IMG/VR virus record: IMGVR_UViG_3300031519_000059
Location: 1-42,150 of that record
Origin: a virus
Lineage: Duplodnaviria > Caudoviricetes
Direction: 5' to 3' (one strand)
Length of the DNA: 42,150 nt
The notes under the pieces were generated by a model. That model was not told where the DNA came from. It was given only the letters and a program-made list of their open reading frames with translations, and did no database searches. Positions 1-42,150 of this stretch are shown here, piece after piece (the stretch's first letter is position 1; each line of letters begins with the position of its first letter). Made by a program: the position numbers and the translations under genes.

Positions 1-1257
1 AATTACTTAACTGCAATAAGAAAAATACCCAAAACTATAGAGAATTTTGTTCCTGATTATGTTGGTTCTAGAAAATTACCTAAAAATACTTTTTTAACTA
101 GAGAATCTTTGATAAATACTAAAACAGGCAAAGTTTCTGCAAGAAAAGCACTAAATTTGAATCCTTATGCTAAAGTAATCATAGATAATACTTATAGAAG
201 CACAGAAACAGAGGATTGGTTCCAAGATTTATTCGGAACCGTTAGAGAAACAAAAGTTGTCCCTAGTTCTACTCTAAAAATTATGTTATATGATGATATT
301 GTTTCTGCCATTAGAGATAAAAAGTCAATAGTGAGAGATACAGTTAATTATAGCCCAAAATTCAATTTTAATGTTCAGCCTTTGATAGATTTAGAACTAT
401 CTTCCAATCCTGAGACCGCAAGAGACCAAATTAAGACAGAAATTGGCTCACAAAGAGATTTATCCACTGGAATTGATGAAACTTTAAAGTCTATGAAATT
501 AAATATGCTTTCGGATAAAAGCCTGTTTACTTATGCTGAATCTAAGAAAATTAAAGAGATATGGGCAAATGCAGAGGAAGATTTAGGTGATTTAGATATC
601 ACTTTAGTAGATTCTGATAATAATACCTTAACCGAAGAAGAAGAAAAAGCACTAGCAGCAACTGGCGGTATTTCTAGAAGCCTGTTTGCTAGAATAGAAA
701 TAGAAGATATGGAATATGATAGAAAGTCATTAGTTACATTCTTAGAAAGTGCGGAACAGGGTATTGATTTCCTAAGGGTGGGTCAAAGTATGTCTCAAAT
801 ATATGATATCGCTACAGGGGTTTCAGAAAAGCCATTTGTTAGTTACTTATTGAGCGTACCTTCGGAGGAACTAAATGACATAATCAATTCACCGCAAATA
901 GGCACGACTAATGCCGCAGAAAAATTAGACCCTATACGTTCCTTAGCATTCTTAAGCAAGGTCGGAAGTGCGATAGAAGGAAGTAATCAAGGCCTTGTTA
1001 AAGAAGCACTAAAGAAACTAGTTGCAGAAGAAGACGAGACAAAGAAGGAAGAGATAGCGACTAAACTCAACGAAGGAATGGTTGGTTTTATCGCTGATGT
1101 AAAGAAACTTTTAATTTCAGGATTTCAAACTGTATTAGACGACTTTGCTGAGAATTGGGCCACTAAGACATGGGGAAAAAGAAGGGGGAGAGTAATGGAT
1201 GCAATCAATCAATTTAAGGACACGAACCCACCCCTATTAACTGGAGGCGATGCTTGA
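1..1257 (+). CDS. 5'-truncated acidic, helical hypothetical protein (possible internal virion protein)
   Basis: Frame is open from base 1 through the ORF-track start at 109 to the stop at 1257; E/K-rich; no recognisable motif. Confidence 0.6.
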   Translation, partial: NYLTAIRKIPKTIENFVPDYVGSRKLPKNTFLTRESLINTKTGKVSARKALNLNPYAKVIIDNTYRSTETEDWFQDLFGTVRETKVVPSSTLKIMLYDDIVSAIRDKKSIVRDTVNYSPKFNFNVQPLIDLELSSNPETARDQIKTEIGSQRDLSTGIDETLKSMKLNMLSDKSLFTYAESKKIKEIWANAEEDLGDLDITLVDSDNNTLTEEEEKALAATGGISRSLFARIEIEDMEYDRKSLVTFLESAEQGIDFLRVGQSMSQIYDIATGVSEKPFVSYLLSVPSEELNDIINSPQIGTTNAAEKLDPIRSLAFLSKVGSAIEGSNQGLVKEALKKLVAEEDETKKEEIATKLNEGMVGFIADVKKLLISGFQTVLDDFAENWATKTWGKRRGRVMDAINQFKDTNPPLLTGGDA

Positions 1258-3749
1258 TGAGTGAAATAAATTTAGAACAAGAAGTAAAAAGACTCCTAGC
1301 AGCGACTCAAAGCGGTACTGTTCAAAGAAATAGAGGCATTACTGAAATAGCAAGAAAACTAGACCCCGAAGCAACAACAAAAGAAGATTTGAAAAAGGTC
1401 AAAGAGGTTGTTAGAGCAGTAATCAAAAATCAACAGGGCGAACAAGCCCCGACAAGTGAAGCAATAAAGGAATTGCTAAAATCTAAACCAGTTACTAGAA
1501 AAGGCAAACTATTAACTCCAGTTGATATACTTAAAACGAAGATTAGCGAAGATGCAGGTATTACATTCAAGAATGAAAGTTTTGTCGTTAATTCCCCATC
1601 TCTTCAAGATAAGATTAGAAACTATGCAGAGACTCTAGAAGAAGACGAGAAAAAGAATGTCTTAGAGAACTTCGATACTTTGGTTATAGCATACGATAGA
1701 ATACAAAGAAGTAAGACTAGAAAGGTGCGAATTAAAACTATTAAGATTGATATTGATAAGTATGTAGGAGCAAATGCTCTAAGCAAAGGTTCTATCCGAG
1801 AAGGTATCTATGAACATTGGGAAGATGCTAATTCTAAATACCCTGCATTCAAAACTGCTCTGGATAACTTGATTGAGGAATCATACAAAGTAGTTACTGG
1901 TATTAAAATGGGCGAAGAAGATTTGACTCCAAAAGTTAGCGGTATTGATGAAGGTGTAAAATTCATAGCCAAGATGAAAAAGATACAAGATGAGTATTCT
2001 GATAAGAACTTAGAATACATATACAACTTTACTAAAATGACTGCTAAGTATCAAGAAGACCCTGTTCATCGACTTCTTGATGCTTTGATTAGAATAGAAA
2101 GTGCAGAGAATCTTAATCAAAAAGCAAAGGGAAAAGCCCAAGACGATGAGGATGATGAAACCTCAGGTGATGAAGGTTGGGGTGCTAATTATCTAGGAGA
2201 GATAGAAGGAGCAATGGCTGGAGGTCGAGGAGGCGACATGGAAGATGGTAAAGAAGAGGACTCGGACAAGGAAGAATTAGACCGTATAAACCAAGTTCTT
2301 ACTAGAGCCGAAGGAAGCACAGATACAGACCCTCTACTGGCCTATGAGGTTCTAAAAGGAACCAAACTACTTGCTCTTGAAGAGAAGTCAGAACAAGTGC
2401 TAAGAGAAAGCATTGATATGATTCGAGAAGGAAAGGGCTATTTAGATTTTCAGACTTACATGGATAAACTGCTCGATGAATTAGAAGACTCTGTAACTTT
2501 AGACCGAGAAAGTTACTTGCTTCCTGCTTCTATGCTTAAAGATAAAGCATTCATTGATTTATTAGAAACGGACATTGAATCTGCTTCGGATGAAATTACT
2601 GAAAAGCCTAGTTCTAATTTGGCAGAAGAAATAGCAAATGATTTAGATGAACTCTTTAGTGATTTACATGAAGCATTTACGGATAAAAGATTTGGTTTTG
2701 AAAGTGCGGTTAGAACAACTACTTCTAGGTCGAGAACCAAAACCACAACGCAGAGAGAGGCAGATAAAAGAAGACAAAAACGAAGCCCTAGAATAGAGAC
2801 TATTATCTCTGAGTCTCAAAGAATGCGGCCAAAGAATCCCTCTACTAGAGGTAAAATAAAAGAAGAACTAAAACCACTAGAAAATGTATTCAAGGAGTTC
2901 TTCAAGGCTTTTAATGAATACTATGTCAATCCTCTGTATGTCGGTAAGACCCCTATTACTATGCCCGACTTTACAAACAATGCTGGCTATAAAGCGTTAA
3001 ATGTTTTTGCTAAGGATATGGGTATTGATACTGTATTAGGAAGTGCCTTTGAGCAATTAGCAAGCGAAGGTCGAGGAACAATTAAATCAGATACTTTGAG
3101 AAGAATCAATGAGTTTTTAGAAACTCTTGCCCAGCCTAAAGTAGAGGTTAGTGATGCAATGAGATTGAATGCTATAGCCGCATCCCAAGCATTGAGTGAA
3201 ATATTCGGTAATGATGAAGATAATTATGATTACTTTGCGGCAGTATTGAAACACTATATGGAACTAACTAGTGATTTTGAAATGCTAAACTCTAAGATGA
3301 GAGGCACTACAATTGATGAAAGAGCGAAAAGATTTGAGCAGAATCAGTCTGGTACTAGAAAAGCATACAGTATCTTTGCTCTGCCTCAATACTTAGAAAT
3401 GAATCAAGGACTATTAACTAGAAAGGATTCGATAAAGAAGAACTACAGAAAACTCATCTCTTTATTGAAGAGTGTAGAAAGTGATTTGCCTGTTATCCTA
3501 AAGAGACTGCTAGAGGCTCACGATGCAATTAGAAAACAATTAGGTAAGGATGTCTCTTATGGCTTCCTTCTCCCTGATTTCGAGTCCTATGATAAGGTTG
3601 TTACTAAAATGGAAACAAGTCAGCAAATTGATTTGAGCCATCTAGAAGTAGAAAACATTGTTAAGGCAGTAGACTCTCACAATAACATATCAAAGGAATA
3701 TGGTATTACCGAAGAACAAGTGTATCTGATTAAATCAAGTTTTAGATGA
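1254..3749 (+). CDS. Large acidic alpha-helical hypothetical protein, 831 aa (possible internal head protein)
   Basis: Long ORF overlapping the upstream stop; GGAGG upstream; D/E/G-rich linker; hydrophobic-hydrophobic-K-[SAT] motifs (ELLKS, DILKT, IVKA, LIKS). Confidence 0.7.
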   Translation: MMSEINLEQEVKRLLAATQSGTVQRNRGITEIARKLDPEATTKEDLKKVKEVVRAVIKNQQGEQAPTSEAIKELLKSKPVTRKGKLLTPVDILKTKISEDAGITFKNESFVVNSPSLQDKIRNYAETLEEDEKKNVLENFDTLVIAYDRIQRSKTRKVRIKTIKIDIDKYVGANALSKGSIREGIYEHWEDANSKYPAFKTALDNLIEESYKVVTGIKMGEEDLTPKVSGIDEGVKFIAKMKKIQDEYSDKNLEYIYNFTKMTAKYQEDPVHRLLDALIRIESAENLNQKAKGKAQDDEDDETSGDEGWGANYLGEIEGAMAGGRGGDMEDGKEEDSDKEELDRINQVLTRAEGSTDTDPLLAYEVLKGTKLLALEEKSEQVLRESIDMIREGKGYLDFQTYMDKLLDELEDSVTLDRESYLLPASMLKDKAFIDLLETDIESASDEITEKPSSNLAEEIANDLDELFSDLHEAFTDKRFGFESAVRTTTSRSRTKTTTQREADKRRQKRSPRIETIISESQRMRPKNPSTRGKIKEELKPLENVFKEFFKAFNEYYVNPLYVGKTPITMPDFTNNAGYKALNVFAKDMGIDTVLGSAFEQLASEGRGTIKSDTLRRINEFLETLAQPKVEVSDAMRLNAIAASQALSEIFGNDEDNYDYFAAVLKHYMELTSDFEMLNSKMRGTTIDERAKRFEQNQSGTRKAYSIFALPQYLEMNQGLLTRKDSIKKNYRKLISLLKSVESDLPVILKRLLEAHDAIRKQLGKDVSYGFLLPDFESYDKVVTKMETSQQIDLSHLEVENIVKAVDSHNNISKEYGITEEQVYLIKSSFR

Positions 3750-3758
3750 GGTGTTTTT

Positions 3759-4007
3759 TTGAAAAGAGTTGAACCTAGAGCCTTGCGAAGTATGCAAGAG
3801 AATCCTTCTGTAATAGCACAAGAACTAAGAAGGGATTTTAGCAAGGTTCCTTCTTTACATAAGGCTATAAATGAATTTGTTGTTATGTTAGAAGAGTATG
3901 CTCTAAGAGATAAATCTAGAGCAGGAAGATATAGAGAAATAGCCCAAAGACTAAGAAAAGTTGCTATAGATATTAAAGAAATGATAAAGGAATATGAGGG
4001 GAAGTAA
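3759..4007 (+). CDS. Small helical hypothetical protein
   Basis: GAGGTG RBS upstream of TTG start; stop overlaps next ATG. Confidence 0.65.
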   Translation: MKRVEPRALRSMQENPSVIAQELRRDFSKVPSLHKAINEFVVMLEEYALRDKSRAGRYREIAQRLRKVAIDIKEMIKEYEGK

Positions 4008-4516
4008 TGGAATTTAAAACCATGTCTACTCAGGAATTGAAGGCATTATGGCCTAAGCAATCTGATGAGCCTTTCCCTGCAAATCGTTCCTCAGACTCCC
4101 CTCTAAATCCTTTTTATCCTATTGATAATTATATTGTTTTATTAGATGGAGAAAATATTGTTGGGGGTATAGGATTTGGTAAAAAGGATAACTTTACTAT
4201 TAGGGGAGGGGCTTTTATTTCTCCTAAATATAGAAAACAGAACTTGTATAATTCAATTTCCGCAGAAGCAGATAAATTACCTACTCCCTTTATAGCGGGT
4301 TTTAGCAGCAGCATAGTTTCAAATAAGGAATGGATAGAATCTAACAAGAACAGGGGGTGGGATATTTCTCCCACCGATAAAGAATTAGGAGAGTATGCTG
4401 ATAACCCTACTGTAAAAGCATTCAAAGATTATTATGGCGACCATCCGAAAGGGGCTAAGTGGGCAGTTAAGGGATTGCCTTTATCTAAAATGTGGTGGAA
4501 GGTGATGCTAAGATGA
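4007..4516 (+). CDS. GNAT-family acetyltransferase-like protein
   Basis: beta-strands IVLLDGENIVGGIGF followed by motif-A-like FISPKYRKQNLY; C-terminal MWWKVMLR resembles the WxxILK tag. Confidence 0.6.
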   Translation: MEFKTMSTQELKALWPKQSDEPFPANRSSDSPLNPFYPIDNYIVLLDGENIVGGIGFGKKDNFTIRGGAFISPKYRKQNLYNSISAEADKLPTPFIAGFSSSIVSNKEWIESNKNRGWDISPTDKELGEYADNPTVKAFKDYYGDHPKGAKWAVKGLPLSKMWWKVMLR

Positions 4517-4767
4517 CTTGGCAAACTATTCTTAAAGGAAGATATGGTAAGATAAGAGATGCCATTGAAAATAAGTTAGTTGTGGATATTATTTCCATTG
4601 AGAGAAGAAGTGGTCATGATAGGATTCACTTAAGGAATCCTAAGACAGGAACAACTCGATTTGTAACTACATCTTCTTCTCCAAAGGTAAAGGGTAGATT
4701 TCATTTAATTGTTAGAGATGTTAGAAAGACTTTCAGGGATGCTGGCGAGGAACTTGATAAGCGGTGA
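4513..4767 (+). CDS. WxxILK-tagged small protein, possibly HicA-like (dsRBD-fold RNase)
   Basis: True start probably ATG 4513 after AGGTGA; MTWQTILK; ISIERRSGHDRIHLRNP...VTTSSSP resembles the HicA G-H pattern. Confidence 0.5.
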   Translation: MTWQTILKGRYGKIRDAIENKLVVDIISIERRSGHDRIHLRNPKTGTTRFVTTSSSPKVKGRFHLIVRDVRKTFRDAGEELDKR

Positions 4768-4771
4768 TATT

Positions 4772-4957
4772 ATGAATTGGCAAGATATTCTCAAGAAAGA
4801 AAAAACTTCAAGGCAAAAAGACCCTGCCTGTTATGATAAAGTTAAAGCAAAATATACTGAAGATGGCGGAACATGGCCTTCTGCGTATGGAAGTGGGGCT
4901 TTAGTCCAATGCCGAAAGGTTGGTGCTTCTAATTGGGGTAAAAAGAAAAAGAAGTGA
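4772..4957 (+). CDS. WxxILK-tagged small basic Cys-containing protein
   Basis: ATG 4772 after GGTGA; MNWQDILK; KDPACYDKVK...WPSAYGSGALVQCRK domain recalled from marine T4-like phages. Confidence 0.7.
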   Translation: MNWQDILKKEKTSRQKDPACYDKVKAKYTEDGGTWPSAYGSGALVQCRKVGASNWGKKKKK

Positions 4958-4962
4958 TTATT

Positions 4963-5202
4963 ATGTCTTGGAAAGAAATTCTCAAAGCCGAAGGCAATTT
5001 ACCCCAATGGTATAGAAAAAGGGCTAAAGGTGAAAAAGGAGAACCTGACGTAAAAGGTTGGGTTTCCTGTCAATCTTGTGAAGATGACAAAGCAGGGGTA
5101 AAACCTTGTGGTCGTAAAGATGCTTCTAAAGGAACTAAACAAAGATGTAGAGAAGATTGTGATGCTTGTAAAACGTATAAGAGACGGAAGGGAACTAAAT
5201 GA
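4963..5202 (+). CDS. WxxILK-tagged small basic Cys-rich (probable Zn-binding) protein
   Basis: ATG 4963 after AGTGA; MSWKEILK; WVSCQSC, KPCGR, CREDCDAC. Confidence 0.7.
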   Translation: MSWKEILKAEGNLPQWYRKRAKGEKGEPDVKGWVSCQSCEDDKAGVKPCGRKDASKGTKQRCREDCDACKTYKRRKGTK

Positions 5203-5221
5203 ATTATTTGGAGGTGGGAGC

Positions 5222-5527
5222 GTGAAATGGCAAAGCATTATTAAAACAAGAAATAGATTTAATAGCGTTTATTTTAAGGAAATTAAAGAAGAACTACTTA
5301 AGTTAGTAGAAGAAAGGCCAGTTGGTTCTGAAATTGAAATGTGGACGTTTAGAGAAGATTTGTTGAAGAATCTTAGAAAGCCCTCTAATGTAGAGAATAG
5401 AAAGTTTAATAGACATTTAACTAATTTTAAGCCACGAATCAATGGATGGCTACAAGGAGTAGGTGGTAATATAGTTGATAATTCTGGTCTAGTTCAAAAC
5501 TTTGGGAAAAAGAGGTTGAGAATATGA
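5222..5527 (+). CDS. WxxIIK-tagged hypothetical protein, paralog of the next gene
   Basis: GTG 5222 after GGAGGTGG; MKWQSIIK; RFNSVYFKEIKEELLKLV is shared with the next ORF. Confidence 0.7.
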   Translation: MKWQSIIKTRNRFNSVYFKEIKEELLKLVEERPVGSEIEMWTFREDLLKNLRKPSNVENRKFNRHLTNFKPRINGWLQGVGGNIVDNSGLVQNFGKKRLRI

Positions 5528-5841
5528 ATTGGGAAACTATTCTAAAGAAGCGCAGGTTTCAGAACGTATATTTTAAAGAAATAAAGGAAGCCCTGCTTAA
5601 AATAGTTAAGAATATGGAATCAGGAGCGAAGTTTGAAACTGCTACCTTAAAGGGTAAATTAGTGGAGGCTTTGAGAAAAGAAAGAACAGATGCCAATAAG
5701 GACTATAATAGGGGTTTAACTCGATTTAATACTGACAAAGCAGATGCATGGTTAAAGATGACTGGTTCTAGAATACTCCACGCATCAGGACTGTTAGATA
5801 CTACTACTAATCCAAGTTCTGTAATAAAGGTGAGACTATGA
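5524..5841 (+). CDS. WxxILK-tagged hypothetical protein, paralog of the previous gene
   Basis: MNWETILK; RFQNVYFKEIKEALLKIV; GAGGT RBS. Confidence 0.75.
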   Translation: MNWETILKKRRFQNVYFKEIKEALLKIVKNMESGAKFETATLKGKLVEALRKERTDANKDYNRGLTRFNTDKADAWLKMTGSRILHASGLLDTTTNPSSVIKVRL

Positions 5842-6116
5842 GTTGGGAAGAGATTCTTAAAAAGAAGCCATTCAAGGGCTACAGTAAAAAAACTAATTCT
5901 ACTAAAGGTGGGTTAAGTGCTAAAGGCAGAGCGCATTTCAAAAGAACGGAAGGTGCTAATTTAAAGCCACCAGTTACTGCAAAGAACCCATCTAAATCAG
6001 AAAAGAAAAGACGTGCTAATTTCTGTAGTCGCTCAAGAGGTTGGGGAAAAAAGAAGAATGGAAGATTAACATTTAGTCCTAGAGCAAGAGCCGCTAGAAA
6101 AAGATGGAAGTGCTGA
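5838..6116 (+). CDS. WxxILK-tagged basic protein (DUF6321-like domain of marine phages)
   Basis: MSWEEILK; GGLSAKGR...NLKPP...RRANFCSR...RWKC pattern; AGGTGA RBS. Confidence 0.7.
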   Translation: MSWEEILKKKPFKGYSKKTNSTKGGLSAKGRAHFKRTEGANLKPPVTAKNPSKSEKKRRANFCSRSRGWGKKKNGRLTFSPRARAARKRWKC

Positions 6117-6119
6117 TTC

Positions 6120-6776
6120 TTGTCTTGGAAAGATATTCTAAAAGTGGATGAGTTCTTCTTTTTACCTGAGCAACCAAAGGATAAAGGGGCATACAGTCCC
6201 GAGACCGACAAAGTACAGGTTAATCTTGCTGGATTTAATTTAGGTAATGAAGATAAAATAATAGAAGAGTTAGTTAGCACTATTACTCATGAGTATAGCC
6301 ATAAGGCAGCCCATCCAGAGGTTAAGCCATTACATGATAAACTAAAAAATGAAATGAGTAGGGGCATAGTCAATTATTTTTTTGATTTTGTAGAGAAGAA
6401 AGAAGAATTGAAAACACTTACTGTTCCAGCAATAAAAATTGCTAAACTAATTGCATATGAAGAAGCCTTTACCTACTCTACTGCAATGCGTCATCAAAAG
6501 AAACCAAACGTAAATGTGATTGGTTCAGCAATGGAATATACTTTAGAGACTATCAAAAGATTATTTGATAACCTATTGAAGGCATTTGAAGAAGAGGGGA
6601 ATGAAATAGTAGAAGAATTTGAAGAAATGATATCAAGTATCATGGGCAATATAGAAGGAACTATTATGAAGCCACTAAATGACATTGAGATGGAAGTAAG
6701 AAGATTTATTTCAAAAGGCAACAAACTGACTAGAAAAGAACACATGGATTATTTTATGGAGATGGTTGGTAAATGA
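6120..6776 (+). CDS. WxxILK-tagged zincin-like metallopeptidase
   Basis: MSWKDILK (TTG start); KGAYSP...VQVNL strands; TITHEYSH (HExxH) with a downstream YEEAF as candidate third ligand. Confidence 0.7.
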   Translation: MSWKDILKVDEFFFLPEQPKDKGAYSPETDKVQVNLAGFNLGNEDKIIEELVSTITHEYSHKAAHPEVKPLHDKLKNEMSRGIVNYFFDFVEKKEELKTLTVPAIKIAKLIAYEEAFTYSTAMRHQKKPNVNVIGSAMEYTLETIKRLFDNLLKAFEEEGNEIVEEFEEMISSIMGNIEGTIMKPLNDIEMEVRRFISKGNKLTRKEHMDYFMEMVGK

Positions 6777-7537
6777 CCGAAGAATTTAATCTAGAACACC
6801 GAATGGGTTGGCAAAATGTGTTGAAGAGAAAGATTGAAACATTGGCTGATTATACCAATGCTAGCCCTGAAGAGAGGCAAAACTATCATAGTGCAAAACA
6901 GGCCGTTTATCAAAGGCGTTTGATAGCATTAAGGAATTCGATAGCGAATGTTGGTGAAACTAGCCCTAACATTCCTTTAGAAGAAGACATGAGAGAATTG
7001 CAAGAAATCAGAAATTTTCATGGAAGACAACATACAAGACTTAAACGTAAAATTAACAAACCAGACTATTTTTCTCCAGAATTAGAAGAACAACGAAAAA
7101 AAGTTAAACTATCAACAACTCCTAGAGGTCTTAGAAATCTTCGCCCCTATTTAACATTAGAAGAATACCAAAAATTAGATGCGGGACAAAAAATAAAGTA
7201 TCATGCTGAGAAAGCAGACTATGGCAAGGGAGAAGTAACTGAAGATAAGGCATTTCACGGAAGAATGCTTTCTAGATTGAGAAACAAATCAAATTTACCC
7301 ACTTATCCTACTCCAGAGTTAGGCGGTGAAACTGCCTATGGTGTAACTTATACTAAAGAAGAATATGATAGTATGTCTAGAGAAGATAAAGGAAAATATC
7401 ATAGTAGGATGGCAACAAGATTTAGACGAGAAAATAATGTAGAATTGCTAAAATTTCACAAAAGAATGGATGGAAGAATTAGGAGGAATAGCAATCTACC
7501 TACATTTTATTCACCAGAACATCAGGAGGAACAATAA
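6773..7537 (+). CDS. Tagged protein with three internal repeats
   Basis: Internal MGWQNVLK at 6803; three units of Y..(L/M/A)....(K/R)..YH...FH.R...R(L/I)....P....PE. Confidence 0.75.
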   Translation: MTEEFNLEHRMGWQNVLKRKIETLADYTNASPEERQNYHSAKQAVYQRRLIALRNSIANVGETSPNIPLEEDMRELQEIRNFHGRQHTRLKRKINKPDYFSPELEEQRKKVKLSTTPRGLRNLRPYLTLEEYQKLDAGQKIKYHAEKADYGKGEVTEDKAFHGRMLSRLRNKSNLPTYPTPELGGETAYGVTYTKEEYDSMSREDKGKYHSRMATRFRRENNVELLKFHKRMDGRIRRNSNLPTFYSPEHQEEQ

Positions 7538-8955
7538 TGGATTCCGAAGCATTTAACTTAGAACATCAAATGGATATGGAGTTATCAAAGAACTCTTTCC
7601 CTTATTTCTTTGAACACGTTTTAGGTTGGGAGTTTGCTAAACATCAGGAAGAATGGCTAGAGTTGATGGGAGATACTCAAAGAAGTGTTATCATTTGCTC
7701 TAGAGGTCATGGTAAGTCTGTATTTATGCACAGTTGGGTTGTGTGGAATTTAATCTTCCAACCCCCACCATATCAGATGTTATACATTTCTTCTAACCAA
7801 AAACAGACTATGGTTCACATGAGAGACATAGATAAGTTATTTACTAATCCTCTATTGAAGAAATACAAACCTGCTAGAGGATGGGCTATTGGGAACATTA
7901 CATTAACTAATGGTAATCAAATCTTAGAGCGTTCCGTTGGTTCACAGATTCGTGGACTTCACCCTCAAGAGATTATCATTGATGACCCTTTGAAAGAGTT
8001 CAGTATGACAGGTATTCAGAAGGTAACAGATTGGTTCTATGGGGATATGATTCCTACTCTACACCACTCCGCATCATTAAGAGTCATAGGAACTCCATTC
8101 AGTTATACTGATATCTATGCCCAGTTGGGTGAAAACCCTGCATATACTCTTAGAACCTATGCTTGTCTTAATTCTCTTAACGAACCCTTGTGGCCTAGTC
8201 GTTGGGATTATGATTCTCTTATGGCAAGAAAAGCAGAAATTGGTTCTCTTAAGTTTACAAGAGAATATATGTGTGTGCCTATTTCTACTGGGACATCTCT
8301 TTTTAATCCTGAATATCTAGAGAGTGCTAAAAATAAAGACTTAGTTTTGAAACCAATGAGAAGAGAGGGCATGAAATACTTCGTAGGTGTAGACCCTGCT
8401 ATCTCTACTGATGGAGACTACAATGTTATTACCGTTATAGAGATGGATGCTGATGAAAACAAATCAATTGTATATATCGACAGAGCAAAAAATGTACAGT
8501 TCAGAGAGAACATACAGAAGGTAAAACTGATAGGTCAAATGTTTAGACCCGAAGCGATTCTTTTTGAAACCAATACCTTTGCTAAATCCTTTACTCAAGA
8601 ACTAAGACAGGTGGCTGATTTAAACATTCATGACTTCAACACTACTAGAAGAAAGAAGCAAGAGATTATCTTAAATCTACAAATGACACTAGAAAATAAT
8701 AAACTAAATTTTCCTTATGGTAATGAAGAAAGTAGAAGAACGACTTCTGCTTTAATCGAAGAAATGTCTATGTTTGCTATTACTGAAAGGGGAAAGTTTG
8801 AAGGAGTGGGCGCACACGACGATATGGTGATGAGCCTCGCTTTAGCCAATGCCGCCACATATCAAGCAACAGATAACTTTGTCTTGTTGGATGATATGGG
8901 TATATTTGATGAGCCTAAAGCAAGACAACAATTGGGACTGGGTTTGAACTTTTAG
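7537..8955 (+). CDS. terL: Terminase large subunit
   Basis: Walker A CSRGHGKS, Walker B IIIDD, coupling motif IGTP, nuclease motifs VGVDPA and HDDMVMSLALA. Confidence 0.95.
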   Translation: MDSEAFNLEHQMDMELSKNSFPYFFEHVLGWEFAKHQEEWLELMGDTQRSVIICSRGHGKSVFMHSWVVWNLIFQPPPYQMLYISSNQKQTMVHMRDIDKLFTNPLLKKYKPARGWAIGNITLTNGNQILERSVGSQIRGLHPQEIIIDDPLKEFSMTGIQKVTDWFYGDMIPTLHHSASLRVIGTPFSYTDIYAQLGENPAYTLRTYACLNSLNEPLWPSRWDYDSLMARKAEIGSLKFTREYMCVPISTGTSLFNPEYLESAKNKDLVLKPMRREGMKYFVGVDPAISTDGDYNVITVIEMDADENKSIVYIDRAKNVQFRENIQKVKLIGQMFRPEAILFETNTFAKSFTQELRQVADLNIHDFNTTRRKKQEIILNLQMTLENNKLNFPYGNEESRRTTSALIEEMSMFAITERGKFEGVGAHDDMVMSLALANAATYQATDNFVLLDDMGIFDEPKARQQLGLGLNF

Positions 8956-8963
8956 GTGATATT

Positions 8964-10622
8964 ATGCCAACTGCTGAACAATACGATAAGGCTTCTGAAC
9001 AGATGTCTCGCTTGGCTGAATTAGACAGAGAAGCGAAGGATGCCCAATCAGAAGTAGAAGAAGAACTAGACGTTGAGTTTGAGGATGTGGAGATGAAAAG
9101 TCTTCTATCCAATGGAAGAGTTCTTTCTGAATTAGAAGAGATTAACAAACTATCCGATACTTACAAGATAAACGCCACTGATGCTAAAAAGATGCTAAAC
9201 AATTTCCCTACAGAATATGTAGTAGATGATAAAAATATTCCTGACCTTATCAAACAAATGAGACTATCAAGACGTTCCTTAAAAGGAGAACATAGGGATA
9301 AGATGTCGAAGGCAATTGATACAATGATTGATGCTTATACCGACCACTTGCATAAGTGCTTTGATTCTATTCATTGGTTATCTAATTATAGAGAACCATT
9401 CCTCAAGATGAGATTCAACGAAAAAGATTTGAATAAACTCAACAAGATGAAAGATTCTGAAAGCAGAAGAGAAGTTATTGATTCTCTATGCAAATACTGG
9501 GAAGCAGAACTAGAGCAGAAGGGTATGCCTTACTCATCAGACTATTCTGTTCTCTCTAGAAAAATGTCTATTGCTAAGAAAGGATTTAGAAATGCTATAG
9601 CCAAAATAACTAACCAGTCTATCACTAAGTCTAAAAGAGAAAGACAAGAAGATTTTGTTCTAAAGGCAGTGTGTGAAATGCAAGGAATTACTGCTCAACA
9701 AATCTATGATAGAATGCCAGATAATATGTTAAAATCCACAAGTCCTCAAGTTATTTCTAAGATGGTAAAGAAGTTAGATATTGTTTCTGTAGAGGGTTCC
9801 TATTACAAACTCCCCTCCGAGATAAAAAAGAATATATGGGCTTACTGTGCTGCATTTATTGATTCAGATGGTTACATTACTTTAGATAGAAATATGAATC
9901 CTAGAGTTGGTTTAGTCGCTACTGGGCAGAGAGGTAGAGCATTCATGGAAGAGATGCATAAATCTATTGGGTTTGGCCGTATGCACTTAGACCAAAAATC
10001 ACCACAAGATACTCGACTAATCAATAGATTAAACTTTTATTCTCAAGCAGATGTAACTAGTTTACTAACAAAGTGCCTACCGCATTTTAGATTAAAGAAA
10101 GGTAATGCTCAACTACTACTAGAATTAATTCGCATGAAAAAGGCATACAAAAAGGCTGATTGGTATAAGGGTCGTTGTGAAGAGATATTTAAATTAATGA
10201 AGTGGGAGAATCATAAAGACCATGTTGGTTTTGATTGGGCTAAAGAAAGTATTAATCTAGATGACATTCAAAAATACAAAGATAACTGCAAAGTGTCTAT
10301 GATGGATTCTATGGAACAAATCGGTGGAATGGTCATTAAGAATGACCCAACAAGAGATGATGAGGAGATTCCTAAACAAGAAATTAAAGATTATATTTAT
10401 CGAGTAAAGGACGCTATGAGAAAGAAAACAATGAGTCGGGAAGATGAACAAGTTGTTTTAGAACTTCTAGAATTTTTAGAAAAAACAATGAAGGTTTATG
10501 AAAAAGGGGAAGTTCCTCTTTTTAGTTATTCTTATCTTATGAGTAATATAGAAGAAACTCTAAAGAAATATAAAATGGATAAGGCTTCCTTATTCTCATC
10601 AAAACTGGCTATGGAGGAATAG
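8964..10622 (+). CDS. Multidomain protein with a LAGLIDADG endonuclease-like domain
   Basis: WAYCAAFIDSDGYI LAGLIDADG helix, later LPHFRLKK; preceded by a helical region and a wHTH-like segment (GITAQQIYDRMP...SPQVISKMV). Confidence 0.85.
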   Translation: MPTAEQYDKASEQMSRLAELDREAKDAQSEVEEELDVEFEDVEMKSLLSNGRVLSELEEINKLSDTYKINATDAKKMLNNFPTEYVVDDKNIPDLIKQMRLSRRSLKGEHRDKMSKAIDTMIDAYTDHLHKCFDSIHWLSNYREPFLKMRFNEKDLNKLNKMKDSESRREVIDSLCKYWEAELEQKGMPYSSDYSVLSRKMSIAKKGFRNAIAKITNQSITKSKRERQEDFVLKAVCEMQGITAQQIYDRMPDNMLKSTSPQVISKMVKKLDIVSVEGSYYKLPSEIKKNIWAYCAAFIDSDGYITLDRNMNPRVGLVATGQRGRAFMEEMHKSIGFGRMHLDQKSPQDTRLINRLNFYSQADVTSLLTKCLPHFRLKKGNAQLLLELIRMKKAYKKADWYKGRCEEIFKLMKWENHKDHVGFDWAKESINLDDIQKYKDNCKVSMMDSMEQIGGMVIKNDPTRDDEEIPKQEIKDYIYRVKDAMRKKTMSREDEQVVLELLEFLEKTMKVYEKGEVPLFSYSYLMSNIEETLKKYKMDKASLFSSKLAMEE

Positions 10623-10624
10623 AT

Positions 10625-10771
10625 ATGAAACTTGGAAATCACAATTTCATCTACCACACCTGTTGTTATGTTGCTACGACTAATGGAGAGACAAAACCGT
10701 TTTCATTCTGTGAGTCTTGTTGGGTTAAGAATGGCTCTCCTCAAGGCATGGGGAAGATTCATAACTCATAG
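10625..10771 (+). CDS. Small Cys/His-rich (putative Zn-binding) protein, 48 aa, below the ORF-track cutoff
   Basis: Hand translation MKLGNHNFIYHTCCYVATTNGETKPFSFCESCWVKNGSPQGMGKIHNS; GGAGGA RBS; fills the intergenic gap. Confidence 0.55.
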   Translation: MKLGNHNFIYHTCCYVATTNGETKPFSFCESCWVKNGSPQGMGKIHNS

Positions 10772-10800
10772 ATAGCGTCAAGAGATTGAGGGGTGTAGGG

Positions 10801-12456
10801 ATGTCGGAAGAAAAGCGTAGATTTAGCATTGCAAACTTGTTTAGACGCACTACTCCAAAACCTGCTGATAGGTCTATCTATAACATAGGCATACAGGAGA
10901 GACAACAACAAACCTTGATGACGGCTCCAGTTATCTATCACATAGTACAGAACTCAGTTATTGCTAGAACCTGCATTACTCAGTTAAAGCAAGAGATATT
11001 TAGAAGAGGCTATATTTGGGAGAAAGCGTTTGAGGCACATTGTTTAGATTGCCAAAAGAAACACAAAAGACCAGTCAAAGAATGTTCTAGATGTGGGAGT
11101 TATAATCTAAAAACTCCTGATGTAAAACAATTAGAATATGCTGAAAACTTTATTGAAGGTTATGTCAATAAGTCTGAGCAATTGTTCATTGATGTGTTCA
11201 AAGAATTAGAAGATGATTTGAATATTATGGATGATGCATATATTGTCTTAGTTAAAGAATATTTTATAGACGGCAATCAAAAAATTCGTATGCATCGAAT
11301 AAAAGAAATCTATAGAGGCGACCCTGTAACAATGGCTATCTACTCTGATGAAGTGGGACAACGAGGAACAAAAGGATTTACTTGTATAAACCATAGAGGT
11401 ATGTTATCTATGGAACCGTATTCTAGTTGTGAAGAATGTGGAAGCAAAATGTACCCTGTTCATTATGTTAATAGAGTAGCGGGACAAGAACAATATTTCT
11501 TGAAAGGGGAGGTTCTACACTTTAGTAAGTACAGTCCTTCTAGACTCTATGGGCTATCTCCTGTTATTACTCTCTATAGTCATCTTACTACTCTATTGGC
11601 TATGGAACAATATGTTAATTCGTCTTATACAAAGAGCAGAATGCCTAGAGGATTACTAGCAGTTCAGACTCGCAATATGGATTCTATGCGTTCTTTCTGG
11701 CGTTCAGTTAAAGAGAAGATGGAAACCGACCCTCACTTTATTCCTGTTATGGGAATAGAAGCAGAAGGTGGTAAGGGTTCTGTTGAGTGGATTAAGTTCA
11801 TGGATAGTCTGAAAGAGATGGATTATACCGCAGTTAAGGATGATTTGCGAGATAGAATCTCAGCGTTCTATGGAGTAAGTAAAATCTTTATGGCAGACAA
11901 TACTACAAGTGGTGGATTAAATAACGAAGGTATGCAAATCCTTGTTACTAATAGAGCAGTTCAAATGGCTCAGAATGTTTACAATAACTATGTATTCCCA
12001 TTCCTTACTAAGGAGTTTGGCATTACTGATTGGAATTTAAAACTCCCTCCTAGTGAAGAAGAAGATGAAATAGCCGTTCTTCGTAAGAGAGAAATTGAAG
12101 TTAATATTGCCGCTTCTACAAAGAATCTAGGATTTGAAGTAGAAATGGATGAAGATGGTAACTTTACATTTAAGAAGCCTGAACCAGTAGAACAACCTAA
12201 CCCCGAAGGGGGAGAGGGTGGCGAAGAAGGTGAACAGGCGGATTTAGACCCTTATGCAGGAACAAATATTGATGCTTCACAAATGGGTCAAATGCAAGAA
12301 CAGATGATGCAACAAGGTTCTACTCCACAAGAAAATCCACCCGCTACTAGAAATAAGGCTAGAATGGCAGTTGGCCCCGATAAAAGATTACAAGGATTAC
12401 CACAAGATGCAGGGAATCAAAACGTAGATAGAAGAAGCGAAAGAAGAGTTGGTTGA
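10801..12456 (+). CDS. Portal protein
   Basis: Position after terL; EVLHF...LYGLSP, MPRGLL, RISAFYGV patterns of HK97-type portals; ATG 10801 after GAGGGGTG; acidic/Gln-rich disordered tail. Confidence 0.9.
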   Translation: MSEEKRRFSIANLFRRTTPKPADRSIYNIGIQERQQQTLMTAPVIYHIVQNSVIARTCITQLKQEIFRRGYIWEKAFEAHCLDCQKKHKRPVKECSRCGSYNLKTPDVKQLEYAENFIEGYVNKSEQLFIDVFKELEDDLNIMDDAYIVLVKEYFIDGNQKIRMHRIKEIYRGDPVTMAIYSDEVGQRGTKGFTCINHRGMLSMEPYSSCEECGSKMYPVHYVNRVAGQEQYFLKGEVLHFSKYSPSRLYGLSPVITLYSHLTTLLAMEQYVNSSYTKSRMPRGLLAVQTRNMDSMRSFWRSVKEKMETDPHFIPVMGIEAEGGKGSVEWIKFMDSLKEMDYTAVKDDLRDRISAFYGVSKIFMADNTTSGGLNNEGMQILVTNRAVQMAQNVYNNYVFPFLTKEFGITDWNLKLPPSEEEDEIAVLRKREIEVNIAASTKNLGFEVEMDEDGNFTFKKPEPVEQPNPEGGEGGEEGEQADLDPYAGTNIDASQMGQMQEQMMQQGSTPQENPPATRNKARMAVGPDKRLQGLPQDAGNQNVDRRSERRVG

Positions 12457-12457
12457 T

Positions 12458-12682
12458 ATGTGGAAAGATATAATTAAAACAGATGATGTAGAACGTCTAT
12501 TTGAAAAGAGAGAAGAAGAAGCGTGGAATTCAAAAAATGAAAAGGCTATTCAATTTTATAGAAGATTAGAAAAGAAACTAGATTATTATTTAAAACATAA
12601 CGAACCCTCTGTAAAAGAGATGCTATACCGAATATTACAAAAACCATATACTCCTGACTTAGATAAAGAACTAGAAATTTAA
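12458..12682 (+). CDS. WxxIIK-tagged small hypothetical protein
   Basis: ATG 12458; MWKDIIKT. Confidence 0.65.
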   Translation: MWKDIIKTDDVERLFEKREEEAWNSKNEKAIQFYRRLEKKLDYYLKHNEPSVKEMLYRILQKPYTPDLDKELEI

Positions 12683-12691
12683 GGTGATACA

Positions 12692-12919
12692 ATGAAAGAA
12701 GATACAAGACAAACAGAAAGAAGATTACAGAAAGAGTTAGCGAAAGTAAAAGCGTTAAACAGAAACAAAGATGCTAAGATTAAGAAGAACAGAAATCTAG
12801 ATATTGCAGGAATACCTATGGATTCTTCTCCTAAACCAATCCCCGCATCTACAGATATTCCTGATGTTATTTCTCTACCCCCTAAGAGAAGAGGAAGAAA
12901 AGAAAACATTCCATTCTGA
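12692..12919 (+). CDS. Small basic Pro-rich hypothetical protein
   Basis: AGGTGA RBS; compact spacing. Confidence 0.7.
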   Translation: MKEDTRQTERRLQKELAKVKALNRNKDAKIKKNRNLDIAGIPMDSSPKPIPASTDIPDVISLPPKRRGRKENIPF

Positions 12920-12928
12920 GGCGATTAC

Positions 12929-14851
12929 TTGTTCATCGAATTATCCAAAGATAAGACCCTAAAGGGTATGATGAAGAAGGCCGTATTGGACAAAGAGACT
13001 AAAGAGTTAATTGGTTCAAGTCCTGCTATAATTAAGCAATCTCTTCTTAAAAATATGACTGACAATAATATTGTACAGTATAGAAGACTAATACAAAAGG
13101 CTGATGAAGAGATTGATGAAGAAGCAGAATCAGCATTTAGGGCTTCATTAGGAGCGCAAGGTGCTGAGAGAGCAGGTCTCGAACAAACGGGTGAAAAGGA
13201 TATTACCCAGTTGGCAGAAGAAGATGCAATAGATAGAGAACAGTTTGACTTTTCCTCCTCAGTAGAGATGGGCAAATTCAATAAGGATTACAAAGCCTAC
13301 AAGTTACTATCTGATACCGTACCTATTCTGAAAGACTTAGCAGAGAAAGTGGTTGTTATAGCAGATAGTGGGGCTTCTTCTAATTTTGAAACAGAAAACG
13401 ATTCGGCATATAATAAAATTACATCTGAAAAGGATTCTAATACCATCTATAATGCTCTTAAAAGATTAACGGCGAACAAAGATTCTTTGAAAGATAGTCC
13501 TTATTATAAAGAGGGACAGTTAGTTTCTCCAACACCTCCTAGAAGAGAAAGAGAAGGACAGGAAGTAGCAGGGAGACCTAAGAAACCAATAGATGTTGCT
13601 AAAATAGAAGAGGCACTTTTACCAATATTAGAAAAGGAATCCGAAGGAAAATCCTTTATTGAGATATTTAAAATACTGCACATTAATAGATTTAAATTAC
13701 TCCCTGCGGGAGATAAAAAACTAGGATATCTTGCTAGTCTTTTAACAGAATCTAAGAAACAACTTCTAGGAGTAGAAGATAATAAACTGGTTAAAGTTAA
13801 AGAGTCTTTAGGTTCCCTAGTAGAGAAGATAAAACTACAAAGAGAGGCTAGAAACGATATAGAAAGGTCTATAGAAAAACTTCAAGAGTTAAAAAATGCA
13901 GGAACGCTTAAGAGCATAAGCATTGCATTTGGAGAACTTAAACAACAACTCAGTAGTGAATTAAATTCTACTAAACTAAATCCTGAAAAAATTAAAGAAC
14001 TAAGAAGTAAAATTGGTAATCTTAGTGTAGAAGATGATGATTCGGGACAGATGAGTTACGATAGAGATACCGCCGCTACTGCCATTGCTGAAAAAGTAGA
14101 TAGAGAAGTAAAAGCAGAGTTAGCAAAATTCAAAAAAATACAATCTGAACTAGTAGGTTTTATAGAAGCCGAAGAAGACATTGTAGATATAGTCAATACT
14201 ATAAACAGATTTATGAAATTCCCAATACCTTCTAAGAAAGAAATTAAAATGTATCAAGACAGTATGATGCAAGCACAAGAAGATTTGAAGAGACGAAGAG
14301 AACAGGTGGGTATTGGATTAGACCCCGAAGATAAAAAGCAAAAAGGGCTTCTTGATGTTATTGAGAAAGTTACTAGTGAATTATCTAAACTAAAAGAACT
14401 ATTCACTGTTAAAGATAAATATCTAAAAGAATATACTACTGCAAAAAATATTGTTGATTCTGTAGGTAATGGCGTAGACAAGATAGCAAGAAGTCTAGTT
14501 TCTATAAATAATATTATACTTGCGGAAGAAGATGGTGCGCCAATATATGAGAACATAAATAATCAAATTATTGTAAGTGAAGTAATGAGTTTACTAAGAG
14601 CAGAGATTAGCCTATCGTCTCTATCTAGTGTAGCGGAGACTGATAAAGTGGATGTTACTCAAATAAAAGGACTAGATGCTATTACTGACAAAGACGCATT
14701 AAAAATACAAAAACTGTATGATAGAATGTTTATTGACTTAGAAAGAGTTTCAGAACAAAGAGAAAAAATTTCAGAGGCTATGGAAAACTTACAAGAAGCA
14801 AATGATGAACAAAATTCGATTAATGAAACGATTGATGAGGTGGAAGAATGA
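12929..14851 (+). CDS. Large coiled-coil acidic hypothetical protein (possible internal virion protein)
   Basis: 640-aa ORF with GAGGCG RBS; heptad-like E/K/L content; sites MMKKA, LLKN, IQKA. Confidence 0.7.
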   Translation: MFIELSKDKTLKGMMKKAVLDKETKELIGSSPAIIKQSLLKNMTDNNIVQYRRLIQKADEEIDEEAESAFRASLGAQGAERAGLEQTGEKDITQLAEEDAIDREQFDFSSSVEMGKFNKDYKAYKLLSDTVPILKDLAEKVVVIADSGASSNFETENDSAYNKITSEKDSNTIYNALKRLTANKDSLKDSPYYKEGQLVSPTPPRREREGQEVAGRPKKPIDVAKIEEALLPILEKESEGKSFIEIFKILHINRFKLLPAGDKKLGYLASLLTESKKQLLGVEDNKLVKVKESLGSLVEKIKLQREARNDIERSIEKLQELKNAGTLKSISIAFGELKQQLSSELNSTKLNPEKIKELRSKIGNLSVEDDDSGQMSYDRDTAATAIAEKVDREVKAELAKFKKIQSELVGFIEAEEDIVDIVNTINRFMKFPIPSKKEIKMYQDSMMQAQEDLKRRREQVGIGLDPEDKKQKGLLDVIEKVTSELSKLKELFTVKDKYLKEYTTAKNIVDSVGNGVDKIARSLVSINNIILAEEDGAPIYENINNQIIVSEVMSLLRAEISLSSLSSVAETDKVDVTQIKGLDAITDKDALKIQKLYDRMFIDLERVSEQREKISEAMENLQEANDEQNSINETIDEVEE

Positions 14852-15207
14852 CGTGGGATTTTTATGGAGAAGGAAAGGATTTTATCCTCAAAGAGAAAAA
14901 GCAAGAGCCTAAGAATCTACTAGATTCTATGGACTCAAAGACTAAAAAGAAACTAAAGAAAACGCTACAGGCGGCTGAACCTACAGAATTTTTTGGTCAA
15001 GATTTTACAAAATTAGGGGAACTACTAGAAGTGGTTCAGAGCCTAGACTTTACCAAATCAGATAAGAAACTAACTAAGAAAGTCAAGTCAATGGATGAGC
15101 GCAACATTGATATCGTAGCCACCGCTACGAAACTTCGTAAGGAGTACGAGTTACTCTATCGACAATTGCGTGATATGGTATATCCTTCAAAAAAAGGTGA
15201 TGAATAA
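14848..15207 (+). CDS. Hypothetical head-module protein
   Basis: GAGGTGG RBS; N-terminus MTWDFYGEGKDFILKE. Confidence 0.7.
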   Translation: MTWDFYGEGKDFILKEKKQEPKNLLDSMDSKTKKKLKKTLQAAEPTEFFGQDFTKLGELLEVVQSLDFTKSDKKLTKKVKSMDERNIDIVATATKLRKEYELLYRQLRDMVYPSKKGDE

Positions 15208-15443
15208 TGGCAGAAACGATTAACGAAGAACTATTAGAAATAATCAAAGCACTCTCGGCTAAAATAGAGAGTCTAGAAAAGACTGTTTACAATTCAGATA
15301 ACGTATTGATGAAGTCTGGATTAGTAACTGTAAACACTCCAACCCCTCTTATTGATAATTCAGGTGGGGCTATGAATATGAACATAGACAACATGAATTG
15401 GTCTGATATTCATAAGATGGTAGAAAGAGCAGGAGGTCAATAA
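15207..15443 (+). CDS. Small scaffold-like protein ending in the WSDIHKM motif
   Basis: N-terminal coiled coil; C-terminal MNWSDIHKM nearly identical to the protease/scaffold C-terminus. Confidence 0.7.
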   Translation: MAETINEELLEIIKALSAKIESLEKTVYNSDNVLMKSGLVTVNTPTPLIDNSGGAMNMNIDNMNWSDIHKMVERAGGQ

Positions 15444-15444
15444 T

Positions 15445-15924
15445 ATGCCCGAAAGAGTAACAAAAGAAGAAAGAGCAGTTAGTCTCGCTATTGAAAAGGC
15501 AAGAGACGCAAAAGAATTACTTCACCAGTCTTTGTATGATAACAACAGACTTCCCGATGAAAAGGATGACCGAGTAGAAAAGGTCAAAATTAAAAGACCA
15601 AAGGCTGAAAAGGATAAGACCAAAATTGAAAACAATGATGGCACACATTCAGGTTATGGAAAGGGTGGAGAAGAAACTCATTTTAAAAAAGCAGTAATAA
15701 GGTATAATACTGCTGAAAAATTTCCGCCATATAATGAAAATGCTAAGGATTTTGCGGATAGAACTCTAAGAGAAATGCAAGAATTGTCTAACAAACAGGT
15801 TCAAACAGATTTTCAATACGAACTAGATGAAATGTCTAGACAAAAAAACGGAACTCCTTTAACTTACTATGATGTAAGAAATGCTAAAATTATGGTTTCA
15901 AAAAGCGGATATAGTCGCAGTTGA
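15445..15924 (+). CDS. Hypothetical head-module protein
   Basis: GGAGGT RBS; charged sequence; IEKA and FKKA motifs. Confidence 0.7.
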   Translation: MPERVTKEERAVSLAIEKARDAKELLHQSLYDNNRLPDEKDDRVEKVKIKRPKAEKDKTKIENNDGTHSGYGKGGEETHFKKAVIRYNTAEKFPPYNENAKDFADRTLREMQELSNKQVQTDFQYELDEMSRQKNGTPLTYYDVRNAKIMVSKSGYSRS

Positions 15925-15934
15925 GGAATGCTGA

Positions 15935-18442
15935 ATGAAACTCGGCATGGTAGAGAAGGACAAACAGCCTTCTTTTGAAATCCTAAATCTCTTTGAGAAA
16001 GTCCGAGTGGCTTATCTCTCAGCGAGACAAGACCCTAAAGAATACGGTGGTCGTTGGCGTAAAGCAGTTGAATTGATTGAAGAAACCTTTGAAGATTTAG
16101 ATGCCGCAGGTAAAGAGATTAAAAATTATGTTAGCGTTAAGGAACTAAAAGACGAAGAGGTAAACAACCCTGAATCTTCTAGTGCTAAAACTCTTTACGA
16201 AAGTGTGAAGATGTTAAGATATGCTTCTGATTTAGTCGATGACCCATTCGCTAGAAGGTTCAAATATGAAGTTCTAGAAGAACTGCTATCCAGTCCTGAG
16301 TCTATGGTGAAGTTTGTTCACTATGCTCTAAGAAATGACGATAAAACTCTGCCCGATGAGGTCTACGAGATTAAAGACATGAAACCCGATGCAACTACGC
16401 AGGGTCTTACTGGGCTAGACCTAGAATCGGGAGATATTGCCCTCTATATTATTGAGCATTACGGAGACGGAAAAGACTCAAAGCGGGTAGAAAAGGAAGT
16501 TAATAAGGCTATGGGGATGTTAGAACTCTTAATGCTCTCTAGATACAAAGAAGAGGATTTAGACGAACTTAAGGATATTGAGAAGTCTGATGAAGAAAAG
16601 TCAGAAACAGAAAAATCATTAAGTGATTTCATTGTTCCTAATAAACCAATGTATAGAATATTTGATATTAAAGACATAGAAGAACTAAAAGGATTTAGTG
16701 GTGAATGGTATGTTCAAGAAAAGTATGATGGTATGAGAATACAATTACATAAAATAGATAACTCTATCAAAGTCTTTTCTTATAATAAGAAGAACATTAC
16801 AGATAAGTGTGAAGACATAGTAAAGGAATTAAAAGACAAACACTTTGGGAATTGTATTCTAGATGCTGAATTAATTCTATTTGATAATGATGAACCATTA
16901 CATAGAGCAGATACTATTGCTCATGTATTTAAAAACAAATACAAAGATGCAATCCTTAAGTGCCATGTATTCGATATTATGCGACATGATGAACAGAACC
17001 TATTAGATGAAGAACTACAAGACAGAATGACAATTCTGTTCAATAATTATTCTATACATTCATCTGATACTCTGAATTTCCCTTCAAAGAAAGATACTAG
17101 ACAAGCAGATAACCTAAAGGATATTGATGAATACGCTAAGAAGATTATGGAAATGCCTACATCAGAAGGAGTAGTGATTAAAGACGCTACTTCTACATAC
17201 TATGTAGGAACTAGAAAGAATCCTAAATGGATTAAATGGAAGAAGTTTGTAGACCTAGATGTTATTGTACTAGACAAGTCTAAGACAAAGAGTAATCTAT
17301 ATTCTTATACTCTAGGCATATCTACTAATGAAGAAGAAGGTAAATTCATTGAAGAACTTCAGGGTAAGAAATACATGAATGTAGGTAAGGCACTTAATAC
17401 TAAAACTAAAGTAGATATTGGGAGTATTGTTAGAGTACAGGTAGATGAAGTTAAGAAAACAGGTGAAAGATACACTTTGTTTTCTGCTAAGGTTATTGAA
17501 GTTCCCGAAGTAGAAGAACCCGATAAGGAAGTAACACTAGAGTTACTATCGCAAGGAACAAAGAAATCATTAAACTACTCTATAGAAGCACTAAAGAAAG
17601 GAGTGAGAGTAACCGACCATATTCACGGAGAGGCTACTGTTATTATCAAATCTAATATGGATGGCTTTACTATCTATGGTTTTGAAGAAGATAACCTAAT
17701 GTCTAAGAACGCACTTAAAGACATTGATATGTGGAAAGCACAAGCAGAAGAAATAATGAAAACTAAAAGAGGCAAACTTACTGTTGCTATATTTGATTTC
17801 TTAAAGAGAATGGGTGCTAAAACGGTTAAAGAAGTACATAACTATTTAGTGGAAAAGCAAGGTTCATTGTATGAAGATATCCTAGATAGCCAATATTCTG
17901 AACTACAGGAATGGGCTGAGAAAAGAGATGGTATAGAGTTTGAAAATAAAAAACTATTTGCGAATCCTTCTAAAATTATGGCTAGTGAGGAAATAAAGAA
18001 ATACAAAACTCCTGATGAGTATAGAAATGGAGAATTTAAAATATATATTAGAAAGGACAGTAACATCAACATAGTTATGAAACTCGGTGATGATTCAATA
18101 AATTGGCTAGTAGACTTACAAGACGAAGAAGAACTCTTTGATATGTTTGGTAAAGCGGGTAAATATCCTGCCGAAGTTGCTAAGACATTTGATAGAGAAA
18201 AGGTCATTGATTCGGGTTCAGTAGAACTGGGTGTTCAGAGACACGGCTATCATGAATACTTTTTGAAGGGAAATAAGTTTGAAACTAAACTTCATATTAG
18301 AGTTATACCTGTTAAAGGAAATAAAATGTGGCTTGCGTGGACTGGTTTTGAGCAGAAACCAGTAGAAAAAGATACTGATGACGGCATTTGGAATATCTAC
18401 GAAGATAAGAATAATGGCCTAAGAATCCCAAGAGAAGAATAG
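15935..18442 (+). CDS. lig: ATP-dependent DNA ligase with long N- and C-terminal extensions
   Basis: Motif I EKYDGMR, III ILDAEL, IIIa HVFDIM, IV EGVVIKD, V WIKWKK, followed by an OB-fold region (LDVIVL...VGKAL). Confidence 0.92.
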   Translation: MKLGMVEKDKQPSFEILNLFEKVRVAYLSARQDPKEYGGRWRKAVELIEETFEDLDAAGKEIKNYVSVKELKDEEVNNPESSSAKTLYESVKMLRYASDLVDDPFARRFKYEVLEELLSSPESMVKFVHYALRNDDKTLPDEVYEIKDMKPDATTQGLTGLDLESGDIALYIIEHYGDGKDSKRVEKEVNKAMGMLELLMLSRYKEEDLDELKDIEKSDEEKSETEKSLSDFIVPNKPMYRIFDIKDIEELKGFSGEWYVQEKYDGMRIQLHKIDNSIKVFSYNKKNITDKCEDIVKELKDKHFGNCILDAELILFDNDEPLHRADTIAHVFKNKYKDAILKCHVFDIMRHDEQNLLDEELQDRMTILFNNYSIHSSDTLNFPSKKDTRQADNLKDIDEYAKKIMEMPTSEGVVIKDATSTYYVGTRKNPKWIKWKKFVDLDVIVLDKSKTKSNLYSYTLGISTNEEEGKFIEELQGKKYMNVGKALNTKTKVDIGSIVRVQVDEVKKTGERYTLFSAKVIEVPEVEEPDKEVTLELLSQGTKKSLNYSIEALKKGVRVTDHIHGEATVIIKSNMDGFTIYGFEEDNLMSKNALKDIDMWKAQAEEIMKTKRGKLTVAIFDFLKRMGAKTVKEVHNYLVEKQGSLYEDILDSQYSELQEWAEKRDGIEFENKKLFANPSKIMASEEIKKYKTPDEYRNGEFKIYIRKDSNINIVMKLGDDSINWLVDLQDEEELFDMFGKAGKYPAEVAKTFDREKVIDSGSVELGVQRHGYHEYFLKGNKFETKLHIRVIPVKGNKMWLAWTGFEQKPVEKDTDDGIWNIYEDKNNGLRIPREE

Positions 18443-18447
18443 TGTTC

Positions 18448-18456
18448 TTTAAATAG
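18448..18456 (+). promoter_or_regulatory. Candidate archaeal TATA box upstream of the protease/capsid genes
   Basis: TTTAAATAG in one of the few intergenic gaps, about 20-28 nt upstream of ATG 18476. Confidence 0.4.
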
Positions 18457-18475
18457 TCTATTATCATAAGAAGGG

Positions 18476-19687
18476 ATGAGGCAAATGACACTTCTCATGA
18501 AGCGTGACACTAATGACTTTAAAATAATAAAGTCAAATGATGAGTTAATGATAGGTGGATATGCTTCAATAGAAATCGTAGACAAACAAAATGATTTAAT
18601 CACACTCAAAGCACTACAAGAAGCAGTAAACAAATACATGGAGAACCCGAAGTTTAGAAACGTAATGACAAATCATTCAAATGTTCAAGTCGGGGAAGTA
18701 GTAAAATCATATAGAGATAAAAATGGAAAGATATGGAAAACCGAAGTGGATGATGTAGGATTTTTTGTAGTAATAAAATTAAGAGACGATATAGAAAAGG
18801 CCAAAGAAATTAATAGAGGCGTTAGAAAAGGTTCATTGAGAAGTTTTAGTATTGGAGGACAAGCATTACAAAAAGTAAAGAAAAGTCATCCAGAATTAGG
18901 GCAATACAATGAAATAAGTAAATTAGAACTACATGAAGTAACAATTTGTGAAAAAGGAATAAACCCAGAAGCACGATTTGATATTTTAAAACAAGACAAA
19001 AAAACAAAAACAAAAAAGGAAGTTAAAGATATGACCAAACTAGAAAAAGCATTAGAAGAATTAGACGCATTGATGTCAGAAGTCAATACGTTGAGAAAAG
19101 AAGACGAAGAAGAACTGGAGCGTATGGCTATGCCCGAAGAAGAAAAGATGATGGAAGAAGAGAAGATGGAAGAAGAAGAAGCAATGTCTTACAAAGAACT
19201 AGAAGATACTGAAAAAGCAGTAGTTTCTACTCTTGATGGAGCAGGTGTTGAAATCGGAGAACCTGCTAACAGAATCATCATTGAAAACGGAAAGCCAAAA
19301 GCATCCGATATGCCAGTTGTAAAGGCTTTCGGGAACAACGAACTAGAAACTCTAGATTTGTCTGTTGGAAACATTGAGAAGGCTTACGAAGCATTCCGTC
19401 AAGAACAACTTGAAAAGTTGGCTTACGATAACTTGCAAAAGTCCTTTGCAAATAGATTCGCTTCTGAAAAGAACAACCGTGAGGATGTTCTCGCTAAGTC
19501 TCGATATGATGCGGCTTCTGAGATTGCTTCTCTTAAGAGCGAATTTACACAACTAAGAAAGTCTTTGACTGCTGAAAAGGAAACAATCCTAAAGGCTCAA
19601 GCAGAGGCTTCTATCACACTCCCTTCAATGGAAGATTTGGCCGAAATGGAATGGTCGGATATTCACAAGATGGCAGGAGGTCTTTAA
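18476..19687 (+). CDS. Prohead protease (HK97-type) fused to a C-terminal scaffolding domain
   Basis: IGGYAS..VDKQND, NH (catalytic His), RSFSIGG (catalytic Ser), LHEVTIC..GINPEA; acidic coiled-coil C-terminal half; directly upstream of the MCP. Confidence 0.9.
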   Translation: MRQMTLLMKRDTNDFKIIKSNDELMIGGYASIEIVDKQNDLITLKALQEAVNKYMENPKFRNVMTNHSNVQVGEVVKSYRDKNGKIWKTEVDDVGFFVVIKLRDDIEKAKEINRGVRKGSLRSFSIGGQALQKVKKSHPELGQYNEISKLELHEVTICEKGINPEARFDILKQDKKTKTKKEVKDMTKLEKALEELDALMSEVNTLRKEDEEELERMAMPEEEKMMEEEKMEEEEAMSYKELEDTEKAVVSTLDGAGVEIGEPANRIIIENGKPKASDMPVVKAFGNNELETLDLSVGNIEKAYEAFRQEQLEKLAYDNLQKSFANRFASEKNNREDVLAKSRYDAASEIASLKSEFTQLRKSLTAEKETILKAQAEASITLPSMEDLAEMEWSDIHKMAGGL

Positions 19688-19688
19688 G

Positions 19689-21023
19689 ATGACAGGATAT
19701 ATAAACACAATTGCAGATTTGGAAGCACAAACATACGGACTATCAGTTGGCGGAGCAAATAATATGCTTCTAAAGACTGCTGGAGCAGTTACTGGTATTC
19801 ATGGAGGACATGATGCAGCAACACAAACTTCTCCTTTAACAGGAATTGCAGGTAATCTGTACAATGTCCTTTACGGACAAAAAGTTTGGTCTATGCTAAA
19901 CCGTGAAGTAAATGCTCTTTCTACTCTATCAAAGAGACCATACACTTCTAGTGGATGGAGAGTTCTATCAAAGAGACCTGCTGGTGGAAGCGGTAATTCC
20001 CATGCATTTACTCGTACTGGAACAGATTTGGTTGGTACAGATGCTCCTAGACTAGATATGATTGGTGGTGTTCCTGAGAACGCATCTCTTTCTACAAGCG
20101 CAGATGGTCTAATTGCTATTGCTCCTGAATACTCTACTCTCTTTATGAGTCCTAAAACCGTTGCTCACCAATTCGATTTCAGTGAACTTGCAATGGAAAT
20201 GGCTCAAATTGATGATGGTATTGGCGATATTAGAGCGCAAATGCGTGAAGATATGGGTAAGCACCATGCAGAATCACAGAATCTAATGCTAGTTACTCCT
20301 TTGGAAGCATATCTAGACACAGATAAGTCAAATGCTTCTTCTGGGATAGCAAGAAACTACACCTCTCTATACAAGGTTATTTCTTCAAATGCAGAACTAG
20401 ACCAAATGGACACAGATAACTTCCCTGTTGGTTCAATTACTGGTGATATTACAGATGCTTACCATATTTACGGCTCAAACCGTGATAGTGCTTCTTTCCT
20501 AGATTGCACACTTGATTTCGGTGATGGATATGCAAGTGGAGATTCTCGACCATTTACACTAACAATCCTTAACGGGCTATTGCGACAACTCCGTGAAAAC
20601 GGTGGTTCACCAAAGGTTATTCTAACAGGATATGATACACTTCAAACTCTATCTGACCTCTTGCAAAGTCAAGAGCGATTTATGGACAGAAAGGAAGTAG
20701 TACCAACTGTAAACGGAGTTCGTGGAGTAAAGGGTGCAGAAGTTGGATTTAGAGTAGCAACATACTACGATATTCCAATTATCCCTGCTATCTCAATGCA
20801 AAGCACTTCTGCTGATTCAGGAACTATCAGTGATATGCTATTCCTTGATACAGACCATCTATGGCTTGCAGTTATGAAACCTACACAATACTTTGAAGAC
20901 GGTATCGCTAATGGAAACCCATTCGGTGTTGGGCTACTAGGAAACAGAGCATTGTATCGTACAATTGCAGAAGTTGGTTGTTCATACTTTAAGGGTCAAG
21001 GTAAGATTACCAACCTTAAGTGA
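19689..21023 (+). CDS. Major capsid protein (HK97 fold)
   Basis: 444 aa after the protease; LSKRPYTSSGWRV, SPKTVAHQFDFSE, ATYYDIPII, GKITNLK end, resembling archaeal tailed-virus MCPs. Confidence 0.88.
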   Translation: MTGYINTIADLEAQTYGLSVGGANNMLLKTAGAVTGIHGGHDAATQTSPLTGIAGNLYNVLYGQKVWSMLNREVNALSTLSKRPYTSSGWRVLSKRPAGGSGNSHAFTRTGTDLVGTDAPRLDMIGGVPENASLSTSADGLIAIAPEYSTLFMSPKTVAHQFDFSELAMEMAQIDDGIGDIRAQMREDMGKHHAESQNLMLVTPLEAYLDTDKSNASSGIARNYTSLYKVISSNAELDQMDTDNFPVGSITGDITDAYHIYGSNRDSASFLDCTLDFGDGYASGDSRPFTLTILNGLLRQLRENGGSPKVILTGYDTLQTLSDLLQSQERFMDRKEVVPTVNGVRGVKGAEVGFRVATYYDIPIIPAISMQSTSADSGTISDMLFLDTDHLWLAVMKPTQYFEDGIANGNPFGVGLLGNRALYRTIAEVGCSYFKGQGKITNLK

Positions 21024-21033
21024 GGTGTTTTAA

Positions 21034-21396
21034 TTGGCATTAATTAAAGCAGTTACAATTTTAGCAGACCATAAGGGCTTTACTGCCCCTAGAGTCTCAG
21101 GAGACGAATACTTTGTCGATGCTATTTGCGATATTAGTCAAGTAGTTGCGGCAGGTTCAGTTATACCCGCTTCCGATTTCGGATTAAAGACTATTACTGC
21201 GGTTATGATTACAGGAGACGATAATCCTAACAACAGCACTAACGATATTGGTATTAAAGTAGAATGTTCTGCTACAGGTGCATATGAATCAGCAACATCT
21301 GTTGCCTTTATGCATACAACAGTTGCAAGTGGAACAACACTATCTAATGATGCTAACGGCGGTACAGTTAGAGTTAGAGTTTATGGGAATATTTGA
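21034..21396 (+). CDS. Small beta-rich virion protein (possible capsid decoration protein)
   Basis: Follows the MCP; GAGGTG RBS; Gly/Ala/Thr-rich; ends VRVRVYG. Confidence 0.55.
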   Translation: MALIKAVTILADHKGFTAPRVSGDEYFVDAICDISQVVAAGSVIPASDFGLKTITAVMITGDDNPNNSTNDIGIKVECSATGAYESATSVAFMHTTVASGTTLSNDANGGTVRVRVYGNI

Positions 21397-21405
21397 GGTG
21401 TTTAA

Positions 21406-21729
21406 TTGCCTCAAGTTACCTTAAGCGAAGATGCTAACATTACTCGATTAGAGACACCACATGGGACTATTCGTAGAAGAAGTCCTATTAGTGTTCCTTC
21501 TGATTGGGCTTTGTTTAGAATAAAAGACTCAAATCTGATGTTCACCTTTGTAGAAGAAGATAGAACAGATGTATTAGCAACCGATGAAAAGACTTTGGAG
21601 ATTCTAAGTAGAGTTCTAGGGGAAGAATTAAACAAGTCTTCTGACCTATGTTCTCTACTACTTCCTAAAAAAGTTAAATCAAAGTCGGCTAAAACTACTA
21701 AGAAATCGCTATTAGCGAAGTCTGAGTAG
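21406..21729 (+). CDS. Hypothetical protein with a basic C-terminal tail
   Basis: GAGGTG RBS; TTG start. Confidence 0.65.
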   Translation: MPQVTLSEDANITRLETPHGTIRRRSPISVPSDWALFRIKDSNLMFTFVEEDRTDVLATDEKTLEILSRVLGEELNKSSDLCSLLLPKKVKSKSAKTTKKSLLAKSE

Positions 21730-21778
21730 GAAACATTAAGAGGGTCATCCCTCAATCATGGAACACGGAGAGTCTCCT

Positions 21779-22087
21779 ATGAGTGCGTGTAGAACCAGTT
21801 TTGTCCAAACATCTAGTACGATGGTTACTGTCGGTCAATGCCGATTAGTTTCCATTCATGCAGCCCTAACAGGAAGTAACCCAACCACTATCAAGGTCTA
21901 TGATGTGGCTGCATCAGGAGATGCAGCAGCGGCTAATGAATTGGCTAGAGTGATAGTGCAAGCGGCTCCTAATGGCCCTACTATTGTTGAGTTTGATATG
22001 CATGGTGTAATAGCAGTTAATGGTCTTTATCTAGAAATAGCAACTGGTTCAGGAATTGGTGCGGCTGTTTCAGTGGAATTTAGTTGA
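21779..22087 (+). CDS. Small beta-sandwich virion protein (possible spike or decoration protein)
   Basis: ATG 21779 after GGAGAG (ORF track starts at 21758); TTIKVYD...NGLYLEI pattern common in small phage structural proteins. Confidence 0.55.
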   Translation: MSACRTSFVQTSSTMVTVGQCRLVSIHAALTGSNPTTIKVYDVAASGDAAAANELARVIVQAAPNGPTIVEFDMHGVIAVNGLYLEIATGSGIGAAVSVEFS

Positions 22088-22096
22088 GGGAACACA

Positions 22097-22489
22097 ATGG
22101 CGGCATTGAATACAGATACACGACTAGTAATGACTATTCTATTCGTTGGCGTACTAAGCGGTGCTAACGTATTCTTCTATGCTCAATACGGGGCTACGTT
22201 CCCATATACTCCTTTAGCCCATGCTGCCCTATTCGGTTTAATGACCATTGGAAGCGTTATGGTAATGAAAGCATTATTTGATTTGGCTCTTAATGATAAA
22301 ATCGAGATGTGGCTACTTGATAGAAAGATTGCGTCATACTGGGAAAGAAAGTCCAGAGATGAGCAACAAAGACAAAAGATGCGTGAAAGTGCAAGACAAT
22401 TTGGTGTTTCTACTCCTTTTTATCAACCACAAATGCAACAAGAAGATGATAATTCAGTAGGAAGTGAATTTTTAGCCACCCTACAATGA
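22097..22489 (+). CDS. Membrane protein with two predicted TM helices and a cytoplasmic coiled coil
   Basis: Hydrophobic LVMTILFVGVLSGANVFFYA and ALFGLMTIGSVMVMKALF, then a charged Q/R-rich helix. Confidence 0.75.
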   Translation: MAALNTDTRLVMTILFVGVLSGANVFFYAQYGATFPYTPLAHAALFGLMTIGSVMVMKALFDLALNDKIEMWLLDRKIASYWERKSRDEQQRQKMRESARQFGVSTPFYQPQMQQEDDNSVGSEFLATLQ

Positions 22490-22498
22490 GGTGGTTAA

Positions 22499-22711
22499 AT
22501 GGTCGTAGGCGACATACTCGGTTTCTCCGATTCTGATTATGCTTATAATCAATCAAGAGCGCATTCCGCAGATATGTTCTTTCAGAGAATGAGAATGTGG
22601 TTTTGGGGAAGTTGCTTCACATTGTCAGCATTCTTAATAGGTAATATTATGGGCGTTTTTGACATCAATATTATGGGCTATATTGTAGATAAGTTATGGA
22701 ATAGTTGGTGA
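22499..22711 (+). CDS. Small membrane protein
   Basis: GAGGTGG RBS; hydrophobic WFWGSCFTLSAFLIGNIMGVF; C-terminal amphipathic segment. Confidence 0.7.
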   Translation: MVVGDILGFSDSDYAYNQSRAHSADMFFQRMRMWFWGSCFTLSAFLIGNIMGVFDINIMGYIVDKLWNSW

Positions 22712-22715
22712 TTAA

Positions 22716-23378
22716 ATGTCATTGATGACAGGTTTTGCAATTCTCGTTGGTGAAGCAGTCATTGGCTTTTGGAAGAAAGTTCACGCTATTAACTTTGGAG
22801 TATATGGTGCTACAATGGTTGGTAAAACTACTTTAGGCCACCAATTAAGAACTAGAGGAGAAGTACCACAAATAAATCAAAGAACTGTTGGTTTGCACAG
22901 AGCCAGTAGAAAAAACATTAAAATTGATGGAAATGTACATACTATTAAGAGTGCAGATATTGGTGGAGAAGCGATTTACTGGAAAGAATGGGAAAAGGAT
23001 ATGAAAAGTAGGAAACCTAAATACATTATTTTTATGATAGACCATCGACATTTAGATAGTACGGCGAATCTAGACCATCAACTAGCATGGAAATACTTAG
23101 TAGATTCCATAATTTCAAGTACATGGTCAAATGGAAAAAAGAAAAGAGATTCAGATTACCCAATAGCAATAGGAATATGGGCTAATAAATATGATATATG
23201 GGGAGAGAAATATAAATCAGAAAAGGATATAGAAAAGCATGAGATATTTGAGCCTTTTAGTTATGGTATGAGAAAGTTAAATGATAAAGGAATACCATGT
23301 TTTAAATATATAGTTTCAGCAAAATCAGAACCAGAGATGGTTTACAGAGGAATTACTACGATGATAAAGGATTATTGA
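22716..23378 (+). CDS. Small Ras-superfamily GTPase (Arf/Sar1-like)
   Basis: G1 GATMVGKT, G2 RTVG, G3 DIGGE, IIFMID strand, G4 NKYD, G5 SAK; hydrophobic/amphipathic N-terminal helix. Confidence 0.88.
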   Translation: MSLMTGFAILVGEAVIGFWKKVHAINFGVYGATMVGKTTLGHQLRTRGEVPQINQRTVGLHRASRKNIKIDGNVHTIKSADIGGEAIYWKEWEKDMKSRKPKYIIFMIDHRHLDSTANLDHQLAWKYLVDSIISSTWSNGKKKRDSDYPIAIGIWANKYDIWGEKYKSEKDIEKHEIFEPFSYGMRKLNDKGIPCFKYIVSAKSEPEMVYRGITTMIKDY

Positions 23379-24040
23379 TGATTATGTACCAACAACAAAT
23401 AATAGGACAAGAAATGAATGGATTTAACCCAATGTTAAATCCCATTGACCAAGCAAGAACAGCAGGACAAGTTACTGAATATAAGTTTATTTCAGTTAAG
23501 CCGAAAGCACAGAAGAAAGAACTAATTAAAGTTCTATTACCCGAGTATAAGAGTTTTTTATTCTTTTCGGTAGGTAAAAAATTCAATCTAAAAGATAGAT
23601 GTGTAGTGTGCGGGATGCATCATATTTGGGAAGCAGGAGATTACTTACGTCCTCCTATTCCCTTAGAGAAAGTAACGAAAAGCAGACCACTAAAAGGTAC
23701 ATATTGCCCTAAACACTCTGCTATGTTTATGCAGTTTGAGATGCTAGAACAACAGATATTGGCAGACAAACATGGTTTAGATTTCAAAGCCTTTAGACCA
23801 AAGATGCCAAAGATGCTTACATCAGCCCCAGTCAAAAATCTTTCTAAGCAAGATATCGTTGCTCTAACTGCGGCAGGTTATTTTATTAAGCCACCCACGC
23901 TAGGAGATAATAGGTCAGCCACTAATGAAGCAATAGAAATTGTCGGAGAAATAAACATATTAACCGATAGACTAAATTATCTTATGATTCATCAAGGGGC
24001 TAGAGCAGAAGAACCAGTAACAGAAGTGGTGGAAGAATAA
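23375..24040 (+). CDS. Zn-finger-containing hypothetical protein
   Basis: CVVC and YCPKH ligand pairs; overlaps the GTPase stop. Confidence 0.7.
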   Translation: MMIMYQQQIIGQEMNGFNPMLNPIDQARTAGQVTEYKFISVKPKAQKKELIKVLLPEYKSFLFFSVGKKFNLKDRCVVCGMHHIWEAGDYLRPPIPLEKVTKSRPLKGTYCPKHSAMFMQFEMLEQQILADKHGLDFKAFRPKMPKMLTSAPVKNLSKQDIVALTAAGYFIKPPTLGDNRSATNEAIEIVGEINILTDRLNYLMIHQGARAEEPVTEVVEE

Positions 24041-24693
24041 TGTTAGGTACTAGCAATAAAACAGTTTTAGGTGCAGTTCAAGCACAAAATGATGCACAAT
24101 TTAAGAACGTAAATAATTTACTTTCTTTGCAAGATAATCATGTCGAAGAGTTCTTTCAATATCATGGCGAATTGTTCCTAAGAGCATTTGAGAAAATGAT
24201 GGAAGATGTTACTGAAAGAGTTGTAAGTCAAATGCTTGCTAAATTGGCTTTTAAACAAGAGGGTGGTAGACTATCCGTTGATGCAGATTCCTTAAGAGAA
24301 TACGAGAGAATTACACAAGAAAATATAGAACTAGATATACAGCAGATTCTGGCTACTGCTCTTAATTCAGAAGTTATTAATCAAAGAAAGATGGCTAAGC
24401 AACAATATCTTGAGTCTCAAGGATTTAGTGGTGGTGGCATACAACAAATAACACAACCAACCGCAGGTATGGCAGTAGCAGGATTAACAGGACAAACACA
24501 ACAATATCAACAAATGCAAGGAGCAGTAGGTAATGGTTCAGGTTATCCAATCCCTCCATCGGGAACAGATGGATATGGCCGCCCTTACTGGATTGACCAA
24601 CAAGGACAGATGAGTTACGAGCCTCCTCAAAGTGGATTAGGGCTAGGTTCTGCAATCCAAAAGGGTGCTGCATGGGCTAAGTGGTTAATGTGA
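24040..24693 (+). CDS. Helical protein with a Gln/Gly-rich low-complexity region and an amphipathic C-terminus
   Basis: Coupled start; QQ/GG tract; ends GLGSAIQKGAAWAKWLM. Confidence 0.72.
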   Translation: MLGTSNKTVLGAVQAQNDAQFKNVNNLLSLQDNHVEEFFQYHGELFLRAFEKMMEDVTERVVSQMLAKLAFKQEGGRLSVDADSLREYERITQENIELDIQQILATALNSEVINQRKMAKQQYLESQGFSGGGIQQITQPTAGMAVAGLTGQTQQYQQMQGAVGNGSGYPIPPSGTDGYGRPYWIDQQGQMSYEPPQSGLGLGSAIQKGAAWAKWLM

Positions 24694-26631
24694 GTGAGCC
24701 AAATGGTAAACTACAAATTTGAATGGGGCGATAATACCAGTCTTTATATTGACGAAGATAGGCAGAATTTAGTAGATGGAATAAAACAATATCTTTATTC
24801 TGCTGATGATGAAAAAGTTACTGGCCCGATATTAAGCCAAATAAATAGAAACATAGATACTCTTGAGAATAAAGGACAAGAGCAATATTTCTTAGATGAT
24901 GTTTCTGAGATAGTTACGGAACTATTAGAAGAAGATGCTTTAGAATTTCTAAAGTCAAGCGGTGAAGCATATCAATTATATCTAAAAAATATTGGAAAAG
25001 AAGCAGAAGATAAGACTGTTAAGAAATACCAATTGAAGGATTTATTGGATTCTGAGGCTTACAATGATTTGATAGGATGGTCAAATCTAAAATTCGGAAG
25101 AGACATTTCTTTCGATAACCCGAATGTGAATCTCCCTGCTTTTGATTATACTACTTTTTGTAGAGATGCTAAAATTCCTCAATATATAGTAGAAGCAGTT
25201 TACATTCCTATAAGATTAAAAGTCTCTATGAAGTCTAAAGATAATAGACTTAGATTAGAAAAGGCTATAAAAAAGTATTTGGGAGAGAAAAAATCTAAAC
25301 AAAAGTTAAAACAAAAAATAATTAGTTTAATAATTAGACTTTGTGGATTTTCGATATCATGGAATATTAAGGGTGATGAGAAACACCATGCAGAAGTTTT
25401 TCTTCCGCCTAAAAGAGTAGGTGGAAAGGATATTTTTCAGGAACTACAGGATGCTAAAAGAAGAAAAATTAGAAGAGAGAATGTAGGTTCGGGGCAATGG
25501 AGAATGGAAAATAGCGACCCTGTATTCAGTAATGGTACTGTATCAGAAGAAAATGTAGAAATAGACGGGTCTGATTTAGATGTGGATGTATTAGGTTGGT
25601 TTGATGAAAACTTCGATAAGGAAGTTCTTTCTGGTAAAGTAGAATGGGAAATAGAAATAAAAGGAACTGCCATAGAAGATTCTATTGATGAGTATGTTGA
25701 TGGGGATTTTAAAACAGATTATCTCTTAGGAAATATCTCACAGCAAAGAGAATTAGATACTATTTATGCTTTTAAATATAAATTACAATTACTAAGACCT
25801 GCATTTTCTAAAAAAGAAAAGCCTAAAATGAAAGCAGGCCAAGTAGATTATGACAAGGAAGGACTTCCTGTTCCTAAAACCAAAACTTTTCAATCTTCGG
25901 GAATCGCAGGATATAGACTAGAAGAAGGCGACACTCCTATAGGTAAAAATGATTATGCTGAAAAGGGAGAAAGAATTACAATTTATCGTTTAAAGGAAAG
26001 TGCTAGAACACAACGCTCCGCAGATAATAAATTAAATCTCAGAACTAGAATAATGATGCCAGAAGAATATGAGCAATTAAATGAAGGCCAAAGAAAACTA
26101 TATGATGAAACTACTTCTGTTGATTACAAAGGAAACTATATTAAAAAGGGTGCATATAATCGCCTAAATAAAAAAGATAAAGCAGATGCTAGAAAAATAG
26201 AAGTTACTGCTGAAGAATACTCAAAGATGAATTCTTTAAAACAACAGGGGTATAAACCTATATCGGGAGAAAAACAAGTATATCCCGATACTCCTGAAAA
26301 TAGAGAAAGAAATAGAGTAGGGGAACCTAAGATGGTTACAGTTCCTAAAAGAATGGAGCCCGAAGAAGAACCCGAAAAGGAAAATGAAGATAAAGAAACT
26401 GAAGTTAAATCTAAGAAAACTGTAGAAGAAGCATTAGAAGCGGCTAAGGAAACATTAAAAAATTCAAGAATCAAAATAACAAGATACTCTAATAAAATGG
26501 GTAAGTTTGACTTTAGCCCATATTCTAGACAGGGAGAAAGAGAAAACGAACCAATGAGAGAACTGATAAGTGAATTCAGAGCAAATCTAGTTTCTTTAGA
26601 AAGAATAGGAATTAACATAGAGGAAGTTTAA
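24694..26631 (+). CDS. Large hypothetical protein, 645 aa
   Basis: Long ORF; C-terminal short repeats (EEYEQLNEGQRKLY, GAYNRLNKKDKADA, EEYSKMNSLKQQGY). Confidence 0.7.
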   Translation: MSQMVNYKFEWGDNTSLYIDEDRQNLVDGIKQYLYSADDEKVTGPILSQINRNIDTLENKGQEQYFLDDVSEIVTELLEEDALEFLKSSGEAYQLYLKNIGKEAEDKTVKKYQLKDLLDSEAYNDLIGWSNLKFGRDISFDNPNVNLPAFDYTTFCRDAKIPQYIVEAVYIPIRLKVSMKSKDNRLRLEKAIKKYLGEKKSKQKLKQKIISLIIRLCGFSISWNIKGDEKHHAEVFLPPKRVGGKDIFQELQDAKRRKIRRENVGSGQWRMENSDPVFSNGTVSEENVEIDGSDLDVDVLGWFDENFDKEVLSGKVEWEIEIKGTAIEDSIDEYVDGDFKTDYLLGNISQQRELDTIYAFKYKLQLLRPAFSKKEKPKMKAGQVDYDKEGLPVPKTKTFQSSGIAGYRLEEGDTPIGKNDYAEKGERITIYRLKESARTQRSADNKLNLRTRIMMPEEYEQLNEGQRKLYDETTSVDYKGNYIKKGAYNRLNKKDKADARKIEVTAEEYSKMNSLKQQGYKPISGEKQVYPDTPENRERNRVGEPKMVTVPKRMEPEEEPEKENEDKETEVKSKKTVEEALEAAKETLKNSRIKITRYSNKMGKFDFSPYSRQGERENEPMRELISEFRANLVSLERIGINIEEV

Positions 26632-26632
26632 T

Positions 26633-27964
26633 ATGTCAATAACAAACTCTCCAAGTGATTATACTGCTATTGCTCCTAGTTATGGAGATGGTTATGGTTA
26701 TTATACTGATTATAAAGCAGTTGCTGATTTACTGCAACTTCCCCATTTTGACTCTTCTGCTACTTATCCAACAAGAGCAATGGTTGGTTCTATTATTAAA
26801 AGAATAGAAGGAATGGTAGATGATAAAGTTAAGCGTTCTTTTAGACCAATTATAACTCAAAAGGAGTTTCATAACTTTGAATACCGAAATCATCCAGCAT
26901 CAACACTATACGGTGGATATGTAGGTTTTATTCAGTTAAAACAAATGAAAGTTCGTAAAGTAGTTTCTTTGTTAGTTTGGTCGGGAAGCGGATATAAAGA
27001 GATTGCATCTGCTCAAGCAAAAGTTACGCTATTAGAAAACTATAGAGATATGTATTCATTACGTCTTGTATTACCTAATACTGGAGTTTACTTTGAATTA
27101 ATTGCAGAAGATGATAATGAAGAGGTTTCTAATGCTGAGTTTTGTACTACCTTCGGTATTAAAACAACTAATAGTGATTTAACTGCATTAATCAATGAAT
27201 CTTTCCCTTCTACTTCTCTATATACTAGGGCTACTGCTGCTAAGAGCCTTACTGGGAAAAAATCAACTAACGATAGCACTACGAGTTTGGCCGTATCGGA
27301 CTTTTTCTTTGCTCAAAAAGAGGAAGGAAATGGGGCTAACGTTCTCATTTCCTCTCTACTTTCGGGGGATGACGGCGCAGATTGTGTACTCCAAGCACTC
27401 ATAAAACAATCCTGCACTACTGCAAATGCTGATGCTACTTTAACCGTAGCAGATTCATCTAAATTAGAAGTTGGTATGGCTGTAACAGGTACTAATATTG
27501 CATCAGGAACTACTACTATTGTTTCTATCACAGATTCTACTCATGTTGAACTAAGTGCTAATTCAACAGGAGCCGCCACTAATACTATTACATTCACTAC
27601 TACTTCTGGAATACCGACAGTTTGCACACTAAGTAACTTTACAGATAAAGAAGATATGAGAAGAACAGGAGACTACTGGCTATTAAATGAGGAAGGCAGA
27701 ATATTCTTCTTACAAGATTATCCATACCATACTCGCAATTCAATTATTGTTTCTTACATATCAGGAAATGCCAGAGTTCCTTCTGCTATTCATGATGCTA
27801 CTACAAAACTTGTAGCGGCTGAAATACTAAGACATGATGACCAAAGCGTTCTTATTACTGAAACAGGAGCCAATATTGGTACTAAAGAAAAGTATGATAT
27901 TCTTCGTACTGAGGCTATGGAAACTCTAAAGGGCAAAGCAGATATTGTTTATTTGATTGATTAG
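26633..27964 (+). CDS. Head-tail adaptor/connector-like protein with inserted domains
   Basis: N-terminal YTDYKAVADLL...IEGMVD and C-terminal IIVSYISGNARVPSAIHDATTKLVAAEIL, typical of gp6/gp15-like adaptors. Confidence 0.65.
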   Translation: MSITNSPSDYTAIAPSYGDGYGYYTDYKAVADLLQLPHFDSSATYPTRAMVGSIIKRIEGMVDDKVKRSFRPIITQKEFHNFEYRNHPASTLYGGYVGFIQLKQMKVRKVVSLLVWSGSGYKEIASAQAKVTLLENYRDMYSLRLVLPNTGVYFELIAEDDNEEVSNAEFCTTFGIKTTNSDLTALINESFPSTSLYTRATAAKSLTGKKSTNDSTTSLAVSDFFFAQKEEGNGANVLISSLLSGDDGADCVLQALIKQSCTTANADATLTVADSSKLEVGMAVTGTNIASGTTTIVSITDSTHVELSANSTGAATNTITFTTTSGIPTVCTLSNFTDKEDMRRTGDYWLLNEEGRIFFLQDYPYHTRNSIIVSYISGNARVPSAIHDATTKLVAAEILRHDDQSVLITETGANIGTKEKYDILRTEAMETLKGKADIVYLID

Positions 27965-27972
27965 GTGATATT

Positions 27973-28443
27973 ATGTGGAAAAACATATTAAAAACTCCTG
28001 CTAAAGATGTAAGGTATAAAGTTACTCAAGAAGATATTGACGAGATGCGTGAACTTAGAGAATCTGGTAATTCTTATCAGGCTATTGCTAATCATATGGC
28101 TGACAAGGATAAGAAGATTAGCACAGCAACTGTTGTTTATTGGACTAATGAAGAATCGAGAAGAAAACAAAGGGAAAAAAATGCTAAAAGAAGATATGAC
28201 CCTGATTCAGAAGAAAATAGAAGAAGAATTAAGAGAGACATGGATAAGCGAAGAAAGAATTTTGCGGCTGATTCAGAAATGGAAACAAGACATAGGATTC
28301 AAGGTGCTCTTGATGAGAAAAGACACCCAAGACATAGCGTAAAGGTAAATCCTAAATCGGATAAACGTATGAATATAGATAATGCAAGGCGTTTGTTAGA
28401 AAGTGGAAAACTCCAAAGAAAGAATAGAAAGATGAAGGATTAA
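27973..28443 (+). CDS. WxxILK-tagged basic helix-turn-helix protein
   Basis: MWKNILKT; VTQEDIDEMRELRESGNSYQAIA...ISTATVVYW HTH pattern; R/K-rich tail. Confidence 0.7.
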   Translation: MWKNILKTPAKDVRYKVTQEDIDEMRELRESGNSYQAIANHMADKDKKISTATVVYWTNEESRRKQREKNAKRRYDPDSEENRRRIKRDMDKRRKNFAADSEMETRHRIQGALDEKRHPRHSVKVNPKSDKRMNIDNARRLLESGKLQRKNRKMKD

Positions 28444-28444
28444 T

Positions 28445-28657
28445 ATGATAGAAATGAACTTACAAGTCTTCAATGACTTATTAAAAATAGAAAGAGAAAG
28501 ACAACTAGTTATGCAAGACCTCTCACAAAACTTAGGAATAGACATATCATTTAGCGAAGAAGAAATTATGAACAATGCTCTATCCGCTTATGAAAAACAT
28601 ATTGATAAAGAAATAACAAAGGAGGTTGAAGGATGGATGAAGTCTCTCTTCTCATAG
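28445..28657 (+). CDS. Small hypothetical protein (neck region)
   Basis: Compact ORF between the adaptor and tail genes. Confidence 0.6.
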   Translation: MIEMNLQVFNDLLKIERERQLVMQDLSQNLGIDISFSEEEIMNNALSAYEKHIDKEITKEVEGWMKSLFS

Positions 28658-29145
28658 ATTTAATTACTAATAATTGGTCATCTAATGCTTCTGCATTACA
28701 AAGTGCAGGTACTATATCTGCCTCTCATGCAGTTACTCCTGAGGTTATTGACATTAGAAGCATTACAAAAAACAAGGCCGCAAGAGTCGATTTAGGCAGA
28801 TACCCTGCCACTATTGTTGTCTTTGAAGATTCACAAAATTTAGAATATCCGACAATACATTATGACGTTAGAAACGAAACATATTCCTTCACTTTGCATA
28901 TACGAGTGCTACACGATGAACGTTCAGGTTTCGATGCCTCACACGGAAAAGACAGGCTAAGGGCTATATACTTGATACTTCGTAGAGTTCTTGAGAGCAA
29001 ACGAACAGGCTACACCGCAAGTGATGGTTCAAGTTTTAATCAACTATTTGTCGGGTCAAGAAATGAAAGTAATGACAGAGGAAAAAAATTGTTCGGGTAT
29101 AAAGTGACAGTAGAAGCAAAAAAATTCGCATTAACACTCCCTTAG
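28633..29145 (+). CDS. Putative tail terminator/completion protein
   Basis: Position before the tail tube; YPATIVVFE, YSFTLHIRV, ILRRVL pattern; GGAGGT RBS. Confidence 0.55.
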   Translation: MDEVSLLIDLITNNWSSNASALQSAGTISASHAVTPEVIDIRSITKNKAARVDLGRYPATIVVFEDSQNLEYPTIHYDVRNETYSFTLHIRVLHDERSGFDASHGKDRLRAIYLILRRVLESKRTGYTASDGSSFNQLFVGSRNESNDRGKKLFGYKVTVEAKKFALTLP

Positions 29146-29175
29146 TAAGTTTGTAAAAGGAAAGGAGAGAAAAGC

Positions 29176-30816
29176 ATGGCAATAAACACAGATGTATTTT
29201 TAGGAAGCGGAGCGAATTTGGTATTAGTACCTGAAACTGATTTATATATTGGATTAAACGATTCTTCTACTACAAGTACAAGTATTGTAGCAGAAACCGA
29301 CTTTCAAAATAATTATCTTCTAGTAGAGAATATTTACATAGGTTGTACTGTTGATTACTATGTAACTGGTACAACTACTCCTGCTTCTACTCATATTTGT
29401 ACTGGTAACTCCGCTAGTGCTATTACTATCAGTCCTGCTCACGGACATACAGAACAAAATGGAGATTTTATTATAATTAGAAGTTATGGTGCGCCTTGTG
29501 TAGGGCAAAGATATAGTGGTTCTAGCCAAGTTAAAAGACTGAATGCAGATAACTGGTTAGGTATTCTAGAATCTGCTACTTTCCCCGATGTAGAAGTAGA
29601 CCTAAAACAATTAAATCTTAGTTTAGGAACTACTAGAAACAAGACATTCCAATATAAAGCAACAGAAACTGCAAGTGGTGGTAATCTAAATATCGTTGCT
29701 AATCACGGTGCTTTCCTTTATTATGCCTTTGGGAATTGTAGTCATGTTGAATCAACAACTATTGCTGATAACCCAACAAACAGATTAACTGCAAGTGCGG
29801 CAGGGGATGTATATATTGATACAGGAAATGCAGGTGGTGGAGCCGCAAAACGAACAAACCATCTAAATCAGGGGCCAATTTTCTATAAGACAGGATATGC
29901 CGCTACTGGTACGGCTGGAACTGCATTAACTCCTCCTCTTTTGAATCATTTAGATGCACATACCGATGTAGAGCAATTAACAAGACCTAGTATGGATAGT
30001 GATAGACATATTCAACAAGCGATTACATACACATTTACTGAGGCTAATGGAGAAGAATTGCCTTCCTTTGCTTTAGAGCAATCTTTTAGTAAATTAGAAA
30101 CAACCTCGACATTCCAAACTCAAGATTTTGGTGCTGCTACTGAATCACATAACTTTGTCCGTATCGCTAGAGGTAATCGAGTAGAAAGTTTATCTTTAAC
30201 GGCAAATGAGAATGAGGAAATCAAGATGACCCTTAGCCTTAATTCTAGAGCCGTTCACAAACTCAAGACGGATGAGAGATATGAAGCAAGAGGTGGAGCA
30301 GGTCTTGATAATTCTAAATTGTTTAACTTTGAAGATACTAGTGGGGATGGAGAGTTTCTAGAGCCTTTCTTCTTTTCTTCTGGTGCATTTAGTATATTCG
30401 GCGCACAATTCCTAAAGATTAGCAGTCTAACTCTTAATATTAATAATACTCTACAAGATAAGAGATTTGTAGGAATTGGAAGCAAGCAAATTAAAAGTGC
30501 TATTCCTTCTGAAAGAACTTATGAACTGAGTTTTACTGCAATGGTTACGGATAACGCACTCTTTGAAGAACTATTTAATGCTACAGAAGCAACAGGGGAA
30601 AGTGTAGTAACAGACGGAAGTTCAAATGGGCTTATTGAATTACTATTTGAAAAGAGTAATGAAGAACAAATTAAACTTCACTTCAAAGACTATCATATCA
30701 AGACGGCTAACTTTACAGTTCCTGATGATAAGGGAGTAATTACCGTAGAAGCAACTGTCTCTCCTAGAAATCTACATCTATGTGAAGTCAAGACTCATTG
30801 GGTTCTACAGGGGTGA
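29176..30816 (+). CDS. Putative tail tube (major tail) protein with extra domains
   Basis: ELPSFALEQ, GNRVESLSLT, ISSLTLNINNTL, RTYELSFT motifs typical of tail tube proteins; upstream of chaperone and tape measure genes. Confidence 0.7.
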   Translation: MAINTDVFLGSGANLVLVPETDLYIGLNDSSTTSTSIVAETDFQNNYLLVENIYIGCTVDYYVTGTTTPASTHICTGNSASAITISPAHGHTEQNGDFIIIRSYGAPCVGQRYSGSSQVKRLNADNWLGILESATFPDVEVDLKQLNLSLGTTRNKTFQYKATETASGGNLNIVANHGAFLYYAFGNCSHVESTTIADNPTNRLTASAAGDVYIDTGNAGGGAAKRTNHLNQGPIFYKTGYAATGTAGTALTPPLLNHLDAHTDVEQLTRPSMDSDRHIQQAITYTFTEANGEELPSFALEQSFSKLETTSTFQTQDFGAATESHNFVRIARGNRVESLSLTANENEEIKMTLSLNSRAVHKLKTDERYEARGGAGLDNSKLFNFEDTSGDGEFLEPFFFSSGAFSIFGAQFLKISSLTLNINNTLQDKRFVGIGSKQIKSAIPSERTYELSFTAMVTDNALFEELFNATEATGESVVTDGSSNGLIELLFEKSNEEQIKLHFKDYHIKTANFTVPDDKGVITVEATVSPRNLHLCEVKTHWVLQG

Positions 30817-30821
30817 TTTAC

Positions 30822-30917
30822 TTGGATAAATACGAAAAGGCTAGAATGGTCGAAGCGGCTAAGAAGGTCAAGAAGGAGACCCCTAAAAAGAAACCCAAAT
30901 CTAAGTTAGCAGAATAA
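30822..30917 (+). CDS. 31-aa Lys-rich peptide (not in the ORF track)
   Basis: TTG start after GGGGTGA; MDKYEKARMVEAAKKVKKETPKKKPKSKLAE. Confidence 0.4.
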   Translation: MDKYEKARMVEAAKKVKKETPKKKPKSKLAE

Positions 30918-30969
30918 TATTCCACCAACACCGTTTGTTTGTTTGTTGGTATTAAAGGTGGATGAAATT

Positions 30970-31332
30970 ATGGAAAAGAAAATTGTAACCGATAAGAACG
31001 TGCTATTTGCACTAACAGAGCCCACGCTACATTATATCAAAGTAGCACCCGAAAGCGAAGAATATCTCAAGGTCTGGGTTAAAGAACCTACATGGCTTGA
31101 GGTTGATAAAGCCGTTAATAGCGTCATGAAGATTGATGCAAAGCGACAAGATATGGAATTAGACCTAAATGGAATGTTTAGATTTATGGTCGAGAATTTC
31201 ATTGTAAAGACCGAACCTAGTTTAAGTGCGGTTGATATCCTAAGACTTACTCCTTATGTTGGTAATCAAATAAAAGAGATTTTACCAAACCCATTCACAG
31301 CATTTGAAGAGGATGCAGAAAAAAACGATTAG
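30970..31332 (+). CDS. Tail assembly chaperone (lambda gpG analogue)
   Basis: ATG 30970 after AGGTGGA; lies between tail tube and tape measure genes; ends in a slippery heptamer. Confidence 0.75.
   Translation: MEKKIVTDKNVLFALTEPTLHYIKVAPESEEYLKVWVKEPTWLEVDKAVNSVMKIDAKRQDMELDLNGMFRFMVENFIVKTEPSLSAVDILRLTPYVGNQIKEILPNPFTAFEEDAEKND
31320..31326 (+). promoter_or_regulatory. Programmed -1 ribosomal frameshift site A AAA AAC
   Basis: X XXY YYZ heptamer in frame two codons before TAG; the -1 frame is open and continues into ORF 31332..31541. Confidence 0.75.
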
Positions 31333-31541
31333 TGAGAGGGGCGATTAGAGGTGGAAAAACTAATCCACAAACTGCTTCTCTCATTGTTGTTTACTCTTTA
31401 TCAAAGGCACTCGGCATCAGTCCTTTGGAAGTATATAAGATGCCTATGACATTAGTAAAGGACTTATTATCGGTGCATCAACAGATAGAATTATTACAGG
31501 CGGAAGAACTAGATAGGAATATCAAGAAGGCGAAGGTGTAG
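31332..31541 (+). CDS. Frameshift extension of the tail chaperone (gpT analogue)
   Basis: In the -1 frame of the upstream ORF; no obvious RBS of its own; LSKALGISPLEVYKMP resembles gpT-like segments. Confidence 0.7.
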   Translation: MRGAIRGGKTNPQTASLIVVYSLSKALGISPLEVYKMPMTLVKDLLSVHQQIELLQAEELDRNIKKAKV

Positions 31542-31543
31542 TT

Positions 31544-33214
31544 ATGGCGACCCCAATGGAGAGAGATGCTAAAAAACGTCTAAAGATGTTAGAAGGCTAT
31601 AAACTCGCAGTTGCTCAACTTAACGTAGTTGTTCCTACTTTAACAAAAGCGCAGAAGGCTCAAGCAAAGCAACAACAGAAGGAAACTAGAAATCTAAAAG
31701 CCAATGCAAAGGCACTATTGGATAGCGGTAAAGCCTTTACTCGTCGTTCAGCAATTGTAAAGGCCGCCGCTAAGGAAACTGGCGGCGCACTAAATTTAGG
31801 TATAGAATCATTTAGAAATTATAAAGAAGCAGGCGGCACAACTTTTGAATATATGGCTATGTTTCTTTCAGGACAAAGCGAGCAATTAAGAGTATTTGGT
31901 TTTGAAGTTTCTAGTCTTAGAAGAATAGCGTTTGGTTTCTTACCTGCTGGAACCTTTAGAGCCTTCAATAAAATGGCTACTCTATTAAATGGTATGGGAA
32001 GCGCATTAAGAGTTGTTAGAAAAGAATCTACTGGTGCAAAAAGTAGTCTTGGGAAACAAGGGCTTTTTGGTTTATTTGATGAATCTGATAATTTATTTGC
32101 TAAAGCAAGAGCAAATAGACAAACAGCGAAAGGTTTACTTTCTAGAGGTACTGCTCCTCAAGGAAGCCCACTATCTTCTTCTTATGTAAGAGGGGATTTG
32201 GATTATCAAATGGGTGTAACGTACCAAAATCTTGCCGATAAGCAAAGACTGGGCGGAATTAAGGGATATGCCAATGTTGCTACTGCTAGTGCATTTAGCG
32301 GATTAGGTAAAACTAAACCTAAATCATTCGCTGAAACTCCTTTAGGAAAAGCGATTTTTGGCATAGTCAAGGGTGCTAGGTTATTCTTTTCTATGTCATT
32401 CACAAAACTATTCAAAATGGCGGCAGGTTTTGTAATAAAAAGCGCAATCATATTCTTTAGATTTACACTACTAGCATCAGTAGCACTTATGGGATTATTC
32501 GCCGCATTTATGATACTTAAACCCGCTTTAATGGCGGCTTGGGATTTTATGAGTGCTGTAATTGGCCCATTCTTAGGATTTATAGCAGAAGGATTTATGG
32601 ATATATGGGATGGTATTCAGGAAATATATCAAGGGTTTGTAGAAGGTGATTTGTTTGCAGTTATCGGCGGCGTTTGGACTATTGCTTGGGGTCTATTACA
32701 AGTAGCACTTGCGGCATTAGTTGGATTGCTCGCCGTCGCTTTTGCCTTTATAGGTGGATTAGTTTGGGGAGCCATAACAGGATTTATTGATTATATATTT
32801 GACTTTAGCGGAGGAATAATGAATAATTTAGATAAGATAGTTGTAATGGCGGCTGTAGTTCTAGGACTTATCTTTGGTTTCCCTGTTGTCTTTGCATTAG
32901 CGGTAGTTACTGCGATAGGCGTACTTCTCAGTAAGATTGGGCTATTTGCAGATGGTGGTGTAACTGGTGGCGGTGTATCAATCGTTGGGGAGAAAGGCCC
33001 CGAATTAGTTAGATTACCTGCGGGTTCTAGAGTTTCTTCTGCACAAAAGACTAGAACTATGTTAAGTTCTAATAATTCAGGTGGCAATACTTTCAATATT
33101 ACAATCAATGCTAAAGATACTTCTGATGGGGAGATGAGAAGAATTGCAGATAAGATTGGTAAAATGATTAACAACAAGATTAACAGAAATGTGGGAGCAT
33201 CTTCCATAAGATGA
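31544..33214 (+). CDS. Tape measure protein
   Basis: Ala/Gly-rich helical N-terminal part, long hydrophobic stretch, C-terminal FADGG...VGEKGPELV and NTFNITIN motifs. Confidence 0.82.
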   Translation: MATPMERDAKKRLKMLEGYKLAVAQLNVVVPTLTKAQKAQAKQQQKETRNLKANAKALLDSGKAFTRRSAIVKAAAKETGGALNLGIESFRNYKEAGGTTFEYMAMFLSGQSEQLRVFGFEVSSLRRIAFGFLPAGTFRAFNKMATLLNGMGSALRVVRKESTGAKSSLGKQGLFGLFDESDNLFAKARANRQTAKGLLSRGTAPQGSPLSSSYVRGDLDYQMGVTYQNLADKQRLGGIKGYANVATASAFSGLGKTKPKSFAETPLGKAIFGIVKGARLFFSMSFTKLFKMAAGFVIKSAIIFFRFTLLASVALMGLFAAFMILKPALMAAWDFMSAVIGPFLGFIAEGFMDIWDGIQEIYQGFVEGDLFAVIGGVWTIAWGLLQVALAALVGLLAVAFAFIGGLVWGAITGFIDYIFDFSGGIMNNLDKIVVMAAVVLGLIFGFPVVFALAVVTAIGVLLSKIGLFADGGVTGGGVSIVGEKGPELVRLPAGSRVSSAQKTRTMLSSNNSGGNTFNITINAKDTSDGEMRRIADKIGKMINNKINRNVGASSIR

Positions 33215-33224
33215 GGTGAGTAAA

Positions 33225-33902
33225 ATGCCAATAGACGTAGTATCAACAGAACACTTTGTATTTTTAAAGACGAATGCCTATGAATCGGCAAATGGGATTG
33301 ATGTAGATACCATTCCTTTAAAATGTGAAACTGTTTCTGTTAATGTAGCAAGAGAGATTCCTACAATTAAAGTTCCAACAGGTATTCCTAGAGGAGAGTC
33401 TACTACAATTGCCATTGATTTAGGTATGGGAACAAAAACCATTAGTCTTTCTGGTATTATTACTAACACTACAATCAAAAGAAGCCATACTACGCATAGA
33501 AATGCAGATAATACTGCGGATATAGTTACATCATTGAATATGACCGCAATTGAAACTGCTCAACTTATTGCTTCGGGTGTAGATTCTTCTGCTTTGGCTA
33601 AGTATCAGAATTTTAACGAGTTAGTTCTTATGGTTGATTCTAATATTGATGAGGATTATGTTGAAAGAGCATCTGTTCTAAGAATGCCATTTAGTTTCTC
33701 ATCTAGAGGAGGTGCTTTAGAGAAAGACAATTCTAGAGTTCCTTTACCCAAAGACTTTCCTACTGGTGCTAATCAAACCACATTAGACAATGAAACGGGA
33801 ATAGGCGGATATATTGAATCCTTTGACTTTACAATAGATGGTAATGACCCAACAGTGATTTCCTTTAATATGACTTTTAGAGTAGCAACAACATTCCCAT
33901 GA
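33225..33902 (+). CDS. Putative distal tail/hub protein
   Basis: Directly after the TMP; DLGMGTKTISLSGII and GYIESFDFT...FNMTF tube-like fold pattern; ATG 33225 follows GAGGTGA (ORF track starts at 33216). Confidence 0.55.
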   Translation: MPIDVVSTEHFVFLKTNAYESANGIDVDTIPLKCETVSVNVAREIPTIKVPTGIPRGESTTIAIDLGMGTKTISLSGIITNTTIKRSHTTHRNADNTADIVTSLNMTAIETAQLIASGVDSSALAKYQNFNELVLMVDSNIDEDYVERASVLRMPFSFSSRGGALEKDNSRVPLPKDFPTGANQTTLDNETGIGGYIESFDFTIDGNDPTVISFNMTFRVATTFP

Positions 33903-33911
33903 GGTATTACT

Positions 33912-35045
33912 ATGTATGACGTATTTATTGGAAAGCAACGAAGTCTTGTTTTCCCAATCATGTGTAATGCTCATGTTGCTATTCCTTATTCAGCAAACAT
34001 TCCTGATATAGGAAGTGCTGGAACAAGCGACGATGTTCCTTACGGTCTATGGGCGCATACCGATTCATTTACCTTTGAAACTATCTTTACCCCCTATGAT
34101 ATTAACGGTACAGGAGCAACAGGGCTTAGAGGGCGTTCTGCTCAACAACTAAGCGACTTTGTTATGCCTCAGGGAGGTTCGGGTACACCGAGCGAAGAGT
34201 ATCTAGGAGTTAGTCTTAGACGGCAACATGAGATGTGCTTATTTCACAACGATAAATTTAGAGTTACTCTATTGAATAGCCAACTCACTCAACATAATCA
34301 ACCTGCGGAATATAAAGTAAAGGTGTATTTGACGATAGGTTCTAATCAAGATGTCTTTACTACTGATACCTTAATTACCGCCGCAGGTTCAAAAGCGTGG
34401 ACTTTGGGTGATAATCACGTTAATTATAATCTAAGCGGCTTTGATGCCGATGGTAGAATAGTCTACGATAGCGTAGCATCGCTAACAAATGCTCATACTA
34501 GTGGAGACCAACTTACAGTTAGAACCTCAGAATATCATGGTTCAAGAGCATTAACTGATATATTTTTTGCAGGGCAAAAAGTCTACACTAGAAACGGATT
34601 TACCTTTACAGAAATAGGTACTGTCAAAAATGGTGGAATTACTTCTACTCAAGTAACTTTCGTTGATGACGTGTCTGCTATTGCAGATGAAACTGAATTA
34701 TACGTCGATACTTTCAAAGAGCCAAAGTACGTTGAGAATATGCACCATTTAGCAGTAGTTTTCTCAGCAGTAAATAATTCTATTAAGGTTTTTTTTAACA
34801 GAAGATTAGTTTTAGATGCTAAACATACAGAGAATACAGCATTTGAATTTTCTAGAACTGATTTTATTATTGGTAAGAACACTACTTCGGATAATAATGC
34901 TTATACTGATATGCAATTTATGGGTGAATTGCATGAGATGGCTATTCAAGGAATAAGCAAAAAGAATTTCCTATCTACTAATACCCTATATCCTTTCTTT
35001 GATGAGACTTTACTTTACTTGCGATTTGAGGAGGTGGACTTATGA
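33912..35045 (+). CDS. LamG/concanavalin-A-like domain tail protein
   Basis: SFTFETIF...HHLAVVF..NSIKVFFN...FIIGK...FMGELHEMAI. Confidence 0.7.
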   Translation: MYDVFIGKQRSLVFPIMCNAHVAIPYSANIPDIGSAGTSDDVPYGLWAHTDSFTFETIFTPYDINGTGATGLRGRSAQQLSDFVMPQGGSGTPSEEYLGVSLRRQHEMCLFHNDKFRVTLLNSQLTQHNQPAEYKVKVYLTIGSNQDVFTTDTLITAAGSKAWTLGDNHVNYNLSGFDADGRIVYDSVASLTNAHTSGDQLTVRTSEYHGSRALTDIFFAGQKVYTRNGFTFTEIGTVKNGGITSTQVTFVDDVSAIADETELYVDTFKEPKYVENMHHLAVVFSAVNNSIKVFFNRRLVLDAKHTENTAFEFSRTDFIIGKNTTSDNNAYTDMQFMGELHEMAIQGISKKNFLSTNTLYPFFDETLLYLRFEEVDL

Positions 35046-38000
35046 CTGATTCAGTAATTGGTGGATTAAAAACCTCGTACAATACTACTGCCAATAATAA
35101 TTATAACACACCTACTAACCCTTTAATTAGTTTATTTGCTAGTGGAACGACCAATCCTGCTTATAGTGCTACTGATGCAAATAGAGTATTTTCTATTGTG
35201 TACAAAGATGATAGCGTAACTAAGACCTCTTCAAATGACCTTATCACTATTTCTGAACCTATCTCTTCGGCAGGAATAATGACCGAGTATTCTAATCTTA
35301 GTGCTACTAATGGCTATTCAATTCGTTGTTATGACTCTTTTAGCCAAACAGGATTAAACTTAGCATCTATTAATCTAGATAATAATGATTTCTTTGTTCT
35401 TGTTCATTCCGATGATATCTCAATGTATCACTTTGCTAGAATTACTAAAGTAACTACTGCTGATGTAGCAGGAGATAAATTTGAGTTCGAGCCTAGATTA
35501 GGTAATGAAGTAGCGCAAGATGTAAAATTTATGGTCTTTAAAGGCACACCTCGTTCAGATAAAATTGTTGCCGTATCTATGGGAACTAAATATGGAAGAA
35601 CTGGAACTAAGTATGTTTGTTCTGAACCGTTGTTTTATTTCTTTCAAGATGAATTAGATAAAGAAGGGGAACTAAATCACAATACTAAATACTTTATTAG
35701 AAGTAATTCAGTAACTAGCGGCGCATCTGTCGTTCTCAACGATACTAGCCAAAACGATGCTTTCTTAACAATTAGTGATTATAGAAATAAAGTAGTAGAC
35801 TATAGTAAATTTACGTATCATATTGATTTAGTAGATAAGTTAAGAATATTAGATGACCCTGATACTGCCACTTCTAATGAAAATGTAGTTATGAGTGGTA
35901 CTTTTACAGACTATACTGATTACAATGATTGTTTTATTAATGCTAGAAGAGACTTAAATGACAATACTAGTTCTTTAACAATGACAGGTAACACTAGATA
36001 TGTTAATTACAGACATTCTCCTGAGAATAATAACTATGTTCCTATTGTTTATGAACTAGATGTAGAAGATTCTTATGATGCAAAAACAGGTTTTGCTAAT
36101 CTTAAACTAGTGGATAGCACTAGAAATCTATCAAATAAAGTTTTTAATAATGATAGATTGATGATAAAACAGAAACTAACAGAAGAAGATTTAAATGAGT
36201 GGGTAGAAGTTGGGGAAATAGATTCTTTAACAGACGCTACTAATAGAGAGTACCAGTTAAAAACAGTTAAACCAAAACCTACTCGTTACTTTTCTGCCAA
36301 TAATGAAATTAAGATAGGAGACGAAATTTTTCCTGTAGTTTCTATACCGTCAGATACTTTGATTCGGATTCATAATCAAAGCCGTTTGGAAACAGAGAGT
36401 TCTTTTACATTAAAAACAGTTGGCTCTACTGAGTTAGCAAAAACCCTTACTAGCGGAACAAAAATATACAGAAGAAGATTAAATCCTATAGATAAGACAT
36501 TCTTCACTAGTATGGAGATATCGGGAGATAAGATAGGTAATTTGAATACTATTTTACAGACTACACAATACAAAGATTTCTTTACTGATATAGGGAGTTT
36601 TATTGCTAATGTAGATGAAGAGTATGGCTTACTTACTATTACATTTGAAAACAATCAATTCAATTCTGATAGTGCTTTGTTTTATGCAATAGGCTCTGTT
36701 TTCCTTTACAATGAAATATTCTTCGGTCAAATAGAACAGATAGATAAAACATTCGATAATGGACAAAGTATTTTTGAAGTACAGGGAAGAAATACTTTAT
36801 CTAAATTAGTTGATATTACTGTTAATAAAGACACTTCTTTTTCAGAAGATATAATTTATAGTAGTGATAGCCCATATAATAACTTAACTTATCTTAGTAG
36901 ATTAGGAGATGCTTATTTTGGTTCTGCTACATTAGCAGTAGCGGGTTCTACTATAACTCTTACTAAAGGAGATAAGATATATGCTAAGTATGCTAACAAT
37001 AATATGGTTTTTGTTGGTACTATTAACGCTACTGCAACTGGTAATTCTTTTACTTTAGAAGAAACCTCTTTTGCTGAATTTACCAATATGAGTCTGTATA
37101 AAGCCGCTAGTAAGCACTATGTATTCAATAAGGCTCTTTCAGCAAGTACATTGGTGAGTTCTGCTACTTCGTTAAGCGGGGCATCTGATAAGGGAGTATT
37201 TTTCCAAAGCGGGAATAAAATAGATATTGCTAAGACCGCATTTGAAGGAGAGACCTTAGTAGGGGCTTCAAGCGAGGACTCTAACGGTGTTAAGTATAAC
37301 CCTAATTCTGTTGGTTTTTATGACTTAGAATCCAAATCAATGAAGTCAGATAGTATTTTTCAAACTAGATTATCAGATGGGGCAACTGATTATGAGGATT
37401 TTGATACTGTAAATACTTTATTAGACTTCACAATACTTTCTGTAAAGGAAGAAGGAGGCTCAAAGAGAGTAGAGTTAGCACCCTATCTTCCTTTGACTCT
37501 AGGACGGGTTCAATATAACTACGCAAATACTCAAGATACTACGTTTTCTTCAATAGTGGCTACTGTTCATAGTCTAACCCCTACTTCTCCGAGTAACTAT
37601 ATTTCCGTAATCCCATCCGACCTTACTCTACATTCTACTAATGCAGTACCTAGAAACTTTCATGGTAGACCTCTGTATATAGATAGCGGAAGCGGGAAAG
37701 AGTTTTTGGGGCTAATTACTCATGCTGAGGTTGATAACCATGTTACGGCAGGAAATGTACTAGACATTTTCTTTGATGGAGAAGCAATCGCATCTACAGG
37801 AGACGAGGTATATGTTTTGTCTTATTCTGCCTACGAGGAAAGCACCAAGTTATCACATGAATTAATGCTCTTAAATGCAGGTCATTTACATGGAGGAAAA
37901 ATAATTACTAAATTAAGTCCTCTCAAATCATCAACTGCTGGAGGTAGAATATATACTTTTGATTATCCTTTAAAATATGGTCAAGGTTCTTCTTACCCTC

Positions 38001-41000
38001 CTAGTTATGGACAAAAGTTCGGAAGTTCTTTTTATAGAATATTTAATTTGGAAAAGGGCAACATTAGTGCTAGAAAACAAACTGCTTCGACTCATGATGA
38101 TTTTGTTCATTACTATGATAAGCCTAGTGAAATTAAGTATTATGCTGGAGCATATAGATTCAGTAGAGGGTACTATTATTCAAGTGGTTTAGTGAATAAT
38201 CTAATGGGAACCGACAAGAGAGACAACAACCAAAACCATATTCTTCACGAATCAAGAGGATTTGATTCTGTTCAGGGTTCTAGATTTTGGGACACTACTG
38301 TTCACGCCGCTAATGAAAATACAGATTATTTTCCTTTGCGAGCGACTATTCAATATAATTCTAAGGATTATTTGCACCAAATAGATTCTAAGGCTGCAAG
38401 AATGTTTTTGTTCGCTAATGCCGACTTGCATCCTTATTATAGTGGGAGAAAAGATAGTTTGATGGCAAAAGATGGTTCTGGTAACTATAAAGACATAAGT
38501 AACTATGGTCTATTTTCACTAAAGATACCTTCTATTACAGAAAATCAAGACCCTAAGCATATGTTAAGTGGCTCTACTTCTACTATAACACTAAAGGATT
38601 CTGATTATGCCAGTTCTACTATCGTATCTGCTGATAAAACAGTAGGGCAATTAAAAAGATTCGGCTTAATGCGCCTAACTGAATTAGTTTTTGATTGGCA
38701 TTTTAATCAGTTTGACCCTGAGAATCCTCCTGATAAAGATAAAACTATGCCAATAATAGCAGAGACACAGGTTATAGAACCTGTAACTATTACCGTATCA
38801 GGTGCTAGTAGAACCACTTCAAAGACCTTAGTTATTACTCCCCATACTGCTTCATTGGCGGTTGATGATGATTTATTCGATAGTAAAGGAAGATTCATAG
38901 GAACAATATATTCTGTAACTCATAGTTCGGGGGTCAATAGCACAATTGTATTTGATGCTGAGCCATTCAGAACAGACGGGACTAGTTTTGCTACTGGTGG
39001 TTGGCTCAGAGTCCCTACTGGGAATAATACAACAGACCCAATAAAAGGTCATGGAAGCACAGATAGTATGATACAACAGACCTCTAATAATTTCTTATCT
39101 ACATTTGTTACTCAAGACTCCTTTGAAACAACTAAATCAGGAACTAGATATGATGATAGATTTGGGAGCAGTTTGGGAGTCAGTAGTAATGATGCAGATT
39201 ATGTCGGGCATATGATATTTCCTTTTACTATAATACCCGATGGCTTTTTTGGAAAAACTAATGGTACAAGAACTTCTATACATGATTCTAAAATTTTAGA
39301 AAACTTTAGTAGAATAAAATCAGGAAGAGCAACATCACTAGTTGCCCCTGTTACTCATCAACTATATATGCAAGATTTTTTGCCTATATTTTTAGATAGA
39401 CACTCTATAGAAGATGGTTCTAACTTAGTAGCGGAAGGAATGAGTGCAGATGCTATACAGTCAATACATATGTATGCGGACACAACGGCTGGCGGTAAAC
39501 TTGTAGGGATTAAATTCGGAATACACATGGCATCTCCTTTTGCTGATAAATCGGATGTAGGGGGGTCAAGTGGGGCAACTTATGATAAAACTGCTGATGG
39601 TGTATTTGCAGGGTTTAAACCAGTTCTAAAAATAGATACTAGTCTAGGCCATGTTACTGAGCATCCTTCTGATAAAGCAATAGGGAATAAAGCCGTTTAC
39701 CATTATCAAATAACTTCTATAGATAATTACAAATGGTTAGACTTTGTAGATTTAACTGGTTGTTATCTAGTCTCTACTACAGGTAAATACTACAATGAAG
39801 ATGGGGATGTTACTACTCTAAGTCATGGAGAGTCTTTAGATGAAGTTACACCTACAAAAATAGTATATGTGTTATCGCATGAAGTTGATGATACTGAGGA
39901 TTTAACCACACAGGCTCCCGACGCTACTGATAGCACTACGTCTTCAGAAAACATGAGCAGTACGAACTCTAGAGACCATATTATAACAGTTAGTGCTCAA
40001 TTACCTGATGATACTTATTACAGAATAATGCAGCCCAACCATACTTGTCTTCATGAGTTTTCTCCTAAACTAATTAGAATGAATACCTTATCTTCTAAAT
40101 ACACTAAGAAAGCATATAAGAAAGAAATGTATGATGGTATAAGAGCATACCAGTACCGAGAATCCAGAGGAACTAGAACAGATACTGGTAATAATGAAGC
40201 GGTTCTTTCAATGTATGTTGCTATTGATGGAGACGGAACTGCTTCTGATGACCACTTGATAACCCAGTCTGACGGTAAACTACTTGAATTAATAGGTGAT
40301 TCAAAAATAGATGCTTGTCTTAGTGATGGTGATAATGTTCTAAGAACCTCGTTAGAATATAGAGAACCACTAATTACCGCATCAGCCTCAGATAATGTTG
40401 GTCGCTTTTTAGAACTAGGCGATATGAAGAAACTATTAGGTGTAGTATCTGTATCTGAAACTTTTAGCGTATTAGTAAATGGAGATATAGATGTTAATGC
40501 CAAAAGAGCAATGATTGGCTCTACTGCCACAATATGTACGGAAGTAGAAGATACTGTAGAGCAGGTCTTGATAGAAAACGATATTAAACATTCCATTACT
40601 AAAGAAGATTATGAAATATTCGCATCTCCTGATTTTCAAGGAACTAACTTATTTAATTTAACTAACTATTTATTGTCCCTAAAGGATAAGAAAATGATTG
40701 GGGAAGGAGATACTGTTAAGGTTGTTAATGCAGATAATAGTTCTTTTGTTTCCAAATATTCTTTTAGCGACGACGATTTCTTATCTATTGAATCTAAAAA
40801 ATCAAACTTTGGATATTTCAATGAAATAACTGTGTATGGTAAAACACACAAGGCAGTGAGAAAGGATTTCAAAGAGATTAAAGAGAAAGGTAAAAAATCT
40901 TTAGAAGTGTTTGAAGAGAAATTAACCACTCAAGACGAAGTAAATAAAGAGGCTCTTAAACTCCTAAAGGTATATACTAACCTAAATGAAGTTTTATCAG

Positions 41001-41419
41001 TAGAAGTCTCTAAATCTACAATTAAAATGTTATCCGTAGGAGATACAGTAGAAATAGAGAGTAAGTTTTCTAACATACAAAGAAACCAATTTATCATATT
41101 AGAAATGAAACACTCATTAAATGGTAGAATTTCATTGAAGTTAGGCAAATACATTAAAGGGCTAGAAGATACTTTAGCCAATCTTCTAATAGAAAGTAAG
41201 GCTACTAAGTCTTATTTACGAAAGAAGGAGTTTAATGTAAATGAAAACACCTTTGATTTCTTCGACAACATTAAAATCAAAGAACTACATTTACTGATTA
41301 GAAAGAGAGAGTTAAGTGGGAGTAGTTTAGGCTTCTCGACAACACTAAATACCAACACAAGCACACTAGGATTTGGTGGAACAGTTACATTCACTCGCCT
41401 ATTGGAGGAAGACTTATGA
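35042..41419 (+). CDS. Giant tail-tip/baseplate hub or central fibre protein, 2125 aa
   Basis: S/T/D/G-rich beta composition; hub-like motifs FFGQIEQI...FEVQGRN and FNEITVYG...LSVGDTVEI. Confidence 0.7.
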   Translation: MTDSVIGGLKTSYNTTANNNYNTPTNPLISLFASGTTNPAYSATDANRVFSIVYKDDSVTKTSSNDLITISEPISSAGIMTEYSNLSATNGYSIRCYDSFSQTGLNLASINLDNNDFFVLVHSDDISMYHFARITKVTTADVAGDKFEFEPRLGNEVAQDVKFMVFKGTPRSDKIVAVSMGTKYGRTGTKYVCSEPLFYFFQDELDKEGELNHNTKYFIRSNSVTSGASVVLNDTSQNDAFLTISDYRNKVVDYSKFTYHIDLVDKLRILDDPDTATSNENVVMSGTFTDYTDYNDCFINARRDLNDNTSSLTMTGNTRYVNYRHSPENNNYVPIVYELDVEDSYDAKTGFANLKLVDSTRNLSNKVFNNDRLMIKQKLTEEDLNEWVEVGEIDSLTDATNREYQLKTVKPKPTRYFSANNEIKIGDEIFPVVSIPSDTLIRIHNQSRLETESSFTLKTVGSTELAKTLTSGTKIYRRRLNPIDKTFFTSMEISGDKIGNLNTILQTTQYKDFFTDIGSFIANVDEEYGLLTITFENNQFNSDSALFYAIGSVFLYNEIFFGQIEQIDKTFDNGQSIFEVQGRNTLSKLVDITVNKDTSFSEDIIYSSDSPYNNLTYLSRLGDAYFGSATLAVAGSTITLTKGDKIYAKYANNNMVFVGTINATATGNSFTLEETSFAEFTNMSLYKAASKHYVFNKALSASTLVSSATSLSGASDKGVFFQSGNKIDIAKTAFEGETLVGASSEDSNGVKYNPNSVGFYDLESKSMKSDSIFQTRLSDGATDYEDFDTVNTLLDFTILSVKEEGGSKRVELAPYLPLTLGRVQYNYANTQDTTFSSIVATVHSLTPTSPSNYISVIPSDLTLHSTNAVPRNFHGRPLYIDSGSGKEFLGLITHAEVDNHVTAGNVLDIFFDGEAIASTGDEVYVLSYSAYEESTKLSHELMLLNAGHLHGGKIITKLSPLKSSTAGGRIYTFDYPLKYGQGSSYPPSYGQKFGSSFYRIFNLEKGNISARKQTASTHDDFVHYYDKPSEIKYYAGAYRFSRGYYYSSGLVNNLMGTDKRDNNQNHILHESRGFDSVQGSRFWDTTVHAANENTDYFPLRATIQYNSKDYLHQIDSKAARMFLFANADLHPYYSGRKDSLMAKDGSGNYKDISNYGLFSLKIPSITENQDPKHMLSGSTSTITLKDSDYASSTIVSADKTVGQLKRFGLMRLTELVFDWHFNQFDPENPPDKDKTMPIIAETQVIEPVTITVSGASRTTSKTLVITPHTASLAVDDDLFDSKGRFIGTIYSVTHSSGVNSTIVFDAEPFRTDGTSFATGGWLRVPTGNNTTDPIKGHGSTDSMIQQTSNNFLSTFVTQDSFETTKSGTRYDDRFGSSLGVSSNDADYVGHMIFPFTIIPDGFFGKTNGTRTSIHDSKILENFSRIKSGRATSLVAPVTHQLYMQDFLPIFLDRHSIEDGSNLVAEGMSADAIQSIHMYADTTAGGKLVGIKFGIHMASPFADKSDVGGSSGATYDKTADGVFAGFKPVLKIDTSLGHVTEHPSDKAIGNKAVYHYQITSIDNYKWLDFVDLTGCYLVSTTGKYYNEDGDVTTLSHGESLDEVTPTKIVYVLSHEVDDTEDLTTQAPDATDSTTSSENMSSTNSRDHIITVSAQLPDDTYYRIMQPNHTCLHEFSPKLIRMNTLSSKYTKKAYKKEMYDGIRAYQYRESRGTRTDTGNNEAVLSMYVAIDGDGTASDDHLITQSDGKLLELIGDSKIDACLSDGDNVLRTSLEYREPLITASASDNVGRFLELGDMKKLLGVVSVSETFSVLVNGDIDVNAKRAMIGSTATICTEVEDTVEQVLIENDIKHSITKEDYEIFASPDFQGTNLFNLTNYLLSLKDKKMIGEGDTVKVVNADNSSFVSKYSFSDDDFLSIESKKSNFGYFNEITVYGKTHKAVRKDFKEIKEKGKKSLEVFEEKLTTQDEVNKEALKLLKVYTNLNEVLSVEVSKSTIKMLSVGDTVEIESKFSNIQRNQFIILEMKHSLNGRISLKLGKYIKGLEDTLANLLIESKATKSYLRKKEFNVNENTFDFFDNIKIKELHLLIRKRELSGSSLGFSTTLNTNTSTLGFGGTVTFTRLLEEDL

Positions 41420-41778
41420 TAACTGATGAACTAAGAAAACAACTAGCAGACCAAATAAAAACACTCTTCAATGCAGGTTACGCACAAGTAGGCTTAGGAG
41501 GCAATTCTACAAGCCCTGCCGCCACTACTATTGATGTGCCTAGTTCAGCAGGTGATATCAGTTTCTCAGGCGCATCTGCATCGGCAGAAAAGTCCCAAGA
41601 GAATACCATTCAAGTGTTTGTAGAGGCACTCGGAAGTGCTATTTCGGGAGAAGTAATAAGAGAAATGGGAGTCTCAGATACTAATGATAATTTACTCGCT
41701 AGAGTTAATTTCACAGGAGTGGGGCCATTTAGTTCCACAGAGACAGTACAAATTTTCTTAACATTAGAGGTGGAATAA
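41416..41778 (+). CDS. Tail-tip protein resembling tail-fibre N-terminal attachment domains
   Basis: QVGLGG...IREMGV.D...LLARVNF pattern; GGAGG RBS. Confidence 0.55.
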   Translation: MITDELRKQLADQIKTLFNAGYAQVGLGGNSTSPAATTIDVPSSAGDISFSGASASAEKSQENTIQVFVEALGSAISGEVIREMGVSDTNDNLLARVNFTGVGPFSSTETVQIFLTLEVE

Positions 41779-41779
41779 A

Positions 41780-42150
41780 ATGAGTAAAGGACTAAATAAC
41801 CCAAAGGCGTTTTCAACGCAAGATGAAGCAGAAGCAAGCCCTATAATTACCCCTGTACAGATAGTAGATGGGGGAGACTTTCCACATACAGGTTTAATCA
41901 AGGCCTTAAGTTTAGGAATGAAAGGAAATTACGCTACTACTGGATTTAATGCTACTGCTGTTACTGATAACGATGTTACTTTTGCGGCTGGAGTTGTTTA
42001 TAGAGACGGTAAAAAGGTTGATGTTAATGCAGGTACTACTCAAACAATCGTAATTGGTTCTACTAGTGGAACAACTACAGACCATAACGTAGGTTATCAC
42101 CTAGTAGTAAATGCTACAGGAACAACTAACTTATCAGTTAGACCTCCTAC
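41780..42150 (+). CDS. 3'-truncated tail or fibre-associated protein
   Basis: ATG 41780 after GAGGTGG; open to the window end (MSKGLNNPKAFSTQ...IVDGGDFPHTGLIKAL...); Thr/Gly-rich. Confidence 0.6.
   Translation, partial: MSKGLNNPKAFSTQDEAEASPIITPVQIVDGGDFPHTGLIKALSLGMKGNYATTGFNATAVTDNDVTFAAGVVYRDGKKVDVNAGTTQTIVIGSTSGTTTDHNVGYHLVVNATGTTNLSVRPP

Follow-up and report, generated by a model that had tools for sequence, protein, structure and literature searches.

Genomic context of the viral GTPase

The locus examined here raises the question of what a small GTPase does in a tailed archaeal virus, where its gene lies between the capsid and neck genes. The window (the whole stretch of DNA analyzed, 42,150 nucleotides, positions 1 to 42,150 of IMG/VR record IMGVR_UViG_3300031519_000059) comes from a record representing a 45% complete virus genome and contains genes for terminase, portal, DNA ligase, prohead protease, capsid, tail-tube and tape-measure proteins (Table 1). 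A GTPase homolog that is 80% identical was found in Poseidoniales virus YSH_150918, which together with the capsid matches indicates that the window fits the Magrovirales of the ICTV profile, viruses with no cultured host (PMC10768690). The current study identified a real, conserved family of viral small GTPases situated in a five-gene membrane module that is apparently unpublished.

Other genes of the head region include one for an 835-aa protein with an ATP-dependent DNA ligase domain (15935-18442), placed within the head module between portal and prohead protease, and one for a 552-aa protein (8964-10622) between terminase and portal, which has a weak internal endonuclease-like match (phrog_5046, E 8e-5).

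Table 1. Features of the window discussed in the text, with positions in the window.
Feature	Positions	Strand	Description
Terminase large subunit	7537-8955	+	Context gene; query for independent selection of relatives
Major capsid protein	19689-21023	+	Magrovirus type; cultured matches only HCTV-1, HVTV-1 and their relatives
2-TM protein	22097-22489	+	130 aa; TM helices predicted at ~10-28 and ~43-61; charged Gln-rich helical C-terminal tail; first in block
1-TM protein	22499-22711	+	70 aa; hydrophobic segment in C-terminal half; conserved polar N-terminal motif
GTPase gene	22716-23378	+	220 aa; motifs G1-G5; N-terminal membrane-type helix 2-22; long interswitch of Ras/Rab length; Arf-like switch-II Trp92
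N-terminal helix of GTPase	22716-22781	+	First half apolar, second half amphipathic, then basic residues
Cys/His protein	23375-24040	+	~218 aa from ATG at 23384; no known fold found
Gln/Gly protein	24040-24693	+	217 aa; helical N-terminal domain, low-complexity linker, Gly-rich hydrophobic C-terminus

Conservation and distribution of the GTPase gene

The GTPase ORF begins with ATG, preceded by a ribosome-binding-like GGTGA, and numerous stops interrupt the opposite strand. All five G motifs reported in the initial annotation, which was made from the sequence alone, were found as described: G1 GATMVGKT at residues 31-38, G2 RTVG (Thr57), G3 DIGGE (Asp81, Glu85), G4 NKYD at 157-160 and G5 SAK at 201-203. 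They occur in order on a single small G domain, the arrangement that defines TRAFAC GTPases of the Ras superfamily. A total of 370 homologs were found; among the 120 listed, G1 was retained in 120, RT[VI]G in 118, and DxGGE, NKxD and SAK in 119 each. Gly2 was present in only three of these 120 and is absent from the window protein, as the annotation had noted. Residues G31, G36, K37, D81, G84, W92, N157, K158 and D160 were invariant in 83 aligned viral sequences drawn from all lineages. Such motif conservation among homologs indicates that the GTPase is real, beyond chance. The gene is under purifying selection (median dN/dS 0.049 for 44 unsaturated pairs out of 600 random pairs). Its conservation also exceeded that of the capsid protein, a comparison biased by the picking of loci through GTPase similarity and not used as evidence here. 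Sequence searches alone barely detect the GTPase, with no Pfam match at E<=0.01, no PHROG match at 0.001, and a best PDB sequence match to ARL8B at E 0.27.

To avoid bias from selecting on the GTPase itself, relatives of the window were also chosen by their terminase. Forty-six of the 80 terminase relatives were longer than 30 kb, and 45 of these were examined. The GTPase was present in all 45 records, including all 16 that were at least 90% complete, and was single-copy in 44, the exception being a 185-kb record. For close relatives of the window, the GTPase is a core gene. RNA from eight marine runs contributed small shares; contigs assembled for four runs fell largely on the capsid gene, with no more than fragments of the block.

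When 1.84 billion representatives were searched with a GTPase profile, 80 matches were returned. Viral GTPases were divided into lineage 1 (loci L001-L080), lineage 2 (L083-L162), lineage 3 (L167-L179) and lineage 4 (L163-L166), which are not the groups of Philosof. The gene is unusual among tailed viruses, as first supposed, since 50,697 phage records yielded no match. In HVTV-1 no homolog was detected by an alignment that finds magrovirus-type contigs at 1e-72. A GTDB scan restricted to lineage-1 patterns recovered one locus, in a Maricaulis MAG (G001); three of its contigs hold strong viral-GTPase matches (L082, L187, L192, L193) and are read as probably mis-binned magrovirus contigs. Among 401 genomes of the same phylum, weak matches were found in four others, within longer ORFs.

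Beyond the viral lineages, the nearest sequence relatives are unnamed prokaryotic GTPases of 200-280 aa with hydrophobic N-termini (E 3e-12 to 9e-4), placed mostly in bacteria by the ESM Atlas. Several of them (P0279, P0307, P0309 and the P0316 group) share DxGG[ED], an IIFMxDH strand and NKxDxW with the viral protein. A 41-row tree united the viral lineages with four unplaced proteins in a clade (96/91), the sister of P0279, P0307 and P0309 (96/90). Four archaeal Arf-like domains, themselves on a long branch, stood separate from this clade; the tree was built without eukaryotic Arf, Rab or ArfR sequences. Loci of the P0316 group (L182-L185) differ from the viral block in having no TM pair and a different downstream partner gene (three of four loci, the fourth being too short). 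The two-gene unit of this group (L182:112-1616, L184:2725-4098 and L185:2920-4283) is carried on metagenome contigs that are probably bacterial. Its first gene encodes an N-terminally extended small GTPase of the DVGGE type and its second a partner of 216-226 aa that lacks a Pfam match and, in two cases, also an NCBIfam match; the unit may be an undescribed GTPase-partner pair.

Relationship to Arf and other small GTPases

The AlphaFold model of the GTPase (pLDDT 79.5) matched small GTPases in Foldseek at E ~1e-7, with Rab at the top, and gave VIA Z scores of 13-15 to small GTPases with an rmsd of ~3 A over ~160 residues. Assignment to the Ras-superfamily small GTPases is supported by this predicted fold. 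A translation-factor GTPase was considered and rejected, as GTP_EFTU was matched only weakly, in 2 of 51 members, and the top fold matches were all Ras-like; on this point the annotation's reading as a small GTPase stood.

Whether the protein is also Arf/Sar1-like, as originally labelled, is less straightforward. Arf1, Arl8 and Arl1 ranked first by VIA, by a small margin (Z 15.1-14.8, with Arf1 at 15.1 and an rmsd of 3.0 over 161 residues), followed closely by SRbeta (14.2), HodArfR1 (14.0), G-alpha-i (13.8), Rag (13.7) and Rab (13.4). The weak Pfam matches of 51 aligned members (E<=0.1) were to MMR_HSR1 (50 members), Roc (42), Ras (36), SRPRB (31) and Arf (2). The viral GTPase resembles the Arf family (Arf1, Arf6, Arl1, Arl8, Sar1) and the Asgard ArfR proteins HodArfR1 (PDB 8OUK) and GerdArfR1 (8OUM) in its fold, its N-terminal helix, the DxGG of G3, and a Trp seven residues past the catalytic position. 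The two ArfR proteins are, in the available text of the preprint describing them, likewise without Gly2 (bioRxiv 2024.02.28.582541).

The determinants of the Arf switch and toggle given in the available text of PMC2063696 are an N-terminal helix, a short interswitch and the signature wDvGGqxxxRxxW, with ARL4 as a long-interswitch exception within the family. An amphipathic N-terminal helical extension is predicted in the viral protein, where the model places a helix at residues 2-22. The hydrophobic and amphipathic character first ascribed to it is divided between its halves, the first being apolar and only the second amphipathic (moment 0.55-0.60 in all four lineages), and 1.5-3 basic residues end the helix after the amphipathic stretch in every lineage. 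Glu13 is invariant in lineage 1, the only lineage in which the hydrophobicity of the helix is borderline for a TM span (KD19 1.62 versus 0.82-1.19 elsewhere).

The other two determinants separate the viral protein from Arf. Its interswitch is not of the short retractable kind, with 24 residues from Thr57 to Asp81 compared to 19 in ARL8B and in the archaeal Arf-like P0320, and 22 in H-Ras. The K-to-D distance is 44 in lineage 1 and 54-57 in the other lineages (one 75), compared to a reference value of 37. The signature is incomplete: among 177 viral loci, the final W is found in all 177 and GG in most, but the leading w in none, and the Arg is found only in lineage 3 (12 of 13 loci), with Trp in its place in all 160 loci of lineages 1 and 2. 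Further differences from Arf are insertions of ~40 residues, an identity of only 15-20%, a separate clade in the tree (in which Arf was represented by archaeal Arf-like domains only), a location in a viral operon, and a variable catalytic residue. The Glu noted at the catalytic Gln position is Glu85 in the window and E in 80 of 80 lineage-1 loci, but it is not a trait of the family. Lineage 2 has Q in 54, E in 18 and D in 6 (78 of 80 loci listed), lineage 3 has D in 8 and Q in 5, and lineage 4 has H in all four.

The label Arf/Sar1-like is accordingly right only in part, applying to the helix at the N-terminus and to the switch-II Trp, and membership in Arf/Sar1 was not borne out by the Foldseek ranking or by Pfam, where Arf trails Roc and Ras. 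JGI automatic naming also calls some homologs 'GTPase SAR1 family protein'. The protein is better filed as a separate viral family that is nearest to the unnamed prokaryotic GTPases.

Other families share individual traits with the viral GTPase. The interswitch hairpin is Ras-like in length and look, and Rab and Ras proteins provided the top Foldseek matches. The Rab and Ras families have a C-terminal Cys prenylation motif. The viral GTPase has no such tail, ending in TTMIKDY, and differs further in its N-terminal membrane helix, its GG-type G3 and its occurrence in a prokaryotic virus. Small GTPases are already known in giant eukaryotic viruses from the mimivirus Rab (PDB 5XC5; Z 13.2). Compared to SRbeta, the viral GTPase has a similar hydrophobic N-terminal segment followed by basic residues, in addition to the fold and Pfam likenesses given above, but its anchor is borderline as a TM span, in lineage 1 only, and no SRalpha-like partner was detected.

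The available text of PMC10927574 describes ArvA (OapA, HVO_3014) as driving vesicles in Haloferax, with ArvB (DUF2073) and ArvC (DUF2072) encoded directly downstream. ArvA, as described there, is likewise a small GTPase of archaeal context with an N-terminal helix and a membrane link, and its gene opens a short operon that includes a zinc-type protein. It differs in being cellular and in having no upstream TM pair described. No DUF2073 or DUF2072 match was found for the downstream genes (Pfam, E<=0.01) or the lineage-3 partners (E<=1), and the link to ArvA drawn in the annotation holds only as an analogy.

These comparisons bear on a role like that of Arf, Sar1 or ArvA, in which GTP would expose the helix, the membrane would bend, and vesicles would carry virions or cargo out without immediate lysis. 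The Arf/Arl lead in VIA (Z 15.1-14), the universal switch-II Trp, the signature Arg of lineage 3 and the vesicles driven by ArvA are consistent with such budding, but a toggle would need a shorter interswitch (K-to-D 44-57 versus 37), Rab, Rag, SRbeta and G-alpha fall within ~2 Z with Rab first in Foldseek, and no ArvB, ArvC or coat-like partner was detected. On balance this role is unlikely.

A five-gene block with membrane proteins

The GTPase is the central gene of a block with the order 2-TM protein, 1-TM protein, GTPase, Cys/His protein and Gln/Gly protein. In this respect the description of the GTPase as stand-alone applies to its domain architecture and not to its gene, which is tightly packed among conserved neighbors. 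Wherever a lineage-1 locus had sufficient flank (56 of 56), all five genes stood in this order, uninterrupted in 30 loci and with unrelated genes inserted in 26. In the 80 loci of lineage 2, the Cys/His and Gln/Gly genes were present in all 80 and the TM genes in 78 and 79, with the misses at contig ends. The two downstream genes are present among the lineage-3 loci listed, and the five-gene layout occurs in all four loci of lineage 4. The block is kept across four deep lineages. Its flanks differ: it follows the capsid gene in lineage 1, where it is co-oriented between capsid and neck genes, and a chaperonin gene in lineage 4; since the block is kept while the flanks change, it moves as a unit.

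Additional small genes accompany the block in some lineages. An 80-aa two-TM sixth gene follows the Gln/Gly gene in 77 of 80 lineage-2 loci (e.g. L134:9352-9606) and in several lineage-3 loci (e.g. L169:8340-8585), and in 23 lineage-2 loci a 60-aa gene separates the Cys/His gene from the GTPase gene.

The 2-TM protein (dN/dS 0.024) may be holin-like, its topology fitting the holin pattern of a small TM protein with a charged C-terminus. Counterparts of both TM genes in other lineages match by position and topology only (hhalign ~1% for the 2-TM and 10-16% for the 1-TM protein). For the Cys/His protein, hhalign scores of 95-96% to lineages 2 and 4 show homology between lineages, and an invariant Cys with near-invariant Arg and His residues suggests a zinc site. 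Foldseek gave no match to its model (pLDDT 74.9, pTM 0.53) at E<=0.001, the best VIA Z was 4.1, and ESM Atlas matches were all under 0.9; the protein is a candidate regulator or effector. The Gln/Gly protein, likewise homologous between lineages (hhalign 94.7% to lineage 4 and 49% to lineage 2), is a candidate membrane-inserting effector. A WW-like motif occurs in 35 of 39 lineage-1 rows and in none of 23 other rows of this protein; a WW domain is not claimed, as Pfam gives no support. No holin or endolysin family was found among the 45 ORFs of the window, and no block gene matched a known lysis family.

Many unrelated small ORFs of the window begin with a W-x-x-I-L-K-type tag (4492-7537, 12449-12682 and 27973-28443). 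The tag is also found on almost all genes inserted in the GTPase block (L001, L004-L007, L013 and others), and similar internal ILK sites occur in the protease/scaffold (18476-19687). It is possibly a capsid-loading or cleavage signal. The five block proteins are without it at their N-termini.

Phage pilot and ejection proteins resemble Gln-rich helical proteins with Gly-rich hydrophobic ends. This likeness to the Gln/Gly protein, and the position of the block next to the capsid gene in lineage 1, would suit a block that is packaged and acts at entry, the Gln/Gly and TM proteins forming an ejection or pilot channel gated by the GTPase. Such a role is quite unlikely, given that the five genes are without the tag of their neighbors (itself only a putative loading signal) and that the block also occurs in an element without detectable tailed-virion genes, described next.

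The block in a group-D-like element

One of the four lineages corresponds to magrovirus group D and shows no match to terminase, portal, HK97 capsid or tail genes. A 110-kb record that is 79% complete (G448, loci L274-L279) carries homologs of the GTPase, Cys/His and Gln/Gly genes (E 1e-23, 6e-5 and 7e-8, respectively). Searches of this 79% complete record with the window terminase, portal, protease, capsid, neck, tube and tape-measure proteins gave no tblastn match at E<=0.05. It encodes a primase, PolB, RNA polymerase A, a resolvase, a thermosome and a small HerA/FtsK-like ATPase, a gene set equal to that given for magrovirus group D. The available text of PMC5434244 lists PolB, thermosome, resolvase and RNA polymerase A for that group, in which no morphogenetic block was found. 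As G448 is incomplete, its head genes could be located in the portion that was not sequenced.

The RNA polymerase A of G448 has 1611 aa, and L277:3750-12133 (-) is a region of note. The HerA/FtsK-like ATPase has a 51% identical homolog in G451. The element also encodes a very basic Arg/Lys-rich protein and two unannotated proteins of 294-314 aa, and may hold a tailless virion module; PDB sequence searches of the G448 proteins gave nothing useful on jelly-roll identity.

The window capsid type was also found in one lineage-3 and two lineage-2 records. The lineage-4 record tested was not of this type, and none of four lineage-4 records matched the window terminase.

The presence of the block both in a tailed magrovirus and in G448, which has no detectable head or tail genes, indicates that it likely serves a shared step at the host membrane and not particle building. 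The two kinds of element probably share a host group. That a group-D-like element has the block argues against a GTPase role in head or tail assembly. An assembly factor, or a soluble role without membranes to which the TM neighbors are incidental, might be suggested by the gene's place between capsid and neck genes in the window and by the insertions that split the block in 26 of 56 loci, yet it is very unlikely: in other lineages the block has moved away from the capsid gene with its order intact, G448 has it but gives no head or tail match, and nothing like it was detected in HVTV-1 despite a related capsid protein there.

Possible roles of the block

With confidence somewhat short of even, we favor the reading that the virus-specific GTPase is a late GTP-gated trigger at the host membrane for progeny exit. 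Expression would be late, judging from the co-oriented position between capsid and neck genes. Its N-terminal helix likely serves to dock the GTPase on the host cytoplasmic membrane, where the protein would lie beside the 2-TM and 1-TM proteins. Gated by GTP, it would probably trigger the block membrane proteins to breach or remodel the membrane, and progeny would leave. The membrane-active output may be supplied by the Gln/Gly protein, through its Gly-rich C-terminus, together with the holin-like 2-TM protein. The occurrence of E, Q, D or H at the catalytic position, depending on lineage, suggests a weak intrinsic hydrolysis needing a partner, and the Cys/His protein is a candidate for regulating it. 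Given the long interswitch, an Arf toggle probably does not couple membrane docking to nucleotide state; the GTPase may instead stay membrane-bound and switch partners.

Several observations weigh on the exit reading. Egress proteins of tailed archaeal viruses are called completely uncharacterized in the available text of PMC10791045. Points against it are the lack of a match to known lysis families, the borderline TM hydrophobicity confined to lineage 1, and the interruption of the block in 26 of 56 loci; a lysis gene could also lie elsewhere, the window being 45% of the genome. The related, lytic halovirus HVTV-1 has no homolog, and the block is therefore not a general requirement for tailed archaeal viruses.

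The same membrane anatomy would also suit a block that remodels or polices the envelope in another way, by excluding superinfection, arresting division, anchoring a site of replication or assembly, or countering a membrane-based defence of the host. The sharing of the block by tailed and group-D-like elements, probably of one host group, is consistent with this, as are the bacterial GTPase-centred conflict systems (DO-GTPase), which have a Walker-B Glu and membrane partners according to the available text of PMC7159879. At the position compared with the conserved Walker-B Glu of DO-GTPase/GAP1, all 80 lineage-1 loci have E and most other loci Q, D or H. Such systems have a GAP1 gene downstream and often paired GTPases; no DO-GTPase or GAP1 Pfam match was found here, and 44 of 45 records had a single GTPase. 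A core gene that is single-copy and under strong purifying selection seems unlike fast-changing conflict genes, and in lineage 1 the gene sits within a late structural operon. Envelope control of this kind is consequently rather unlikely.

Extending the exit reading to both kinds of element, the block would be a GTP-timed, virion-independent module for archaeal egress or membrane remodelling, common to tailed magroviruses and probably tailless group-D elements; this is possible though doubtful.

Implications for magroviruses and small GTPases

Literature searches found no published account of a magrovirus GTPase or of this block. The term 'GTP' is absent from the main texts of PMC11706807, PMC10160649 and PMC5434244, the supplements of which could hold annotation, and a GTPase is not mentioned in the ICTV profile (PMC10768690).

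Magroviruses infect abundant ocean archaea (Marine Group II), and the block provides a concrete candidate for their exit, open to testing even with no host in culture. Group-D elements, which have the block as well, are thereby linked in function to magroviruses even though their virion differs or is unknown. The viral GTPases add to the prokaryotic small GTPases a branch that mixes Arf-like and Rab-like traits, a mixture that bears on the origin of membrane-trafficking GTPases. If the exit reading is true, a eukaryote-like small-GTPase switch would control exit or membrane remodelling in prokaryotic viruses, which would answer the question of how these get across the archaeal membrane.
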